IMG/VR virus record: IMGVR_UViG_3300021141_000706
DNA from: a virus
Reading direction: 5' to 3' (one strand)
Length of the DNA: 64,000 nt
The translations under genes and the position numbers were made by a program. The notes under the pieces are model-generated. The model was given only the letters and a program-made list of their open reading frames with translations. It searched no databases and had not been told where the DNA came from. Shown one piece after another: positions 1 through 64,000 of this stretch. How positions within the stretch are numbered: position 1 is the first letter of the stretch; each line of letters opens with the position of its first letter.

Positions 1-2
1 AC

Positions 3-839
3 TGTGAGGTTGATTTAAATAATACATTGTTAGAACCTGATGGATCTATATCATATTTAACATTTGGTACTAATTTATTTTCAACTTCAATAGTATTAAA
101 TAATCCTGATCCTCATGCCCCGGCTTGTTTAACTAGTTTAATCAATGGTGCTAGATTTTGTAATAATAATGGTTTTGATTTTTTTGTTAGATTTGAATAT
201 GATTCGATTTTAAAAATTGAATATATCAACCATTTAAAATCAATAATAGAAACAGCATCAATGTGTACAGGAATGGTTTTTAGTGGTAAAAACTGGATAG
301 ATGGTAAGATTATTATGTGTAAATCTAATGATTATATCAATTGCTTTGATAAGCAAATAAACACTGGTGATGATTATATGAGATTTGTTTCAGATGAAGG
401 TATTCCAAATCATGATAGAAGACATCTACAATCTGTTCAATATCAAATATTAGAAAAAAATCAAATATTAAACCATATGATTCAACTACCTACTCATACA
501 GTTGGATTATTTTTAGATAATGATTTTACCAAATCTAGAGTAAGAAATGTTGGTATTTTTAGACCGGCTTTTATTGTAAATGATAGTAATAAATTTGCTA
601 TAATTTGCCATGGTTGGGAAAAAGATATAGAATTTGAGTTTCAAATTTTGAAAAATGATGTTCCTGAATCTTTCTCTCATCATTTTATTTCAAATAGTGT
701 TACCTATAAAACTTTTAACATTATTCCAGAAACTTTGTATAAAGTAATTTATATAAACCCAATAACAGGCAGTATGGAAAATTGGGAATTTTCATCATCC
801 AATGAACTTAAAAACATAGCAAAATTAGAATTAAGATAA
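3..839 (+). CDS. Hypothetical protein of glycosylation island (5'-truncated by window edge)
   Basis: Frame is open from the window start through the TTG used by the ORF track; abuts the next gene. Confidence 0.6.
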   Translation, partial: CEVDLNNTLLEPDGSISYLTFGTNLFSTSIVLNNPDPHAPACLTSLINGARFCNNNGFDFFVRFEYDSILKIEYINHLKSIIETASMCTGMVFSGKNWIDGKIIMCKSNDYINCFDKQINTGDDYMRFVSDEGIPNHDRRHLQSVQYQILEKNQILNHMIQLPTHTVGLFLDNDFTKSRVRNVGIFRPAFIVNDSNKFAIICHGWEKDIEFEFQILKNDVPESFSHHFISNSVTYKTFNIIPETLYKVIYINPITGSMENWEFSSSNELKNIAKLELR

Positions 840-840
840 T

Positions 841-1470
841 ATGGCAAACGGAGTATATAAAATAACAGAAGACTTTGAAAAAGCTCTTTCAGACTATACA
901 GGAGCACCTTATGTAGTAACAGTTGATAATCAAAGTAACGCACTTTTTCTCGCTTTAATGTATGAAAAAGCAGCAGGTATGGAAATCACTATACCATCAA
1001 GAACTTACCCTTCAGTTCCTTGTGAGATTATTCACGCAGGAGCTAAAGTAAAATTTAGACAAGTAGAAGGGAAAACAATCAAAGGTGCTTATCAATTAGA
1101 ACCAACTAATGTTTGGGATTCTGCTTTAAGTTTTACTGCTGATATGTATAAACCAGGAACACATATGTGTATCTCATTTACAGGACCTTACAAACACTTT
1201 AAGTTAAGTAAAGGTGGTGCTATTTTAACAGATAGTTTAGAAGCTTATCTTTGGTTCAAAAGAGCTAGATACTCAGGTAGAAGAGAGTGTTCTTATCATG
1301 ATGATAATTTTGATATGTTAGGTTGGAACTTTTATATGATGCCTGAACTAGCGACAAGAGGTATGTTACTAATGGGTCAGTTTTATAATATGGATGGTAC
1401 TAAAAAACATCAAGAAGATTTAGAACTTCCTTATCCTGATTTATCAAAATTCGAAATCTATACAAAATGA
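841..1470 (+). CDS. DegT/DnrJ/EryC1/StrS-family PLP aminotransferase (short form)
   Basis: FEKALSDYTGAPY, SNALFLAL, TYPSVP..I..AGAK, SF..YKH...KGGAILTD, NFYM.ELA..G. Confidence 0.8.
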   Translation: MANGVYKITEDFEKALSDYTGAPYVVTVDNQSNALFLALMYEKAAGMEITIPSRTYPSVPCEIIHAGAKVKFRQVEGKTIKGAYQLEPTNVWDSALSFTADMYKPGTHMCISFTGPYKHFKLSKGGAILTDSLEAYLWFKRARYSGRRECSYHDDNFDMLGWNFYMMPELATRGMLLMGQFYNMDGTKKHQEDLELPYPDLSKFEIYTK

Positions 1471-2051
1471 GATATGATTTTATAGAAATAGGAACTTCTG
1501 ATTTTGATACTCTTTTAGAATCAAGTACAACTGAAATAGGTTTATCAATTGAACCACTTAAAATATATTTAGACAATCTACCCAATAAAGATACAGTTAT
1601 TAAGGTAAATTGTGCTATAAGTGATAAAGATGGAATGGTAGATGTTTATTGGATAGATCCTAAAGATATAGAAAATTATGATTTACCTAGATGGTTAAAA
1701 GGTTGTAACTCAATAATCAAACCACACACATCAACAGTTAAAGAATTAAAAGATAGAAATCTTGAACACATCTATAAAAAAACAGAGTGTAAATGTTTAA
1801 CCTGGAATAGTATTGTGGATATCTATGATATTAAATATGTAGAATATCTAAAAATAGATACTGAAGGTCATGATTGCTTTATTATTAATAATATCTTAGA
1901 TTCAAATACAACTTTACCTAAAAAAATACTATTTGAGAACAATATACTTTCTGATGAAAATCATGTATTGACTACTTTAGAAAGATTAAAAAAATATGGA
2001 TATACTGTCACAAGTCGTGGAGATTTTGACATTTTAGTTGAGAAATTATGA
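1467..2051 (+). CDS. FkbM-family methyltransferase
   Basis: FIEIGT, SIEP, VNCAIS, LKIDTEGHD, ILFEN. Confidence 0.8.
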   Translation: MRYDFIEIGTSDFDTLLESSTTEIGLSIEPLKIYLDNLPNKDTVIKVNCAISDKDGMVDVYWIDPKDIENYDLPRWLKGCNSIIKPHTSTVKELKDRNLEHIYKKTECKCLTWNSIVDIYDIKYVEYLKIDTEGHDCFIINNILDSNTTLPKKILFENNILSDENHVLTTLERLKKYGYTVTSRGDFDILVEKL

Positions 2052-2836
2052 AAGTAGATAAAATTATATTTTCTTCTGATGATTCAAATTATTTGAATTT
2101 TTGGAAGATAAACTCAGAAATAACTTTAAAGAAGCTAGGAATAACTCCTGTTTTATTTCACATAACAGATGAGGAAAGTGATTTTTATCAAGATGAATTT
2201 GGAATAGTTAAGAAAATTAAAAAAATACCAAATCACTCAACAGCTATACAATCACAAATTATTAGAATGTATGCTACAAAATTTTTTCCAGATGAAATAT
2301 GTCTAATAAATGACATAGATATGTTTTTATTTGACTTGGAATATCTAAATTCATGTATATCTGATAAAAATCATGATGATATTGTTATATTAACTAGTGA
2401 TGCCTATGATAGTAATAGACCAGAATGTATAGGTGAATATTCTGGACCTGATAGATATCCTATGTGTTATGTTGTAGCTAAAGGAAAAACGTTTAATAAA
2501 ATATTAAACACTGATATTAACTTTGAGGAATATGTAAACAATGTACAATCTTGTGTTTCTTTATACGGAGGCGATGAAATTTATTTTGGAAGAATGGTTA
2601 ATAATCAAACTCATACAAAAGTTCACAAAATAAAAAGAGGGATTTGCTCAAATTTTTATACACCCAGAAGAATTGAAAAATATATGTTTAGCAATTATAC
2701 AAATAAAACTTTTATTTTTAATCTAAATGGAGTTTTTGATATTAAAAATTTCATAGATTGTCATTGTCCTTTTCCAGAAAATGAAACTCAAAGATTATTA
2801 ATTGATAAAATTAAAAATATGATATTAAATGATTAA
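2048..2836 (+). CDS. Putative GT-A glycosyltransferase
   Basis: DxD (DIDM), YPMCY, GGDE motifs; gene context. Confidence 0.5.
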   Translation: MKVDKIIFSSDDSNYLNFWKINSEITLKKLGITPVLFHITDEESDFYQDEFGIVKKIKKIPNHSTAIQSQIIRMYATKFFPDEICLINDIDMFLFDLEYLNSCISDKNHDDIVILTSDAYDSNRPECIGEYSGPDRYPMCYVVAKGKTFNKILNTDINFEEYVNNVQSCVSLYGGDEIYFGRMVNNQTHTKVHKIKRGICSNFYTPRRIEKYMFSNYTNKTFIFNLNGVFDIKNFIDCHCPFPENETQRLLIDKIKNMILND

Positions 2837-3413
2837 ATCTTTAATTGGTAATGGTGGTCACGCAAGAGAAGTTCAAGCTCAAATGGGTATTGAACTTTTT
2901 CGATTTGTAAGTGATGAATATTGGAAAGAAGGTGATAGTAAACTTTTACCCCTTTCTAAATTCAATCCAGATAAGTATGTTGTCATGATAGCCGTTGCTG
3001 ATTCTAAAGATAGAGAAGACATTGTAAAACAACTACCAGTAAATACTCAATATTTTAATTTTATACACCCAACTGCTCAATTAATGAGCAATGATATTAC
3101 TATAGATGAAGGTTCATTTATAGGTGCTAATTCTATTATTACTTGTAATGTTAAGATTGGTAAACACGCCATATTAAATAGAGCTAATCACATTGGACAC
3201 GATTGTAGAATAGGTGATTACTTTAGTGCGATGCCAGGATCTATTGTTTCTGGAAATGTTAACTTAGGTAATAAAGTTTATTTAGGAACCAATTCATCAA
3301 TTAGAGAAAAGATTACTATTTGTGATAATGTGACCATTGGATTAAATACTGGTATAGTCAAAGATATTAATATATCTGGAACTTATATTGGACAAAATAC
3401 AAGAAAGTTATAA
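2829..3413 (+). CDS. PglD/NeuD-like sugar O-acetyltransferase (hexapeptide repeat)
   Basis: GNGGHAREV, FIHPTA, hexapeptide repeats, HIGHDC. Confidence 0.85.
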   Translation: MIKSLIGNGGHAREVQAQMGIELFRFVSDEYWKEGDSKLLPLSKFNPDKYVVMIAVADSKDREDIVKQLPVNTQYFNFIHPTAQLMSNDITIDEGSFIGANSIITCNVKIGKHAILNRANHIGHDCRIGDYFSAMPGSIVSGNVNLGNKVYLGTNSSIREKITICDNVTIGLNTGIVKDINISGTYIGQNTRKL

Positions 3414-4510
3414 TGAATAAAGATTTTTGTATAGTAGTATTTTCACATGCTAGTACAGTTGAAAGGGAAGAAATACTTTTTAAAAGTTTAACATCGATAA
3501 AAAAATTAAACTTAAAAGTAATATTAGCTTCTCATATTTCTGTTAGTGAAAGAAATCAAAATCTATGTGATTATTTTATCAAAGATGATAACAATTTAAT
3601 TGTTAATGAGTCAGATATATTAAACAACCCAGTTAATATAGAAGGTGATATTTTTAATACAACCGATTATCTTGGAGGTCTTAGATTGGAAACTTATATT
3701 TATAAGAAATCTTATCAGGCTGGTGTTTTTAATCTTTATATAAGTGCTTTTAAACTAGCCAAACAAATAGGTTTTAAAAATGCCATTCTTTGGGAATATG
3801 ATTATGAACTAGGTGACCAATCAGTCGATTTTTTTAATAAAAATATGGATTTAATGATTAAAGATAAATTGGAATCTATATCATTTCAAAGTATAATAAC
3901 AATTCTTAATAACGATATTATACAATTTCAAATTAACTGTTGTTATGCTATTCCTGTGTTTTTTAATTTAGATAAATTTTTATCTATTGCTCCAGATAAA
4001 TTTATAGAAAGTGGTAAAGAATATACTGAAATAAGTAAATTAATGATTATGGAACAATGGATTAAAAGTAATATAATCAATAACTGTAATCCAAGATTGG
4101 AATATAGTTATGGTGATTATAAAAATTATCTACCTGATACACTAACTGCTCAAGTTCATTCTCAAGGTAGTAACTATTTATTTTTAGGTTTGAGAAGTGG
4201 TATTTATTTTAGTAATAATGGATGTATAGTTGCTTATAATAATAATACAAATAATTATTTAACATCTGACATAACTATCTATGATTTACAAAATGAAAGT
4301 ATTCTTTTTAAAAATAAGTTTGATTTACCACCAAATATATGGAGATACAACAATTTAGGTGAAAATATATTCAATATATTCAAGTCAGAATTAGGTTGTA
4401 AAGTTACTGAAACTGTTGAAGATGTTAACTCAGGTAATATAGATACTTTTGAATATATTATAAATAAAGATAATATTGATTTTGTATCAAAATTAAAAAA
4501 ATACTCATAA
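3413..4510 (+). CDS. Hypothetical protein, possibly glycosyltransferase-like
   Basis: 365-aa ORF, coupled to neighbours; N-terminal Rossmann-like pattern. Confidence 0.4.
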   Translation: MNKDFCIVVFSHASTVEREEILFKSLTSIKKLNLKVILASHISVSERNQNLCDYFIKDDNNLIVNESDILNNPVNIEGDIFNTTDYLGGLRLETYIYKKSYQAGVFNLYISAFKLAKQIGFKNAILWEYDYELGDQSVDFFNKNMDLMIKDKLESISFQSIITILNNDIIQFQINCCYAIPVFFNLDKFLSIAPDKFIESGKEYTEISKLMIMEQWIKSNIINNCNPRLEYSYGDYKNYLPDTLTAQVHSQGSNYLFLGLRSGIYFSNNGCIVAYNNNTNNYLTSDITIYDLQNESILFKNKFDLPPNIWRYNNLGENIFNIFKSELGCKVTETVEDVNSGNIDTFEYIINKDNIDFVSKLKKYS

Positions 4511-4515
4511 AATAT

Positions 4516-5229
4516 ATGAAAACAGCACTTATTCTTTCAGGTCAATTTAGAGAAGCCAAACATTGTTACAAAGGATTTAAAGAAAATATATTAGATATTT
4601 ATAATCCTGATGTTTTTATTAGCACTTGGACTAATCCATTAAATATAACACCAGCTGGTTGGTATGGTAATTATCAAAAAGACGACTGTTCATTACAAGA
4701 TATTATAGAAATGTATAATCCAAGATCAATTGAGCTAGAAACATTTGACAATGATGATTATAAACCATTTAAAAAAATGGGTGATAAATTAGATTCTAAA
4801 ATTAATTACGAAACTAGATCAACAAATGTTAATGCTATGTGGTATAAAAGATATCGATCTAATTTATTAAGAAATCAATTTGAAGAATTAAATAATTTTA
4901 AATATGATGTTGTTATTTCATCAAGATTTGATTTAGAAATTTTAGAACCTTTGAGTTTTGAATTAAAAGGAAGTGAACTTTTAATACCTATTGGGTTTGA
5001 TTGGTGTCAAGGAATAAGTGATTTATTTGCTGTAGGTAACTCCGATACAATGAATGAATATTTTGATGTATATAATTTAATGGAGTACTATAGATTGGAA
5101 AAAGATGTACATGCTTGTCCTGAATCAGTGATGAAATATCATGTTTATCATAAAAATTTTGAACTTAATAGATTCTTATTAAAGTGTAGACTTAGAGGAT
5201 CAAATGTATGGGAATCTGCTTTAAGTTAA
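4516..5229 (+). CDS. Putative glycosyltransferase (ALILSGQFR type), paralog of the N-terminal domain of 60241
   Basis: LSGQFR, DVFISTW, YDVVISSRFDL, SDLFAVG, ESVMKYH. Confidence 0.55.
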   Translation: MKTALILSGQFREAKHCYKGFKENILDIYNPDVFISTWTNPLNITPAGWYGNYQKDDCSLQDIIEMYNPRSIELETFDNDDYKPFKKMGDKLDSKINYETRSTNVNAMWYKRYRSNLLRNQFEELNNFKYDVVISSRFDLEILEPLSFELKGSELLIPIGFDWCQGISDLFAVGNSDTMNEYFDVYNLMEYYRLEKDVHACPESVMKYHVYHKNFELNRFLLKCRLRGSNVWESALS

Positions 5230-5279
5230 ATATTTTTATTATTTTTGTAAAAAAATATCAAAAGAGATAAAAACTTTTT

Positions 5280-5287
5280 AATATATA
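5280..5287 (+). promoter_or_regulatory. AATATATA putative phage late-promoter motif (representative of about 16 copies)
   Basis: Found just upstream of starts at 5280, 9441, 12761, 14431, 18960, 28401, 28859, 31787, 38185 (+) and 9413, 13931, 21694, 25735, 35797, 39711 (-). Confidence 0.6.
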
Positions 5288-5306
5288 CACATACAATAAA
5301 ATATAT

Positions 5307-5378
5307 TGCGGGGTAGAGCAGGGGTAGCTCGCTAGGCTCATAACCTAGAGGTCGGAGGTTCGAATCCTTCCCCCGCTA
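5307..5378 (+). tRNA. tRNA-Met(CAT), initiator-like
   Basis: Cloverleaf; ctagg-ctCATaa-cctag; 1:72 mismatch and A11:U24. Confidence 0.9.
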
Positions 5379-5396
5379 CTAAAAAAATAAAAAATA

Positions 5397-5428
5397 TTTG
5401 GTGAATTGAAATTGTCACCGTATATTTG
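5397..5428 (+). promoter_or_regulatory. Bacteroidota primary-sigma promoter upstream of leader 1
   Basis: TTTG(5397-5400)-N20-TATATTTG(5421-5428). Confidence 0.7.
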
Positions 5429-5461
5429 TAAAAGAATTAAAAACTATAAAAAACTAAAACA

Positions 5462-5539
5462 ATGACAACAATTACTAACATAGCGTATTATTATGAGGGA
5501 GAGCGTGGCTCAAACGTCAGACTAATGTCTATGTCGTAA
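5462..5539 (+). CDS. Attenuator leader peptide 1 (MTTITNIAYYYEGERGSNVRLMSMS), Tyr/Glu-sensing
   Basis: 25 codons with TAT TAT TAT GAG GGA GAG; contains gtcagact complementary to the terminator arm; Tyr/Glu tRNAs downstream. Confidence 0.8.
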   Translation: MTTITNIAYYYEGERGSNVRLMSMS

Positions 5540-5561
5540 TGGAATCATTATGATATTAACT

Positions 5562-5594
5562 AACCCAGTCTGACTTATCAGACTGGGTTTTTTG
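5562..5594 (+). terminator. Attenuator terminator 1
   Basis: aacccagtctga-ctta-tcagactgggtt plus T-tract. Confidence 0.85.
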
Positions 5595-5608
5595 TTTTAA
5601 ATTAAATT

Positions 5609-5699
5609 GGGAGTGTAACGTCAGCGGCATGTAAGCCGCCCCTCGTAAATATATGGCGTATGGCTTGAGGTAACTAGTGTTCGAATCCTGGTACTCCCA
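5609..5699 (+). ncRNA. Non-canonical tRNA-like RNA (Tyr-like GTA in a 6-nt loop, no clear D arm)
   Basis: Acceptor gggagtg/tactccc, TTCGAAT T-loop with bulged stem, gcggc-atgtaa-gccgc hairpin. Confidence 0.55.
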
Positions 5700-5705
5700 C
5701 AAAAT

Positions 5706-5777
5706 GGTCCTGTCGACTAATGGTCAGGTCAACACCCTTTCAAGGTGTAGATGCGGGTTCGATCCCCGTCGGGACTA
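5706..5777 (+). tRNA. tRNA-Glu(TTC)
   Basis: acacc-ctTTCaa-ggtgt; cloverleaf. Confidence 0.92.
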
Positions 5778-5784
5778 CAAATAT

Positions 5785-5867
5785 GGGAATGATGTGACAC
5801 AGGTAGTCACGCTAGTCTGTAAAACTAGTGCCTTCGGGCGTTGCGAGTTCGAGTCTCGCCATTCCCA
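5785..5867 (+). tRNA. tRNA-Tyr(GTA)
   Basis: ctagt-ctGTAaa-actag; long variable arm. Confidence 0.92.
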
Positions 5868-5885
5868 CAAAAAAATTAACAAATG

Positions 5886-5916
5886 TTTGGATAATTAAAA
5901 AATATCCTTATCTTTG
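5886..5916 (+). promoter_or_regulatory. Internal Bacteroidota-type promoter before the second Glu/Tyr tRNA pair
   Basis: TTTG(5886-89)-N19-TATCTTTG(5909-16). Confidence 0.65.
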
Positions 5917-5932
5917 TAAAAGAATAAAAAAT

Positions 5933-6004
5933 GGTCCGTTAGTGAAGCGGTTAACACGCTGCCCTTTCACGGCAGAGGCACGGGTTCGAATCCCGTACGG
6001 ACTA
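5933..6004 (+). tRNA. tRNA-Glu(TTC)
   Basis: ctgcc-ctTTCac-ggcag. Confidence 0.93.
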
Positions 6005-6010
6005 CAATAT

Positions 6011-6093
6011 TGGAAGGTGGGTGAGTGGTTAAAACCGACAGACTGTAAATCTGTTCTCGCAAGAGTACGGGGGTTCGAATCCCTCCCTTCCAA
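6011..6093 (+). tRNA. tRNA-Tyr(GTA)
   Basis: acaga-ctGTAaa-tctgt; variable arm. Confidence 0.93.
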
Positions 6094-6159
6094 CAAAAAT
6101 TAAAAATAACTAAAAAGGGAGTTAAAACTTTTTATATATACATTAATATAATTAAAACG

Positions 6160-6240
6160 ATGAAAAATTTAAATAACATATCAACAGCGAAAATAGGAGG
6201 CGGCGCGGGAGCGAATGTCACTGGCTGGATTATGTTGTAA
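6160..6240 (+). CDS. Attenuator leader peptide 2 (MKNLNNISTAKIGGGAGANVTGWIML), Gly/Ala-sensing
   Basis: GGA GGC GGC GCG GGA GCG run; tggctggatt pairs with the terminator 5' arm; Gly/Ala tRNAs downstream. Confidence 0.8.
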   Translation: MKNLNNISTAKIGGGAGANVTGWIML

Positions 6241-6263
6241 TTTTTTATCAAAAGAATTAAACG

Positions 6264-6295
6264 AAACCCAGTCAATCAAATGACTGGGTTTTTTT
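6264..6295 (+). terminator. Attenuator terminator 2
   Basis: aaacccagtca-atcaaa-tgactgggttt plus T-tract. Confidence 0.85.
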
Positions 6296-6304
6296 ATTTT
6301 ATAT

Positions 6305-6394
6305 TGGCGAATAGCAGTGGTGTCTTATACACACTATACCTGTAGCGGTAACTTGAGATAGTATCAAACGTGGGTTCGAATCCCACTTCGCCAA
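6305..6394 (+). ncRNA. Non-canonical tRNA-like RNA (possible TAT anticodon arm, no clear D arm)
   Basis: Perfect acceptor tggcgaa/ttcgcca and T arm gtggg-ttcgaat-cccac; atypical core. Confidence 0.6.
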
Positions 6395-6402
6395 CAAAAA
6401 TT

Positions 6403-6474
6403 GCGGGTATCGTATAACGGTTATTACTCCACACTTCCAATGTGGAGATCTCGGTTCGATTCCGGGTACCCGCT
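6403..6474 (+). tRNA. tRNA-Gly(TCC)
   Basis: ccaca-ctTCCaa-tgtgg; U73. Confidence 0.93.
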
Positions 6475-6484
6475 CAAAACATAT

Positions 6485-6560
6485 GGGGTTACATGTTCCA
6501 AGGCTTAGGCGAGTTTGATTTGCGATCAGACTGTGGTGGGTTCGATTCTCACTAGCTCCA
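6485..6560 (+). tRNA. tRNA-Ala(TGC)
   Basis: Loop ttTGCga; G3:U70. Confidence 0.8.
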
Positions 6561-6579
6561 CAAAAAATAAAAAACGAAT

Positions 6580-6753
6580 ATGATAGTATTCAAAAACATA
6601 ATTGATAATAAAACCTATATAATCTATAAGGCACCAAATGGTAATTGTTTAGCAATTCCATTTAGACACGATGGTCCTTCTATCCCTAAATGTGATATGA
6701 AAGAATTTGTGGTTGTAAGCTCTGAAGATGGTAGATTAGATGGGTTTTTATAA
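6580..6753 (+). CDS. Small hypothetical protein (57 aa, MIVFKNIIDNKTY...)
   Basis: Clean ORF between tRNAs; below the ORF-track cutoff. Confidence 0.55.
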   Translation: MIVFKNIIDNKTYIIYKAPNGNCLAIPFRHDGPSIPKCDMKEFVVVSSEDGRLDGFL

Positions 6754-6762
6754 TAGTAAGAT

Positions 6763-6882
6763 ATGGAAAAGAAGATAGTATTAACAGGAGAGTTTGAGTC
6801 AAGTAAAAAGAATTTGGGAAGAGACATAAGTAAAAATGGATTGGATAAATTTATTAAAAGACTTATAAAGAAGAAAAAGTAA
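6763..6882 (+). CDS. Small basic hypothetical protein (39 aa)
   Basis: MEKKIVLTGEFESSKKNLGRDISKNGLDKFIKRLIKKKK. Confidence 0.45.
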   Translation: MEKKIVLTGEFESSKKNLGRDISKNGLDKFIKRLIKKKK

Positions 6883-6887
6883 AATAA

Positions 6888-6959
6888 GCGAAAGTCGTAT
6901 AGTGGCTATTATATCGCCTTGCCAAGGCGAGGACGGGAGTTCGATTCTCCTCTTTCGCT
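6888..6959 (+). tRNA. tRNA-Gly(GCC)
   Basis: tcgcc-ttGCCaa-ggcga; U73. Confidence 0.93.
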
Positions 6960-6978
6960 CAAAAAATAATTATTATGG

Positions 6979-7347
6979 ATGAAAATATGTCCTAATTGTG
7001 AAAAGGTTGTTACCAAAAGAAATAACAAATACTGCGATGCTAAGTGTCAAGTAGAATTTGTAAATAAAGGTATCTATGAGAACATAGAAAATGGAGACAC
7101 AACTCTTTATCATAAGACATATAAAAGACATCTTATCATCAAATATGGTGAAAAATGTATGGAATGTGGTTGGGATAAAGTAAATCCATCAACAGGTAAA
7201 GTTCCAATACAATTAGAACATATAGATGGTAACTCGGATAATAATTCTTTAGATAATTTGAAATTACTTTGTCCAAATTGTCATTCACTAACACCAACAT
7301 ATGGTGCTTTGAATAAAGGAAATGGACGAAAGAATAGAAAAAGATAA
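6979..7347 (+). CDS. HNH endonuclease inside the tRNA array
   Basis: CPNC..YCDAKC, CMECG, LEHIDGNSDNNSLDNLKLLCPNCH. Confidence 0.9.
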   Translation: MKICPNCEKVVTKRNNKYCDAKCQVEFVNKGIYENIENGDTTLYHKTYKRHLIIKYGEKCMECGWDKVNPSTGKVPIQLEHIDGNSDNNSLDNLKLLCPNCHSLTPTYGALNKGNGRKNRKR

Positions 7348-7387
7348 ATGCCGGATGATCCACCGTTGAATCACGGTGCCGGCTCCA

Positions 7388-7461
7388 GGGGAATTAGCTC
7401 ATTTGGCTAGAGCGTTTGAATGGCATTCAAAAGGTGACGAGTTCGATCCTCGTATTCTCCA
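7388..7461 (+). tRNA. tRNA-Ala(GGC)
   Basis: tttga-atGGCat-tcaaa; G3:U70. Confidence 0.88.
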
Positions 7462-7466
7462 CAAAT

Positions 7467-7498
7467 AAAAAAGTCCAGTTATTTAACTGGACTTTTTT
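7467..7498. terminator. Bidirectional intrinsic terminator
   Basis: aaaaaagtccagtt/aactggactttttt between convergent units. Confidence 0.8.
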
Positions 7499-7540
7499 AT
7501 CTTAAATCAAAGACTATAATTTCTGATTCTTTTTTTAATT

Positions 7541-8527
7541 TTATCGGTTTGTCCAATATCCATTAGTACTCAACCAAGCCTTAGCCAATGTGACACCACC
7601 AGCATCTAAAGCAAATGATTGATTGAATTTTTTATTAACTAAAGTAGCAAAAGAAGCATCTGAAGTATCTGTTGATCTAAGAAATCCAACTGAAGCGGTA
7701 GTTTTACCTAAAAAATTATATCCACTTGGATATCCATATAATGGAATATTTAAAACTTCCATTACTCCATAAATATAAGGACACAAAACTGGATAATAAC
7801 CAGGAGCTGAAGAATTAGTTAAGACGAAAGTTGAAATGTCTACACCAACACTTGATGTTGATGGATCTGAGCCAGCATAATTATTCCAAAGACCACCATT
7901 AACTCTTACCCACAATAGTGATAAATCATAATTAATAGCAACATCAATCACATCACCATTGGTCCAAGTAGGAAGACTAGTACCGGATAATAGTTGTGGA
8001 GCTGTAGTTTCGACACCAGTACTAAAATAAAGTTGACCAAAATCTGATAAGCCAATGCTACGCTCATCAGCACCGCCCGGATAACCACCAAAAGGCCCTG
8101 AATAATCCATATCTGTTAACCCAATGCCAATAAAACGACCACCAGCACCAACAGTTGACTGTGTTGAAGTAAATTTAACACTAAACATTACTTTATCACC
8201 GTCAGAAATAATAGTTTGTCCTAATACTGATTGTTGATATGAAAATATTTGAGTAGCTGTTTGATTGTTATTACTTAAAACAATATCAGTTGCCTTATAA
8301 GTTGTGCTTAAAAAAAGATTATCACCAGGAACAGGAGTTGGTTGATTATCCAAAGGAACAGGTTTAGCTATTAGCCATCCACTGCCTTCTCCAGGTCCAT
8401 TCCACCATTCTAATCCAGTAGATTCAAATCCAGCTGTTGGTGTCCCAACTGCTAAATCTCCTACTTGAGTTGTTCCGGCTATTGGTGCTCCGGTGTTGTA
8501 TGCGAACGGTCTACTTCCTACTGCCAT
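7541..8527 (-). CDS. Putative virion protein with SPRY/B30.2-like domain
   Basis: GDVIDVAINYD..LLWVRVNG SPRY-like motif; G/T/S-rich; RPFAYNTG...WWNGP N-terminus. Confidence 0.55.
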   Translation of the reverse strand: MAVGSRPFAYNTGAPIAGTTQVGDLAVGTPTAGFESTGLEWWNGPGEGSGWLIAKPVPLDNQPTPVPGDNLFLSTTYKATDIVLSNNNQTATQIFSYQQSVLGQTIISDGDKVMFSVKFTSTQSTVGAGGRFIGIGLTDMDYSGPFGGYPGGADERSIGLSDFGQLYFSTGVETTAPQLLSGTSLPTWTNGDVIDVAINYDLSLLWVRVNGGLWNNYAGSDPSTSSVGVDISTFVLTNSSAPGYYPVLCPYIYGVMEVLNIPLYGYPSGYNFLGKTTASVGFLRSTDTSDASFATLVNKKFNQSFALDAGGVTLAKAWLSTNGYWTNR

Positions 8528-8536
8528 ATTAATTAA

Positions 8537-8770
8537 TTAATTAATTTTTTTATTATTATCTTTATTATCTGAATCTGAGTTTTTTGAGCCAAAATATCCA
8601 CCAACAATACCAATTAAACCTGTAATTGACATTTGTAACAATTGAATTATATCATCATCAATTGGTCGGTGTTCATATAAAGAAACCCAGAAATCACCTA
8701 ATACTATAATAGTAAGTAAAGCCATAACTCCTCCTACCATTATAAAAACTATCCTATCTTTATTGCTCAT
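8537..8770 (-). CDS. Small 2-TM membrane protein (holin-like?)
   Basis: Two hydrophobic helices, GGYFG, charged C-terminus. Confidence 0.5.
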   Translation of the reverse strand: MSNKDRIVFIMVGGVMALLTIIVLGDFWVSLYEHRPIDDDIIQLLQMSITGLIGIVGGYFGSKNSDSDNKDNNKKIN

Positions 8771-9407
8771 TACTCAAATACATTTTCTCTAAGTATAAAT
8801 AAATATACTTTCTATATCTTTTAATTGTTTTTTCATCACAATACCTTTTGATATCAGACCACAACATTGTATGTTCTGCTGGTCTCATTGCCGATCTTGG
8901 ATTAAACGGAATATCTAACTGACTCATAGCCGTTTCTAAACTTCTATTCATTTTAGATAAACCATTAGCAATTGTAAATGAAAAAGCCATAACTTCTTCT
9001 TTATTAGAAAAATAAGCTTTTCTATCTAATGGACTTGGTAATTTGTAATCAATTTGACCTTTTCTTAAACTTTGTTCAGCATGAACTCTTTCGTGTCCAA
9101 TTATATCTAACATAATTTCTTTGAAGTTAGGAATAAATCTAGCCGCATTTGGATCAGATAAAACAAACATTGCTTTTCTTCTAATCGGATTAAAAAGAGC
9201 AAAGAAAGGAACACCTCTTCTTGGTGGTGCTGTTTTCTTATTTTCTTCACTTAATGTGTTATAAAATTCATCATAATCAACTACATCAAAATCATTTCTT
9301 TGTCCAAAAGCAACAGCCGATTCAAATGAATTAACATTAGCATTATCTTCTATTGGAGTTGGTATAATAACTGCTTCAAATATTTTAAAAGGTTTAAGAT
9401 GTTTCAT
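8760..9407 (-). CDS. Hypothetical protein with HExxH metallopeptidase-like motif
   Basis: IIGHERVHAEQ...EEVMAF; N-terminus MKHLKPFKIFE. Confidence 0.5.
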   Translation of the reverse strand: MKHLKPFKIFEAVIIPTPIEDNANVNSFESAVAFGQRNDFDVVDYDEFYNTLSEENKKTAPPRRGVPFFALFNPIRRKAMFVLSDPNAARFIPNFKEIMLDIIGHERVHAEQSLRKGQIDYKLPSPLDRKAYFSNKEEVMAFSFTIANGLSKMNRSLETAMSQLDIPFNPRSAMRPAEHTMLWSDIKRYCDEKTIKRYRKYIYLYLEKMYLSNEQ

Positions 9408-9452
9408 AGACTTATATATTAAATTTTATACCTAATAAATAATATATACTGA

Positions 9453-9785
9453 ATGGAATATCTATTTGTGTATGGTTTGTTTAGAGACTCTGGTAAAAGA
9501 GTTTTAGGAGAATGTACTTATTGTGGAAGAGCTAGTATTAACGGTAAGTTATATAAAGTTAATGAGTTTTATCCAGGATATGTAATTGATAAAAAATCTA
9601 AAGTTTATGGAGATATTTATTTAGTTGATCCTAATAATTTCTCAGCGATGGATGAATATGAAGGCGATGAGTACATTCGTACTAAAGTAAGATCATCAAC
9701 AGATATTGAGTGTTGGGTTTATAAATATAAATATGATGTTGCTAACTTTGAAGAGATAAAAGGTGGTGATTGGATGTTAAGATAG
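9453..9785 (+). CDS. Gamma-glutamylcyclotransferase (AIG2/YtfP-like)
   Basis: LFVYG, YPG, VYGDIY, MDEYEG..Y.R, WVY. Confidence 0.85.
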   Translation: MEYLFVYGLFRDSGKRVLGECTYCGRASINGKLYKVNEFYPGYVIDKKSKVYGDIYLVDPNNFSAMDEYEGDEYIRTKVRSSTDIECWVYKYKYDVANFEEIKGGDWMLR

Positions 9786-9820
9786 TCTAAACCTTTTATT
9801 ATTATTTCCATAAAAGACAT

Positions 9821-10477
9821 ATGGAATTATTTCACTTTGACATTGAGACTGCTGGTCAGTACAAGGATTATGATACTTTTTTAGACTCTGATGAAAGAGG
9901 TGCTAGACTTTTCTTAGGTAAGTACGAGAAAATGAACTGGTCAGAAAAGTATGCTGATGTAAATGAGGCGTATATTGAAAATGCTGGTATCATTTCTACT
10001 TATGGTAGAATCGTTTGTATTTCTTTTGGATATGAATCTAAAGGAGAAAAAATGATTCGTTCATTCTATGGTGATGATGAAAGAGATATAGTTGAATCAT
10101 TTAACAACTTATTGAAAAAGATTGAAACAAAAAGTTATAATCTTTGTGGCTTTAGAATCAATTATTTTGATATACCTTGGTTGCTTCACAAACTACATAA
10201 ATACGAGATTGAACCAGCAAATATGATTTATTTATATGATAAAAAGCCTTGGGATGTTAGGGTTACAGATATGTCTGATGATTGGAAACAAAAGTTTGCT
10301 TGGGCTTTCAGCTTCGACGAAATGTGTTACGAATTAGGAGTTAAGTCGCCTAAAGATATTATCAATGGTTCTGATGTTCATAAGTATTATTGGTCTGGTA
10401 GAGTTGAAGATATTAAGACTTATTGTGAGAAGGATGTTAGTTCTTCGATAGATGCTTCAAAAAAATTGTATAAATAG
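9821..10477 (+). CDS. 3'-5' exonuclease (PolB-exo/DnaQ-like)
   Basis: FDIET (ExoI), GFRINYFDIP (ExoII), YCEKDV (ExoIII). Confidence 0.85.
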   Translation: MELFHFDIETAGQYKDYDTFLDSDERGARLFLGKYEKMNWSEKYADVNEAYIENAGIISTYGRIVCISFGYESKGEKMIRSFYGDDERDIVESFNNLLKKIETKSYNLCGFRINYFDIPWLLHKLHKYEIEPANMIYLYDKKPWDVRVTDMSDDWKQKFAWAFSFDEMCYELGVKSPKDIINGSDVHKYYWSGRVEDIKTYCEKDVSSSIDASKKLYK

Positions 10478-10532
10478 TTTGTAAATATCAAATAATTCCT
10501 TATCTTTGTTAAACAAATAAAGATATACAGAA

Positions 10533-11453
10533 ATGATTCAAAATTTAACATCAGTAAAAATAGTAATAAATTTAGATTATCTAAATAGATTCAAAATTGC
10601 TGTGAAGAATGGTTTTGAAAATATCTCTGAAGTCTCTGATATTTTAGAAAAATTTCCATTTTTAAAAAATGATATTGCCAATAGATTGAACAATCAAGTT
10701 TTGTTTCAACCCGGTAGAATTGTTGAAACTATGGTGATTCAATCAATAGCTGATCATTTAAATTGTGTTTACATCGGAAATGGTATTTATGAAAATGATA
10801 AATATCTTATTAAACAAGATGGTGGTTCAGGAATGTCTGATTTAATCATCACTGATAAAATTGAAAACAAAGAGTATATTTTTGAAATAAAAGAACCTGT
10901 CGCATATGGTAAATCATGTGGATTCACTTATGATGAAAACGGCAAAGTTGACTGTCTTACATCAAAAAGTGAAAAATACAAAGAATATGTAAAATCATTA
11001 TTTGAAACAGGTGGAATGTTGGAAAGTTACAATATTTTAGAAAACCAAGGACATAATAAGATTTATGAAATTGATGATGTTATCACAAATAAATTTGACT
11101 ACATCATCAGTTATGATAATAACGGTGTTTTAAGTATCATGACAATTGACGAATACAAAACAGGTTTCTCTTTCAGAATAGAGGTTAGAAGTTGTGGTAG
11201 AAATACTAGAAAAGTTTTTACTAAAGGTAAATTAAACTTAATCGATGGTATTCTTTATTTGGATAAAAATGATATCACAAATATCACACAAAGAGGTGGT
11301 GGTACATCTAGTAGATGTAAATACATTAAAAATAATGCCACATTTTCTTTTAAAAGAAAAGACTTAAAAGAAGTTGATGGTAAATTGTACATTGAATTTG
11401 ATAAGATTAATCAACATGTTGGTGAGGTATCTATTCAACATTTCAAAAAATAA
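10533..11453 (+). CDS. Putative type II restriction endonuclease (PD-(D/E)xK)
   Basis: VETMV...SDLII...FEIKE; convergent with the methyltransferase. Confidence 0.6.
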   Translation: MIQNLTSVKIVINLDYLNRFKIAVKNGFENISEVSDILEKFPFLKNDIANRLNNQVLFQPGRIVETMVIQSIADHLNCVYIGNGIYENDKYLIKQDGGSGMSDLIITDKIENKEYIFEIKEPVAYGKSCGFTYDENGKVDCLTSKSEKYKEYVKSLFETGGMLESYNILENQGHNKIYEIDDVITNKFDYIISYDNNGVLSIMTIDEYKTGFSFRIEVRSCGRNTRKVFTKGKLNLIDGILYLDKNDITNITQRGGGTSSRCKYIKNNATFSFKRKDLKEVDGKLYIEFDKINQHVGEVSIQHFKK

Positions 11454-11469
11454 TATAAACGAAAAAACG

Positions 11470-11501
11470 AAAAGCCATTCTAATATTAGAATGGCTTTTT
11501 T
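11470..11501. terminator. Bidirectional terminator between the R and M genes
   Basis: aaaagccattctaa/ttagaatggcttttt. Confidence 0.75.
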
Positions 11502-11502
11502 A

Positions 11503-12672
11503 TTAATCTTGAAGTTTAATTAAATCTTCATCAACAAACAAAGAGTTTAATTTTCTTACTAAATCTTTAGGATGTTTTATATTTTCCTGTGACTTGCCAG
11601 CATTCATCTTATATACTTTATTGACTTCCTCACTCGCTAGTAATTCATTTATGATATTCATATCATATTTAAAATCTACCCAAGGTAAAGATAACAAAGT
11701 TGTTTTAGTCAATGACATTGAACTGTCGGATGTTCTCCACCACCAATATAAATATGAACTATTTAACATTATCAAAGCCTTATTGTATGAATCTTCATTT
11801 TTTAAGAATATTTCTATTTGTCCCGTTCTATCTAATTTTTTAGATGAAGCTGTTATAAAATATCTCGGTGAATTAGTAACATAAATTGGATAATCAGATT
11901 TACTGACCGTATATTTAGATAGTGAGTTCTTGTGTATAAGATATGTTGTATTTGGAGAAGTTTTATAAAATATATCTTCTGTAAAAATAGCATCATCTAA
12001 TTTGGATTCAAGACTTGATATCATCTCCTTTCTCTTCTTACTTTGCCATCTAATCTGAGTGGTAGTTTTTTTGTCATTTGATTTGTTATGTGAGACAATT
12101 ATTGAGACTCTAACTTGAGCATCATCAAATATACAACCTGGTATGGTATCAAAGTGATATAAAGTAATAGAACTAAAGTTTAATATAGACTTTCTTGTTC
12201 TTTTGAATTTAGAACTATTAGTAAATGATATAGGATTAATACTAATAAATCCATTAGAAATATTTGAGGCTTTTTCTAAAAAATAGGCATATATATCATT
12301 ATCCTTATACTTAAAGTAGGGTGGATTCATTATTATATAATCACATTTAAATTCATATTCTAAAAAATCTTCATTAAAACTTCTTGGTATTACTCCAAAC
12401 TTTTCTTTAAAATTACTTAAAGCGATATCCAATTGTTTTTTATCCATATCATTAATAATGAGTCTATTTTTAACAAAATCAACCGGATCATCTTGTAATG
12501 AAGCTAATGTTATTGATAATATCCCTAAACCACAACATGGATCTAACCACACTCCTTTACCATCATCAAATAATTTACTCTTACCTGACATAAACTCAGA
12601 TATATCTTCTGGTGTATAAAAAACTCCGTTTTCTTTCTTTTCTTTGTTATTATATGGATTATTAAAATTCAT
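11503..12672 (-). CDS. N6-adenine DNA methyltransferase
   Basis: GVFYTP, LDPCCGLG (motif I), IIMNPPY (motif IV). Confidence 0.9.
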   Translation of the reverse strand: MNFNNPYNNKEKKENGVFYTPEDISEFMSGKSKLFDDGKGVWLDPCCGLGILSITLASLQDDPVDFVKNRLIINDMDKKQLDIALSNFKEKFGVIPRSFNEDFLEYEFKCDYIIMNPPYFKYKDNDIYAYFLEKASNISNGFISINPISFTNSSKFKRTRKSILNFSSITLYHFDTIPGCIFDDAQVRVSIIVSHNKSNDKKTTTQIRWQSKKRKEMISSLESKLDDAIFTEDIFYKTSPNTTYLIHKNSLSKYTVSKSDYPIYVTNSPRYFITASSKKLDRTGQIEIFLKNEDSYNKALIMLNSSYLYWWWRTSDSSMSLTKTTLLSLPWVDFKYDMNIINELLASEEVNKVYKMNAGKSQENIKHPKDLVRKLNSLFVDEDLIKLQD

Positions 12673-12715
12673 TTTATTTATTTATTTTCTTTTATATATT
12701 AAATTTTAAAAATGG

Positions 12716-12743
12716 TTTTCTACTTTTTCTACTTTTTCTACTA
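12716..12743. repeat. Triple 9-bp tandem repeat (tttttctac), possible operator
   Basis: tttctactttttctactttttctac between the divergent MTase and RHH genes. Confidence 0.4.
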
Positions 12744-12774
12744 AACAACCATTATTAATTAATATATAAGTTAT

Positions 12775-12936
12775 ATGAAAAACAAGAGAAAAGTTAAGGT
12801 ATTCTTCACAATAGATCCTGATTTATATGAACAATTTGAGAAGCACATAGATGATAAGTTATTGGATAAGTCCAAACTTATTGAATTTCTAATTAGAGAA
12901 TATATGAATAATGAATCTGAGAAAGCATCAGTATAA
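12775..12936 (+). CDS. Ribbon-helix-helix DNA-binding protein (53 aa)
   Basis: KVKVFFTIDPDLYEQFEKH...DKSKLIEFLIREYM. Confidence 0.7.
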   Translation: MKNKRKVKVFFTIDPDLYEQFEKHIDDKLLDKSKLIEFLIREYMNNESEKASV

Positions 12937-12968
12937 AATAATAAGAAGGTTTATTAGAATGAGGAAGA

Positions 12969-13925
12969 TTAGAAATTACCTCTTAGATCAGTAATATCTG
13001 TTGTTATTCTTCCTATTGTTAGATCAGCATTACTCTTTGCTAAATCAACAGTTATTCTACGTTTGTTTTTATCATAACCGGTAACTAATGAGTCAACATC
13101 ATAATGTAATTCTGATAGGCTAGTATAAACTTTAGCAATTGACTGCTTAATATTATCACCACAAGATGTAATTAATCTTTCAATGGTGTTAGAAGCAACA
13201 TCTAATTTGATTAGAAATTTATGTTTCTTTGTATAAAGTTTATTAGTATTTAAATTAACGTGATCTGTGATATTATCTAAAGCGAGTATATAATCAGCAT
13301 CTGTCATACCTCTTGGAACAACAAGATAATTACCAATATAACTATCTCTATCCAATGGATTAATACTTAGAATATGAACATCAATTGTTTTATCTTCATT
13401 CTTTAAGCAAATAACGTAATAGTCACATTTCTTTTTCCAGTTGATTTTAATATTTCCTTTATTTTTATAAAGTTTGATTTGATAATCTAATTTTTTAACT
13501 CCTCTACCTGATTCAGTTTCAAATTGAACAGCATCTAGCTCACTATAAGATGAACTAATATCTGAAGCACCATAGTCACCAATTTTAACACCGTGAATTA
13601 GAGTTGCTAAGAATCCTTCTAATAAGAATCCTGATGTAGATGGATTAAATTGTTCTTTAATTTCATTTAGATATTGAAGTAAAGTAATAATAGATATTTT
13701 TGTTTGAATATCAACATCATTATTTTGAATGTGTTTATCAATATTTGATAACATTTCAATCTTTTTATAAAGATCATATCTATCTTTAACTCTAGGCATT
13801 AAAGTATCTAAAGCTGTTACATATTTAGCCATTCTGATATACAGTTGTTCATCTATCTTTACATTAACCCATCCTGATAATTTATCAATATCATCAACAC
13901 CTTCAAATCTTTTAAGAAATTTCAT
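12969..13925 (-). CDS. Hypothetical protein, possible PD-(D/E)xK nuclease fold
   Basis: GFLLEGFLA...SDI...DYQIKLY; N-terminus MKFLKRFE. Confidence 0.45.
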   Translation of the reverse strand: MKFLKRFEGVDDIDKLSGWVNVKIDEQLYIRMAKYVTALDTLMPRVKDRYDLYKKIEMLSNIDKHIQNNDVDIQTKISIITLLQYLNEIKEQFNPSTSGFLLEGFLATLIHGVKIGDYGASDISSSYSELDAVQFETESGRGVKKLDYQIKLYKNKGNIKINWKKKCDYYVICLKNEDKTIDVHILSINPLDRDSYIGNYLVVPRGMTDADYILALDNITDHVNLNTNKLYTKKHKFLIKLDVASNTIERLITSCGDNIKQSIAKVYTSLSELHYDVDSLVTGYDKNKRRITVDLAKSNADLTIGRITTDITDLRGNF

Positions 13926-13993
13926 AAATCTATATATTATATTTTCTTACTCAAATTATTTTTCTTATCTTTGTATTCTAAAACAAAATCACT

Positions 13994-14134
13994 ATGGGAA
14001 AAATAAAAGAAATTTATATGGAAATCCAAGAGAAACTTGGAGAAGATGTTGAAGTAACTCAAGAAGTATTTACTCAACATTTAATTGAAAAAGGTATCTA
14101 TAAACAAGATAATCAAAGAGACGAAGAAGAATAA
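13994..14134 (+). CDS. Small acidic hypothetical protein (46 aa)
   Basis: MGKIKEIYMEIQEKLGE...; follows a TATCTTTG motif and precedes a terminator. Confidence 0.55.
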   Translation: MGKIKEIYMEIQEKLGEDVEVTQEVFTQHLIEKGIYKQDNQRDEEE

Positions 14135-14160
14135 TTGTTAGACACAATAAAATAAAGAAG

Positions 14161-14190
14161 ACCCATCTAATTATTTAGATGGGTTTTTTT
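14161..14190 (+). terminator. Intrinsic terminator
   Basis: acccatctaa/ttagatgggt plus T-tract. Confidence 0.8.
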
Positions 14191-14240
14191 ATGGGCTGTA
14201 TATACATTTATATATACTGTACAAAAATATAAATATTAAA

Positions 14241-14432
14241 ATGCCAAAAAAGGATAAAATGTTTTCCCTGAGAATTCCTGAGAAACTACTAAATGAATAC
14301 CGTGAATTTTGTGACGAAAACTCTATCAACATTTCTATGAGATTACGAAAGTTTATTGAGAGAGACTTGGAGGGCTACAGAGCCAGAAAGTTACAGCAAC
14401 AAGCTCAACAAAAAAATAATTCTCAATCTTAA
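14241..14432 (+). CDS. Ribbon-helix-helix DNA-binding protein
   Basis: MFSLRIPEKLLNEYREFC....NISMRLRKFIE. Confidence 0.7.
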   Translation: MPKKDKMFSLRIPEKLLNEYREFCDENSINISMRLRKFIERDLEGYRARKLQQQAQQKNNSQS

Positions 14433-14465
14433 TATATAAGATAACAAAAAAGATTACCAAATAGT

Positions 14466-15884
14466 ATGAAATATTTAAAGAGATATGAAAGTTTTATGAA
14501 CCAAGCATTTAACGATGTTAATATCAACATTGACAAAAGTTTAAGTATTGTTGAAAAACAAGTTTTAAATGATTTTTCAATTAGTTTCTGGGACTTATCA
14601 TTAAACTCATCAGTATTTACAACTGAAGAAAAAGCATTCATCAAAGAAAACTTGATGAGTAATAAAGTTGATTTAGTTAACGAAGGTTGGTTAGGTGATA
14701 CATTAGGTGCTGTTTGGGATAAAGCCAAAGAAGTAGGTGGTAAAGTTTGGGATAAAGTAAAATCTAAAATCACTATTATTAAAGACAATATTAAAAATCT
14801 AGTTTCTGGTATTGCTGACTTCATTAAAAATATGTTCAAATCTTTAGGTAACTCTATTGTTACTAAATCAACGGCTTTAAAAGATAAAGTTAAAACTGAA
14901 TTTCCTGCTAAAGTAAAATCTATTTTAGATCAAAAGAAACCAGAACCAAAAGTTTTAAAAAATGAAATTGATGAGTTAAAAGCTACTTATGACCATTTGA
15001 AAATGACTGTTGCTGCTGGTTTATTAACTGGTAGTATTGATACTTCTGATGATGGAGTTATTGCTGATGCTGAAAGTCAAGTTGGTGAATTAGAAAATGA
15101 ATTAAAAGCAGAATCTCAAAATCATGATATTCTTAGTGCTTTCTATATTACCGAGGCTGAAGAAGCTAAAGTAGAATATAAAGTAGGTGATAAAGTAAAA
15201 TACAAAAGAGATAACGGTGAAGAAGTTGAAAAAGAGATCGTTAAAATAGAAGGAGATAATATCTTCTTCAAAGATAAAGAAGGTAATGAATTCTCTAAAC
15301 CTAAAACTGATATCGTTGGTAAATCTCAAAGTACAGGTGCTAAAGTTTGGGGTGGATTTGCTAAATGGTTCTTAGATATGGAGCAAGCTACACCGCCAGA
15401 AAAAGGCAAAGCTGTTTGGTGGCTTAAATTAATCTTAAAAATAGTTGGATTAGTTTTATCACCAGTTGTTAAGGCTTTAGAAGTTGCTGCTAAATTTATA
15501 ACATCTAATGTACTTAAAGGTGTATCTGCTGCGTCTAAATATCTTAAAGGACCAGGTGTATTTGAATTCTTGGTATTAGGTGGTATTGTTGCTGGTATAC
15601 CAGCTTTAGTTACTGAGTTCTCTTTAGTAGGACATAAAATGCCTGAAGCTTTCGCTCATATATTTGAAGTGGTTGGTCTTTTCTTATCAGAAGTTTCTGG
15701 TATGAAAGTTTTACTTACTATCTTTGGTGCTTTCTGTGCGGCAATGACTTTATATCAATTAATTGTTGAATTCAAACATTTATTCGGTGGTCACGGTGAA
15801 GAAGGTCACGGTGAAGAAGGTGCTAAGCCAGGTGCTAAACCAGAAGGTGGTGAATCTCCTGCGGCTCCGGCTCCTGCGGCTTAA
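14466..15884 (+). CDS. Hypothetical protein with hydrophobic C-terminal helices and KOW-like segment
   Basis: MKYLKRYES start; YKVGDKVKY; several TM-like stretches; low-complexity tail. Confidence 0.6.
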   Translation: MKYLKRYESFMNQAFNDVNINIDKSLSIVEKQVLNDFSISFWDLSLNSSVFTTEEKAFIKENLMSNKVDLVNEGWLGDTLGAVWDKAKEVGGKVWDKVKSKITIIKDNIKNLVSGIADFIKNMFKSLGNSIVTKSTALKDKVKTEFPAKVKSILDQKKPEPKVLKNEIDELKATYDHLKMTVAAGLLTGSIDTSDDGVIADAESQVGELENELKAESQNHDILSAFYITEAEEAKVEYKVGDKVKYKRDNGEEVEKEIVKIEGDNIFFKDKEGNEFSKPKTDIVGKSQSTGAKVWGGFAKWFLDMEQATPPEKGKAVWWLKLILKIVGLVLSPVVKALEVAAKFITSNVLKGVSAASKYLKGPGVFEFLVLGGIVAGIPALVTEFSLVGHKMPEAFAHIFEVVGLFLSEVSGMKVLLTIFGAFCAAMTLYQLIVEFKHLFGGHGEEGHGEEGAKPGAKPEGGESPAAPAPAA

Positions 15885-15904
15885 AAAATTAACTATTTAC
15901 TTTA

Positions 15905-17488
15905 ATGCCAAATCCAATAAAGTACAGTGTTTCCGCACAATCAAAGGCTTTGAAAAGAGGAAACTTTTTCATTGGAACAGGTGATGATCCAAAGGGAGAT
16001 ACTCCAATAAGTGATTATTGGAATGGCATAACTCCTCCGGTTGGTGGTTATACAATCTATCTTAATAAAGCTAGTCAAGGACCGAGTATATATGTTGCTG
16101 CCAATGATTCAGAGTTAATTAGTTTAACAAATAGAATTGCTAGTACTAGTTATACAACTGTTGGAGAATGTTTATCTTGGTTTTCTACACAAACAGATAA
16201 AATGGTTTTGAATAAAGACTATGAGCCTATTGTAACCGATGGATTAGCTTTTAGTTTAGATGCTGGATTTGTATCTTCATATCCAAAAAGTGGAACAACT
16301 TGGTATGATATAAGTGGAAGTAATAATGTAACATTAGTAAATGGCTCGACTTTTAATAGTTCAAATGGAGGCAGTATTATGTTTGATGGTGTTGATGATA
16401 TGGCTACAGGCTCAACAAACATATCATATACTAACACTCAAACTTGGATGGCGTGGATTAAAAGAACATCATCAGGCAATGTCTTCAATATGTTTATGGG
16501 TAGATTTTTACCATATTTTTCATTTAGATCAACTGGGCTTTTTCACTTCTCAAATCAAGTCGGTGGTACACAAGTAAATTTATATTCACCATTAACCTAC
16601 TTAGATAATGTTTGGTATTTTACATGTTTCACAACTGAATATAATAACCCAAATACCACAATGAAAATGTATATTAACGGATCTTTAGTTAGTAGTGGTT
16701 CATTTCCCGGAACTCAAAATAATCTCAGTTATACTTACACAGTTGGTGATGGTAGGAATACATCAACTTGGTACCCGTTTAATGGTTATGTTTCAATGGT
16801 GTCGGTATATGATAGAACTTTATCTGCGTCTGAAATTCTTCAAAACTATTATAAAGGACCAATAGTAACTAGTGGTTTGGTTTTTGCCGTTGACGCAGGT
16901 AATATCGTCTCATATGAACCAGGTTCTATAACTGCTTATGATTTAACTGGTAATGTTACCTCAGGTACATTAAATAATGGTACATACGGAAGCGGAAACT
17001 GGTTTATTTTTGATGGATCAAACGATGAAATTTCATTTCCTCATGATGCTGATTATAAAAATCAATCTTTATCTGTGGACTTTTGGGTTAATTTAGATTC
17101 TGAAAGTTCAGGTAGACATGTAATGTTCACTACTTGGTACGGATTCACTGTTGAGGTAAATAATCCAGGTGGAAGTTTATCTTGGGGTCTTAATGGTTTA
17201 CCTGGACAATATATGACAGCAGGTACTATTACATATGGAAGTACTACTCATATAGCATGTACATATAATACAACAACAAATGTACAAAATATTTACATAA
17301 ATGGTTCTCTAGCTGGAACACAGATAGTTGATGGTACAATAAATTATTCAAGTGATAATTTATATTTTAGTGGTTCCTGGGATAGAACAAAAGGTAAAAT
17401 GGGATCAATGAAGATTTATAACAAGGAACTTTCGTCATCAGAAGTAAAACAAAATTATCAAGCTCAATCCTCAAGATTTGGATTATAA
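15905..17488 (+). CDS. Virion fibre-like protein with two LamG/concanavalin A-like domains
   Basis: GL.F.LDAG..SY, FDG.DD, KMYING, V.VYDR.LS..EI.QNY occurring twice. Confidence 0.75.
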   Translation: MPNPIKYSVSAQSKALKRGNFFIGTGDDPKGDTPISDYWNGITPPVGGYTIYLNKASQGPSIYVAANDSELISLTNRIASTSYTTVGECLSWFSTQTDKMVLNKDYEPIVTDGLAFSLDAGFVSSYPKSGTTWYDISGSNNVTLVNGSTFNSSNGGSIMFDGVDDMATGSTNISYTNTQTWMAWIKRTSSGNVFNMFMGRFLPYFSFRSTGLFHFSNQVGGTQVNLYSPLTYLDNVWYFTCFTTEYNNPNTTMKMYINGSLVSSGSFPGTQNNLSYTYTVGDGRNTSTWYPFNGYVSMVSVYDRTLSASEILQNYYKGPIVTSGLVFAVDAGNIVSYEPGSITAYDLTGNVTSGTLNNGTYGSGNWFIFDGSNDEISFPHDADYKNQSLSVDFWVNLDSESSGRHVMFTTWYGFTVEVNNPGGSLSWGLNGLPGQYMTAGTITYGSTTHIACTYNTTTNVQNIYINGSLAGTQIVDGTINYSSDNLYFSGSWDRTKGKMGSMKIYNKELSSSEVKQNYQAQSSRFGL

Positions 17489-17503
17489 AAAATAATAAAA
17501 ACT

Positions 17504-17758
17504 ATGGAATATACAGAAAGAAACTTTATGATATTTAATGTGAGTGAATTAAATCAAATTGATTTCACACAAGTATTAGAAACATCAGCAGATACAGTTA
17601 GAAAATCAGTAGATTTAACAAAAACATTTGTTAAATGGGAAGGTACTACACCTACTTGTGTTTCTAATTTAACAACTAAAGAAGGTCCATATACATATAG
17701 TGAGATATTAACAATCTTATCAACATCTGATTGGACTGATACATCACAAACGATATAA
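17504..17758 (+). CDS. Small hypothetical protein (possible fibre accessory)
   Basis: Between the LamG paralogs; GPYTYSEILTILSTSDW. Confidence 0.55.
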   Translation: MEYTERNFMIFNVSELNQIDFTQVLETSADTVRKSVDLTKTFVKWEGTTPTCVSNLTTKEGPYTYSEILTILSTSDWTDTSQTI

Positions 17759-17764
17759 AATAAA

Positions 17765-18799
17765 ATGCCAAATCCAATAAAATATAATTTATCTGTACAA
17801 TCAAAAGCTTTGAAAAGAGGAAACTTTTTCATTGGAACAGGTGATGATCCAAAGGGAAATACTCCAACAAGTGATTATTGGAATGGCATAACTCCTCCGG
17901 TTGGTGGTTATACAATTTATCTTAATAAAGCCAGTCAAGGTCCTAGTATCTATGTTGCTGCTAACGATTCGGAGTTAATTAGCTTAACAAATAGAATTGC
18001 TAGTACTACTTATACAACTGTTGGGGAATGTTTATCTTGGTTTTTAACACAAACCGATAAAATGGTTTTGAATAGAGATTATGAAGGTATTAAAACAGAT
18101 GGTTTAGTATTAAATTTAGATGCTGGATTTGTTTCTTCTTATCCAAAAAATGGAACAACTTGGTATGATTTAAGTGGAAATGAAAATAATGCCTCACTAG
18201 TTAACGGACTTCAATTCAATAATACTAATAGTGGTGAAATTTATATGGACGGAGGTGATGAGTACATACGAATTCCTCCATCCTCAAATTTACAATCTTA
18301 TTTTTCAAATAATAGTTTTACCATCACTCTAATAGTAAAATCAGATAATGTTGTTTATCCAAGAAGTAGATGTCCTATATATGTCAATTCTACTGTAACA
18401 AGTGCGTCACAAAAAGGATGGTCAGCTGGTCATGGATCATCAACAACCAGTATAGAAATTAGGTCTTGTGATGGAACTAATCTTTCAAACGGATTTATTA
18501 GTCATTCAGTAGCTGAATCAACAGTTTACATGAGAACATTTACAATTGATAGAACCAGTGGTGTTTTAACAAAATATTATGTAAATGGATCTTATGTCGG
18601 TCAACATAATGCGACTAATGTTACTGGTTCTATTTATGATGGAACTAATACTGATTTTATAACAGGCTTTGTTTTTGGTTATGTATGGGGTTGGAGGTTT
18701 ATAGGTGGAATATATAATATTATGGTATATAACAGATTGTTATCAGAAACTGAAATACTTCAGAACTTTAATGCTCAGAAATCAAAATTTGGATTATAA
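17765..18799 (+). CDS. Virion fibre-like protein with one LamG-like domain
   Basis: Same N-terminal module as 15905; YYVNG, IMVYNRLLS.TEILQNF. Confidence 0.75.
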   Translation: MPNPIKYNLSVQSKALKRGNFFIGTGDDPKGNTPTSDYWNGITPPVGGYTIYLNKASQGPSIYVAANDSELISLTNRIASTTYTTVGECLSWFLTQTDKMVLNRDYEGIKTDGLVLNLDAGFVSSYPKNGTTWYDLSGNENNASLVNGLQFNNTNSGEIYMDGGDEYIRIPPSSNLQSYFSNNSFTITLIVKSDNVVYPRSRCPIYVNSTVTSASQKGWSAGHGSSTTSIEIRSCDGTNLSNGFISHSVAESTVYMRTFTIDRTSGVLTKYYVNGSYVGQHNATNVTGSIYDGTNTDFITGFVFGYVWGWRFIGGIYNIMVYNRLLSETEILQNFNAQKSKFGL

Positions 18800-18804
18800 T
18801 AAAA

Positions 18805-18967
18805 TTTGGTAGTTTAAAAATACCTCCATATATTTGTAAAACAATTGAGAGAGGCAACGATTCAGATACAACTTTCAATTATTTTATAAAAAAATTAGGT
18901 GAAATTAAAACTTTTATCTATATTTGTATAAAATAAGTCAAAAGGAACAAAAAACTTTTAATATATA
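18805..18967 (+). promoter_or_regulatory. Stacked promoters for the large tRNA array
   Basis: TTTG(18805)-N20-TATATTTG(18829), second TATATTTG(18919), AATATATA(18960). Confidence 0.65.
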
Positions 18968-18972
18968 CTATA

Positions 18973-19083
18973 ATGAAAACAATGAATTTAAATATGAACA
19001 TGAATACACTGACAGTGGTGAATAATACGTTATGTATTAGACCGTCTGAGGGCTTCGTCATATCTAAACGATTTGTTAGTTAA
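18973..19083 (+). CDS. Attenuator leader peptide 3 (MKTMNLNMNMNTLTVVNNTLCIRPSEGFVISKRFVS)
   Basis: 22 of the first 23 residues are M/T/N/L/V/C/I/R, the set of downstream tRNAs; 13/14-nt antiterminator. Confidence 0.85.
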   Translation: MKTMNLNMNMNTLTVVNNTLCIRPSEGFVISKRFVS

Positions 19084-19111
19084 TATAACAAATTTTAATA
19101 AAGAATACTCG

Positions 19112-19144
19112 AAACCCTCAGACACAAAATCTGAGGGTTTTTTT
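19112..19144 (+). terminator. Attenuator terminator 3
   Basis: aaaccctcaga-cacaaaa-tctgagggttt plus T-tract. Confidence 0.88.
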
Positions 19145-19159
19145 ATGCTCTTAAAACAA

Positions 19160-19244
19160 CGGTAGGTACCCGAGCGGTCTTCAGGGACTAGTCTGATACA
19201 CTAGGTGAGAAATCACAACGTGGGTTCAAATCCCACCCTACCGA
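19160..19244 (+). tRNA. tRNA with Ile(GAT) anticodon and long variable arm
   Basis: ctagt-ctGATac-actag; V-arm gtga-gaaa-tcac. Confidence 0.8.
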
Positions 19245-19250
19245 CAAAAT

Positions 19251-19323
19251 GGTTTCCTCGTCCAACTGGATAGGACATCGCTCTTCTAAAGCGAGAATAT
19301 GGGTTCGAATCCCGTGGAGACTA
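19251..19323 (+). tRNA. tRNA-Arg(TCT)
   Basis: tcgct-ctTCTaa-agcga. Confidence 0.92.
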
Positions 19324-19330
19324 CAAATAT

Positions 19331-19402
19331 TCCTCGATAGCTCAGCGGTAGAGCAAACGACTGTTAATCGTTAGGTCCCAGGTTCGAATCCTGGTCGGGG
19401 AG
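19331..19402 (+). tRNA. tRNA-Asn(GTT)
   Basis: aacga-ctGTTaa-tcgtt; G73. Confidence 0.95.
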
Positions 19403-19409
19403 CAAAAAT

Positions 19410-19492
19410 GCCGAAGTGGTGGAATGGTAGACACGCTAGCCTTAGGAGCTAGTACCCGAAAGGGTGTGTGGGTTCGAGTCCCACCTTCGGTA
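19410..19492 (+). tRNA. tRNA-Leu(TAG)
   Basis: ctagc-ctTAGga-gctag; variable arm. Confidence 0.95.
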
Positions 19493-19497
19493 CAAAT

Positions 19498-19583
19498 TGA
19501 TGGGTGTCCTGAGCGGCGAAAGGACCTGGCTGTTAACCAGACGACATTAAAGTCCACCGTGGGTTCGAGTCCCACCTCATCAG
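19498..19583 (+). tRNA. tRNA with Asn(GTT) anticodon and long variable arm
   Basis: ctgg-ctGTTaa-ccag; V-arm gac-attaaa-gtc; U1:A72, G73. Confidence 0.8.
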
Positions 19584-19589
19584 CAAGAT

Positions 19590-19662
19590 AGTCCTGTAGC
19601 TCAATCGGGGGAGCGCCACTGTTACATAGTGGAGGGAGTCGGATCGTAACCGACCGGGACTA
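19590..19662 (+). tRNA. tRNA-Val(TAC)
   Basis: ccact-gtTACat-agtgg. Confidence 0.88.
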
Positions 19663-19668
19663 CAAAAT

Positions 19669-19742
19669 TGGAATATAGCTCAACTGGTTAGAGCATTCGC
19701 CTGATACGCGAAAGGTTGTAGGTTCGAGTCCTACTATTCCAA
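19669..19742 (+). tRNA. tRNA-Ile(GAT)
   Basis: ttcgc-ctGATac-gcgaa. Confidence 0.93.
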
Positions 19743-19747
19743 CAAAT

Positions 19748-19830
19748 GGTACTGTGGCCGAGTGGTGTCGAAAGACGAGAGGCACAGATCTGCAAAATCT
19801 GTCACACTGGTTCGAGCCCAGTCAGTACCT
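19748..19830 (+). tRNA. tRNA-Cys(GCA) with hairpin inserted in the D-loop
   Basis: cagat-ctGCAaa-atctg; U73; gtc-gaaa-gac in the D-loop. Confidence 0.85.
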
Positions 19831-19835
19831 CAAAC

Positions 19836-19907
19836 GCTTCTTAAGCATTAATGGTGATGCGCTAGTCTTGTAAACTAGAGAAATCGGATCGTTACCGGTA
19901 AGAAGCT
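19836..19907 (+). tRNA. tRNA-Thr(TGT)
   Basis: ctagt-ctTGTaa-actag. Confidence 0.88.
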
Positions 19908-19912
19908 CAAAT

Positions 19913-20058
19913 CAGTAGGACCCTATATTAGGTGGTAACTTCTAGAGAAGCCACATAAAGAACTGGTCCGGGTTAAAAACCAAACTTGATTATTTGATAT
20001 TCTAGAAAATGTCATTTAGTTCGGATTGGGAAGGTGGGTTCGATTCCCACCCTACTGT
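19913..20058 (+). ncRNA. 146-nt tRNA-like RNA with a large internal domain
   Basis: Acceptor cagtagg/cctactg and T arm gtggg-ttcgatt-cccac enclosing about 115 nt. Confidence 0.6.
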
Positions 20059-20064
20059 CAAAAT

Positions 20065-20136
20065 TGCCTTGTAGCTCAATGGGAGAGCACTTCCTTGACA
20101 TGGAAGAGGTAGTGGGATCGTTACCCACCAAGGCAA
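20065..20136 (+). tRNA. tRNA-Val(GAC)
   Basis: cttcc-ttGACat-ggaag. Confidence 0.9.
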
Positions 20137-20156
20137 CAAAATAATGGATGGTGATT

Positions 20157-20241
20157 AAGAGTGTTACTTCGTGAAATGGTATACACATTTGTCTTAAAAA
20201 CAAACTTTTGAAGGTTCAAGTCCTTCAGTAAAATCACTCTT
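20157..20241 (+). pseudogene. Aberrant tRNA-Leu(TAA)-like RNA with extended acceptor helix and no V-arm
   Basis: Leu-type D arm gtgaaatggtatacac, tttgt-ctTAAaa-acaaa, T arm; aagagtg/cactctt extension. Confidence 0.5.
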
Positions 20242-20261
20242 TAGACTTTCCTCCATTATAT

Positions 20262-20345
20262 GCCGATGTGGCTCAGTGGCGACAGCACTGGTTTTGTAAA
20301 CCAGAGACGAATAGTCCAACGGGGGTTCGAGTCCCTCCATCGGCT
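20262..20345 (+). tRNA. tRNA with Thr(TGT) anticodon and long variable arm
   Basis: ctggt-ttTGTaa-accag; V-arm gac-gaata-gtc; U73. Confidence 0.82.
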
Positions 20346-20360
20346 CAAAATAAATCACCT

Positions 20361-20444
20361 GCCTGGGTGGTGGAACGGTAGACACGAGGGACTTAAAATC
20401 CCTTGCCCCAAAAGGGCGTGAGGGTTCGAGTCCCTCTCCAGGTA
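20361..20444 (+). tRNA. tRNA-Leu(TAA)
   Basis: aggga-ctTAAaa-tccct. Confidence 0.95.
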
Positions 20445-20475
20445 CTGAAGTGAAACGAAAGTTCACTACAAATAT

Positions 20476-20562
20476 CGCGGGGTAGAGTAGAGGTCAAACT
20501 CACTGGGCTCATAACCCAGGGTTGCGCAAGTGACACGTCAGGTTCGAATCCTGCCCCCGCTA
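20476..20562 (+). tRNA. Initiator-type tRNA-Met(CAT) with long variable arm
   Basis: C1:U72 mismatch, ctggg-ctCATaa-cccag, V-arm gttgc-gcaa-gtgac. Confidence 0.82.
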
Positions 20563-20568
20563 CAACAA

Positions 20569-20641
20569 GCAGTTATCGTATAGTCGGTGATTACACCACC
20601 TTGGTACGGTGGAGACTCCGGTTCGACTCCGGATGATTGCT
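20569..20641 (+). tRNA. tRNA-Thr(GGT)
   Basis: ccacc-ttGGTac-ggtgg. Confidence 0.9.
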
Positions 20642-20646
20642 CAGAT

Positions 20647-20727
20647 GCCCAGATGGTGGAATGGTAGACACTCCGGTCTAAGAAGCCGGTGCCGCAAGGC
20701 GTGAGAGTTCGAGTCTCTCTTTGGGTA
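20647..20727 (+). tRNA. tRNA-Leu(AAG)
   Basis: ccggt-ctAAGaa-gccgg; Leu-type D and V arms. Confidence 0.88.
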
Positions 20728-20732
20728 CAAAT

Positions 20733-20802
20733 GCCGTGGCTTAGTGGAAAAGAGCCTACTCTCATAAGGTGGGTTAAGTGAGTTCGAACCTCATACACGG
20801 TA
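20733..20802 (+). tRNA. tRNA(CAT), elongator Met or Ile2, with shortened acceptor/D connector
   Basis: ctact-ctCATaa-ggtgg; about 3 nt missing before the D stem. Confidence 0.6.
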
Positions 20803-20807
20803 CAAAT

Positions 20808-20888
20808 GTCAGAATGGTGGAATGGTATACACACTGGTTTCAAAAGCCAGCGCCTAATGGTATGAGAGTTCAAGTCTCTCTTCTGATA
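20808..20888 (+). tRNA. tRNA-Leu(CAA)
   Basis: ctggt-ttCAAaa-gccag; variable arm. Confidence 0.9.
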
Positions 20889-20910
20889 CTCGATAAAAAA
20901 GCCAATAAAA

Positions 20911-21123
20911 ATGGAAAAGAATGAAATTAAAAAAGCTCTGTATAAACAAAACCCAAAGGCTACATTTAAGTTTATCAGAAAAGAAGTAGCTTATTACTTA
21001 ACAATTATCGAATCTGAAAGTGAACCAGTTGAAATTAGATTTGAGGTTCCAGTATCAGATATGGGTGATGCTGATTTTGAATACTTAATGGATTCAAAGT
21101 ATATGATAAGATGGATATCTTAG
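20911..21123 (+). CDS. Hypothetical protein
   Basis: 70-aa ORF after the tRNA array. Confidence 0.6.
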   Translation: MEKNEIKKALYKQNPKATFKFIRKEVAYYLTIIESESEPVEIRFEVPVSDMGDADFEYLMDSKYMIRWIS

Positions 21124-21689
21124 TTAGGTGTGTAATTGTCATTTTGGTCCAAAAACTTAAAATCTTCTTTTTTAAGTTTCATTCCTGAAAACATATTTAG
21201 AAAGTTTATGAAGGATTGTAGAGATTCATCTACTAAAGCAAATACAGTATTGCTTGGATCAAATTTAGAGTGATAGGATGTATATTCTATCACTTTTATT
21301 TTATTAGGAGCTTCAACAGAAAATTCACAAGCCATAGAATCACCATAAGTAATATCAACATTTAATACTATGTTATCTTCCTTAGCAAAGTAAATATCGA
21401 ATTCTAAAGTATCTGGTGTGCCCCAAATTTCACCTTGTTCATCACTATTAAGTGGTGTAGAAGCATAAGTTATCTGAACCATATCAGAATGTAACATTAT
21501 GTTATCTTTCTTAAACTTGAATAGTTTTCCGTGATAGTTGATTGTGAAATACTCTGGTAAATGTTGTTCCCATCTTTTATCATAAATAGTATTAATATGA
21601 TTTGTCTTAGGATTAATATTAGCACTTATAGTTCCATTTGGTTTAATAGTAGCTTCAACATCTTCATTAAATCTTTTTAAGTATTTCAT
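21120..21689 (-). CDS. Hypothetical protein (MKYLKRFNE N-terminus)
   Basis: ORF preceded by AATATATA. Confidence 0.65.
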   Translation of the reverse strand: MKYLKRFNEDVEATIKPNGTISANINPKTNHINTIYDKRWEQHLPEYFTINYHGKLFKFKKDNIMLHSDMVQITYASTPLNSDEQGEIWGTPDTLEFDIYFAKEDNIVLNVDITYGDSMACEFSVEAPNKIKVIEYTSYHSKFDPSNTVFALVDESLQSFINFLNMFSGMKLKKEDFKFLDQNDNYTPN

Positions 21690-21754
21690 AATGTATATAT
21701 TTGTTTTTATAAATCCATTTATCTATATTTGTATCTTAATTCAAAAATATAAAT

Positions 21755-21892
21755 ATGAGTACTTGTACAAGATTACAAAATAAAACCGGTATTGACCGGT
21801 TTTGGATTAGATTATTTTTCATAATCTGGTTCTTTCATACTGGATGGGCTTTACTTTGGTACATCATAATTGGACTACTAATCGAAGACTAA
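21755..21892 (+). CDS. PspC-domain-like small membrane protein (45 aa)
   Basis: KTGIDRFWIRLFFIIWFF.TG..LL.YIIIGLLI resembles the PspC TM region. Confidence 0.6.
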   Translation: MSTCTRLQNKTGIDRFWIRLFFIIWFFHTGWALLWYIIIGLLIED

Positions 21893-21934
21893 AATAAATT
21901 TTGATATTAAACACTTTTTTCTTAAATTTGTAAA

Positions 21935-23407
21935 ATGAAAAACATCGTAACAAGAATCGCACCCTCACCAACTGGACCTTTTGCTCATATTGGTAATGTA
22001 AGAACACTATTATATAACTACTTTCTTGCTAAGAAAAGTGGTGGTAAATTCTTTGTGAGATTGGAAGACACCGACAGAGACCGTTATACGGCTTCGTTTC
22101 TAACATATTTCAAAGATATGTGTGATTGGCTTGGTATAGTACCAGATGGTTCTTATTGGAACCCAGATCCTTCTATCGGCTCTTTCACTCAATCAACAAG
22201 AGATTATTCTGATAAAGTTAAATTTTTATTAGATAACGAATTTGCTTATTATGCTTTTGATTCTAAAGATGATTTAGACTTGGCTCATAAAACAATTCCT
22301 AACTTCAAATACGATGCTACAACTCGTATGACTATGAAGAACTCATTAACAATGACTAAATCGGATGTTGATGCGGCTATTGCTACAGGTAACTATGTTA
22401 TTCGTTTTGCTGTAACTCCAGATGTTGATGTTGTAATCAACGATGCTATTTTAGGAGATATCACAATCAGTACTAATACTTTAGATGATAAAGTTTTGAT
22501 TAAGTCAAATGGTATTGGTTCTTACCACCTTTGTAATGTTTGTGACGACCACGATATGGGTGTTACTCACGTTCTTAGAGGTAACGAGTGGGTAAACTCA
22601 ACTCCTTTCCATGTTATTCTTTACAAGGCTTTTGGTTGGGATGTTCCAACATTCGCTCATCTACCTTTAATTATGAATCCAGATGGTAAAGGTAAGTTGT
22701 CTAAGAGAACTGCTATGAAGTATGGTATTCCAATTGCGCCACTTGGTTACACTGACGAAAACGGTGTTTACAATGATGGTTGGAAAGATTTAGGTTTTGA
22801 CCCAAAAGCATTTATGAACTATCTTGCCTTAATTGGTTGGAATCCAGGTGCTGAAGTTGAAATTATGTCTATGGATGATATGATTAACTCATTCTCTTTA
22901 GATAGAGTTCACAAGGCTGGGGCTCGTTTCGATATGGATAAAGCAAAGTGGATGAACTCACAATATCTTAAATTAACAGACAATAAAGACTTAATGCCTT
23001 ATGTCCATGTAGTTGATGATAGATACTCTGATGATAAGTTAGATGCTATTGTTTCATTGGCTAAAGATAGAGCTGACTTCAAAACTGACTTAAACAAAAT
23101 TGTTAAATTGTTCTTTGATTTACCAACTATCGATGATAGAAGTAAGTTAGATGATAACTATACAAAAGTTATGTCAGACTTCATCAATAAGATTGATACA
23201 ATCAACTTTGATGATACGAACTCAATCAAAGACACTATCTCAGCAATCTGTAATGATTTAGGTGTTAAGATGGGTAAAGTAATGCCTGGTTTAAGAATGG
23301 CTTTAGTATCTGGTATTGCGGGTCCGGACTTAATGACAACAATGTCAATTTTAGGTAAAGACCAAACTAAGTTGAGAATTAACAACTCGATTGTAGTAAT
23401 GGCTTAA
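21935..23407 (+). CDS. gltX: Glutamyl-tRNA synthetase
   Basis: RIAPSPTG.AHIGN, RLEDTD, DDH.MGVTHVLRG.EW, KLSKR, LRMALV. Confidence 0.95.
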   Translation: MKNIVTRIAPSPTGPFAHIGNVRTLLYNYFLAKKSGGKFFVRLEDTDRDRYTASFLTYFKDMCDWLGIVPDGSYWNPDPSIGSFTQSTRDYSDKVKFLLDNEFAYYAFDSKDDLDLAHKTIPNFKYDATTRMTMKNSLTMTKSDVDAAIATGNYVIRFAVTPDVDVVINDAILGDITISTNTLDDKVLIKSNGIGSYHLCNVCDDHDMGVTHVLRGNEWVNSTPFHVILYKAFGWDVPTFAHLPLIMNPDGKGKLSKRTAMKYGIPIAPLGYTDENGVYNDGWKDLGFDPKAFMNYLALIGWNPGAEVEIMSMDDMINSFSLDRVHKAGARFDMDKAKWMNSQYLKLTDNKDLMPYVHVVDDRYSDDKLDAIVSLAKDRADFKTDLNKIVKLFFDLPTIDDRSKLDDNYTKVMSDFINKIDTINFDDTNSIKDTISAICNDLGVKMGKVMPGLRMALVSGIAGPDLMTTMSILGKDQTKLRINNSIVVMA

Positions 23408-23410
23408 AAG

Positions 23411-23441
23411 AAAAAACCTCTGATTTCTCAGAGGTTTTTTT
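23411..23441. terminator. Bidirectional terminator
   Basis: aaaaaacctctga/tcagaggtttttt. Confidence 0.8.
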
Positions 23442-23444
23442 ATA

Positions 23445-25730
23445 TTATTCATATAGTGGGAATTTCGGAAGATATAATCTTGTAGTGGCATTATCTGCGA
23501 AGACAAGATATTTAGAATCGTCTCTAATAATATATTGATTACATATTTTATTATGTTGGTTAGCCGGAATAGTTTCCATAAATAATCTAATGTTAGTAAC
23601 TGACATATCAGAAGCAAGAATTTGACAAGTAACATTACGTTCAATTTGATAAGTGATAGGTGTGATATCTTGTGAACCTTGATAAACTTTTCTAAGTATT
23701 GTAGAGGATAAGCTAGCAGCATCATTTTCATCATCAACATTTCTCTTATAAACATGATGTTCTAGTTTTCTATTTCTTTGATCTACATTAAGAACATAGC
23801 AATACCAAACATCTTCTTCAAATGCCATATTTTGGTCTGATGGATAACCCATTAAATCATAAGTATAAGTATCTGAGTTTAATTTAACTTGAATAGCATC
23901 ATTTGATAAATCAACTTTCCAACCTAATGAGTTAGTAGCATCATAGTAATCCATGAAGTTATAAACCTCATTAGTAATATAGTTATTAATTTTAAACCAA
24001 ATTTGATATCCAATGTTATCAGATACTCTTAATAAAGGATCAAAGTTTTTATATTTAACAGCGACTTGTCCATAATCAACAGATGAAAGATCATAATGAG
24101 CTTTACTAATAATAGTTGAAGAGTTTTCAATTAATTCTTTATCAATTGTGGCTTTGTATTCTAATCTAATAGTTTCTTTTGTTAAAGGAGCAAATTGGTC
24201 CTTGTTAGCAATTGAAGCTTTATCTTGAGCATTTTCGATTCCAAATAATTCATTGATAGTAGAATTCTTAGTAAGTTGTTGTAACTTGTTTTGAATCTCT
24301 TGAGTACCAGCTTTGACATTGGCTTTCTGAGTGTATTTTTTCAGAACAAGTTTGTAGTAAATTGCTGAGTTATTAAAATTTCTAAATTGTTGAGCGTGGT
24401 CAACTTGGAACATTCTATTAACATCACAGAAATATAAGAAGTCTTCTTTAGAAGGTCTTCTCTGTGGTCCAAATATTTCCTTAAATTGTTTTTTTGTTAT
24501 ATGAACATTCATAGATTCAAAAAGACTTAAATCAAATTGATTCATTACAATTTGAGAATCTGGGAAGTTATTACCATCAACCGATACTTTAATATTACCT
24601 TCACAAACAACATTATATAATTGATATTCATGCATGGTGTGGTCTTGACCTCTTTTATCAGGATCAGTAACAAAGTAAATAACTTTATGTCCAAATACTT
24701 GTTCAGCATCAGCACTTAATTTATTCAATAAATCCATAGCTGTATTTTGTTTGTATGGGTTAAATAAATTTGCTTTATCTTGATCATTCATTTGAGGTAG
24801 CGTAGAACCAGCACCCGTTGTATCACAAGCACCACCTGAGTTTGATATACCACCACCAACTCCATTTCCAGAACCGTTTGTATTATTAGCTGGTACAAAA
24901 TTACCACTAGCATCAGTATATCCGGTTAAGTTTGATTGACAACATTCTCTAATACCATATAAATTAGTTTTGAAATAATCTTTACTTACATTTTGAAAAT
25001 CACCTATTAAGTTAATATCTTGTATTCCTACAGTAGATGATGTATTATTAGTAATAGAGTATTCAATTTGAAAAAATCTAATTGGATTAATTCTAGTTGT
25101 ACTTATGTTTTCTTTTGTGAATGGTTCCCAATTAGACCATGTTCTTGAATTATCTTGAGAGAATCTATATTTAATATCAACACCTGTAAGACTTGTCGGT
25201 GCTATTACTTCTACATCAGTTATGTCAAATACTTTATAAATAAAAGGTGCTGACCAAATTGTATTTTCACCTGGTGTTAAATTAACAGTACTAATACCGT
25301 CGCCCGCACTTTCAAACATTGTTCTTTCTAAAGTACCATTAATTGAATATTCTAATATTCTAATAGCACCAACTTGAGAAGAACCGCCTCTAACCCATTT
25401 AATATCTAAGTATAAAGGATCTCTTGGATCAACTGTGGGAAAGTTATCAATGTTTCTTTTAAGGTCTAACCAATCAGTCCAAGCATTACCATCTCTAGAA
25501 ATACGATAATAATTTTTTAAGAATCTTGTATCTGTTAAACCTAAAGTATCATATTTAAAATTGGTTAATTGACTAACATTTTGTAAATTTACAAAACTAA
25601 TTATGTATTCTGATTCAACTGTATTAAAATATGGAGTCGCATCAACAGCATTTACTGATGCGTTTATATCAAACTTATCCGATATAAGAAGAGTACCATT
25701 TTCTAAATTTGAAACTATTTGTTGAGACAT
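23445..25730 (-). CDS. Putative virion neck/head-closure-like protein with C-terminal jellyroll
   Basis: Central ..G..V.YF...F.L...ESM.VHI.K..F...PS.ED.LYF..NRMFQV segment resembles T4 gp14-type neck proteins; late motif upstream. Confidence 0.5.
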   Translation of the reverse strand: MSQQIVSNLENGTLLISDKFDINASVNAVDATPYFNTVESEYIISFVNLQNVSQLTNFKYDTLGLTDTRFLKNYYRISRDGNAWTDWLDLKRNIDNFPTVDPRDPLYLDIKWVRGGSSQVGAIRILEYSINGTLERTMFESAGDGISTVNLTPGENTIWSAPFIYKVFDITDVEVIAPTSLTGVDIKYRFSQDNSRTWSNWEPFTKENISTTRINPIRFFQIEYSITNNTSSTVGIQDINLIGDFQNVSKDYFKTNLYGIRECCQSNLTGYTDASGNFVPANNTNGSGNGVGGGISNSGGACDTTGAGSTLPQMNDQDKANLFNPYKQNTAMDLLNKLSADAEQVFGHKVIYFVTDPDKRGQDHTMHEYQLYNVVCEGNIKVSVDGNNFPDSQIVMNQFDLSLFESMNVHITKKQFKEIFGPQRRPSKEDFLYFCDVNRMFQVDHAQQFRNFNNSAIYYKLVLKKYTQKANVKAGTQEIQNKLQQLTKNSTINELFGIENAQDKASIANKDQFAPLTKETIRLEYKATIDKELIENSSTIISKAHYDLSSVDYGQVAVKYKNFDPLLRVSDNIGYQIWFKINNYITNEVYNFMDYYDATNSLGWKVDLSNDAIQVKLNSDTYTYDLMGYPSDQNMAFEEDVWYCYVLNVDQRNRKLEHHVYKRNVDDENDAASLSSTILRKVYQGSQDITPITYQIERNVTCQILASDMSVTNIRLFMETIPANQHNKICNQYIIRDDSKYLVFADNATTRLYLPKFPLYE

Positions 25731-25846
25731 AACTTATATATTAAAAAAGTAATTTCAGATATTATTTAAATTAATTCTTAATAAATTTGGATATTGTGGA
25801 TAACCTCCGTATATTTGTATATAAGTAGAAAAAAACTATAGACAAG

Positions 25847-27097
25847 ATGAACATTAAAGATAAATTTCTAGAACTAACAAGTAGAACATACCCTCACGGA
25901 ACTGAGGAAGATGTTTTTCCTTTGTTAAATTCAGAATTACAAAAAGACGAGTTTGGTAACTTATTTATCAAGATTGGTGAGAGCGATGTAATGTTTACTT
26001 CTCACTTAGATACTGCTACATCAGCACTTACTCAAGTTAATCACGTTTTTGACGGTAAGATTATCAAGACTGATGGTAAATCAATTTTAGGAGCAGATGA
26101 TAAAGCTGGTGTAACAATTATGCTTTATATGATTGAAAACAAAATACCAGGACTTTACTACTTTTTCTTAGGTGAAGAAGTTGGTTGTGTTGGTTCAAGA
26201 AAAGTTGCCAATGTTCAGAAAGACCAAAAGATTGAAGGTATCAACAAAGTAATTTCATTTGACCGTAGAGGTAATGATTCAGTTATTACTTTCCAATCTT
26301 CTCAAAGATGTTGTTCAGATGTTTTTGGTGAGGCTTTATCAAAACAATTAAACTTGGCCGATGATTCTTTCTCATACAAAAATGACCCAACTGGTATCTT
26401 AACTGACTCTGTTCAATTTATTAAAATCTATTCTGAGTGTACTAATATCTCTGTAGGTTATCGATCAGAACACACATTCTCAGAACAACAAGATATCGAA
26501 CACTTGACCAAATTGGCTGAGGCTTGTTTATTAGTTGATTGGAATGGTTTACCTGTTGATAGAGATCCTTCTAAAACTGAATACAAATCATACGGTGGTG
26601 GATACGGATGGGATGAATGGGATGATTATTACTCAGGTGGTGGTGTAGGCGCATCAAGATGGAATAATAACATCACTAAAAAATATGAGCCTAGAACTGA
26701 TAAAGTTTGGTTCCACGATAAAAAATACAACTACGTTTCTAATGTAGAGATTGATTCTTTAACTAAGAAAGTTGTATCAGTTGACTTGTGTAAAGAACGT
26801 GTTGATTATGAATCAATGATTATTAATAACTTATTAAAATCTTTAGATTTACAATACAACTCTTGTGAGTGGGATGGTTTCAAGTTGAAAGTTGATTATA
26901 AACAAGATGCTGGTAACCACACAACAGAGTGTAACCGTAACGACTTGTTAGAGTACTTACCAGAATTGGATTACTCAAAAGGTGACGACTTAGGTTCTGA
27001 TAGTTTAGATAACTACTACAACACAGTTGCTTATCAAAGAGACCAAGAACAAACAAGAGGCGAAGACTTGTACAGAGGCTACGCTGACTTTGACTAA
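25847..27097 (+). CDS. M28/M20-family zinc peptidase-like protein
   Basis: FTSHLDT, LGADDKAG, GEEVGCVGS, FDRRG, NISVGY..EH. Confidence 0.8.
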   Translation: MNIKDKFLELTSRTYPHGTEEDVFPLLNSELQKDEFGNLFIKIGESDVMFTSHLDTATSALTQVNHVFDGKIIKTDGKSILGADDKAGVTIMLYMIENKIPGLYYFFLGEEVGCVGSRKVANVQKDQKIEGINKVISFDRRGNDSVITFQSSQRCCSDVFGEALSKQLNLADDSFSYKNDPTGILTDSVQFIKIYSECTNISVGYRSEHTFSEQQDIEHLTKLAEACLLVDWNGLPVDRDPSKTEYKSYGGGYGWDEWDDYYSGGGVGASRWNNNITKKYEPRTDKVWFHDKKYNYVSNVEIDSLTKKVVSVDLCKERVDYESMIINNLLKSLDLQYNSCEWDGFKLKVDYKQDAGNHTTECNRNDLLEYLPELDYSKGDDLGSDSLDNYYNTVAYQRDQEQTRGEDLYRGYADFD

Positions 27098-27269
27098 TAT
27101 GAGCCGGGAAACCGGCTCTTTTAATATTGATTGTATGTTTACATTTATTAAAAAGAGAAAGTTAAAAAGAAAAGTCTTTAATGAGTTTAAAAAAGCTCAA
27201 ACTGAAAAAAATTATGAAAAGATTGATATCTTAGGTAAAAGATATTTAAAAATAAAATAAATAAAATCA

Positions 27270-27680
27270 TTGAATAAAGAAGTTGAAATATTAAAGATAG
27301 GTTCTATTATACCAACTGAAGGTAGAGATACTATTATGGTTGTCTTTGATGGTGGTACTATTTTTGACCACTATGTTTCTATTCTAAAAGAAAAATGTGG
27401 GGATGAATATAAATATCTAAAAACTCAACAATCTATTGTTGGAACACCAAGTGATCGTCCTGATAGATTTTCTAGATTTGATAAACCATCTAATACATTA
27501 AAAGGAATACAAAATAAAGAACCAAAGATAGGTGAGTCTTATGGTGTAGTAAATTGGTACACATCAACTGTTAATAAAATAATAGATGATAATATTCTAA
27601 TTACAAGAAATTCAGTTTATGCTATTCATGATATTTCTAAATTAAGAGATAAAATATTAAATGACTTAGGTATAAACTAA
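27270..27680 (+). CDS. Hypothetical protein
   Basis: ORF coupled to the next gene. Confidence 0.55.
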   Translation: MNKEVEILKIGSIIPTEGRDTIMVVFDGGTIFDHYVSILKEKCGDEYKYLKTQQSIVGTPSDRPDRFSRFDKPSNTLKGIQNKEPKIGESYGVVNWYTSTVNKIIDDNILITRNSVYAIHDISKLRDKILNDLGIN

Positions 27681-28060
27681 TGAAACCATTAAGAATAAGT
27701 TTTGATTTTGATTGTACGTTAGGTGAGACTATCATCCAACGTAAGGCTAGTTTATTAATAAACTCAACTGAATATTCGGATATATTTATCATCACTGCTA
27801 GATGTGAAGGTAGAAATCATAATAGAGATCTTTATTCAGTTGCTAATCGATTGAGAATACCTGATGAAAATATTTATTTCACTGAAGGTAGTTGGAAGTG
27901 GAGAAAAATAAAAGAATTAGAAATAGATATACACTTTGATGATGTTCCAGAAGAGTGTGAGTTAATATCTAAAAATACAAGTTGTATACCACTTTTAATT
28001 TGGGATGAATCTTGTAAAGATTCAATTAAACATGATTCTTTTGGTAAAGGAATTTACTGA
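27680..28060 (+). CDS. HAD-superfamily phosphatase-like protein
   Basis: SFDFDCTL, IITAR, HFDD; paralog of 39743. Confidence 0.7.
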   Translation: MKPLRISFDFDCTLGETIIQRKASLLINSTEYSDIFIITARCEGRNHNRDLYSVANRLRIPDENIYFTEGSWKWRKIKELEIDIHFDDVPEECELISKNTSCIPLLIWDESCKDSIKHDSFGKGIY

Positions 28061-28141
28061 AAAAATAATAAACTAAATTTTAATTAAGTATATAACAAGT
28101 GGTAATAATACCAAAAAATAAAAATAAACAAGAATAAAAGA

Positions 28142-28333
28142 ATGAAAACAGGAACAGTAAAGTTCTACAATGAAGCTAAAGGATTTGGTTTCATCACAGA
28201 CGAAAACGGAACGGACGTGTTTGTACACGCTACAGGACTAAACGATGAAATCAGAGAAAACGATTCAGTTAACTTTGAAGTAACAGAAGGTAAAAAAGGA
28301 TTAAGCGCAGTTAATGTAACAGTTAACTCTTAA
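28142..28333 (+). CDS. cspA: Cold-shock protein
   Basis: GTVKFYNEAKGFGFI, DVFVH, EGKKG..AVNV. Confidence 0.92.
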   Translation: MKTGTVKFYNEAKGFGFITDENGTDVFVHATGLNDEIRENDSVNFEVTEGKKGLSAVNVTVNS

Positions 28334-28356
28334 TATATTTTTAGTACTAAAGAATT

Positions 28357-28388
28357 AAAGCCCTTAGATTTTTATCTGAGGGTTTTTT
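28357..28388 (+). terminator. Intrinsic terminator after csp
   Basis: aaagcccttaga/tctgagggtttt. Confidence 0.7.
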
Positions 28389-28412
28389 GTTTTAAAAATT
28401 AATATATAATCT

Positions 28413-28781
28413 ATGAAATATTTACAATCAATAAATGAATATCAAAGAACCGTAGGATTCAGATATTCTGAACCAAAAGAATCTTATAATATTGACATAT
28501 TATTAAGAGGTGAAGATATCACTGAAGATAAAATAATCTTAGGTTTATCTAAAGTTAGTGAGTTGTTTTACGACCAAGAGTCTGTTGAAGTTAATATTCT
28601 TGATGAAGGAACTGTTGCTGAGTTAGAAGATGGTGCTGTTGAAATAGATGCTGTTGCTCATTTTAACATTACTGTTTATAATGAAAGAGAAATACTTACT
28701 ATAGTTGAAGAACTAGGTAGAAAATTAACACCTTTTAATATTGAAATATTAGATTTCAAATCAAAAGAAAATTTCAAATAA
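28413..28781 (+). CDS. Hypothetical protein (MKYLQSINEY N-terminus)
   Basis: AATATATA upstream. Confidence 0.6.
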   Translation: MKYLQSINEYQRTVGFRYSEPKESYNIDILLRGEDITEDKIILGLSKVSELFYDQESVEVNILDEGTVAELEDGAVEIDAVAHFNITVYNEREILTIVEELGRKLTPFNIEILDFKSKENFK

Positions 28782-28793
28782 AAATAAAAAATA

Positions 28794-28866
28794 TTTGACA
28801 AATTAAAACTTTGTTGTATATTTGTATAAAATAAGAACAAAAGGAAGAAATCCTTTTTAATATATA
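28794..28866 (+). promoter_or_regulatory. Host-type plus late-type promoters for leader 4
   Basis: TTTG(28794)-N19-TATATTTG(28817); AATATATA(28859). Confidence 0.65.
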
Positions 28867-28871
28867 CTGAA

Positions 28872-28970
28872 ATGAAAAACTTAAACTTAAATATCGTTAA
28901 CCCGCAACCACAAGTTGTAATCGATCAGGATCCTGATACGAAAGGGGCTAACTATGTGGTTTTAAGTTAA
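28872..28970 (+). CDS. Attenuator leader peptide 4 (MKNLNLNIVNPQPQVVIDQDPDTKGANYVVLS), Pro/Asp/Gln-rich
   Basis: PQPQ..DQDPD; ggctaact pairs with terminator arm agttagtc; Pro/Asp tRNAs downstream. Confidence 0.78.
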   Translation: MKNLNLNIVNPQPQVVIDQDPDTKGANYVVLS

Positions 28971-28994
28971 GAAAATATTTAACTATGAAACATT

Positions 28995-29027
28995 ACCCAG
29001 TTAGTCGAAAGATTAACTGGGTTTTTT
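28995..29027 (+). terminator. Attenuator terminator 4
   Basis: acccagttagtc-gaaa-gattaactgggt plus T-tract. Confidence 0.85.
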
Positions 29028-29042
29028 GTTTTTAGTAAAAAA

Positions 29043-29116
29043 CGGGTAGTGACTAAGGTTTTAAGCACGGGGGCTCTGGAGGCTTCAGTTAGTCGGTTCG
29101 ATTCCGACCTACCCGA
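29043..29116 (+). tRNA. tRNA-Pro(TGG), atypical anticodon loop (C33)
   Basis: C1:G72, A73; ggggc-tcTGGag-gcttc. Confidence 0.7.
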
Positions 29117-29159
29117 CAAAATACTCTTTAGAGAATAGAGTAAAAGAATTCTCAAATAC

Positions 29160-29232
29160 GGATGTGAGGTCAAACGGTTAAGATGTCTGCCTGTCACGCA
29201 GTTCGGAGCGGGTTCAACTCCCGTCACGTCCG
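29160..29232 (+). tRNA. tRNA-Asp(GTC)
   Basis: ctgc-ctGTCac-gcag; G73. Confidence 0.9.
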
Positions 29233-29238
29233 CAAATT

Positions 29239-29309
29239 GGTCCTGTAGTTAAACGGCTATAATGTCGCCCTGCACGGCGAAGTTCGGAGTTCGATTCTCC
29301 GTGGGACCG
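29239..29309 (+). pseudogene. tRNA-Asp-like with 6-nt anticodon loop (ctgcac)
   Basis: Asp-type body with G73; loop is one T short of ctgtcac. Confidence 0.65.
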
Positions 29310-29314
29310 CAAAA

Positions 29315-29391
29315 CGAGATGTTGGGGAGTCCGGTTACCCCGCCTGCTTTGGGAGCAGGAGAACTCGCAGGTTCGAATCCTGCCATCTCGA
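29315..29391 (+). tRNA. tRNA-Pro(TGG)
   Basis: cctgc-ttTGGga-gcagg; C1:G72. Confidence 0.93.
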
Positions 29392-29421
29392 CAAAGAAAC
29401 AAAATATTAATAAATAGAATT

Positions 29422-29472
29422 ATGAAAACAACATCACAATACCAACAACAACAAATTAATCGAACAGATTGA
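29422..29472 (+). CDS. Attenuator leader peptide 5 (MKTTSQYQQQQINRTD), Gln-sensing
   Basis: 5 CAA codons, 4 consecutive; cagattga pairs with terminator tcaatctg; tRNA-Gln x2 and glnS downstream. Confidence 0.85.
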   Translation: MKTTSQYQQQQINRTD

Positions 29473-29500
29473 TAACGGTATCGTATTGTTAAAACTTTAC

Positions 29501-29535
29501 AAACCCTATTCAATCTGATTGAATAGGGTTTTTTT
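29501..29535 (+). terminator. Attenuator terminator 5
   Basis: aaaccctattcaat-ctg-attgaatagggttt plus T-tract. Confidence 0.88.
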
Positions 29536-29537
29536 AT

Positions 29538-29609
29538 TGCTCCATAGTATATGGGTGATCATATCTGTCTTTGAAACAGATGAGCTTGGTTCGAGTCCAA
29601 GTGGAGCAA
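29538..29609 (+). tRNA. tRNA-Gln(TTG)
   Basis: tctgt-ctTTGaa-acaga; U1:A72. Confidence 0.88.
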
Positions 29610-29615
29610 CAACAA

Positions 29616-29686
29616 TGTCTCGTAGTGTAACGGCAGCACAGAAGATTTTGACTCTTCTAGTCTAGGTTCGAATCCTAGCGAGACAA
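29616..29686 (+). tRNA. tRNA-Gln(TTG)
   Basis: gaaga-ttTTGac-tcttc; U1:A72. Confidence 0.92.
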
Positions 29687-29704
29687 CTAAAAAATATAAA
29701 AATT

Positions 29705-31309
29705 ATGAATTTCATTGAAGATAAAATATTAGACAAAAATAATCTTGATAAATTAACATTAAGATTTCCACCAGAACCAAATGGTTACTTACATATTGGT
29801 CACGCTAAATCCATTATACTTAATTTTGGATTAGCTGAAAAGTATAATAGACCTTGTAATCTAAGGTTCGATGATACAAATCCAACTACTGAAGATACTC
29901 ACTATGTAGAATCAATTGTAAAAGATATAGAATGGCTTGGTTACAAACCAGCTAATATTTTCTATACATCTGATTATTTTGACTTTCTTTACAATTGTGC
30001 GATTACTTTAATTAAAAAAGGCTTAGCTTATGTTGATGATTCAACATCTGAAGAAATTGCTTTAATGAAAGGAACTCCAACTTCAGTTGGTAAAGACTCA
30101 CCTTACAAATCTAGATCAGTAGAAGAAAACTTAGACTTATTTAATAGAATGAGATTAGGTGAATTCACCGAAGGTTCTAAAATCTTGAGAGCTAACATTG
30201 ATATGACTTCTCCAAATATGATTTTAAGAGATCCAGTTATTTATAGAATAATCTCTAAGTCACATCACAGAACTGGTGATACTTGGAAGATTTATCCAAT
30301 GTATGACTTTGCTCATCCTTTATCTGATTATAAAGAAGGTATCACTGATTCACTTTGTACTTTAGAATTTGAAGTTCATAGACCTTTATATATGTGGGTA
30401 TTAGAAAATTGTGATTTAGAAAATTCATTACCAGAAGAAACTGAGTTTGCTCGTTTGAACATTGACTATACAGTTATGTCAAAGAGAAAGTTAAAAAGAC
30501 TTGTAGAAGAATCTTATGTTACAGGATGGGATGATCCAAGAATGCCAACTATATCAGGTTTAAGAAGAAGAGGTTTTACACCAAATGCTATTAAAGATTT
30601 TTGTGATAGAATTTCTGTTACAAGAAAAGAATCAGTTGTTTCTTACTTACTTTTAGAAGAATGTTTAAGAACTGATTTGAATGTTGTTGCTAATAGACTA
30701 ATGGGTGTCATGTATCCGATTAAGTTAGTTATTACTAATTGGGATATGGGAACTGAAATGGTTGAAGTTGAAAATAATCCTGGTGATGAAAGTGCTGGAG
30801 TGAGAATGATTCCTTTTAGTGGTGAATTATTTATTGAGGCGGAAGATTTCAGAGAAGAAGCCAATAACAAATTCCACAGATTAAAATTAGGCAGTGAAGT
30901 AAGATTAAAAGGTGCTTATGTTATTAAGGCTAATGAAGTTATCAAGAATGAATTAGGGGAAATTATTGAGATCAGATGTACTTATGATCCTTTAACAAGA
31001 TCGGGTATGACTTTTGAAAGAAAGATTAAAGGAACTATTCACTGGGTATCTGCTGAACACGGAGTTAGAATAAATGTAAATGAATATGATAGATTATTTA
31101 ATGATGAATCACCTGATAAAAATGAAGATGATTTTATCAATTATATCAATCCAGATTCACTTATTATTAACGACAAGGCAATCCTTGAACCTCACGTTTT
31201 AAACGTCAAGGAGCCTGTTCAAATGATGAGAAAAGGGTATTATATTTTAGATACTGACGGTAAAAGTTTCAATAAAACTGTAAGTTTGAAAGAAGGATGG
31301 GTAGGTTAA
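29705..31309 (+). CDS. glnS: Glutaminyl-tRNA synthetase
   Basis: RFPPEPNGYLHIGHAKS, RFDDTNP, IYPMYDFAH, SLCTLEF, VMSKRKL, GWDDPRMPT, KGTIHWVS. Confidence 0.96.
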   Translation: MNFIEDKILDKNNLDKLTLRFPPEPNGYLHIGHAKSIILNFGLAEKYNRPCNLRFDDTNPTTEDTHYVESIVKDIEWLGYKPANIFYTSDYFDFLYNCAITLIKKGLAYVDDSTSEEIALMKGTPTSVGKDSPYKSRSVEENLDLFNRMRLGEFTEGSKILRANIDMTSPNMILRDPVIYRIISKSHHRTGDTWKIYPMYDFAHPLSDYKEGITDSLCTLEFEVHRPLYMWVLENCDLENSLPEETEFARLNIDYTVMSKRKLKRLVEESYVTGWDDPRMPTISGLRRRGFTPNAIKDFCDRISVTRKESVVSYLLLEECLRTDLNVVANRLMGVMYPIKLVITNWDMGTEMVEVENNPGDESAGVRMIPFSGELFIEAEDFREEANNKFHRLKLGSEVRLKGAYVIKANEVIKNELGEIIEIRCTYDPLTRSGMTFERKIKGTIHWVSAEHGVRINVNEYDRLFNDESPDKNEDDFINYINPDSLIINDKAILEPHVLNVKEPVQMMRKGYYILDTDGKSFNKTVSLKEGWVG

Positions 31310-31689
31310 GATACCTCCCATCTTCCGTCTGATAAAAATTTATAAGAGCCGACAAACTCAAATTTTTTCCATTGGTCTGGAGATATTAAAGAAAGGAATT
31401 CTTCACCGGATTCCTTTTTGTATAAATGATAAATTTCGCCGGAAGTTGGTTCAAAATTATGAGAAGCCATATAAAGTCTTTCATTCATTTTAATTTCAGA
31501 CATTAACTTTTCATACTCTTTCGTCATTTCTTCAAATTTTGACGAATAGTATTTTTTTATCTTAGAAGTTTTTTCAATTTTAAATAAACCGATATTATCC
31601 GGAGCAAATTTTGGTGCGCCAATTTCCGTTGGATAGGCTTTAATCATTCGATTTTCTACAAAACTATCTGGTCTTTTCTTCTGTTCCAT
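31306..31689 (-). CDS. DUF2452-like protein
   Basis: YPTEIGAPKF, NFEP..GEIYHLY, FLSLISP.QW. Confidence 0.65.
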   Translation of the reverse strand: MEQKKRPDSFVENRMIKAYPTEIGAPKFAPDNIGLFKIEKTSKIKKYYSSKFEEMTKEYEKLMSEIKMNERLYMASHNFEPTSGEIYHLYKKESGEEFLSLISPDQWKKFEFVGSYKFLSDGRWEVS

Positions 31690-31798
31690 ACAATTATATT
31701 TATAATATTAATAATGTTTATAAAGGATATCATGATGTTTCATGAATTTAAATTTTCTAAAACAAAAAAAAATTATTATATTTGTGAATATATAATCT

Positions 31799-32254
31799 AT
31801 GTACTGCGTTTACAAAATTAAATTCACTAAGTCACCATTTGACTTAAATGAGGACTATGACAGGCTTTCTGACATAGACAAGGAGAAAATTGCTGATATG
31901 AATGCTGATTCTTTTTTTGATTACGAAGAAGATGGAGTTTATACATTTTTTACTATAGCTGAACCAATAGAAGTTAAAAGATATTTAGGAGTACTTTCAG
32001 AAAATTTAGTTAGATTTGAACTGATTGATTTATCCAAAGATGTTTTAAAAGGAAATTTTGATATAGATTCGGAAGTTGGTGTTAAAGTAGAACCATTAGA
32101 TTCAATGAAATTTTCATTTTTTGTTGATGATTTAAATGATTGGATTTACAACAATTTAGATATTGATACTATATTAGATAGAATAAGTCAAGTGGGGTTA
32201 GACTCACTTACTAAAATAGAAAAAGAATTTCTTAACAATAATTATAACGTATGA
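31799..32254 (+). CDS. Hypothetical protein
   Basis: ORF with promoter motifs; ends ID.ILDRI..G..SLT..EK.FL. Confidence 0.6.
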   Translation: MYCVYKIKFTKSPFDLNEDYDRLSDIDKEKIADMNADSFFDYEEDGVYTFFTIAEPIEVKRYLGVLSENLVRFELIDLSKDVLKGNFDIDSEVGVKVEPLDSMKFSFFVDDLNDWIYNNLDIDTILDRISQVGLDSLTKIEKEFLNNNYNV

Positions 32255-32427
32255 AAAAATTAAAAGAACTAAGAGCTAAATTTATTATGAGTTGGGCTCA
32301 ACCAATGGCTGACTTTTTAATTGAAAGATTAGAAATGTCAACAGACAATCAAGAATTTGAAACTTGGTTTAATATAGCATTATATTTAGACCTTTATTGT
32401 ACAAACAAAGGAGTGTACTTAAATTAA
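32251..32427 (+). CDS. Small hypothetical protein (58 aa)
   Basis: MKKLKELRAKFIMSWAQ...; fills the gap between coupled genes. Confidence 0.55.
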   Translation: MKKLKELRAKFIMSWAQPMADFLIERLEMSTDNQEFETWFNIALYLDLYCTNKGVYLN

Positions 32428-32431
32428 AAAA

Positions 32432-32848
32432 ATGAAATTATTTTTAGACGACATCAGAATTCCAGGAATGGCTCATAACGCAGTTAAGGGTTTAGGATTG
32501 GATTATATGGCTACTGACAACTGGACTATTGCTCGTGACTATTTTGAATTTGTTGATATTGTTAATAAACATTTTAACGAAATTGAATTAGTTTCATTTG
32601 ATCATGATTTGGCTTGTGTAGATAAAGATGGTAAAGAGTGGACTGGTAAAGATGCGGCTGATTATTTAATCAACTATTGTTTAGACCATGTAAAACACTT
32701 CCCAGATTGGTATGCTCATACTGATAATACTTCTGGTCGTCAAAATATAATTGGAGCTATCAACGGATATTTGAAGGCAATTGAAGGTAAAGACATTACC
32801 GACTTCAGATATTACCACAACGGAATTGTTAACGGTAAATTTGTATAA
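32432..32848 (+). CDS. Cyclic-phosphate-processing receiver-domain protein
   Basis: LFLDDIR, SFDHDL, TGKD, HTDN..GRQNI. Confidence 0.7.
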   Translation: MKLFLDDIRIPGMAHNAVKGLGLDYMATDNWTIARDYFEFVDIVNKHFNEIELVSFDHDLACVDKDGKEWTGKDAADYLINYCLDHVKHFPDWYAHTDNTSGRQNIIGAINGYLKAIEGKDITDFRYYHNGIVNGKFV

Positions 32849-33151
32849 ATGAATTTCATCAAAAGACATTTAATTGAAAAGATAAACGAACAGATAAAGC
32901 TAAAACAAGCTACTCTAAAACATGACCATTTCTACTACTTTGATGAACCTATCAAAGATGGTAAAAGATTGATTGATAGAGTTAATAGATGGAACCCTTT
33001 TACTAAGGAGGAAATTCTACCAACTACTTGGTATGCCTTAGATGGCTCTTCTTTAAGAGAACTTTATATGAAGTTAAAATATAACCAGTTTTACATCTAT
33101 AAGAAATTAGACGATGGTAAAAGCTACAAAACAAGAATTAAAAACAAATGA
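32849..33151 (+). CDS. Hypothetical protein
   Basis: Coupled ORF. Confidence 0.55.
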   Translation: MNFIKRHLIEKINEQIKLKQATLKHDHFYYFDEPIKDGKRLIDRVNRWNPFTKEEILPTTWYALDGSSLRELYMKLKYNQFYIYKKLDDGKSYKTRIKNK

Positions 33152-33858
33152 TAGTTGGAGTAAGTTTTAAGTATCACACTAATTACGATTATGACGCTAA
33201 TAGAGATTGTAGTGCTCACGGTTGTGATGAGGAAGGCATTTGCCGTTGTGAAACCTTAGAAAATGCTCATGTTGTAACAGTTGACATACCTTCAATAGGT
33301 AACGAAATATATAACTCTATTTTTGATAACTCTTTATCTTCAAAAAGAAACTCTGCTATTAATTCTATATTAGGTGGTGTTTCAAAAGAAATTGATATTT
33401 ATACTATTGATAGAATTTTAAGAATCAACAAGGCATACGAACCAAGTAATTGGGAAGTTCAAGTTTGTGGTGGATACTATGGTCAAGAAATTGATGATGT
33501 TTTATTAGAGAATTCTGTTGCTCAAAAAATTGAGAACCAAATTAATGAAGCTCTTTCAATAATTGACTTAACACCAAGAATTGAATATCTTCTAATGTTA
33601 GAGTATGGTAACATTTTACCGGCTTTACAAGGTCGTCAATATTCAATTGAAATGGTTGAAAGAGATAGTATTATCTTTGGCTCGGATGAGCATTATAGAA
33701 AAGTAAATACTAAAAGCCTTGACCATTATTCTGATAAGAATTATCAAGGCATCAGAGGTATTGCTTTAGTTAAAGATGATAGATATAGATTGATAGATGG
33801 TTATCACCGTTCATCAACATCAGAGAATATTAAGATTCAACTTTTAATCGCAAGATGA
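33148..33858 (+). CDS. Hypothetical protein with C-terminal ParB/Srx-like motif
   Basis: YRLIDGYHR; N-terminal Cys cluster. Confidence 0.5.
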   Translation: MIVGVSFKYHTNYDYDANRDCSAHGCDEEGICRCETLENAHVVTVDIPSIGNEIYNSIFDNSLSSKRNSAINSILGGVSKEIDIYTIDRILRINKAYEPSNWEVQVCGGYYGQEIDDVLLENSVAQKIENQINEALSIIDLTPRIEYLLMLEYGNILPALQGRQYSIEMVERDSIIFGSDEHYRKVNTKSLDHYSDKNYQGIRGIALVKDDRYRLIDGYHRSSTSENIKIQLLIAR

Positions 33859-33915
33859 TTTTTCGGATAAAGTTAAGCAATACAATCGTGATAAAGCCTT
33901 AGAAAAGATTGTAAT

Positions 33916-35790
33916 TTAATTCCAAGTTTCTTCTTCTAAATTCTCTAATCTATCTTGACATAAAGCCATATTCATAGAAATCTTATCTCTATATTCTTGT
34001 TCTTCTTGACCTTGGAATGGAAGTTGTAACTGACCTTTATTATTTAAAACATCACTATATCTGTCAATTAACTTAGGTAATTTTTCTAAAAGAATATCTG
34101 TATATTCAGAAATAGTTTCAGTATAAGTAAACCAATCAATTAGTCTTTTTTCTGATTCAATAATATTATATCCTAATCCTAAAGAATCTGCTTTAGTTAA
34201 GTATTCAACTCCTGTTATATCAACAGCATTATCTCTAGGTTCTATATTATAAACTTCAGTAGCAAATGCTTTAGGAATATAATTGCCTTTATAATCAACA
34301 ACTAATAATTTTTGACTAATGTAACGATATTCTCTCCAGTCTCTGAACTTATCAGATATTTTATCAAACCATAACCAATCTGTATCTATTTCTTTAATAT
34401 CTCTATCACCTTCATACATATATTGATCACTAGAACTTGGTACATCTCCATCCCCAAAGATTTCAACAACTACTAAAACAGCAGTTTCTTCATATAGACT
34501 TCTTCCTTCAATTTCAGAATAAACTGAATCATCTGTATGAAAGTATTCATCATGATCTTCATCATAAAATACATCATCATAATCTTCTGGATACCAACCT
34601 ATTCTTCTTCTACCACCTCTTTCTACTTGAACAGCTCTATCGGCATATAAATGGTCATTAAGTGGCTCAGACCAAACAGATTCGTCCTCAGGAATTCTTC
34701 TATCATACCATTCAGAATAATAACCACCTTCGATTTCTGTATAACCACCACCAGTATCCTCTAAGATATACTGACCTTCGTGATCAGAATCTTGTTCATC
34801 ATCATTATGTAGAATACCATTATTAACATCATATCTTTTAAATGTATCCATATAAGGGTATCTGTTATAATCTTTATCTTTTACTTTAATAGTCATTCCA
34901 ACATTTCTATCTTCACCGTCTATATTAACAGTTGAATAACTATGATGATTATTATAAGATTTATAACACCAACCTTGTTCTTTAGCATAGTTTCTAAACT
35001 TTTGAACGTCTGATTCTTTAATAGTGTATTGTCTATCCATAAAATATTCAACACCTTCAACAGGTTTACCTAAGCTTCTTATAGATTCTAACTTCCAAAT
35101 TAAAGCTCTACCTATAATCTTATCATCTTCTTTAAGAATTAACATTTTACAAACATCTTGATTCTGAGTATAGATGCCAAATAGATTTCTTTTTTGAGCC
35201 ATACAAGATGAACCAAGTGTTCCTGATTTTTCTTTGTAGTTTTCAGAGTTATACCAAAATTCAATATCTTCTCCTTCAACTAATTCAAAATACTCTCCAG
35301 CTTTTTCTAAAATTGCTTTGAATGAGTTTATAAATTCTTCTATCTGTTTTGAGTTATATTTACCAGGAAATAGTTTATTAACAAATCTGCCCAAACCAAC
35401 TTCATTTCTTGATTTCTTGAACACTCCACTAGCATCACTTCTATCAGAATCCATATCAAATTCATGTAAATCATTTGAATACGTTTCAGGATCTGGCATT
35501 GGTTTGGTATCAATATTTATTGACCAATCTGTATTTGGATATTTAGCAGTAATTAAAGGTTTAGCATTCCTCATTGTGATAAAAGAAAAATAACCTTCTT
35601 TACCTAAATCAATAAAAGTCATATCTGGTTTCACATCAGTTCCTTCTGAACCTAATAACTCAGTAGCAATATCATTACCTTTTATTCTACTTAAAGCTTT
35701 TCTAACATTTGGTGAATAGTATAAGAAAGACTCATTGATAGCCTTCTCTAACAACATATCTACAACAAAACTATTATACTTTGAAATCAT
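33916..35790 (-). CDS. Large hypothetical phage protein (PcfJ-like SCM...GRALIW...MDR core)
   Basis: Likely start ATG 35790 after AATATATA; acidic C-terminal half. Confidence 0.55.
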   Translation of the reverse strand: MISKYNSFVVDMLLEKAINESFLYYSPNVRKALSRIKGNDIATELLGSEGTDVKPDMTFIDLGKEGYFSFITMRNAKPLITAKYPNTDWSINIDTKPMPDPETYSNDLHEFDMDSDRSDASGVFKKSRNEVGLGRFVNKLFPGKYNSKQIEEFINSFKAILEKAGEYFELVEGEDIEFWYNSENYKEKSGTLGSSCMAQKRNLFGIYTQNQDVCKMLILKEDDKIIGRALIWKLESIRSLGKPVEGVEYFMDRQYTIKESDVQKFRNYAKEQGWCYKSYNNHHSYSTVNIDGEDRNVGMTIKVKDKDYNRYPYMDTFKRYDVNNGILHNDDEQDSDHEGQYILEDTGGGYTEIEGGYYSEWYDRRIPEDESVWSEPLNDHLYADRAVQVERGGRRRIGWYPEDYDDVFYDEDHDEYFHTDDSVYSEIEGRSLYEETAVLVVVEIFGDGDVPSSSDQYMYEGDRDIKEIDTDWLWFDKISDKFRDWREYRYISQKLLVVDYKGNYIPKAFATEVYNIEPRDNAVDITGVEYLTKADSLGLGYNIIESEKRLIDWFTYTETISEYTDILLEKLPKLIDRYSDVLNNKGQLQLPFQGQEEQEYRDKISMNMALCQDRLENLEEETWN

Positions 35791-35868
35791 ATACACTATA
35801 TATTAATTTTATATTGGTAAATTAATAAATAAATCATATCTTTGTAAGATGAAAAATAACATTCGATA

Positions 35869-36474
35869 ATGGCGACTATAAAAAAGTTTAATCAATTTAA
35901 TACATCTGAGTGGATAGGACCGTTGAAGGTTCTTGATATTAAAGAGAATACAGTTTATACCAACTTTGGTAACTTCTTTAATAAATCAGAAAATAAACTA
36001 ACTATAGGTTACTCTTATATTCTAAGAGTTATTGGTAATGATATTGTTGATACAGGAATGTCTTGTGTTGACTTAATTGTTTTAGTAGATACTGGAACAA
36101 ACTATAAAGTACTTTCTATTAAAAGAGGTAGACCGCCATTTGTTGGTATGTGGGCTAACCCAGGTGGTAACATTGATGAAGGTGAGATTCCTTTGGATGC
36201 TGCTTCTCGTGAGTTAGAAGAAGAAACAGGACTTATGATACCTGGTAAATACTTTACTTATGTGGGTGCTTTTGATAAAGAGTTCAGAGATCCTCGTAAT
36301 AAAAATTGTGTTAGTCATGCCTTTGTTATTGTATTAGATGAAATACCAGTTGTTAAAGCTGGTGACGATGCTACAGAATGTACTTGGAATGATGTTAGTT
36401 ATAATGGTGATGTAACCGTTGATATGGCATTTGACCACTCAGAAATAATTAAAAAATCAATTCAATCAATATGA
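35869..36474 (+). CDS. NUDIX hydrolase
   Basis: GGNIDEGEIPLDAASRELEEETG, RDPR, AGDDA. Confidence 0.9.
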   Translation: MATIKKFNQFNTSEWIGPLKVLDIKENTVYTNFGNFFNKSENKLTIGYSYILRVIGNDIVDTGMSCVDLIVLVDTGTNYKVLSIKRGRPPFVGMWANPGGNIDEGEIPLDAASRELEEETGLMIPGKYFTYVGAFDKEFRDPRNKNCVSHAFVIVLDEIPVVKAGDDATECTWNDVSYNGDVTVDMAFDHSEIIKKSIQSI

Positions 36475-36959
36475 GTATTAAAAACTTAAAAGAACCATTT
36501 GTTATTATCCTTATCGGACCACCTCTATCTGGTAAATCAACTTGGATTAGAGAAAACTTTCCAACGACTGAAGTAATTAGTCGTGATGAAACTGTTATGG
36601 AAGTCTATGGTTCAAGAAACTATACTGAGGCATTTAACAATGTAGACCAAAAAGAAGTAGATAAAGTTTTAACTCAAAAGTTTTTAGATGCTAATGTGGC
36701 TAAGAAGAATGTGATTGTTGATATGACACACATGGCTTCTAAGCGTAGAAAGCAAAATCTAAACTATTTCTCAGATGATTACTATAAGTTAGGAGTTATA
36801 TTTCCTATTTTATCAGATGATGAATATGTAAGACGTAACCAAAAAAGAATTGAAGAAGAAAACAAAGATCTTCCAATGAGAATTGTTAAGTCTATGATTT
36901 CTTCTTATCAACCAATAACACCTGATGAAGGTTTTAACAAAGTAATTACATTAAAATAA
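36471..36959 (+). CDS. P-loop kinase (AAA_33, polynucleotide-kinase-like)
   Basis: LIGPPLSGKST, ISRD, VIVDMT....R. Confidence 0.8.
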   Translation: MSIKNLKEPFVIILIGPPLSGKSTWIRENFPTTEVISRDETVMEVYGSRNYTEAFNNVDQKEVDKVLTQKFLDANVAKKNVIVDMTHMASKRRKQNLNYFSDDYYKLGVIFPILSDDEYVRRNQKRIEEENKDLPMRIVKSMISSYQPITPDEGFNKVITLK

Positions 36960-36964
36960 AATAT

Positions 36965-37282
36965 ATGTCAACATTCAATTCATTAGTAGAAGCTGTTCAA
37001 GCTTCCGGTAAAAAATTCAGCGAGATTAGTAAAGAATCAATTCTTGCTTTTCTTGAAAGACAAGGTGAGCCAAGAAATTCTTGGGAATCAACTTATCAAA
37101 AATTAGGTGATATGTTTAATCCTAATAAGAAAAGTTCATCTGGTTTTGGTGAAAGTCCATTAAAAGAGGATAGGTCACATAAATCAGCTGTTGTTGATTA
37201 TACCGACAACTCGCATAATGATGTAAAAATAAGACAACCTAGAAAATCAATTTTCTCAGAGATAAAAAAAGTGGCTGGCTAA
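36965..37282 (+). CDS. Hypothetical protein
   Basis: Coupled ORF. Confidence 0.55.
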   Translation: MSTFNSLVEAVQASGKKFSEISKESILAFLERQGEPRNSWESTYQKLGDMFNPNKKSSSGFGESPLKEDRSHKSAVVDYTDNSHNDVKIRQPRKSIFSEIKKVAG

Positions 37283-38157
37283 TGAAAACATTGGTTACCG
37301 GTGGATTAGGATTCGTAGGTTCTAATTTAGTAGATATATTAATTAACTCAGGTGATGAAGTTTTCATATTAGACGACTTATCATCTGAGTCTTCATTTAT
37401 TGAAAATCAAAATGAAAAAGCAAATTTGATTATTGGTAAAGTTGAGGATATTAATAAATATTTTGTTGGATATAAATTTGATAGAATATTTCACTTAGCA
37501 GCAAAAGCAAGAATACAACCATCTTTTGATAATCCAACAGAATACTTTAGCTCAAATGCTTTAGGTACTTCTGAAGTTATGGAGTTTGCCAGATTATCTA
37601 AATCTGGTATAGTTGTTTATGCTACTACCTCTTCTAAAAATCATGGTGATTATATTAGTCCTTATACTTATTATAAAGTTGTTGGTGAGGGTATCTTAAA
37701 AACATATGCTAATTGTTTTGATATGAATTGCGCAATGGCTACATTTTATAATGTGTATGGTCCAAGAGAACCAAGAATTGGTGAGTGGGCTACTGTAGTT
37801 GCTAAATTTGGTAGACAGTTTGAAGAAGGTGAAAAACTAACAGTTGTTGGTGATGGTTCTCAATCTCGTGACTTTACTCACGTTGAAGATATATGTAATG
37901 GTCTAATTAAGATAAGTGAAGGTGATTGGAGAGGTCAAAACTTTGACTTAGGTCGTGGTAATTCAATTTCTATTTTAAATGTTGCTAAAATGTGGACTGA
38001 TAATGACTTATCAAAAATTACATTTGTGCCTTTAAGAAAAAATGAAGGACAACACACAGAGTCTGAATGGGAGAAAACATATTCTTTAATTAAATGGAGA
38101 GCTGAAAAATATCTTCCAGATTATATAAAATCTTGTAAAATTTTGAATTTACAATAG
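37282..38157 (+). CDS. NAD-dependent epimerase/dehydratase
   Basis: TGGLGFVGS, HLAA, SPYTYYK, NVYGP, RDFTHV. Confidence 0.9.
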   Translation: MKTLVTGGLGFVGSNLVDILINSGDEVFILDDLSSESSFIENQNEKANLIIGKVEDINKYFVGYKFDRIFHLAAKARIQPSFDNPTEYFSSNALGTSEVMEFARLSKSGIVVYATTSSKNHGDYISPYTYYKVVGEGILKTYANCFDMNCAMATFYNVYGPREPRIGEWATVVAKFGRQFEEGEKLTVVGDGSQSRDFTHVEDICNGLIKISEGDWRGQNFDLGRGNSISILNVAKMWTDNDLSKITFVPLRKNEGQHTESEWEKTYSLIKWRAEKYLPDYIKSCKILNLQ

Positions 38158-38193
38158 TTTTTCGTATCTTTATATTCTAAACGAAATATATAT

Positions 38194-38556
38194 ATGACAA
38201 ACTTTATTTCTACATATTCATTAGACCTAAGTAAAATCAACGAGCCTGTTGATTTTGATTGTAAAAAATCAGAAGATTGGGAAGAATTAATATGTGAAAA
38301 TGAAGGTCGCTTTATTAGAGAAAGTGAATTTATGTCATTTGAAGTGGATGGATTAGATTTATTAATAGTCTATGATTTAGAAGTAGATGGAAGAGTAGAT
38401 TATGATCCAGGTGATTATTACACACCACCATATTCAGATTGTGAAATCACTTACGAAGATATCGATGTAACAGAAGTTACATTGGATGATTATAACATCG
38501 AGTTAACAAAAGAACTCAAAAAGTTATTTTCAGAAGTGATTAAAAAAAATTTATAA
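38194..38556 (+). CDS. Acidic hypothetical protein
   Basis: ORF with AATATATA upstream. Confidence 0.55.
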   Translation: MTNFISTYSLDLSKINEPVDFDCKKSEDWEELICENEGRFIRESEFMSFEVDGLDLLIVYDLEVDGRVDYDPGDYYTPPYSDCEITYEDIDVTEVTLDDYNIELTKELKKLFSEVIKKNL

Positions 38557-38557
38557 T

Positions 38558-38884
38558 ATGGGAAAAGTTTACTTTGATAAAGAAAAGTACGGTATCTGGG
38601 TAGTTGATGATTTAGAAGACTACTATAGTTTCAAAGCCGTTAATTTTGAAACAAATGAAGAATCAAATCACATTTTATCTTGGTCTAGAAATTATGATTT
38701 AAAAGATCATGATTCAAAAATCGATAGGGTTTATGACGTAGAAATAGATAGAGAAAAATATTACTTTTTATTTGTTAATAATGGTGATGGTTGGGATGTT
38801 ATCTCAGAAGACTCTATGAAGTTAGAAAAATTACTAAGAGAAACTAATTTATTTTTCACCGGAGATTCTAAGATAGTTGAGTAA
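38558..38884 (+). CDS. Hypothetical protein
   Basis: Coupled ORF. Confidence 0.55.
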   Translation: MGKVYFDKEKYGIWVVDDLEDYYSFKAVNFETNEESNHILSWSRNYDLKDHDSKIDRVYDVEIDREKYYFLFVNNGDGWDVISEDSMKLEKLLRETNLFFTGDSKIVE

Positions 38885-39706
38885 ATTATCCATCAGTTGA
38901 TCAGCTCTTTCAAAAAGTTCTCTATTCTTTAGTACAGTTAAATTAGCTGTATAATAATCAACACCTTTATTTATGTAGAATGTTTGTATTAATTCATCTG
39001 GTACATAAACACCAGAATATTTTAATTGATTTACAAAAGGCATAACTACATTTTTAGGATTGTTTTGAAAGCCATCATCTAAGACATCATAAGACGGTGG
39101 TAATTCTCTAGTACTATAATCATCAGCACCATTATCGCCGTGTACAAAGAACCCGGCAACTTTTCCTTCTAAATGATTTCTTAATAAACTATCATACTTT
39201 TTAGCCTTAGAAAGATTACCCGTTACTTTAGGATCTTTAATACCTTCTCTACCTATTACATTTATAGCATCCCAAACATCCATTGTTAAATTAATACAAA
39301 CTAAACGATCAAATAATAATTTAATTTGTGAAGTTAATGAATGCCAGTGAATTGGTGAAACAATTATAAAAGCATCTGATTCTTGTAATAACTTATAAAC
39401 ATCTAATTCTTGTAATAAGTCCGGCATTTTTTTATCACCTTTATTATAACAAGAACAAGGAAAGTGACAGTGATATCCACCCGCAGTTGAAACACAACCT
39501 TTACAAGGTTGAATAGTAGGTCTCTTATGTTGATTAACAGAAAGATCTATAAGTTTGAAGTTAATAAAAGGAGACCATTGTTCAATCATATAGTTTACAA
39601 CAAGTTCACTTTTTGAATCCATACCTGAACAAGTTTCCTTGTCTCTTGGTGATCCTTGAAACAAAAGTACATTTGGTTTTTTATCTCCGAGTTTTCTAAT
39701 AATCAT
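38849..39706 (-). CDS. NAD(P)H-dependent FMN reductase/flavodoxin-family protein
   Basis: FQGSPR, CKGC, DAFIIVSPIHW, K.LFDR; likely start ATG 39706. Confidence 0.8.
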   Translation of the reverse strand: MIIRKLGDKKPNVLLFQGSPRDKETCSGMDSKSELVVNYMIEQWSPFINFKLIDLSVNQHKRPTIQPCKGCVSTAGGYHCHFPCSCYNKGDKKMPDLLQELDVYKLLQESDAFIIVSPIHWHSLTSQIKLLFDRLVCINLTMDVWDAINVIGREGIKDPKVTGNLSKAKKYDSLLRNHLEGKVAGFFVHGDNGADDYSTRELPPSYDVLDDGFQNNPKNVVMPFVNQLKYSGVYVPDELIQTFYINKGVDYYTANLTVLKNRELFERADQLMDNLLNYLRISGEK

Positions 39707-39742
39707 ATTGTATATATTAATTATTTGTATTATCTTTGTACT

Positions 39743-40156
39743 ATGAAAGTAAGTTTTGATTTTGACCATACGTTATCAAGAAAGGATGTTCAAACATTTG
39801 CCAAAGAATTGGTAAGTGAAGGTCATGAGGTGTGGATTGTTACTTCTCGTTTTAGCGATGAAGCCGCTAAAGAAAAGAAATGGCATTGGATAGAAGGACA
39901 GAATCAAAAATTATTTGATGTTGCTCAAGAATGTGGTATTAAATTAGAAAATATTCATTTTACTTGTATGGAATCTAAATCTATTTTCCTAGAAAGTAAA
40001 GATTTTGTATTTCATTTAGATGATGATGATATTGAGTTAATGGATATATTTGAAAGTAACAAATTTGACCAAAGTAAATGTTTCCCAGTTCATGTAGATC
40101 ATTTTGAGTGGAAAGAAACTTGTCGAAATATTTTGAAGAAAAATTTGGCAGAATAA
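39743..40156 (+). CDS. HAD-superfamily phosphatase-like protein
   Basis: SFDFDHTL, IVTSR, HLDDD; start after TATCTTTG. Confidence 0.72.
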   Translation: MKVSFDFDHTLSRKDVQTFAKELVSEGHEVWIVTSRFSDEAAKEKKWHWIEGQNQKLFDVAQECGIKLENIHFTCMESKSIFLESKDFVFHLDDDDIELMDIFESNKFDQSKCFPVHVDHFEWKETCRNILKKNLAE

Positions 40157-40175
40157 GAAATAAGTATTATCTTTG
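40144..40175 (+). promoter_or_regulatory. Bacteroidota-type promoter
   Basis: TTTG(40144)-N20-TATCTTTG(40168). Confidence 0.65.
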
Positions 40176-40271
40176 TGTAACAAAAGAGATAATTATCCTA
40201 AACGGTGAGGGAAATTAAAAGTAAAGCACGAAGCTTGAGCCCAAATAGGAGGCGGTCACCGTCCGAAAAAT

Positions 40272-40358
40272 GAGGAAGTAACAAAGTGGTCAAATGTGGT
40301 TGTGTCGTAACACAGCTGGCTTTTAAGTCTTCGGAGGTTCGAATCCTACCCTTCCTCA
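40272..40358 (+). ncRNA. Tyr-like tRNA with abnormal anticodon arm
   Basis: gaggaag/cttcctc, A73, V-arm; gttgtg-tcgtaa-cacagc; bulged T stem. Confidence 0.6.
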
Positions 40359-40409
40359 CAAAATTTGCGGTTTTTTACAACTTTTAAAAATCACAAAGTA
40401 TAACCTATA

Positions 40410-40647
40410 GAGTTTTCGTAGTGGTTGACTCTTAATCCTCTTAACGGAGGGGTCTGTTTTTACAGGGTGGATACCAAACTCCACGCAAAGTTTTCGTAGT
40501 GGTTAACTACCCTTTAATTAGGGGGTCTGTCTCAGACAGTGTGGGTACCAAAACCCACTCTACTTAAAAAGAGTTTTCGTAGTGGTTAACTCTTAATTCC
40601 TCTTAACAGAGGGGTCTACTCCAAGTAGGGTGGGTACTGAACCCCAC
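40410..40647 (+). ncRNA. Three tandem copies of a ~70-77-nt four-hairpin RNA motif
   Basis: Units 40410-40484, 40489-40558, 40571-40647; conserved agttttcgtagtggtt.act; compensatory stem changes. Confidence 0.7.
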
Positions 40648-40665
40648 ACTAAACCCAATTCATTA

Positions 40666-40764
40666 ATGAATTCAGAAATCTACGCGGCTATTGCCACACC
40701 TGTAGTTCTATTGTCTACTCTAGCAATAGTAATGTACAAGGAGAAGAAAAAAATGAGAAAATAG
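40666..40764 (+). CDS. Small single-TM peptide (32 aa)
   Basis: MNSEIYAAIATPVVLLSTLAIVMYKEKKKMRK. Confidence 0.5.
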   Translation: MNSEIYAAIATPVVLLSTLAIVMYKEKKKMRK

Positions 40765-40774
40765 AGAAAATTCG

Positions 40775-40803
40775 ATCCTATCAAAATGATAGGATTTTTT
40801 TTT
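40775..40803 (+). terminator. Intrinsic terminator
   Basis: atcctatca-aaa-tgataggat plus T-tract. Confidence 0.75.
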
Positions 40804-40880
40804 GACATTTAATATAAATTTAATAAAAAAGTCATATCTTTGCTGCTATAAAAAATATAATCTAAAACATATTTATATTA

Positions 40881-41369
40881 ATGAAATTAGAAATTGAACG
40901 CAAATTTTTACTAAAAGCTATGCCTGACATATCTCCAACCGAGATTGTTAAAATTGACCAGTATTATTTTAAAAACTCAAGTGGTACTTGGGAAAGGGCT
41001 AGATCTTGGGATTCTAATATCAAGGGTAAATCGTATATTCATACTGTAAAGAAAAGCGTTTCAAAAGGTGTCAACCTTGAAGATGAAAAATTTCTAAGTG
41101 AAAAAGAATTCAAAGAGTTCAAATCGCATTGTTTATTATCTACAACCGAGTCTAGATTCATAACTAAAGAAAGATGGATTTATCCCGATGGTAATCTATA
41201 CTGGGAAGTAGATATGTTTAATAGTGGTCACCATCTTATTGTGGCTGAAATTGAAATTCCTACAAAAAATCATAAAGTAAACATTCCTAAGTTTATAGAA
41301 GATAAACTTTTACTTGAAGTAACAGGATTAAAACAATTTAGTAATAGAAACCTTTCTAATAAAATATAA
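40881..41369 (+). CDS. CYTH-domain protein
   Basis: EIERKFLL, K.R.IY, WEVDMF, VAEIE. Confidence 0.85.
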   Translation: MKLEIERKFLLKAMPDISPTEIVKIDQYYFKNSSGTWERARSWDSNIKGKSYIHTVKKSVSKGVNLEDEKFLSEKEFKEFKSHCLLSTTESRFITKERWIYPDGNLYWEVDMFNSGHHLIVAEIEIPTKNHKVNIPKFIEDKLLLEVTGLKQFSNRNLSNKI

Positions 41370-41379
41370 TATAAAAAAT

Positions 41380-41928
41380 ATGAAGAAATTAGAATTAAGA
41401 ATGTATGGTCTCGTGCCTTATAATATCTCACCTATTCAACAAGCTATTCAATTTGGACACGCTGTTGTTGAGTATGGTCAGAAGTTTAGAAATGATAACT
41501 ATAACGATTGGGCCGATAACTGGAAAACATTTATCATCTTAAATGGTGGAACAACAAATCACAAAACTTCCTTAGAAGATGGATTGCCATTTGGTAGTTT
41601 GAATAATCACTTACTTACTTTATTGGATAATGGTATCGACTTTGCTCAATTTAATGAACCAGATTTAGGTGACCAACTTACTGCTGTTGTTTTTATTGTT
41701 GATGAAAGAGTCTTTAATAGAAAGAAATATCCTGACTTTGAAGATTGGGTTATTGAGAACTATGGTGATTTAATTACAGGTGGTGGTACTTCTTATCAAG
41801 TTGCTCAGAGAATTAAAGAATCAAAATCAAAAGAAGATAAAAAAGTTTACAAAGAGTGGGTTGCTTTAGTTGGTGGTGATAAAAATGTTTTCTTGAGAGA
41901 TTTCTTAAAAAACTTTAGATTGGCATAA
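41380..41928 (+). CDS. Pth2-like peptidyl-tRNA hydrolase-family protein
   Basis: MY.LV....QQAIQFGHA, KT.IIL, EPDL..QLTA. Confidence 0.5.
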   Translation: MKKLELRMYGLVPYNISPIQQAIQFGHAVVEYGQKFRNDNYNDWADNWKTFIILNGGTTNHKTSLEDGLPFGSLNNHLLTLLDNGIDFAQFNEPDLGDQLTAVVFIVDERVFNRKKYPDFEDWVIENYGDLITGGGTSYQVAQRIKESKSKEDKKVYKEWVALVGGDKNVFLRDFLKNFRLA

Positions 41929-42275
41929 TGAAAGAATCTTGGATTAAGATTAATAATGAAACATTCTTTATAAAGGAAATGATGATTCAACTAAGTATTG
42001 GTTCACATGCTTCTTTACAATTATCATTCGATATTAAAAAATATCCAAAATACTCAGATATCTTTTTTAATAAGTATGAAAACAAAGAGAAGTTTAATAT
42101 AGTTGGTAAAGAGTTTGAAGCAAAAGGAACAATAATTAAAACAATTGATACAGATAAGAATACAATGAATACTTCTTTAAGATGTGATTTATTAAATCAT
42201 AAAGACATTTCAGAACGAAGAGAAGAAATTATTGATGTTGTACTAAACAACCAACAAAATAATAATATAAAATAA
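41928..42275 (+). CDS. Hypothetical protein
   Basis: Coupled ORF. Confidence 0.55.
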   Translation: MKESWIKINNETFFIKEMMIQLSIGSHASLQLSFDIKKYPKYSDIFFNKYENKEKFNIVGKEFEAKGTIIKTIDTDKNTMNTSLRCDLLNHKDISERREEIIDVVLNNQQNNNIK

Positions 42276-42293
42276 ACAAGTAAATTAGAAAAT

Positions 42294-44429
42294 ATGAAGA
42301 ATACTAAGAACAACATCGAAGGCAGAGATTATGTATCACCTGATATTAAAGCCGCTATTGACGATGATGATGAAGATAGTCCTTCCTTTAATTCTAGTTC
42401 GAGAAAACCAGACTCTAAGTCTAAAACTCCTGTACTAGACACTTATAGCCGTGACCTAACTAAAATGGCTGAAGAAGGAAAACTTGATGCTATCATTGGT
42501 CGTGAAAAAGAGATTGAGAGAGTTTCTCAAATTCTTTCTCGCAGAAAGAAAAACAATCCAATCTTAATTGGTGAACCAGGTGTAGGTAAATCTTCAATCG
42601 CTGAAGGATTAGCACTAAGAATTATTCAAAGAAAAGTAAGCCGCATTCTTTTTAACAAAAGAATCGTAATGCTTGATTTAGCTTCTATGGTGGCTGGTAC
42701 TAAGTACCGTGGTCAGTTTGAAGAACGTATCAAAGCTCTAATGGCTGAAATGGAGAAAGAACCAGACGTTATTCTTTTCATTGATGAAATTCACACTATT
42801 ATCGGTGCCGGTGGTGCCTCTGGTTCATTAGATGCTTCTAATATGTTCAAACCTGCTTTAGCTCGTGGTGAAATTCAAATCATCGGTGCTACAACTTTGG
42901 ATGAATATCGTAAGCATATTGAAAAAGATGGTGCTTTGGAAAGACGTTTCCAAAAAGTAATTGTTGAACCAGCTTCTGCTGAAGAAACAATTCAAATCAT
43001 TGCTAACATCAAAGACAAGTATGAATCACATCACAATGTTGTTTATACTGACGAAGCTATCAAAGCTTGTGTTGATTTAACTGACCGTTATGTTACTGAC
43101 CGTTTCTTACCAGACAAAGCTATTGATGCTTTAGATGAGGCTGGATCTCGTGTTCATATTTCAAACATTGTTGTTCCTAAAGTCATTACTGACATTGAGA
43201 ATAAGATTGGAGAAATTAAAGAGAAAAAGAATCAAGTTATTCGCTCTCAGAAATATGAAGAGGCGGCTAAGTTAAGAGACGTTGAGCGTCAACTTAATGA
43301 ATCTTTGGAAGTTGAAAGAAAGAAATGGGAAGACGAATGTTCCAATAACAAACAAACAGTAACTGAAGACAATGTAGCAGAAGTCGTTTCGATGATGACT
43401 GGTATTCCTCTTCAGAAAGTATCTGAGAACGAAACTAGCAAATTGGGAAAAATGCAAGACTCTATCGTTGGTAAAGTTGTTGGTCAAGATGATGCTGTTA
43501 AGAAGATTGTTAAAGCTATTCAAAGAGGTCGTGTTGGTTTGAAAGATCCAAACAAACCAATTGGTTCATTTATGTTCTTAGGACCTACTGGTGTTGGTAA
43601 AACACAATTGGCTAAAGTGTTGGCTAAGTATCTATTTGATTCAGAAGATTCTTTAATTAGAATTGATATGTCAGAATACATGGAGAAGTTCGCTGTATCT
43701 CGTTTGATTGGTGCGCCTCCAGGATACGTTGGTCACGATGAAGGTGGACAATTAACTGAGAAAGTTAGACGTAAGCCTTACTCAGTAGTTCTTCTTGATG
43801 AGATTGAGAAAGCTCACCCAGAAGTTTTCAACTTGTTACTTCAAGTTCTTGACGATGGTCAGTTAACAGATTCTCTTGGTAGAAAAGTTAACTTTAAGAA
43901 TACCATTATCATTATGACTTCTAACACTGGTTCACGTCAGTTGAAAGAATTCGGAACTGGAGTGGGTTTCAATACTAAAACTAGAGAGTCTAAAGGTCAA
44001 CAAGAGTCAAATTCAGTTATTGATAAAGAGTTGAAGAAGAAATTCGCACCTGAGTTCTTAAATCGTATTGATGATGTTGTAATGTTTAACTCACTTGTAA
44101 AAGAAGATATTAATAAAATTATTAGTATTGAATTAGAGAAGTTAGTTAGTCGCGTTCAAAAGATGGATTTTGAATTAGAAATTACTGAAGGTGCTACTGA
44201 TTATATCGCTTCTCAAGGATTTGACCCAGAATATGGTGCTAGACCTTTGAAGAGAGCTATTCAGAAGTATGTTGAAGATGTTCTAACAGAAGAAATCATC
44301 CAACAAAACCCTGAAAAGATGTCTAAATTATTGTTAGATTACAATAAAGAAGACGACAAGATGGTTGTAGTAATTACTTCTCCACCAAAGAAGAAAGTTA
44401 CTAGAAGGAAAAAAGATACTGACATTTAG
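42294..44429 (+). CDS. clpC: ClpC-type AAA+ unfoldase lacking the N-terminal Clp-repeat domain
   Basis: [19 protein letters not shown]-like coil ([11 protein letters not shown]), GVGF ClpP-docking loop. Confidence 0.88.
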
Positions 44430-44437
44430 TAAGTATT

Positions 44438-44468
44438 AAAAAAAGAGAGTTGAAAAACTCTCTTTTTT
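44438..44468 (+). terminator. Intrinsic terminator
   Basis: aaaagagagtt-gaaa-aactctctttt. Confidence 0.75.
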
Positions 44469-44505
44469 ATTTTAAACAATTCCTATATTAATCAATATAA
44501 ACCAA

Positions 44506-45426
44506 ATGGAACTTAATGCTAAAATTTTTGTTGCTGGTCATAATGGAATGGTTGGATCAGCAATAGTTAGAAAACTAAAAGAAATTGGCTATACAAATAT
44601 TATTACTTTTGATAGAAGTAAATTGAATTTGCTTAATCAATTAGATGTACAATCATTCTTTAATATAAATTGTCCAGAATATGTTTTTGTTTGTGCCGCT
44701 AAAGTTGGTGGTATAAAAGCAAATAATGAAATGAAAGGTGATTTTATTTATGAGAATATTATGATTCAATCTAATATAATTAAATCTTCTAAAGATCACA
44801 ATGTTAAAAAATTAATATTCTTAGGGTCATCTTGTATTTATCCTAAGATGTCACCACAGCCAATTAAAGAAGAGTATTTATTAACTGGCCCATTAGAACC
44901 AACAAATGATGCTTATGCTATTGCTAAGATTGCTGGTATTAAAATGTGTCAATCATTTAACCAACAATATGGTACTAATTTCATTTCAGTAATGCCTACA
45001 AATCTTTATGGTCCAAATGATAATTATGATTTGAATAACTCACACGTCTTACCCGCTATGATTCGTAAATTTCACGAAGCTAAGTTAGAAGGTAAGGATA
45101 AAGTTGAAATCTGGGGAACTGGAAAACCAATGAGAGAGTTTCTTTATGTAGATGATTTAGCAGATGCTTGTTATCATCTTATGATGAATTACAATGGTAG
45201 TGAGGTGGTGAACATTGGTACTGGATTAGATATAACAATAAAAGATTTAGCCTTAACAATAAAAGAGGTTGTTGGTTTTAGAGGTGATATTTATTTTAAT
45301 ACAGATATGCCAGATGGTACACCAAGAAAACTTTTAGATGTTTCTAGATTAAAAGATTTAGGTTGGGAATACAAAACCACTTTGAGAGAGGGGATAGAAA
45401 AAACATATAAAGATTATGTCAAATAA
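44506..45426 (+). CDS. fcl: GDP-L-fucose synthase
   Basis: [45 protein letters not shown]. Confidence 0.95.
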
Positions 45427-46444
45427 GAAAGCATTTATAACAGGTATAACAGGTCAAGATGGATCATACTTAGCCGAGTTATTACTAGAAAAAGGATATG
45501 AAGTTCATGGTATTGTTAGAAGATCATCTACTATCAACACTGGTAGAATTAATCATATTTATAACAAAATTAAATTACACTACGGTGATATGACTGACTC
45601 ACTTTGTCTTGATAGACTTATGAGTGAAATTAAACCAGATGAGATTTATCATCTAGCAGCACAATCACATGTAAAAGTATCATTTGAATTACCAGAATAT
45701 ACTGGTCAAGTTGATGCTATGGGTACACTTAGATTTATTGAGGCTTATAGAAAACATTGTCCTAATGCTAGATTCTATAATGCTTGTACATCAGAAATGT
45801 ATGGCTTAGTTAAAGAAGTACCACAAACAGAAGTAACACCTTTTCATCCAAGAAGTCCTTATGGTGTTGCTAAATTATATTCTTTCTGGATTTGTAAAAA
45901 CTACAGAGAAGCTTATGGTTTACATATTAGTAATGGTATTCTTTTTAACCACGAAGGTGAAAGAAGAGGTGAAACATTTGTTACTCGTAAAATCACTTTA
46001 GCATTAGGTGAGATTAAAAGATGTTTAGATAAAGGTCATGATTTCCCTAAATTAAGATTAGGTAATCTTTATTCTAAAAGAGATTGGGGTTATGCTAAAG
46101 ACTTTGTATATGGTATGTGGTTAATGTTACAACAAGACACACCAGATGATTATGTTCTTTCAACTAATGAAACGCACACAATTAAAGAGTTTGTTGAATT
46201 GGCTTGTAAAGAATGTGGTTGGAACATAACTTGGGAAGGTGAAGGAGAAAATGAGAAAGGTTTAGTAGATGGATTAGTTATAGTAGAATTAGATAAAAAA
46301 TATTTAAGACCTTCTGAGGTTGATTTACTTATTGGGGATTACACTAGAGCTAAAGAAGTTTTAGGATGGGAACCTAAAGTTAAATTTGAAGAGTTAGTAA
46401 GAATCATGATGAGTCATGATATTAAAAATATAAATAATCTATGA
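45416..46444 (+). CDS. gmd: GDP-mannose 4,6-dehydratase
   Basis: [41 protein letters not shown]. Confidence 0.96.
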
Positions 46445-47142
46445 TACATATTTTATGGTGTACACTAAGACCTGCTCAGTTTCAACATGCTCATCAAGAG
46501 TGGATTAAAAGAGCTGATAATCCAGAGAACATACAAACTTATGTTGCTGTTAATTGGAAAGAACACGCTGACCAATTAAGAGATTACTTAAAGAAAAATT
46601 ATATCATAACAGTTAATACTAATAAGATTGGTGTTTGTTATCCTTCTTATCAACTATCTTCTAACTTAGGTATTAAAATGGGTGTAGCAAGTGATGGTGA
46701 TATTGTTATTTTTGCTTCTGATGATTTTATGGCACCTCAAGGTTGGGACACTTATTTAATTAATAAGTTAAATGATAAAGGAGATGTTGGTTTAATGGTT
46801 AGAGATGGTTATCAATTACCTGATTCATCTAATATGTTACATGCGGCTATTACAATTCCAATTATGACTTATGGTTGCTTGAAGAAGTTAAATATGACTA
46901 TCTATCATCCTGCTTATAATCATATGTTCTCTGATTGTGAGTTGTATAATAACTTAAAAGATTTAGATTTATTATATGATGATAGAATGAATGATGTTAC
47001 AATATTTGAGCATTTACATCACGCTGCTGGTAAGAGAAATGCTGACCAGGCTGATCAAGCTTACGGTGCTAAGTGGCGAGAAGATGAAGTAACTTGGAAT
47101 AAAAGAAAATTATTACCAGTAGAAAAAAGAATAGAAATATAA
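46441..47142 (+). CDS. GT2-like glycosyltransferase
   Basis: FASDDF, HMFSD.EL, FEHLH. Confidence 0.65.
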
Positions 47143-47143
47143 A

Positions 47144-47917
47144 ATGACAGACATTTTTATCAAAACATACCCAGGTGATTTTATTTGGTTGGAGTATTGT
47201 ATCAAAAGTATTGAAAAATTTGTAACAGGCTTTAGAGACATTGTTATTGTTACAGATAGTGGAACAGAATTAAAAATTGATTCTAATCTTCCAATTAAAA
47301 TCTTTTATGAAGATTTACCAAACGAAACACATCCTTGTCCAGTTGGTATTGGATATGCTTGGGCTCAAAGCGTAAAGTTAAATTGGACAAAGTACACAGA
47401 TGCTGACTATATTCTTCAAATTGATAGTGATACTATGTTTACTAATAACATAGATATGTCTTATTATCAAATTGATGAAAAAATTAAATGGTTTTATAGA
47501 GAGTGGTCCGAATCAGGTGAAGGTGGGATTCATAGAGTTCCTACTGATTTTTTTATTAAAAGAGAATCTACAAGAGATCATATGCCTGCTCCAACTTGGT
47601 TTTTTTCTAGAAAAACTACAGAACTATTTCAAAACTGGGTTAATGAAAATTGGGGCGGTATTTGGAATTATCTAAATGTACATGCTAGACAATTATGGAC
47701 TATGGATTTAGATTTTCAATCTAATCATATTCATACTCACAAAGGTTGGGGTTCTTGTGAATATCATATGTATGGTAATTTTATAGAATTTTTCTATCCT
47801 GACGAATATCAATTAGTACATTTGAGTCAATATGGTGTTCCTATTAGACAATCTTGGTCATGGGGTGGCTTAAAGGAAGATGAGATTAAATTTAGAGAAG
47901 AATTATTAAGTAAGTAA
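47144..47917 (+). CDS. Putative GT-A glycosyltransferase
   Basis: DIFIKTY, QSVKL, QIDSD, SCEYH.YG. Confidence 0.55.
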   Translation: MTDIFIKTYPGDFIWLEYCIKSIEKFVTGFRDIVIVTDSGTELKIDSNLPIKIFYEDLPNETHPCPVGIGYAWAQSVKLNWTKYTDADYILQIDSDTMFTNNIDMSYYQIDEKIKWFYREWSESGEGGIHRVPTDFFIKRESTRDHMPAPTWFFSRKTTELFQNWVNENWGGIWNYLNVHARQLWTMDLDFQSNHIHTHKGWGSCEYHMYGNFIEFFYPDEYQLVHLSQYGVPIRQSWSWGGLKEDEIKFREELLSK

Positions 47918-49422
47918 TGAATGTTTTCACAACTATAAATCCTAATGGTAATTTTGAAGCTCAAAATGAAGCTATGTCTTCTTGGGCTTTAAAATTTACT
48001 ATTTATTCTGTTAATACAAAAAATGATATTGATAAAGTTAAAGATTTATATCCATATGTTAATTTTATAGAAACAGAAGATACTTATATTTATAAAGGAA
48101 AAGAATTAATAAAGTTAAATGCGTTACTTGAAGCCATTAAGAGTTCTGATAAAGAATATGCTTGTATAGTAAACTCTGATATTATATTAAACTCTAGTAT
48201 AGATATAAGTGATTTATTAAAAAACAAATATTTAGATAAAGGTTTAATAATATCAACTAGATATGAAATAGATGGTGAGAAAGAGCCATATCCATTTACC
48301 TCTGGTTATGATATATTTATATTTAATAAAAAAAATGTAAATCTATTTTCAAATAAAAACTATGTTATTGGAATGCCTTGGTGGGATTATTGGATTCCAA
48401 TTATTTCAAATAAAAATTCATTTACTATCTATCATATAAATAGTAAATTAATTTATCACAAAACACATCAAACTAATTATGATGGTGATATTTGGAATGA
48501 GTTTGGTCAAAGTTTATATAAAGACATAGTATCAAAAAAAGGATTTTGGTCAACAGCTGATGGTAAAGTAGTTAATGATATAAAAAATTACGCTGATATA
48601 TACTCATTTTGTACAAGTATTAAAAAATTTATAGAAAAAGAACAGATAAATATAAACCTATCTGAAAAAAAAGAAAAACTAAATATGAAAATAGTATTTT
48701 TCACCACATCAACATTTTCAGATATTCAAGAAACTCAATCTGAATGTATTAATAAATTATTTCCCGAAAGTGATCACATTAAAATTGATGGTAGAACTGG
48801 TTGGTTTACTGTTTGGTATGAGTGGTTAAATAGGTCATATAAATATGTAGCTGATTGGTATGTTCATATTGATGAAGATTGTTTTATCACCTCAAGAGAT
48901 GAGATAGAAAATCTAATTCAATATATGATTAAAAATAATCTAGATATTGCTGGACCACCTGATGGATATTTTGAATATAGAGGTGGTAACAATATGGCTT
49001 TTAATTCATTTTTTATGATAATGAATAGAAAGTGTATTGATACTTGGTTTAATAGAACGTCTATACCTCAATTTAAACAGGAATGGATAGAAGAGTATCC
49101 TTATGAAAAAAAAGGAGGTGTTAATTATGAGTATAATATGGAGTTTGGTACTTCTGGTAAACCGCTTGGTTTAATATGGAAACCCTGTACTGAACCATAT
49201 TATGATTTTATGTGGGTTTTAAAAGAAGCCGGTATTAAATTCCATTATTTAGAACCAATTTTTGGTGATGAATTTCAAACAACTAACTTATTAAATAATA
49301 CAATATATCATATGTGGCATCAAAGAGAAAGATGGGTTGATAGAATTGTTTCACCTGTTCATAAAATGACTAACAAACAAAGATTTGATGGTATGATTGA
49401 AAAAATTAAAAAAACAATATGA
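47917..49422 (+). CDS. Two-domain putative glycosyltransferase
   Basis: N-domain NSDII..GMPWWDYW; C-domain HIDEDCF. Confidence 0.55.
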   Translation: MNVFTTINPNGNFEAQNEAMSSWALKFTIYSVNTKNDIDKVKDLYPYVNFIETEDTYIYKGKELIKLNALLEAIKSSDKEYACIVNSDIILNSSIDISDLLKNKYLDKGLIISTRYEIDGEKEPYPFTSGYDIFIFNKKNVNLFSNKNYVIGMPWWDYWIPIISNKNSFTIYHINSKLIYHKTHQTNYDGDIWNEFGQSLYKDIVSKKGFWSTADGKVVNDIKNYADIYSFCTSIKKFIEKEQININLSEKKEKLNMKIVFFTTSTFSDIQETQSECINKLFPESDHIKIDGRTGWFTVWYEWLNRSYKYVADWYVHIDEDCFITSRDEIENLIQYMIKNNLDIAGPPDGYFEYRGGNNMAFNSFFMIMNRKCIDTWFNRTSIPQFKQEWIEEYPYEKKGGVNYEYNMEFGTSGKPLGLIWKPCTEPYYDFMWVLKEAGIKFHYLEPIFGDEFQTTNLLNNTIYHMWHQRERWVDRIVSPVHKMTNKQRFDGMIEKIKKTI

Positions 49423-50264
49423 ATGTAGTTTCAGTTCAAATTTATTCCGACCAAAATACACCTTGGGATAGATCAAAAATTGATTTCCCAATTAACATAG
49501 AAGATACTAATTGGCCCGGTAATGGTTGTGGTCTTTGTAATCAAATATTTAAACTTATTAATACTATAGCTTTTAATAATGGACATGATATTTATGTAGA
49601 TTTATTCTCTAAAGATTATTCAAGAGGTAATACTATAGGTGCTTCTGATATATTTAATTTAGAAGAGATGCGTAAGTTAGGACATAGATTATATGATATT
49701 GTTGATATGGATTATAATCAAAACTATGTAATTAAAACATATCCTGGAGTTTATATGTTATATCATATGAATAAAGATTATTTTATCAATATTGTTAAAA
49801 GTCTAAGATTTAGTAGTAAATATGAAAATATAGCAAAGAATGTGTTGGTTAATAAAGGTTTGTCAAATAAATTAGTAAATTTAGTACACTTGAGGATAGA
49901 TATTGATTTTAAAAATCATGTAGTATCAACAAGTAGTTTAGAAAATTACTTAAATCTTATAGAAAGGTATAGAGAACAAATATATATGAACTGTGATAAT
50001 TCAATACCACTTGTTTTATTGCTAGAAGAAACTGACCATTCATTTGTAAAAGAGTTACAAAAAGATTATGATGTTTATATGTTTGAAAAGTCAGAAGTAT
50101 TAAGTGTTGATAATAAAATAGAAGGTAGAGAAATATTTGCTTTAGTTGACTTACTTACAGCAAAAGAATTAACTATTGATAAATTTATTGGACTCGAAGG
50201 TAGTACTTTTTCTTTGATATTAAATTATCTAATAGAATGTAAAAAATCAATTATTTTAAAATGA
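49419..50264 (+). CDS. O-fucosyltransferase-like (GT-B) protein
   Basis: GLCNQ, VHLR..D, ALVD...FIG..GSTFS. Confidence 0.55.
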   Translation: MNVVSVQIYSDQNTPWDRSKIDFPINIEDTNWPGNGCGLCNQIFKLINTIAFNNGHDIYVDLFSKDYSRGNTIGASDIFNLEEMRKLGHRLYDIVDMDYNQNYVIKTYPGVYMLYHMNKDYFINIVKSLRFSSKYENIAKNVLVNKGLSNKLVNLVHLRIDIDFKNHVVSTSSLENYLNLIERYREQIYMNCDNSIPLVLLLEETDHSFVKELQKDYDVYMFEKSEVLSVDNKIEGREIFALVDLLTAKELTIDKFIGLEGSTFSLILNYLIECKKSIILK

Positions 50265-50878
50265 AATTATATGTAATATTCACACCTTCACATAGAAATC
50301 TATATGAAGATTATTTTTTAAAAACTCTTCCTAATGAGTTTGAGTTAATTCCATTAGAAATCACACAGGAATGTCCAACTGGTGAATTCTACAAAGAGGG
50401 TTGGGATAAAACCTGCTATAGAAAAGTAGAGTTGTTTCATAAAGCATGTGAAGAAAATCAAGGAGAGTTATATGCCTTTTCTGATGTTGATATTCAGTTT
50501 TTTGGTAATGTAAAAGAAACTATGATAGAAGAGTTAGGTGATTATGATATAGCTTGTCAAAATGATACGGGTCAATTTTATTGTTCAGGTTTTTTTATTT
50601 GTAGAGGAAATGAAAGAACATTAAATATGTTCTCTGAGATGAAAAAAAACTATCAATTAGAAGACCAAACTACACTTAATAGACATATTAATATGGTTGA
50701 ATCAAAATTTCTTTCTAATAAATTTTTTACAATTGGTCACATTTTAGGTCTTTGGACAGGACAAGATTTTAATATACCTTATCCTATATTGATACATCAC
50801 TCAAATTGGACAGCCGGTATTGAAAACAAAATTAAACTATTAGATATAGTTAGAAAAAAAATGGAAAATAATGAATAA
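50261..50878 (+). CDS. Nucleotide-diphospho-sugar transferase (GT77-like)
   Basis: FSDVDIQF, CSGFF, EDQ..LN, HHSNW...K. Confidence 0.65.
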   Translation: MKLYVIFTPSHRNLYEDYFLKTLPNEFELIPLEITQECPTGEFYKEGWDKTCYRKVELFHKACEENQGELYAFSDVDIQFFGNVKETMIEELGDYDIACQNDTGQFYCSGFFICRGNERTLNMFSEMKKNYQLEDQTTLNRHINMVESKFLSNKFFTIGHILGLWTGQDFNIPYPILIHHSNWTAGIENKIKLLDIVRKKMENNE

Positions 50879-51734
50879 TTATCAAAAACATTTAATTGAA
50901 GTATTTTCTAATTTTAGACCTAGTCCTAAATACCCAACATATCCACCGTACCATGAGGGTTTATATTTAGAAGACTATTTCTTTGATTATTTTACAAAAA
51001 ATGATATACAAACTGATAGATATTATATTCCAGTTTTTTGGACAACTTGTTATGTGGATAACTGTTTTAATGGATTACAAGAATTAATTAATACATTGGA
51101 TCCTAATCTTAAATACTTTACAGTAGCTCAACACGATGATGCTATTAGAGAAAGATTACCAATAGATACAATTTCATTTAATGCGGGTGGTAATGGTGGT
51201 GGTATTCCTATTCCATTAGTTTGTTCACCAATAAAAGAAGAAGTAAAACCTAAGTTAGAAAAAGATATATTTTGTTCTTTTGTAGGATCAATAACACATC
51301 CAATTAGAAATATGATGTATCATACTTTAGTTAATAATCCAAAATATGTTATATCTGCTAGAAACTGGACATCTTCTGTTTCTGAAAATGATTTTAGTAA
51401 TTTCATTAATATAACATCTAGAAGTATTTTTTGTTTGTCACCAAGAGGTTATGGTAGAAGTTCTTTTAGATTATATGAAGCTATTCAATTGGGTTCAATA
51501 CCGGTTTTTATATATGATTATAAGTGGACACCATTTGAAGATGAGATAGATTGGAATGAGTTTTGTGTTTTAATTGATGTTAATGATATTCAAAATATAG
51601 ATAATATTCTATCAAGTTATACACCTGAAAGAATCAAACAAATACAAAGTAATTTGTATAACTATTGGATAAATAATTTCACAATGGAATCTATTTGTAA
51701 AAAAATAACTAAAATAGTAAATGATTATAAGTGA
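50871..51734 (+). CDS. Exostosin (GT47)-like glycosyltransferase
   Basis: SFVGS..HPIR, FCLSPRG...SFRLYEAI..GSIPV, PFED.IDW. Confidence 0.8.
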   Translation: MNNYQKHLIEVFSNFRPSPKYPTYPPYHEGLYLEDYFFDYFTKNDIQTDRYYIPVFWTTCYVDNCFNGLQELINTLDPNLKYFTVAQHDDAIRERLPIDTISFNAGGNGGGIPIPLVCSPIKEEVKPKLEKDIFCSFVGSITHPIRNMMYHTLVNNPKYVISARNWTSSVSENDFSNFINITSRSIFCLSPRGYGRSSFRLYEAIQLGSIPVFIYDYKWTPFEDEIDWNEFCVLIDVNDIQNIDNILSSYTPERIKQIQSNLYNYWINNFTMESICKKITKIVNDYK

Positions 51735-52938
51735 GTTAAGTAATAATTATTTATTTGAAAATTATTTAGAATCTGATGAAAATAATAGAGATATAAATAT
51801 CTATAAGATGTCTAACTCTCAGTTAGTTGGTGATTTATTTTATCCAAATTGTTTAATATATTCAAATAATGAAGTTGTCAATCCAATAAATGAAAAAGTA
51901 ATGTCTTTGAAAGATTTGGATTCTAATAGAGAGTTTGAATTAAATAAAGTTGATATTGTAGATACATTTGAAGAACCTGTTTTTTTCTTTATATACAATA
52001 CAGATAATTACTATCACTTTGTGTATGATACACTTCCATATCTTATAACATATAATCAATTAAAAGGCAAAATTAATAATTTAAAGTTATTAATGAATTA
52101 TCCAAATTATGAGTCTACTAAATTATATCCTTTTGTAAAAGAGTTTTTAGAAATTCTTGATATAAAAGATGGAGATATAATAATCGCAAAAGATAATGTT
52201 TTATATAAAAGTGTTTATATATCTTCATCTTTTACACATGGTATTGATTCTAATTTACCTCCAAGAAAAGAGGTATATGATTTTTATAAAAAAATTGTTA
52301 ATATAGTTAATTCTAAATATGATGATAATAAAATATATCCTAGTAAAATATACATATCAAGAAGAAGTTGGATTCACAATGACATGTCAAATATTGGTAC
52401 AAACTATACATCAAAAAGAAAATTAGTAAATGAAGATGAGTTAGTGGATTTACTAAATTTAAATGGATATGAAGAAGTTTTTACTGAGAATCTATCAACC
52501 ATTAAAAAGATACAAATGTTCTCTAAAGCAGAAATTGTTATTGGTGCTATAGGTGGTGGTTTATGTAATGTTTTATTTTCAAATGAAAATACAAATTTAA
52601 TAGCTTTAATATCACCTACATTTTTAGATGTTAATAATAGATTTCTATATAGTTTTTCAAAAGTTAAAACTACTTTATTTAATGATGCTTCACATTTAGA
52701 AAAGAGTGATTGGAAAAAATATATGAGAGTTAAAACAAATACTGGAATAGTAGGTGAAATAGAAGATATTATAGATGATAAATTAAAAATAATTTACACC
52801 GATAAAAAAATAGCTGGGTGGAATAGTCAATTAAACCTTAACAATATTATTGTTGACATGATAGATTGTGAGAAATTAGATGATGGATTAAATTCACCTT
52901 GGTTAATAAATATTAAAAAACTAAAATATGAAATTTAA
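51721..52938 (+). CDS. GT61-family glycosyltransferase
   Basis: NYYHF..D.LP, YISRR, R.L.NE, Q.F..A..VIG..GGGL.N. Confidence 0.8.
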   Translation: MIISELSNNYLFENYLESDENNRDINIYKMSNSQLVGDLFYPNCLIYSNNEVVNPINEKVMSLKDLDSNREFELNKVDIVDTFEEPVFFFIYNTDNYYHFVYDTLPYLITYNQLKGKINNLKLLMNYPNYESTKLYPFVKEFLEILDIKDGDIIIAKDNVLYKSVYISSSFTHGIDSNLPPRKEVYDFYKKIVNIVNSKYDDNKIYPSKIYISRRSWIHNDMSNIGTNYTSKRKLVNEDELVDLLNLNGYEEVFTENLSTIKKIQMFSKAEIVIGAIGGGLCNVLFSNENTNLIALISPTFLDVNNRFLYSFSKVKTTLFNDASHLEKSDWKKYMRVKTNTGIVGEIEDIIDDKLKIIYTDKKIAGWNSQLNLNNIIVDMIDCEKLDDGLNSPWLINIKKLKYEI

Positions 52939-53641
52939 AAATTTAACATTTATAGGAAACTCTCATATCAGTCAGTTTTTTTTAATTAAAAGTTCTTATG
53001 GAATAAATGCTGATAGACTACAGTTTCCTGGAGCTAGTATAAAAGGTCTACTCAAGACGGATTCAACCATTGGATTATCAAATATGATAAGATCATATAA
53101 CTTTAGTGATAAATTGGCAATATTTATATTAGGACAATGTGATATTGAATTTGGTTATTACTATAAATCAGTTATTAACAATGAAAAGATTAATATTGAC
53201 TTTTTCATTTCAGATTTAGTAAAGAAATATGATATGTATCTATCAAGTCTTTCTTTTGATTTTGTTGTCGTTGGAATAAATCCTTGCGTTTCTGATGATA
53301 TTAGACATAATTTTTATGTAAACTTTGAAGATACTTTTTGTTATGATACCAATCAATTTAATGAAACCGGAACTTTAAATAATCAAATTAAATTTGAAGA
53401 TTATTTACATATTTATAATGACTCTTTAGAAGATAGAAATAAAATACATAAAATGTTCAATAAAGAACTAAAAGATATGTGTGATTATAAAGGTTATAAG
53501 TTTGTAGATATATGGGATGATATTACAACAAATGATGTGATTAATAGTGAATTTAAGTTGGATAAAGTAGATCATCATCTTAAAGAGTCAGAAGAACTTT
53601 TTAATATTTTGTATAAAAAAATATTAAAATTATATGAGTAA
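52928..53641 (+). CDS. SGNH/GDSL-like protein
   Basis: GNSH, GAS..G, GQCD, D..DHH. Confidence 0.55.
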   Translation: MKFKNLTFIGNSHISQFFLIKSSYGINADRLQFPGASIKGLLKTDSTIGLSNMIRSYNFSDKLAIFILGQCDIEFGYYYKSVINNEKINIDFFISDLVKKYDMYLSSLSFDFVVVGINPCVSDDIRHNFYVNFEDTFCYDTNQFNETGTLNNQIKFEDYLHIYNDSLEDRNKIHKMFNKELKDMCDYKGYKFVDIWDDITTNDVINSEFKLDKVDHHLKESEELFNILYKKILKLYE

Positions 53642-54560
53642 GATAATTTATAATATAGAAAATAGAGGCTCCGCTTTTATATATCACTGGTTTATTTTTA
53701 TGATAGCTGGTCTAAGACATATAAAAGATAAAAAACCAACATCTGGAACAGATGGTGTTGGTCGACTTCAAAGAAATATTGAACTTTATAATCCAGAACT
53801 GGATAAACCACCTTATAAAATATACATATCAAATGAATTGGGTGGAATGTTTTCATATCCAAAAAATGACTATCAGCGACAAACAATTGAGTTATTAAAA
53901 GATGATTTTATATTTATTGAAAAGTCTGAAATAAATGAGAATGATATAGTAATTAATAATTATGGAGAGCCTTTATATTTTATTGATGGTGATGATGCTC
54001 ATAACGGCTATGTTAGTAATTTGAATGATTCAAATTCACACATCTATAAATCAAAAGATGGTTATCAATTTTTGAGAGATTTAGGTGAAAAATTAATAGT
54101 TACGGAGGATGATATTAATAATTATAAAAATAAAAAGTTTTTTCTATCTAGAAGTAAATCACACTTATTAGATGGCAATAGCTCCGCTGGTCAAATAAAA
54201 AGAAGACAAATTATAAATGAAGTTGAATTTCAAAATCAATTAAAAAAATATGATATAGATTTTATTTTTTTAGAAGATTATACACTAGAGGAAAAAATTA
54301 AAATATTTAAACTTTCAGATTTAATAATATCACCAAATAGTGGCGGATTGTTATTTGCTTTATATTCTAGTGAGTCTACTAATATAATTGAATTGAATGT
54401 TGAAACACCTCATCAAATAAGTAAACAATACTATGATATATGTAATTCTTTTAATATACCATATACAAAATTTATATGTGATAAAGTAGACCAAAATGAT
54501 AATATGTCAGTTAATATTAATGACTTTATTTCATTAATAAAAAATAAAGATTTAATATGA
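53634..54560 (+). CDS. GT61-family glycosyltransferase
   Basis: YHWF, FLSRS, RQIINE, IISPNSGGL, IIEL. Confidence 0.7.
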   Translation: MSKIIYNIENRGSAFIYHWFIFMIAGLRHIKDKKPTSGTDGVGRLQRNIELYNPELDKPPYKIYISNELGGMFSYPKNDYQRQTIELLKDDFIFIEKSEINENDIVINNYGEPLYFIDGDDAHNGYVSNLNDSNSHIYKSKDGYQFLRDLGEKLIVTEDDINNYKNKKFFLSRSKSHLLDGNSSAGQIKRRQIINEVEFQNQLKKYDIDFIFLEDYTLEEKIKIFKLSDLIISPNSGGLLFALYSSESTNIIELNVETPHQISKQYYDICNSFNIPYTKFICDKVDQNDNMSVNINDFISLIKNKDLI

Positions 54561-55375
54561 TATTAAACGAACAAATACAAAATATAGAATATTGTCCATT
54601 TATAAATACTGAAAAATCTATAATTGAGTCTATTAAAAATAATTTAGACATTATATCTGATGAGTATGAATTGATGCCCTATCCACTAGCTCATTGGATT
54701 AATACAATTGGTGTTAATCAAACTAATCAAATTTTATCAAACCTAAATAGTGATAAAAAAAGAGTTTTTATATGCCAACATAATTTTGTAGGTAATTTGA
54801 AATTTAATGATACTGATTTAGTTTTTACGCCGCATTCATCTGATAGTGATAATTTTATATCAATACCTCACATTGCTATAAATTGGAATCAAGATTATAT
54901 TAAAGATGATAAAAAATTTAAATTTTCATTTTTAGGATCATCCAAGACACACACAACAAGACAACAGTTGATAGATTTATATCCAGAAAGTTGTTTTGAT
55001 TCTGGTCAATATTGGGGATTAGATAAAAATATGACCAGGGAGTTTAATGATAAATATATAAAAATGATAGGTGATTCTTATTTTTCTTTATGTCCAAGAG
55101 GTACTGGGATTTCAACTGTTAGATTATTTGAAAGTGTATACATGAATTCAATTCCAGTTATAATAGCCGATGGGTATAAAAAACCAATTTCAGATATAAT
55201 AAATTGGGATGAATTTTCAATAACTATTAAAGAAGAAGATATAAATAAATTAGAAGATATAATTAACTCTATAACTGACGATGAAATAATCAAAAAGCAA
55301 GAAAAACTAAAATTTATTAATGATAATTATATTAATAATAATATCATTAATATAATTTTAAAAAAATTAAAATAA
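54557..55375 (+). CDS. Exostosin (GT47)-like glycosyltransferase
   Basis: SFLGS...R, FSLCPRG....RLFES...IPV, INW. Confidence 0.78.
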   Translation: MILNEQIQNIEYCPFINTEKSIIESIKNNLDIISDEYELMPYPLAHWINTIGVNQTNQILSNLNSDKKRVFICQHNFVGNLKFNDTDLVFTPHSSDSDNFISIPHIAINWNQDYIKDDKKFKFSFLGSSKTHTTRQQLIDLYPESCFDSGQYWGLDKNMTREFNDKYIKMIGDSYFSLCPRGTGISTVRLFESVYMNSIPVIIADGYKKPISDIINWDEFSITIKEEDINKLEDIINSITDDEIIKKQEKLKFINDNYINNNIINIILKKLK

Positions 55376-55376
55376 A

Positions 55377-56117
55377 ATGGAAAATAAAAATATTTTTACA
55401 AATTCTAAATTACTCACTTTCTTAGATGAATTTAATATTCTTTACTCAAGAAGACCTATTGAAGATAATTCTGGTGGCATGAAATCAGCACATCTATTTC
55501 CTTTGTATTGTTATTTACAGATGATGAAACCTGAGTTAATAATAGAAAGTGGTGTTTATAAAGGTCAAGGAACTTGGTTCATTAGAGAATGTTGTCCTTA
55601 TAGTAAAATAGTTTCAATTGATATTAGTTTTGGTAATCTAAAAGTTAGAGATGATAAAACTATCTATATGGAAAAAGATATATCTCAAATAGGATTGAAA
55701 GAAATTGTAAAAGACTACGATCTTGATAAGGTTTTGATTTTCTTTGATGATCATCAAGATTTTAATAAAAGATTAGAATTATTACTAGAATGTGGTATTA
55801 AAAATTTAATATTTGAGGATAACTATCCCTTTAACCAAGGTGATTGTATATCTCCTAAAAAAATAGTTGAGCCTTTTGATTTTTATGTAAATGAAAATTT
55901 AATAAAATTAGACAATAGAGATTATATCTTATCAAAGATAGAACATTATGAGGAATTCCCACCAATATTTAAAGATAATAAAACAAGATGGGGTAATGAA
56001 TGGTCATATAAAACAAGAGATCCATTATTATCTGATGATGATGTAAAAAAATATAATGTGTTTTACAATGAAAGGTTTGATTATACCTGGATTTGTTATT
56101 TAAAATTAAAAAATTAA
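55377..56117 (+). CDS. Class I SAM methyltransferase-like protein
   Basis: IIESGVYKGQGTW, FFDDH, FEDNY. Confidence 0.5.
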   Translation: MENKNIFTNSKLLTFLDEFNILYSRRPIEDNSGGMKSAHLFPLYCYLQMMKPELIIESGVYKGQGTWFIRECCPYSKIVSIDISFGNLKVRDDKTIYMEKDISQIGLKEIVKDYDLDKVLIFFDDHQDFNKRLELLLECGIKNLIFEDNYPFNQGDCISPKKIVEPFDFYVNENLIKLDNRDYILSKIEHYEEFPPIFKDNKTRWGNEWSYKTRDPLLSDDDVKKYNVFYNERFDYTWICYLKLKN

Positions 56118-56120
56118 AAT

Positions 56121-56720
56121 ATGAATATAAAATACTTAGGAACAGAATACGGTGGTTGGGTGATTGACTTAGACTCTATTAATAATGGCGATGTTATAAT
56201 TTGTGGTGGTGTAGGTGAAGATATATCTTTTGAAGAAGAACTTTTAAAATATAAAGATATTACTATAATAGAAATTGATCCAACTGAAAAAAGTCATAGA
56301 TTTTTAGAAAGTAGATTGAATGATAAAATGAAGTTAATCAAAGGCGCTATTGAATCTGATGATAAAACCCATGTTAAAATTTATAAAAATAAATTCCCTG
56401 ACTATGTTAGTGAATCCGTTAATACGACACATTCTTATGTTTATGATGATTTTCATGAGGTTGAAGTTATCTCTATTAAAAAACTAAAAGATGAATATAA
56501 ACCTTCTTTTATAAAATTAGACATAGAAGGATCTGAATATAATGTATTGGAAGAATGTATTGGTATAAATCAAGTTTGTGTTGAATTTCATCATCATTGT
56601 TTATCTGATAAAAGTTACGAAGATACAATGAGGTTAGTAAATATGTTTTTAGAAAATAATTATCAAATAATAGATAATAGAAAAAATTATCAAGAATTAA
56701 CATTTCTTTTAAAAAAATAA
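56121..56720 (+). CDS. FkbM-family methyltransferase
   Basis: GVGEDISFE, IKLDIEGSE, QVCVEFH. Confidence 0.82.
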   Translation: MNIKYLGTEYGGWVIDLDSINNGDVIICGGVGEDISFEEELLKYKDITIIEIDPTEKSHRFLESRLNDKMKLIKGAIESDDKTHVKIYKNKFPDYVSESVNTTHSYVYDDFHEVEVISIKKLKDEYKPSFIKLDIEGSEYNVLEECIGINQVCVEFHHHCLSDKSYEDTMRLVNMFLENNYQIIDNRKNYQELTFLLKK

Positions 56721-56721
56721 T

Positions 56722-58020
56722 ATGTGTGGAATAAGCGTTTTATATTCTAAAAGTCCAAAAGATAACTCTGATTTTTATTTAAAGCATAGAGGTCCTGATT
56801 CTTATTCTAGTTTGGAAAAAGATAAATTTTTCATGGCTCATTATCTTTTACATTTAACAGGTGATGTTACAAATCAACCAGTAAATGATGAGGATATTTA
56901 TTGTGTTTTTAATGGTGAGATTTATAACTACAAAGACTTTGGAGATTTTAAATCAGACTCATATTCTATAATTGAGTCATATAAAAAAAATGGCGATTTA
57001 TTTGTTAAAGAATTAGATGGTGAGTTTGCTATATTTTTAATAGATTTTAAGAAAAAGTTTATTTATATCTCATCTGATGTTTTTGGTATCAAACCAATAT
57101 ATTATAGTACTAATAATGGATTTGGTGTTTCTAGCTATAAATCTTTTTTAGCATCAAATGGGTTTGACAATATAATTAGATTAGAACCAAATACAACATT
57201 AAAATTAGATTTTAACTTCAATGAGGTTGATAGATTTACAGTTTATGATTTTGAATTGAAACAATATAAAAATAACTTTGATGATTGGGAAAAAGCTTTT
57301 ATTGATTCTGTCTCAAAAAGGTTTAAGAGTATAAACTATAAAATAGTTTTACCTTTGAGTAGTGGTAATGATTCAGGTGCTATAGCATGTGCTTTAAATT
57401 TGTTAAATATTGATTATACATCATATTCATACTTGAGAAATGAGGATGTTGATGTTATCAATGGTAGGCTAAATATAAATAAAAACACAACTAAAATTGT
57501 TAAGTCAGATCCTATTGATTTTAACTCAGTTAAATCAAAAATGTCCTTAAATTGTGAACAATTTTACTATGGATATGACTATGATGTAAATCAAAGTAAT
57601 GGATTTGATGATCCAGGAGCATTAGGATTATATAATTTACTTTTTGAGTTAAAACAAAATAATTCCGATTTAAAAGTTTTAGCATCAGGTCAGGGCTCTG
57701 ATGAGATTATGAGTAATGTACAAGCTTATAAATTTAGAAATTCGAACCCAGAGGTATTTCCAAATTCTCTTGAAGAGGTATTTCCTTGGGAAAATTTTTA
57801 TAAAGGAGCACAATCATCTTATTTATCAAAAGAAGAGTTTATAACCGGATCTTTAGGTATTGAAGGTAGATATCCTTTTCTTGATAAAAAAGTAGTACAA
57901 GAATTTTTATCATTATCACCTGAGTTAAAAAACTCAGCCTTCAAATCACCCACATATAATTTTTTATTAAAAAATAATTACCCTATAAATAATATAAAAA
58001 AAGGATTTAATCCAATGTAA
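56722..58020 (+). CDS. Asparagine-synthetase-like amidotransferase (AsnB-like)
   Basis: MCGI, HRGPD, FNGEIYN, LSSG.DSG, SGQGSDE, RYPFLD. Confidence 0.85.
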   Translation: MCGISVLYSKSPKDNSDFYLKHRGPDSYSSLEKDKFFMAHYLLHLTGDVTNQPVNDEDIYCVFNGEIYNYKDFGDFKSDSYSIIESYKKNGDLFVKELDGEFAIFLIDFKKKFIYISSDVFGIKPIYYSTNNGFGVSSYKSFLASNGFDNIIRLEPNTTLKLDFNFNEVDRFTVYDFELKQYKNNFDDWEKAFIDSVSKRFKSINYKIVLPLSSGNDSGAIACALNLLNIDYTSYSYLRNEDVDVINGRLNINKNTTKIVKSDPIDFNSVKSKMSLNCEQFYYGYDYDVNQSNGFDDPGALGLYNLLFELKQNNSDLKVLASGQGSDEIMSNVQAYKFRNSNPEVFPNSLEEVFPWENFYKGAQSSYLSKEEFITGSLGIEGRYPFLDKKVVQEFLSLSPELKNSAFKSPTYNFLLKNNYPINNIKKGFNPM

Positions 58021-58021
58021 T

Positions 58022-58876
58022 ATGAGAAGAGAAAGTTTAATATTTTTAGGATGGAATGCCTATGGAGATTTTTTAAGTTATAATGGAATGATAAGATTTC
58101 TATTAAATTATTTTGATAAAATTTATATTAAAGCTGATAATAATTTTTTAGATTATTTAAATGATTTATATAATGATGTTCTAGATAGAGTAATATTTGT
58201 ATCAATTGATAATGTTATTAACATAGCTAGTAATAAAAAAACACCGGTATTAAATTTAATTCAATACGTTGATTTTGATGAAAATGGTGTGACTTCTATA
58301 GTAAATGCTGACAAATTTCAAAATATAAGTCTTAAAAGCATAGTGCCTTCTGAACTATATTTTAATGGAGATAATAAGATATCTGGGCTTCTTAATTTAG
58401 GACCAGAATATACAAACTCAAATCTTGATTATATAGATAATGCTTCGAATTTTTATACTAATGTAGGATTAAATCCAGAAATAAGATATAAGTATTTTTA
58501 TTACAATAGATTAATAAATGGCGAAGATAACTTATATAAGGAACTATTAGTGAAAAATAATATATCAGTTGAAGAAGATTATATTGTTATCTGTGATACA
58601 GATACAAACAAAATCAGAGATGAATATAAAAACATAAAATATGTTAATATAGATTTTTGTACTAATCGTCCTCTACAATTAATAACTTTATTAGAGAATG
58701 CTAAAGAAATACATTTAATTGATAATTCAAATGTTTTGTTTTTATACTATTTACAGATGGCTGGATTAACCAAATTTGATAATGTGACTATACATATTTA
58801 TAGTAGAAATAGATTCGAATATTATTATAAAATGTTTATGAATCCTAAAATTGAAAGCTGGAAAATTATTTTTTAA
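58022..58876 (+). CDS. Putative glycosyltransferase-like protein
   Basis: GD....NG.IR, LENAKEIHLIDNS. Confidence 0.45.
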   Translation: MRRESLIFLGWNAYGDFLSYNGMIRFLLNYFDKIYIKADNNFLDYLNDLYNDVLDRVIFVSIDNVINIASNKKTPVLNLIQYVDFDENGVTSIVNADKFQNISLKSIVPSELYFNGDNKISGLLNLGPEYTNSNLDYIDNASNFYTNVGLNPEIRYKYFYYNRLINGEDNLYKELLVKNNISVEEDYIVICDTDTNKIRDEYKNIKYVNIDFCTNRPLQLITLLENAKEIHLIDNSNVLFLYYLQMAGLTKFDNVTIHIYSRNRFEYYYKMFMNPKIESWKIIF

Positions 58877-58877
58877 T

Positions 58878-59561
58878 ATGAAAACATATATATGTCATTA
58901 TCCTAAATTAAAAGAAAGAATAGACTATCTAATTCCTGATCTTAATAACAAAGGATTGAAAGAAATTGAAGTAATAAATGGAATTGATAGAAACAATGTG
59001 AATGAATTCCATTTATTAAAATTCTCAAATGATACTAATTTAGTTAAAGATAGATTAAAATACACAAACTGCCCACCAAATTATGATATCTTAAAAGAAT
59101 CTGAAAAAGTTATAGTTGCTAATTTTTTAACACACTTAGAGATATGGGAAAGAATATCTAAATCAGATGAAAAGTATTGTTTAGTTTTAGAAGATGATGC
59201 TGTTATATGCGATGATTTTATTTCAAATTGGAATAAATTAAAATCAAATATACCAAATAATTTAGACATATCATATTTACATGAAGGTTGTGGCTTTACT
59301 GTACAAAATAAATTATTTATCGAAACTAATGAGAATCAAATTTGGTACGACTGTTGGTTAAAAGAATCAAGAACATGTTGTTCTTATATTATTTCTAAAG
59401 ATTTTTGTAATAAAATTTTATCTGATTTATATCCTATTGTATTGGGTGTAGACCATGAACTTAACTATATACAAAAGAAATTAAATGCTAATGTTTACTG
59501 GACATATCCAGCTTTATTTAAAGAGGGATCGGGTAACATATATAAAAGTAGTATAAGATAA
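58878..59561 (+). CDS. GT25-like glycosyltransferase
   Basis: ER, INGID, FLTH...W, LVLEDD, VD; likely start ATG 58878. Confidence 0.75.
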   Translation: MKTYICHYPKLKERIDYLIPDLNNKGLKEIEVINGIDRNNVNEFHLLKFSNDTNLVKDRLKYTNCPPNYDILKESEKVIVANFLTHLEIWERISKSDEKYCLVLEDDAVICDDFISNWNKLKSNIPNNLDISYLHEGCGFTVQNKLFIETNENQIWYDCWLKESRTCCSYIISKDFCNKILSDLYPIVLGVDHELNYIQKKLNANVYWTYPALFKEGSGNIYKSSIR

Positions 59562-60244
59562 TGAATAAAGTACTAACATTCTATTCTGATAGTCATTCAG
59601 TTTTATACAATGATTATTTTTTAAAATCATATAATAAATATTTATCTAAAAATTATACTCTATTAACAAAAAAAATAGACCAACTATCACCTAGTGGTGA
59701 TTGGGCATCTACTGGTTTTGACAAAACAATGATGGAAAAAGTTAAATGGATTATACAAAATATTGATTTGAATGATAATGTTTATTTAGTTTTTGCTGAT
59801 TGTGATGTTCAGTTTTTTGGAGATTTGGAATTTGATCTATCATCACATGATATTTTATTTCAACATGACTACTATGAAAATAATTATTGCGCTGGATTTT
59901 TTATTTGTAAACAAAATAAAAAAGTATTGGATTTTTTCAATTTAGTTTACGATGTTTTTAATTCAAATATGAATGGTAAAATTGATGATCAGGCTATAGT
60001 TAATAATCTATTAAATAATAAATCCTTGAACTTAGATTTGGCTTTTGGAACTTTACCACATGATAAATATTGGACTATTGCTTTTTCTACAAATGGTGTT
60101 GTTTGGGATGGACAAGATGTTAATTGTCCAGATACTATAATAGTACATCATGCTAATTTTACAATAGGAACTGATAATAAAATAAAATTAATGAATGAAG
60201 TCAAAAAAATAATCAGTGATAAAAAAACAATAACTAATAAATGA
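59561..60244 (+). CDS. Nucleotide-diphospho-sugar transferase (GT77-like), paralog of 50261
   Basis: FADCDVQF, CAGFF, DDQ, HHANF...K. Confidence 0.65.
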   Translation: MNKVLTFYSDSHSVLYNDYFLKSYNKYLSKNYTLLTKKIDQLSPSGDWASTGFDKTMMEKVKWIIQNIDLNDNVYLVFADCDVQFFGDLEFDLSSHDILFQHDYYENNYCAGFFICKQNKKVLDFFNLVYDVFNSNMNGKIDDQAIVNNLLNNKSLNLDLAFGTLPHDKYWTIAFSTNGVVWDGQDVNCPDTIIVHHANFTIGTDNKIKLMNEVKKIISDKKTITNK

Positions 60245-61683
60245 AAGTCGCACTATTAATATCCGGGTATATAAGAACTTTTGAATTAAATTTATCTTCA
60301 CTTGAAGAAAAAATATTATCAAAATTTAATAATGTTGATATTTTTTTACATATAACAAGAGAAGAAAATGAACAAGATAAATATCTAAATATTATTAAAA
60401 CTGAAGATATAGATAAAATCAAATCTATTCTGAAACCAAAGATTGTAATAGAAGAAGATAATTTATTTTTATCATCTGATAGTAGAGTAAATAACACTAT
60501 TAATACTTGGTTGAAATATTACAAATTAAATCAGTTAAAGAAAAACTATGAAGATGTTTTTGGTGAATATGACTTAGTTATAAAATATAGACCAGACTTA
60601 AACATAGAGTCTGATATATCATTTGATATAGAGCCTGATACTATTTATATACCAAATGATAGTAAAATTGATAAGTTAAAACTAATTAATAATGACGATA
60701 GTTATATATGTGATATATTTGCTTATGGTGATTCTAAATCAATGAATACTTATTTTGACTTATATAAAAATATATCATATCTTATAGAAAAATATGGTCC
60801 TATTTCAGAAACTGTTTTATTTAATTATTTAAATGATTTTAATATAAACTATAAAATAGAAGATATAAAATACAATATTATACTTTCACTTTGTAATATC
60901 TTTGCTATCTGTGGTGATTCAGGCTCTGGTAAAACAACAATAGGTAATTTATTAAAAAAATACTTCTCAAGTTCATTCATGCTTGAGTGTGATAGATATC
61001 ATAAATGGGAAAGAGGAAATGATAATTGGAAAAGTATAACACATTTGAATCCAGATGCCAATTATATAGCTAAAATGAATGATGATATTTTTGATCTTAA
61101 AATAGGAAAATCAATATACCAGGTTGATTACGACCATCACAGTGGTAAATTCACAGAAAAAGAAAAAATTGAAACCTCTGATAATATAATTGTTTGTGGA
61201 CTACACAGTTTATATTCAAAAAATGATTCAGTTTATAATCTTAAAATTTTTATGGACACTAATATAAATCTAAAGTACTCTTGGAAAATAAAGAGAGATA
61301 CTACTGAAAGAGGATATTCTTTAGATAAAATTTTAAATCAAATAAAATCAAGAGAAACAGATTATATAGATTATATCTATCCTCAAAGAGAAAAATCAGA
61401 TGTTATAATTAATTTTACAACTGATGATAAATTTGAAATAAACAACATTGATAAAGAACTTAATGTTTACTTAAATATCTATTTTAATAAAAAGATAAAC
61501 CTTTCTAATATAATAAACAGTCTTATTAAACATAATATAAATTTATCGTTAAATGAGGAAGACAAATTCAACAAATTAACTTTTACTGAATATAAAAACT
61601 GCGAACTATTCAATAAAACAAAATTTCATAATTTTTATGATTATATCATGTACATACTATTGAATATTCAAAGTAAAAAATAA
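60241..61683 (+). CDS. Fusion: glycosyltransferase-like domain plus uridine kinase/PRK-family kinase
   Basis: ISGYIR..RPDL..DIFAYG; then ICGDSGSGKTT, DRYH, YDH..G.F, GLH, K..RD..ERG. Confidence 0.75.
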   Translation: MKVALLISGYIRTFELNLSSLEEKILSKFNNVDIFLHITREENEQDKYLNIIKTEDIDKIKSILKPKIVIEEDNLFLSSDSRVNNTINTWLKYYKLNQLKKNYEDVFGEYDLVIKYRPDLNIESDISFDIEPDTIYIPNDSKIDKLKLINNDDSYICDIFAYGDSKSMNTYFDLYKNISYLIEKYGPISETVLFNYLNDFNINYKIEDIKYNIILSLCNIFAICGDSGSGKTTIGNLLKKYFSSSFMLECDRYHKWERGNDNWKSITHLNPDANYIAKMNDDIFDLKIGKSIYQVDYDHHSGKFTEKEKIETSDNIIVCGLHSLYSKNDSVYNLKIFMDTNINLKYSWKIKRDTTERGYSLDKILNQIKSRETDYIDYIYPQREKSDVIINFTTDDKFEINNIDKELNVYLNIYFNKKINLSNIINSLIKHNINLSLNEEDKFNKLTFTEYKNCELFNKTKFHNFYDYIMYILLNIQSKK

Positions 61684-61689
61684 AATTAT

Positions 61690-62343
61690 ATGGTATACGA
61701 TTTATTAAAATTATCAAATCAGCTATCAAAATATGTAATAGGTGCGGAAGGTAATGTTTCTTGTAAATCTGATAATGGATTTTATATAAAAGCAAGTGGT
61801 AAACCTTTATCAAACTTATCGGAATCTGATTTAGTTTTTTGTAACAATGATGGTACTTATTTAAGTAATAATCTAAAACCTAGTATTGAAACAGGATTTC
61901 ATTCTTGGTTACTAAATAATCTAGATATTAACTTTGTAGCTCATACACATCCTATAAACACATTAAAAGTATTGTGTAGTGATGAAATTTATAACTTCTC
62001 TAAATATAGACTATTTCCTGACCAAGTTGTTTTTAATGGACCTGAATCTTGCCTTGTCGAATACTTTCATCCAGGTGATGAATTAGTTAGTGCTATTAAA
62101 GACTCTGTTAATACTTATGTCAGTAAATATGAGTTACTACCAAAAATTATTTTATTGAAAAATCACGGAATAATAACTTTTGGTAAAACAATAAATGAAT
62201 GTATAATTGCTTCGGAAATGTGTGAGAAGTCGGCAGAAATATTTTTAGGATCATTATTCAGTCCAAAATATTTAAGTGAATCTGATATTAATAAAATTGT
62301 ATCTGATGATAAAGAAAAATATAGACAAGAAAATTACAAATGA
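61690..62343 (+). CDS. Class II aldolase/adducin-family protein
   Basis: GAEGNVS, IKASG, KPSIET.FH, HTHP, L.NHGI. Confidence 0.85.
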   Translation: MVYDLLKLSNQLSKYVIGAEGNVSCKSDNGFYIKASGKPLSNLSESDLVFCNNDGTYLSNNLKPSIETGFHSWLLNNLDINFVAHTHPINTLKVLCSDEIYNFSKYRLFPDQVVFNGPESCLVEYFHPGDELVSAIKDSVNTYVSKYELLPKIILLKNHGIITFGKTINECIIASEMCEKSAEIFLGSLFSPKYLSESDINKIVSDDKEKYRQENYK

Positions 62344-62642
62344 AAAATAAAGTAATATATGTAGATATCGATGAAACGATATGTGAAACTCCTGATAAAC
62401 CAAGAGTTTATTCTAATGCTAAACCTATAAAAGAAAATATTGAAAAAATTAATAAACTTTATGATGATGGTCATACAATAGTTTATTGGACAGCTAGAGG
62501 AAGCAGAACAAATATTAATTGGTATAATTTAACAAAAAAACAATTAGATGATTGGGGCGCTAAACATCATGAATTGAGAGTTGATAAACCATACTATGAC
62601 ATGTTTATTGATGATAAAAATCTAAGAATAGAAGAAGTATGA
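62340..62642 (+). CDS. HAD-family capsule-biosynthesis-type phosphatase
   Basis: VDIDETIC, YWTARG, KP.YD.FIDDK. Confidence 0.8.
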   Translation: MKNKVIYVDIDETICETPDKPRVYSNAKPIKENIEKINKLYDDGHTIVYWTARGSRTNINWYNLTKKQLDDWGAKHHELRVDKPYYDMFIDDKNLRIEEV

Positions 62643-63100
62643 AGTTAATATCGCATAGAGGAAACTATAATGGGATTTACCCAGAGAGAGAAAATAAACC
62701 ATCTTATATTGATACTACAATATCAATGGGTTATGATGTTGAAGTTGATGTAAGATACATTAATAATAAATTTTATTTAGGACATGATACTCCAGATACT
62801 ATAATATCTGAAAGTTGGATTTTAGATAGAAAAGATAATATTTGGTTTCATTGTAAAGATTTATACTCTGCTCAACAATTCAAAAAAATGAATTGTGGTA
62901 TAAAATACTTTTGTCACTCTAGTGATGATTTTGTTTTAACAAGTACAAATCATATATGGGTTCATAATTTAGAACTAAAATTAGATGAGACTTGTATAAT
63001 ACCTTTACTTGATGAAGAAAGTATTGAAAATTATGACAATCAATTAGTTTATGCTGTTTGTACGGATTTTATAAACATATGTAAAAGTAAAGGAATGTAA
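62639..63100 (+). CDS. GDPD/PLC-like phosphodiesterase-fold protein
   Basis: LISHRGN, EN, YDVEVDVR, LGHD, WFHCK, VCTD. Confidence 0.7.
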   Translation: MKLISHRGNYNGIYPERENKPSYIDTTISMGYDVEVDVRYINNKFYLGHDTPDTIISESWILDRKDNIWFHCKDLYSAQQFKKMNCGIKYFCHSSDDFVLTSTNHIWVHNLELKLDETCIIPLLDEESIENYDNQLVYAVCTDFINICKSKGM

Positions 63101-64000
63101 TGAATAATATTCAATTAATTATACCAATGTCTGGTATTGGTAAAAGATTTATAGATGCTGGTTATATTGACCCTAAACCTCTCATTGAAGTAGATGGTCA
63201 TCCAATAATTAAACACGTTGTTGATTTGTTTCCAGGTGTTACTGATGTTACTTTTATATGTAATGAGAAACATCTAAAAGAAACAAATATGAGAGGTATC
63301 TTAGAATCAATATCACCTGGTTGTAAAATATACGAAGTATCAAACAATAATAGAAAAGGACCTGTTGATGCTGTTTATCAAATAAAAGACCAAATAAAAG
63401 ACGATTCAGAGGTTATAGTTAGTTACTGTGACTATGGAACATACTGGAACTTTGAATCTTTCTTAAAAACTGTTAGAGATGGTAATTTTGATGGTTCTAT
63501 TCCTTGTTATACAGGGTTTCATCCTCATATGTTAGGTGGTGATAATTATGCTTTTTGTAGAGAAGATAATAAAGTATTGCTAGAAATAAAAGAAAAAGAA
63601 CCTTTCACTGATAATAAGATGAATGAATATGCTTCTAATGGAACTTATTATTTTAAGTCTGGTAGTATATTAAAGAAATACTTTAAAGAACTTATGGATT
63701 TAGATATTAATCTAAAAGGTGAGTTCTATATAAGTCTTGTTTATAATTTATTAGTAAAAGATGGTTTAAGAGTTAATATATTTGAAATTGAAAATATGTT
63801 ACAATGGGGAACACCTTATGATTTAGAAATATACAAAGGTTGGTCTAACTACTTTTCAAAATCACCGTTAGTTGTTCCAAGTCATAACTCAGATGTAACT
63901 TTGGTTTTACCAATGGCTGGTAGAGGTAGTAGATTTTCCGAGTGTGGATATGAACTACCTAAACCTTTAATAGATGTTGATGGTGTACCAATGATTATAA
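63100..64000 (+). CDS. Tandem sugar-nucleotidyltransferase (3'-truncated by window edge)
   Basis: IPMSGIGKRF...PKPLI, then a second domain LPMAGRGSRF...PKPLI; absent from the ORF track because it has no stop. Confidence 0.85.
   Translation, partial: MNNIQLIIPMSGIGKRFIDAGYIDPKPLIEVDGHPIIKHVVDLFPGVTDVTFICNEKHLKETNMRGILESISPGCKIYEVSNNNRKGPVDAVYQIKDQIKDDSEVIVSYCDYGTYWNFESFLKTVRDGNFDGSIPCYTGFHPHMLGGDNYAFCREDNKVLLEIKEKEPFTDNKMNEYASNGTYYFKSGSILKKYFKELMDLDINLKGEFYISLVYNLLVKDGLRVNIFEIENMLQWGTPYDLEIYKGWSNYFSKSPLVVPSHNSDVTLVLPMAGRGSRFSECGYELPKPLIDVDGVPMII

Follow-up and report, generated by a model that had tools for sequence, protein, structure and literature searches.

A candidate leader-peptide attenuator with proline, aspartate and glutamine codons in front of tRNA genes of a huge phage

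A group of tRNA genes in a huge phage appears to be preceded by a leader-peptide attenuator of the trp/ilv/thr type. In the window, that is, the whole 64-kb stretch of IMG/VR virus record IMGVR_UViG_3300021141_000706 analysed here, a short open reading frame (leader 4) lies between a promoter and an intrinsic terminator and is followed by tRNA-Pro and tRNA-Asp genes and then by a further unit for Gln (Table 1). The marks of an attenuator found here are a conserved short ORF, clustered cognate codons and an intrinsic terminator, together with an antiterminator that forms in silico when a ribosome stalls in the leader and does not form with the ribosome at the stop codon. Direct support exists for the elements themselves and for how well they are conserved, as well as for the competing helices and the correspondence of codons to tRNAs. 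On these sequence grounds, ribosome-mediated attenuation acting on phage tRNA genes is the likely function of the region, and the phage probably makes its Pro and Asp tRNAs and the Gln unit only when the Pro, Gln and Asp codons of the leader are read slowly. The original prediction of a Pro/Asp(/Gln) attenuator is thus supported in silico, since the features that can be tested in sequence are present and are conserved in about 17 homologous units.

The window consists of AT-rich phage DNA with 32 tRNA genes. Two uncultured huge phages, LR745206.1 (634,780 bp) and LR756502.1 (642,428 bp), are the nearest annotated records, and their GlnRS proteins are 78% and 73% identical, respectively, to that of the window. 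Both fit the size class of more than 634 kb that Al-Shayeb et al. (2020; PMC7162821) assign to the Mahaphage clade, with Bacteroidetes as predicted hosts and with many genes for tRNAs and aminoacyl-tRNA synthetases. In the window, 12 sites fit the Bacteroidetes promoter pattern TTTG-N17-21-TAnnTTTG, where 4.6 would be expected; none of 100 shuffles gave as many, and this enrichment is consistent with the host prediction for phages above 634 kb. The DNA runs containing the stretch come from lake-water metagenomes, and part of the stretch is also present in six metatranscriptomic runs. Among contigs aligned to positions 28300-31400, those from four of these six runs cover the leader, and three extend across the terminator as far as the tRNAs (one of them is X15 record 3, 28847-29156). 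RNA-library contigs of this kind, which give no transcript ends, strand or level and may reflect DNA carry-over, are no more than compatible with the proposed reading.

Table 1. Coordinates of leader 4, of the genes behind it and of related features in the window
Feature	Position	Strand	Description
gltX-type synthetase gene	21935-23407		
Bacteroidetes-type promoter	28794-28824	+	-33 TTTG 28794-28797; -7 TATATTTG 28817-28824
AATATATA motif	28859-28866	+	5 nt 5' of leader ATG; gene-start motif of the phage
AATATATA sites, examples of 20 in the window	9413(-), 9441, 12693(-), 13931(-), 21694(-), 25735(-), 28401, 28859, 31787, 35797(-), 38185		
Leader ORF (leader 4)	28872-28970	+	32 codons + TAA (28968-28970); product MKNLNLNIVNPQPQVVIDQDPDTKGANYVVLS
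Region 1 (5' strand of 1:2 helix)	28891-28903	+	overlaps codons 7-11; from minimum-energy folds
Regulatory codon block, codons 11-22	28902-28937	+	P Q P Q V V I D Q D P D
Region 2	28945-28957	+	pairs with region 1 or (28946-28953), as antiterminator, with the terminator 5' arm
Spacer hairpin	28959-28991	+	contains stop codon; brings regions 2 and 3 together
Intrinsic terminator	28995-29027	+	12-bp stem, GAAA loop, T6 tract
Region 3 (terminator 5' arm)	28996-29006	+	
Region 4 (terminator 3' arm)	29011-29021	+	
Atypical tRNA-Pro(UGG)	29043-29117	+	C33, weak D stem
Spacer between first Pro and Asp tRNAs	29118-29159	+	42 nt; small hairpin ACUCU/AGAGU, GAATTC palindrome
tRNA-Asp(GUC)	29160-29233	+	50.7 bits
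Asp-like tRNA gene	29239-29310	+	6-nt anticodon loop CUGCAC, rest intact
tRNA-Pro(UGG)	29315-29392	+	55.8 bits
Gln unit (nested second gate)	29422-31309	+	starts about 30 nt past the last Pro gene
Gln leader	29422-29472	+	QYQQQQ
Gln-unit terminator	29501-29531	+	
tRNA-Gln, two genes, Gln(UUG)	29538-29687	+	
glnS	29705-31309	+	synthetase gene

The leader had been described as holding three Pro, three Asp and three Gln codons, and the count is exact: in NPQPQVVIDQDPD, Pro is encoded by CCG, CCA and CCT, Gln by CAA, CAA and CAG, and Asp by GAT three times. Nine of the 12 residues in the core are therefore Pro, Asp or Gln, against a background frequency of 0.13 in the phage itself (binomial p = 2e-6, for a segment picked post hoc). 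Among 56,342 six-frame segments of 12 stop-free residues in the 64 kb, only three contain at least eight such residues, and all three lie inside the leader. Over the whole ORF, the enrichment in the three amino acids is modest (9/31, p = 0.017), and Pro and Asp alone are not significantly enriched across that length (p = 0.11). The MKNLN start that leader 4 was said to have in common with leader 2 (6161-) is borne out. The further proposal built on it, that the module was duplicated and re-tuned, is plausible and weakly tested: units 2, 3 and 4 share a 5' region and an MK(N/T)..N start, and a GAN motif is common to units 2 and 4, but the A-rich leader starts could equally result from convergent selection for translation initiation.

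The transcript of this region can adopt mutually competing structures. The claimed 8-bp pairing of ggctaact (28946-28953) with agttagtc (28999-29006) exists as seven Watson-Crick pairs and one G.U pair, and its second strand is the 5' arm of the 12-bp terminator hairpin. Folded freely, the RNA forms the 1:2 helix (28891-28903 with 28945-28957), the spacer hairpin and the terminator, with a z-score of -7.2 relative to shuffles. The three alternatives are nearly equal in energy, at -17.5 kcal/mol for 1:2, -17.8 kcal/mol for the 2:3 antiterminator and -18.0 kcal/mol for the 3:4 terminator. The effect of a ribosome was modelled by masking a 28-nt footprint on a nascent transcript cut before the 3' arm. 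In this in silico setting, a stall at codons 11-20 leaves the full 8-bp antiterminator, 6 bp remain with the stall at codon 22, and 0 bp once the ribosome has reached the stop codon. In nascent RNA without a ribosome, 2:3 is slightly favoured thermodynamically, so that termination in the absence of a stall would depend on kinetics; the movement of the ribosome and the sequence in which helices fold must bring it about. The stop codon lies 25 nt 5' of the terminator, and a terminating ribosome therefore leaves the hairpin unblocked. Taken alone, the 8-bp 2:3 pairing is near chance, as about 10% of shuffled leaders pair equally well with the terminator arm (p ~0.1). For the 2:3 duplex in single sequences, comparison with shuffled leaders gives p ~0.05-0.19, and values of 0.007-0.017 are reached only in two of the relatives, L008 and L006.

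Comparison with related huge phages carries the argument further. Relatives were gathered from phage, IMG/VR and metagenome collections by means of a GlnRS anchor and the terminator pattern, giving about 17 homologous units (designated by L numbers) whose glnS genes are 70-98% identical. All of them show the promoter, the AATATATA motif, an ORF of 25-35 codons, the Pro/Gln/Asp core and the terminator, followed by Pro and Asp tRNAs. Both the -33 and the -7 box are invariant in a nine-sequence alignment (A1). The homologous ORFs lie in the same start context, begin with MK(N/T) or MNF and share a core of the form (Q)PQPQ...DQD(P)D, within which the codon alignment reveals synonymous variation: the second Pro position is CCA, CCG, CCT or CCC, Gln is CAA or CAG, and Asp is GAT or GAC. 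The tail of the peptide varies across relatives except for the nucleotides of region 2, which are conserved. Spacing is constant as well, with 14-17 nt from region 2 to the stop codon and 22-28 nt from the stop codon to the terminator.

With the 3' arm removed, the antiterminator is part of the minimum-energy fold in eight of the first nine homologs (L004 folds differently), and two of these eight, L010 and L006, carry a different terminator sequence. In L010 and L022, the whole terminator stem has been replaced, with AGUUAGU kept at the junction of arm and loop, where it is complementary to region 2. In L006, both strands of the 2:3 helix have changed (GCUGGCUG with CAGUUAGC) and the pairing is retained. 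Helix pairs were also counted in 11 sequences, with 500 shuffles and slid-partner controls. The 3:4 terminator is 95% paired with five compensatory pairs, a level that no shuffle attained (0/500; slid partners 19-50%). The 2:3 antiterminator is 93% paired with one compensatory pair (47/500 shuffles as high; slid partners 4-50%), and covariation is uninformative for this helix because both strands are nearly invariant. Support for the 1:2 helix is weak: it is 75% paired with four compensatory pairs (42/500 shuffles as high; slid partners 31-40%), in several relatives a different duplex ranks above it, and L002 has it as a re-matched 9-bp version.

These observations bear on one alternative, an ordinary junction of terminator and promoter. 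In that case the hairpin would end the upstream gene (28413-28781), the ORF would have arisen by chance or encode some unrelated micropeptide, and expression of the tRNAs would come from elsewhere or through leak-through. The near-chance level of the 8-bp pairing taken by itself would fit such a junction, as would the stretch between the upstream gene and the leader, in which there is no other terminator. However, the promoter lies 5' of the hairpin, where a plain terminator would silence it. Nor would a chance frame be expected to keep its ORF, its start and stop spacing and its synonymously varying core in about 17 relatives, or region 2 to be conserved at the nucleotide level and to stay complementary even after the terminator stem has been replaced. 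We consider an ordinary junction highly improbable.

The AATATATA motif, which precedes every leader homolog, is no more frequent in the window than expected by chance (20 copies against 20.3). Most copies lie 5-12 nt before start codons, those of every leader ORF included. It is a candidate for a phage-specific promoter, perhaps a late one, or for an initiation element; as a promoter it would give rise to nearly leaderless mRNAs.

The identity of the sensor cannot be told from alternative hairpins alone, and the choice between antiterminator and terminator might in principle be made by a protein or, as in a T-box, by an uncharged tRNA, with the ORF being incidental. However, positions 28780-29420 give no match to a T-box or to any other Rfam cis-regulatory or leader family, either at gathering score or at E values up to 5, and the specifier loop and T-box sequence are absent from the leader. 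In the relatives, the identity of the amino acids is selected and third positions are free, which is the signature of coding. A switch that operates independently of the ribosome is accordingly given very little credence here, and attenuation by a translating ribosome remains the preferred reading.

The genes behind the terminator follow in the order that had been claimed, namely Pro, Asp, Asp-like and Pro tRNAs and then the Gln unit. ARAGORN detected the first tRNA-Pro only after its threshold had been relaxed, and the gene scores below the gathering cutoff of Rfam; across 10 relatives, covariation is seen in its acceptor, anticodon and T stems. It belongs to a subfamily of Pro tRNAs with C33, comprising the window gene and copies in L001 (870-944, 1443-1517) and L002 (932-1005, 1390-1464), in which the anticodon is UGG or AGG, the universal U33 is replaced, a U32-G38 pair is possible and the D stem is weak. 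Such tRNAs could be anticodon-loop variants that escape host nucleases. The spacer that follows this gene is nearly identical before the homologous tRNA-Asp of L001 (about 1048-1084; GlnRS 78% identical) and may represent a processing signal. In the Asp-like gene, contigs of close relatives have an extra T after 29272 that restores a CUGUCAC loop, and the window copy might be functional though odd, might have become a pseudogene, or might reflect a slip in assembly.

Abnormal anticodon loops also occur elsewhere, at 6305-6395 in the window (cc), at 3244-3315 in L004 (gt), at 1365-1438 in L001 (8-nt loop, gtag) and at 1554-1623 in L002 (6-nt loop, Pro-like). The end of the Pro/Asp array of L002 (1465-1710) consists of three degenerate tRNA-like elements: one with a tetraloop instead of an anticodon loop, one with a 6-nt loop, and one with a UGU anticodon, a truncated T arm and a Pro-like acceptor.

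The Gln unit lies directly behind the array in the window and in L001-L004 and L007, and none of these has a -7 promoter box in the interval that separates the Gln leader from leader 4. Being promoterless in the lineage of the window, the Gln unit is reachable only through the terminator of leader 4, which places two gates in series. The Gln component of the original prediction holds up in the relatives as well, where tRNA-Gln lies either in the array itself (L010, L017, L025/26, L031) or right behind it with no promoter between. The Gln codons of the leader make sense on two counts, through this dependence of the Gln unit on terminator 4 in the lineage of the window and because Gln tRNAs belong to the array in several lineages. 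Arrays that include tRNA-Gln have three or four Gln codons in their leader, and L008, whose Gln unit is independent, has a single one. The link is imperfect, as three or four Gln codons persist in L006 and L029 with the Gln unit about 2.3 kb distant. The trend for Gln codons in leader 4 to go with a nested Gln unit is thus suggestive only.

A more general match between leaders and tRNAs is evident in the window. When its five leaders were compared with the five sets of downstream tRNAs, the true pairing ranked first among all 120 permutations. Among the relatives, L029 is alone in having a tRNA-Arg(UCG) in the array behind its leader (286-455), and in that leader the Asp codon is directly followed by CGA, so the leader may here have kept pace with the gain of a tRNA. 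For some array tRNAs, namely Glu in L006, Ser(GGA) in L007 and Ser(GCU) in L025, the leader offers no cognate codon.

These data also address another alternative, in which the terminator is coupled to translation without being specific, so that it senses general translation capacity or allows a fixed partial read-through rather than reporting the supply of Pro, Asp and Gln tRNAs. A fixed read-through would stem from slow peptide-bond formation at Pro and Asp. Both are poor substrates for peptidyl transfer and are intrinsically slow, and stalling might therefore not report tRNA supply. The weak enrichment of Pro and Asp over the whole ORF, and the array tRNAs that lack a leader codon, are in keeping with such a terminator. 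Against it, the five units of the window have distinct codon sets that each match their own tRNAs, Gln codons are conserved although Gln is not intrinsically slow, and the adjacent Gln-only leader applies the same architecture to one amino acid. A non-specific terminator is therefore unlikely, and we retain codon-specific attenuation as the working interpretation.

Two further leaders were observed in passing. In L009 (433-584; on a contig shared with L030, and from a 519-kb relative), a leader, MKNVNTYTVNTLRQLVLEQLIESCPAGICSFTS, and a terminator belong to a different unit, followed by tRNAs for Leu, Arg, Leu, Met, Glu, Ile, Leu, Glu, Glu and Leu; the codon-matched design thus also works with another set of amino acids. 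Leader 1 of the window (5463-5540, YYYEGERGS) has two Gly codons, and a Gly/Ala unit (leader 2, 6161-6241) lies downstream of it. The Gly/Ala unit has no host-type promoter of its own, yet a promoter at 5886 lies between leaders 1 and 2. Leaders 1 and 2 may gate serially, in the manner of units 4 and 5.

The following course of events is proposed for leader 4. We infer that the leader is translated, that ribosome and polymerase are coupled and that read-through depends on stalling. Transcription would begin at the host-type promoter, and the 32-codon leader would be translated. With charged Pro, Gln and Asp tRNAs in plentiful supply, the ribosome would run past region 2 to the stop codon, region 3 would then pair with region 4, and the polymerase would terminate at 29022-29027, before the tRNA genes. 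Slow decoding at any of the nine Pro, Gln or Asp codons (28902-28937) would instead leave a stalled ribosome that splits region 1 from region 2. Region 2 (28946-28953) would then capture 28999-29006, the terminator would be blocked and transcription would go on. Read-through would yield tRNA-Pro, tRNA-Asp and tRNA-Pro and would then meet the Gln-specific attenuator that gates tRNA-Gln and glnS. As the tRNAs produced read the test codons and would relieve the stall, the circuit would exert negative feedback on tRNA supply.

If this model is correct, the first gate acts as an OR-gate on the decoding of Pro, Asp or Gln, and the second, placed before tRNA-Gln and glnS, responds to Gln only. Each set of tRNAs and synthetase would be transcribed only while its own codons are read slowly, which could occur upon host shut-off, through a mismatch in codon usage or when host tRNAs are cleaved by defence nucleases. 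With regulated products that are themselves the tRNAs decoding the test codons, feedback on translation capacity would be direct, and these would be the first class of tRNA genes found to be autoregulated through their own decoding. The succession of a Pro/Asp/Gln gate and a Gln gate would add a layer of logic specific to unit 4. The broader proposition, that huge Bacteroidetes phages adjust their own tRNA supply by means of portable, codon-matched leader-peptide attenuators, of which two stand in series here, we regard as evenly balanced. Its confirmation would explain how dozens of tRNAs are dosed in huge phages and would provide a testable link between phage tRNA arrays and depletion of host tRNAs, including that caused by anticodon-nuclease defences. 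Tight coupling of transcription and translation in a Bacteroidetes host would be implied, for if classical attenuation extends to the phages of Bacteroidetes, then the coupling of ribosome and polymerase does too. Units of this kind would also be of use in synthetic biology, as small sensors for particular codons.

Attenuation through leader peptides is textbook knowledge, and predictions for Bacteroidetes include a Trp leader motif. To our knowledge, every target described for it is an amino-acid biosynthesis gene or a synthetase gene. Leader 4 departs from this usual class of targets, in that tRNAs come first and glnS stands behind a second gate, and no publication describing leader-peptide control of tRNA genes was found in the literature searched. 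In 2010, Naville and Gautheret (PMC2965389) noted that demonstrated cases of leader-peptide systems were confined to Proteobacteria and Actinobacteria. The tRNA arrays of huge phages have been described (Al-Shayeb et al., 2020; PMC7162821), in a paper that does not cover the regulation of the arrays and in which the words attenuator, leader and terminator are absent.

Among established systems, the T-box riboswitches of Firmicutes resemble leader 4 in matching translation genes to the charging or supply of specific tRNAs through a terminator and an antiterminator. T-boxes bind uncharged tRNA and need no ORF, whereas leader 4 has no T-box motif and shows the codon conservation of a coding sequence. 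The closest likeness in mechanism is to thrL (Thr and Ile), to ilvL of ilvGMEDA (Ile, Leu and Val) and to trpL. Like leader 4, these are short promoter-proximal ORFs with regulatory codons, of several kinds in the multivalent thrL and ilvL, and have exclusive 1:2, 2:3 and 3:4 pairings (in leader 4 the 1:2 helix is weakly supported, and antitermination upon stalling is predicted), a terminator before the regulated genes and antitermination upon stalling. In contrast to these leaders, leader 4 would regulate tRNA genes instead of biosynthetic enzymes, so that its product would directly restore the decoding rate. It belongs to a huge phage with a predicted Bacteroidetes host and is without homology to them, as seen from the lack of an Rfam leader match, and its ribosome would pass through region 2 (28945-28957), with the stop codon 11 nt after it. 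The pheM leader of E. coli pheST shares with leader 4 the attenuation, through cognate codons, of a component of the translation apparatus, and glnS lies behind the unit of the window. pheM controls only a synthetase, whereas in the phage tRNAs come first and two putative attenuators follow one another, one for Pro, Asp and Gln and one for Gln. It is this arrangement of a three-amino-acid gate in series with a Gln gate that constitutes the unit's own contribution.

Follow-up and report, generated by a model that had tools for sequence, protein, structure and literature searches.

Introduction

Control by a translated leader peptide is a textbook feature of amino-acid biosynthesis, and synthetase genes are governed in the same manner in a few cases. 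The trpL, hisL, pheL, leuL, thrL and ilv leaders have in common a frame of 14-30 codons that includes consecutive regulatory codons, an intrinsic terminator and a set of alternative helices (1:2, 2:3 and 3:4). In trp and his, the antiterminator strand follows the regulatory codons at a distance of about 11-15 nt. These classical attenuators regulate biosynthetic enzymes, and their feedback loop closes via the amino-acid pool. In the pheST-type attenuator of an aminoacyl-tRNA synthetase, a leader rich in cognate codons and a terminator/antiterminator pair precede the synthetase gene, and charged tRNA is sensed. The T-boxes of Firmicutes have the same goal, switching synthetase genes on at low charged tRNA through a choice between terminator and antiterminator, but they employ a structured RNA of about 200 nt that senses uncharged tRNA directly, without translation. 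We know of no classical Gln attenuator in the textbooks, and our search of the literature found no report of leader-peptide attenuation in a phage or in the control of tRNA genes. Nor does the paper describing the nearest relatives of our sequence mention attenuation or leaders.

The locus analysed here lies in a 64-kb stretch of DNA from an uncultured huge phage, hereafter the window. It very likely encodes a ribosome-mediated leader-peptide transcription attenuator that would sense the speed of CAA/CAG decoding and thereby gate tRNA-Gln genes and glnS. Like the classical leaders, it has a short frame (16 codons) with a cognate run, an intrinsic terminator, an antiterminator helix that competes with it, a predicted 1:2 helix and a codon-to-antiterminator spacing similar to that of trp and his. 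It departs from the pheST type in that the cognate tRNA genes come first and the synthetase gene behind, in its amino acid, Gln, and in its setting, a phage of a Bacteroidetes-type host; further, the two have no sequence or Rfam relationship. Its loop would run via the supply of tRNA and synthetase, not via the amino-acid pool. With a translated frame and 114 nt from ATG to terminator, it also differs from the T-box. The Gln unit is mono-specific, has the cognate synthetase gene in its predicted transcript, and stands directly behind a Pro/Asp tRNA block with an attenuator of its own.

Results

Table 1. Features of the Gln unit, its upstream neighbours and the other leaders in the window
Feature	Position	Strand	Remarks
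Host (Bacteroidetes)-type promoter, TTTG-N19-TATATTTG	28794..28824	+	Precedes leader 4
Leader 4 attenuator (Pro/Asp/Gln leader), MKNLNLNIVNPQPQVVIDQDPDTKGANYVVLS	28872..29030	+	Terminator 28995-29022; before Pro/Asp tRNAs
Pro/Asp tRNA genes	29043-29392		Behind leader 4
TTAATAAATAG	29407..29417	+	9/11 match to the recurrent TTAATATATAC motif, at the same distance to the ATG
Gln leader ORF, MKTTSQYQQQQINRTD	29422..29472	+	16 codons; ATG 29422, TGA 29470-72
P1, predicted long-range helix	29430..29490	+	29430-43 with 29477-90; encloses the Gln run and P2
P2, predicted anti-antiterminator hairpin, AUUAAUC-GAACA-GAUUGAU	29455..29473	+	29455-61 with 29467-73; 3' strand is region 2
Region 2, antiterminator 5' strand, ACAGAUUGAUAACGGUA	29464..29480	+	Over the stop codon; pairs with 29502-29517
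Intrinsic terminator	29501..29535	+	14-bp stem 29501-29531, 3-nt loop, T-run; 5' arm 29502-17 is region 3
tRNA-Gln (UUG), copy 1	29538..29610	+	Rfam 51.9 bits
tRNA-Gln (UUG), copy 2	29616..29687	+	Rfam 65.4 bits
glnS, glutamine--tRNA ligase	29705..31309	+	534 aa; starts 17 nt past the second tRNA-Gln
Leader YYYEGE			Before Glu/Tyr tRNAs
Leader GGGAGA			Before Gly/Ala tRNAs
Met/Asn/Leu/Thr/Val/Ile/Arg leader			Before a mixed tRNA array

The leader frame is strongly enriched in glutamine, with five of its 16 codons specifying this residue, against 2.5% of codons across the window's long ORFs. The original prediction had counted five CAA codons; we place them at 29437-39 and 29443-54, four of them consecutive. 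For runs of at least four CAR codons, chance predicts 0.045 occurrences in 64 kb, both strands taken together. Two positions carry one, and the only run on the plus strand of the window (29443) belongs to the Gln leader. Relative to shuffles, the leader region has a folding z of -4.5. The leader has no Shine-Dalgarno sequence, which is expected in a Bacteroidetes host; initiation therefore cannot be judged from the sequence.

The predicted switch turns on CAGAUUGA (29465-72), which overlaps the stop codon and starts 11 nt past the last Gln codon. Its complement, tcaatctg (29510-17), lies within the terminator; the positions of both elements had been given earlier, and our coordinates agree with them. 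Pairing of CAGAUUGA with the terminator 5' arm amounts to -11 to -13 kcal/mol, and the duplex of the whole of region 2 with region 3 reaches -13.1 kcal/mol and excludes the terminator. When the upstream segment was shuffled, the antiterminator fold stood out at z = -3.1 (p = 0.003). The predicted alternative partner of CAGAUUGA is AUUAAUC, right behind the Gln run, which together with the other two pairings gives the 1:2 / 2:3 / 3:4 layout. At equilibrium the antiterminator is less stable than the terminator, and so the attenuator model, like that for trp, relies on kinetics.

Helix by helix, the comparative evidence is uneven. Terminator stems of the relatives carry compensatory changes at four of six consensus pairs. 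P2 is paired in 97% of cells in a MAFFT alignment of 23 sequences, and both it and the AGAUUGA/UCAAUCU core are nearly invariant; these elements thus give a signal of conservation and none of covariation. P1 is predicted in most homologues, with 66% of cells paired in the MAFFT alignment, but shuffles did equally well and a column-based test on that alignment found no significant covariation. We dropped P1 as a claimed element.

The spacing of these strands relative to a ribosome on the leader fits the model. In each of the 12 homologues that were folded, 11 nt separate region 2 from the last Gln codon, L006, L008 and L009 included, in which the stop codon is 24-36 nt away. With the last Gln codon masked, as by a stalled ribosome, the antiterminator folds at -10.6 to -17.7 kcal/mol, and 9-14 nt of the terminator arm are engaged in 11 of the 12; in the twelfth, the antiterminator reaches -9.6 kcal/mol in the duplex test. 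With masking as by a ribosome at the stop codon, no nucleotide of the terminator arm is paired. Given the general size of a ribosome footprint, the antiterminator strand lies just beyond the footprint of a ribosome stalled on Gln codons and within that of one at the stop codon.

Related huge-phage contigs and metagenomes supplied 24 distinct related versions of the leader, together with L009, whose leader (MVNITINIQQQQQQQTLNKGSGIALS) and terminator are both unrelated to the others. Many versions are close relatives and some look recombinant (L035), so that the counts overstate independence. All 25 retain the ATG, the terminator and a Gln run of 3-7 codons, and the antiterminator is present throughout, versions with unrelated terminators included. 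Residues flanking the run vary (Y/F/I/V/L), and changes within it are exchanges between CAA and CAG or insertions and deletions of whole codons. Two to four tRNA-Gln genes lie downstream in 23 of the 24 versions; in the remaining one, that place is taken by a tRNA remnant and an inserted gene. The stop codon and tRNA-Gln are separated by 63-72 nt in most versions and by 121 nt in one. By eye, CAG codons in the leader show no clean correlation with a downstream tRNA-Gln(CUG).

MAFFT misaligned the divergent terminators, and we therefore relied on per-sequence folds and on a test of cognate against non-cognate duplexes. Lineages with different terminators (GUUAGUCUG, GUUAAUC) have matching base changes after the stop codon. 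Cognate duplexes were the stronger (Wilcoxon p = 0.0016, for sequences that are not independent). The overall difference, -12.7 against -11.3 kcal/mol, is modest, as the AGAUUGA/UCAAUCU core is common to most versions; the test is informative for L009, L032, L008 and the L002 class. L009 is the clearest of them, its cognate antiterminator standing at -15.6 against a mean of -8.3 on other arms, none of which does as well.

These comparisons bear on the idea that the product of the ORF is a functional micropeptide rich in Gln, with an ordinary terminator hairpin behind it. Conservation of the ORF, which would be translated, favours this idea, but outside the Gln run the peptide sequence varies, its C-terminal INRTD is accounted for by RNA pairing (P2 and region 2), and L009 has another peptide in the same layout. 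The placement of the ORF directly before tRNA-Gln, seen in 23 of 24 versions, likewise speaks against the idea, and we consider the micropeptide extremely improbable.

The Gln leader has company. Four further leaders in the window match their own downstream tRNAs (Table 1), and all five pair with their own terminator arm. For four of the five, that arm is a better partner than the arm of any other leader, leader 2 being the exception. This recurrence helps in weighing a further possibility, namely that the switch is real but answers to a signal other than the ribosome, either a protein that binds the CAA repeats or tRNA-Gln itself, bound directly in the manner of a T-box. Unstructured CAA repeats could serve as a binding platform, the UUG anticodon of tRNA-Gln is complementary to CAA, and there is a weak, sub-threshold match to a PyrR site (24.6 bits against a gathering score of 54, E = 0.72). 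A search of 28700-29800 with the Rfam covariance models at E <= 1 returned only tRNAs and sub-threshold noise, with no leader, T-box or riboswitch family among them. Further, a T-box would need far more room than the leader offers, and nothing in the leader would pair with the tRNA acceptor end. Binding of a factor would leave unexplained why the ATG, frame and stop are conserved, with changes in the run either synonymous or of whole codons. The four sister leaders have different codon sets, each fitting its own tRNAs. A single ribosome mechanism suffices for all five leaders; binding factors would have to number five, which argues against them. We judge a non-ribosomal signal to be unlikely. 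The Gln element would work like the His, Leu, Thr and Trp leader families of Rfam and is a member of none.

The glnS product, glutamine--tRNA ligase, scores 658.7 bits against TIGR00440 (cut-off 425.8) and 717.6 bits against NF011291 (cut-off 681), and the gap between the second tRNA-Gln and glnS contains no promoter-like or terminator-like site. The original prediction had coupled the tRNA to its synthetase. In most relatives with enough sequence, glnS does follow on the same strand; two break the link. L011 has glnS, with tRNA-Gln and leader both absent, and L012 has the leader and tRNA-Gln with no glnS within 5.4 kb. These patterns indicate that the switch travels with the tRNA-Gln genes. 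It appears, then, to belong primarily to them, with glnS usually after.

Transcription of the unit raises a separate question. We take TTTG-N19-TAnnTTTG to be the Bacteroidetes promoter consensus, and the window contains a single host-type promoter upstream of the Gln unit, the one before leader 4. As had been noted, there is none between leader 4 and glnS: the TAnnTTTG element is absent between 28825 and 29720. Nor did we find any promoter-like motif in 29535-29705, between the terminator and glnS. The Bacteroidetes-type motif is more telling in the window than the sigma-70 consensus, a scan for which was uninformative in a genome of 29% G+C (38 matches against 26 expected). Leader 4 also has the Gln codons earlier ascribed to it. 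It probably gates the Pro/Asp tRNA genes and, by read-through, the Gln unit as well. Since no host-type promoter follows leader 4, an arrangement of two attenuators in series is plausible. We stop at plausible because TTAATAAATAG matches a possible phage promoter motif at 9 of 11 positions, and because several relatives have TTTG-N19-TAnnTTTG directly before the Gln leader and so possess a complete promoter-leader-terminator-tRNA unit.

It might be argued that the hairpin is a mere terminator of the Pro/Asp tRNA operon, that the ORF is fortuitous, and that tRNA-Gln and glnS have a separate, unrecognised promoter. The hairpin indeed closes a tRNA block, and the resemblance of TTAATAAATAG to the recurrent motif would suit such a promoter. 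That site, however, is located before the leader instead of behind the terminator. The T-run and the first tRNA-Gln gene are only 3 nt apart, with nothing promoter-like from there to glnS. Moreover, the relatives that do have a promoter before the leader keep the terminator between that promoter and tRNA-Gln. A fortuitous ORF is at odds with the retention of the frame and its Gln run across the 25 versions and of the 11-nt spacing in the 12 that were folded. We hold this explanation to be very improbable.

Discussion

A leader ORF with a cognate run, a terminator, an antiterminator and the geometry for stalling are all present at this locus, and the original reading of it as a Gln attenuator is thus supported. 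From this anatomy we infer leader translation, stalling and the regulatory outcome. Transcription would arrive from upstream, and the 16-codon leader would be translated from the nascent RNA. When charged tRNA-Gln is ample, the ribosome would reach the UGA and mask region 2; after its release, region 2 would be sequestered in P2, possibly with the help of P1. The terminator could then form and stop transcription before tRNA-Gln. Under a shortage of charged tRNA-Gln, the ribosome would stall at the CAA run, its front edge masking AUUAAUC, the 5' strand of P2, and leaving region 2 free. Free region 2 would pair with the emerging 5' arm of the terminator, no terminator would form, and both tRNA-Gln genes and glnS would be transcribed. 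Their products, tRNA-Gln and GlnRS, would restore Gln decoding and so turn the switch off. The result would be a closed negative-feedback loop whose target is decoding capacity and not amino-acid synthesis, and the phage probably makes tRNA-Gln and glnS only when Gln codons are decoded slowly.

We lean towards a broader view, in which huge Bacteroidetes phages carry a modular "decoding homeostat", each tRNA block being turned on only upon stalling at the matching codons. The Gln switch would also control a synthetase and could correct the level of charged tRNA-Gln independently of the host. Behind the Pro/Asp/Gln attenuator, it would form the second stage of a two-stage gate. Such switches could, in addition, turn on replacement tRNAs should the host, in defence, deplete or cleave its own.

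If the Gln switch operates as proposed, the tRNA and synthetase genes of phages would not be constitutive "codon-usage patches" but would be under feedback regulation by codon-specific decoding speed. The question of why the genomes of huge phages contain so many genes for translation, and of how these are put to use, would thereby receive a concrete and testable answer. For Bacteroidetes hosts, the leaders would further supply compact sensors, about 115 nt long and specific to particular codons, and natural variants would be available for several amino acids.

Finally, the TTAATAAATAG site in front of the Gln leader is conserved in L002, L003, L004, L007, L018, L025 and L030. A phage-type promoter and an initiation context are both possible roles for it.

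Leader anatomy and alternative folds

The Gln unit is very likely a ribosome-mediated (leader-peptide) attenuator, a function predicted from its sequence. The original prediction had read it in this way, and that interpretation is supported by the anatomy of the leader, by its alternative folds and by the conservation of its homologs; all of the coordinates proved correct when re-checked against the window sequence (see the table). For runs of at least four CAR codons, the chance expectation is 0.045 per 64 kb; two positions were observed, and the sole plus-strand run in the window, at 29443, lies inside the Gln leader. Gln accounts for 31% of the leader's codons versus 2.5% of those in the long ORFs of the window, where 88% of Gln codons are CAA. 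The leader region also folds much better than its shuffles (z = -4.5), and no terminator-like or promoter-like site was found on the same strand from the terminator to the end of glnS.

Features of the Gln unit, its sister leaders and the recurrent motif (window coordinates)
Feature	Position	Strand	Remarks
Gln leader ORF, encoding MKTTSQYQQQQINRTD	29422-29472	+	five Gln codons, each CAA
cagattga	29465-72	+	overlaps TGA; starts 11 nt past last CAA
tcaatctg, perfect complement of cagattga	29510-17	+	within terminator 5' arm and loop
Terminator, 14-bp stem and T-run	29501-35	+	
tRNA-Gln(UUG) genes	29538-29610, 29616-29687	+	after terminator
glnS, bona fide	29705-31309	+	TIGR00440, 658.7 bits (cut-off 425.8)
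P2, small hairpin AUUAAUC/GAUUGAU	29455-73		minimum-energy fold; stop codon lies in its 3' strand
P1, outer helix around Gln run	29430-43 with 29477-90		minimum-energy fold
Sister leader ORF and terminator units	5462-5595, 6160-6297, 18973-19146, 28872-29030		
YYYEGE leader			precedes Glu/Tyr tRNAs
GGGAGA leader			precedes Gly/Ala tRNAs
MKTMNLNMNMNTLTVVNNTLCIR multi-amino-acid leader			precedes Ile/Arg/Asn/Leu/Val/Thr/Met array
NPQPQVVIDQDPD Pro/Asp/Gln leader (leader 4)			precedes Pro/Asp tRNAs
TTAATATATA[AC] motif, examples	5281, 6134, 18961, 28402, 28860, 31788	+	
TTAATATATA[AC] motif, examples	9419, 21700, 25741, 39717	minus	

Folded at minimum energy, the full leader comprises the terminator, hairpin P2 and outer helix P1. 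The stalled state was modeled on RNA lacking the stretch that a ribosome would cover while its A site holds the last CAA, and lacking also the terminator 3' arm, still untranscribed at that point. An antiterminator then appears (AGAUUGA...GGU with ACC...UCAAUCU, -11.2 kcal/mol) that takes up 10 nt of the terminator arm (z = -3.1, p = 0.003); when the ribosome is placed at the stop codon instead, there is no pairing to this arm. As modeled, the folds follow the classical 1:2 / 2:3 / 3:4 logic. A ribosome stalled on the Gln codons would cover the 5' strand of P2, freeing region 2 (the antiterminator 5' strand) and preventing the terminator. Under free-running translation, or none, region 2 would be masked or sequestered, and the terminator would form.

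Homologous Gln leaders

Homologs were drawn from a GlnRS protein search, DNA-pattern searches of IMG/VR and of metagenomes, and two GenBank relatives (loci in huge-phage contigs and metagenomes carry L numbers). Pooled, these sources hold 24 distinct leader-plus-terminator versions and a 25th, L009, whose leader and terminator are both unrelated in sequence to the others. In every version a run of 3-7 Gln codons lies between an ATG and a stop codon, and the terminator is strong (-14 to -21 kcal/mol). The residue interrupting the run differs (Y, F, I, V or L), as do the N-terminal residues, and changes within the run are CAA/CAG exchanges or whole codons. The antiterminator strand starts 11 nt past the last Gln codon in 12 of 12 folded homologs, among them L006, L008 and L009, whose stop codons are 24-36 nt downstream. 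Apart from the dimensions of a stalled ribosome, little would account for so constant a spacing.

The terminators diverge between lineages, with compensatory changes in their stems, and an altered 5' arm is accompanied by a matching difference in the bases 3' of the stop codon: arm GUUAGUCUG goes with region 2 CAGAUUGAUG, and arm CCAGUUAAUC with GAUUGACUGG. In L009, GGGUUCCGG pairs with arm CCUGGAACUU; its region 2 scores -15.6 kcal/mol on its own arm versus a mean of -8.3 on other arms, none of which equals its own. Cognate pairs of region 2 and arm beat non-cognate ones over all versions (p = 0.0016), a test that is supporting rather than decisive because the sequences are related and most share the same core.

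Sister leaders in the window

The window has four further short ORFs of this layout, with a terminator and then tRNA genes downstream of each, and the amino acids that they encode correspond to those tRNAs. Every one of the five leaders contains a complement to its own terminator arm, and for four of them this pairing is the best among all five arms (for the Gln leader, -13.1 on its own arm versus -3.0 to -10.4 elsewhere). Only leader 2 departs from this: its arm resembles two others, and it scores -11.5 on its own versus -13.5 and -14.2 on these two. A protein or a tRNA is an unlikely operator of the Gln switch; the main argument against either is that a single mechanism, the translating ribosome, explains all five leaders.

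The window also has a duplicate Glu/Tyr tRNA pair (5933-6094), which lacks a leader and is preceded by a host-type promoter of its own, TTTG...TATCTTTG at 5886-5916. Thus, one pair would be attenuated, and its duplicate looks constitutive.

The regulated genes

Two to four tRNA-Gln genes start directly 3' of the T-run in 23 of the 24 versions. In the single exception, L028 (7550-7650 and downstream), the tRNA-Gln directly behind the attenuator is a truncated remnant. An ORF has been inserted after it, perhaps by a homing-endonuclease-type event, and 2.3 kb further on there is a tRNA-Gln(CUG). A AATATATAA motif is present upstream of the inserted ORF.

In most versions with enough sequence, glnS is downstream on the same strand, either directly after the tRNAs (the window, L001-L004, L006, L007, L010 and L029) or 0.5-1 kb further on (L008, L009, L024 and L035), with small ORFs before it in L008 and L009. 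L011 has glnS and lacks both tRNA-Gln and leader; L012 has the leader and tRNA-Gln, with no glnS within 5.4 kb. Therefore, the switch appears to be primarily a tRNA-Gln switch, of which glnS is a frequent, predicted co-transcribed passenger, in the window too. Joint control of tRNA-Gln and glnS, as originally proposed, agrees with the gene order in the window and most versions, but L011 and L012 uncouple glnS.

Source of the transcript

As had been claimed, the Gln leader has no separate host-type promoter in the window: the sole upstream one (28794-28824) precedes leader 4, and Gln-leader transcripts from it would thus first cross terminator 4 (28995-29022). The three Gln codons of leader 4, and a leader 4 homolog in L010 with tRNA-Gln directly behind it, fit the suggested two gates in series. 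Two observations keep the series tentative. In relatives L008, L012, L016, L019 and L035 a canonical TTTG-N19-TAnnTTTG promoter lies ~30 nt before the Gln leader; the module can therefore stand alone. The window has ~10 TTTG-N19-21-TAnnTTTG motifs, which we take to be the Bacteroidetes housekeeping promoter consensus.

The second observation is a candidate phage promoter. In the window, 29 nt separate tRNA-Pro from the Gln leader, before which TTAATAAATAG (29407-17) matches motif TTAATATATAC at 9 of 11 bases; this variant is kept among the "nested" relatives. Copies of the motif TTAATATATA[AC] stand 3-5 nt upstream of many ATG codons and also 18 nt upstream of the tRNA-Met at 5307; those in front of tRNA units have a longer form in common, AAAACTTTTTAATATATAC. 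Given these positions, the TTAATATATAC motif is a candidate phage-specific promoter that would give near-leaderless transcripts. As the main transcript source for the Gln leader, we lean toward read-through from the leader 4 unit.

Comparison with known systems

The Gln unit is functionally akin to classical leader-peptide attenuators. Among known systems it comes closest to the E. coli pheST attenuator and to those predicted for Streptomyces trpS and leuS (PMC1262725), because they control a synthetase, as the Gln unit would. An Rfam search of the Gln leader gave no match to a leader family or a T-box. The Gln unit has a single amino acid specificity, includes the cognate synthetase in the same predicted transcript and, in this genome, sits behind another attenuated block. 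The literature searched yielded no description of attenuated tRNA genes, or of leaders of this kind in phages; neither is mentioned in the paper that deals with the nearest relatives. The mechanism would thus be classical and the target new: the phage's own tRNA genes and the matching synthetase.

Those nearest public relatives are two unannotated uncultured phage genomes (634,780 and 642,428 bp), with ~76-78% DNA identity to the window across the tRNA-Gln/glnS region. The window is 29% G+C and has 32 tRNA genes in four clusters. ARAGORN missed a tRNA-like gene at 29043-29119, which matches the Rfam tRNA clan only weakly; inspected by eye, its anticodon arm reads Pro(UGG), and that of its L001 homolog (~1505-1580) reads Pro(AGG), with compensating stem changes. 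ARAGORN assigns no normal three-base anticodon to four tRNAs (window 29239-29310, L004 1744-1815, L001 1427-1500 and window 6305-6395), its readings being "gc", "gt", "gtag" and "cc". The Asp-like tRNA at 29239-29310 has CUGCAC, a 6-nt loop, versus CUGUCAC in tRNA-Asp, and in related phages tRNAs lacking a normal ARAGORN anticodon recur beside normal tRNA-Asp genes.
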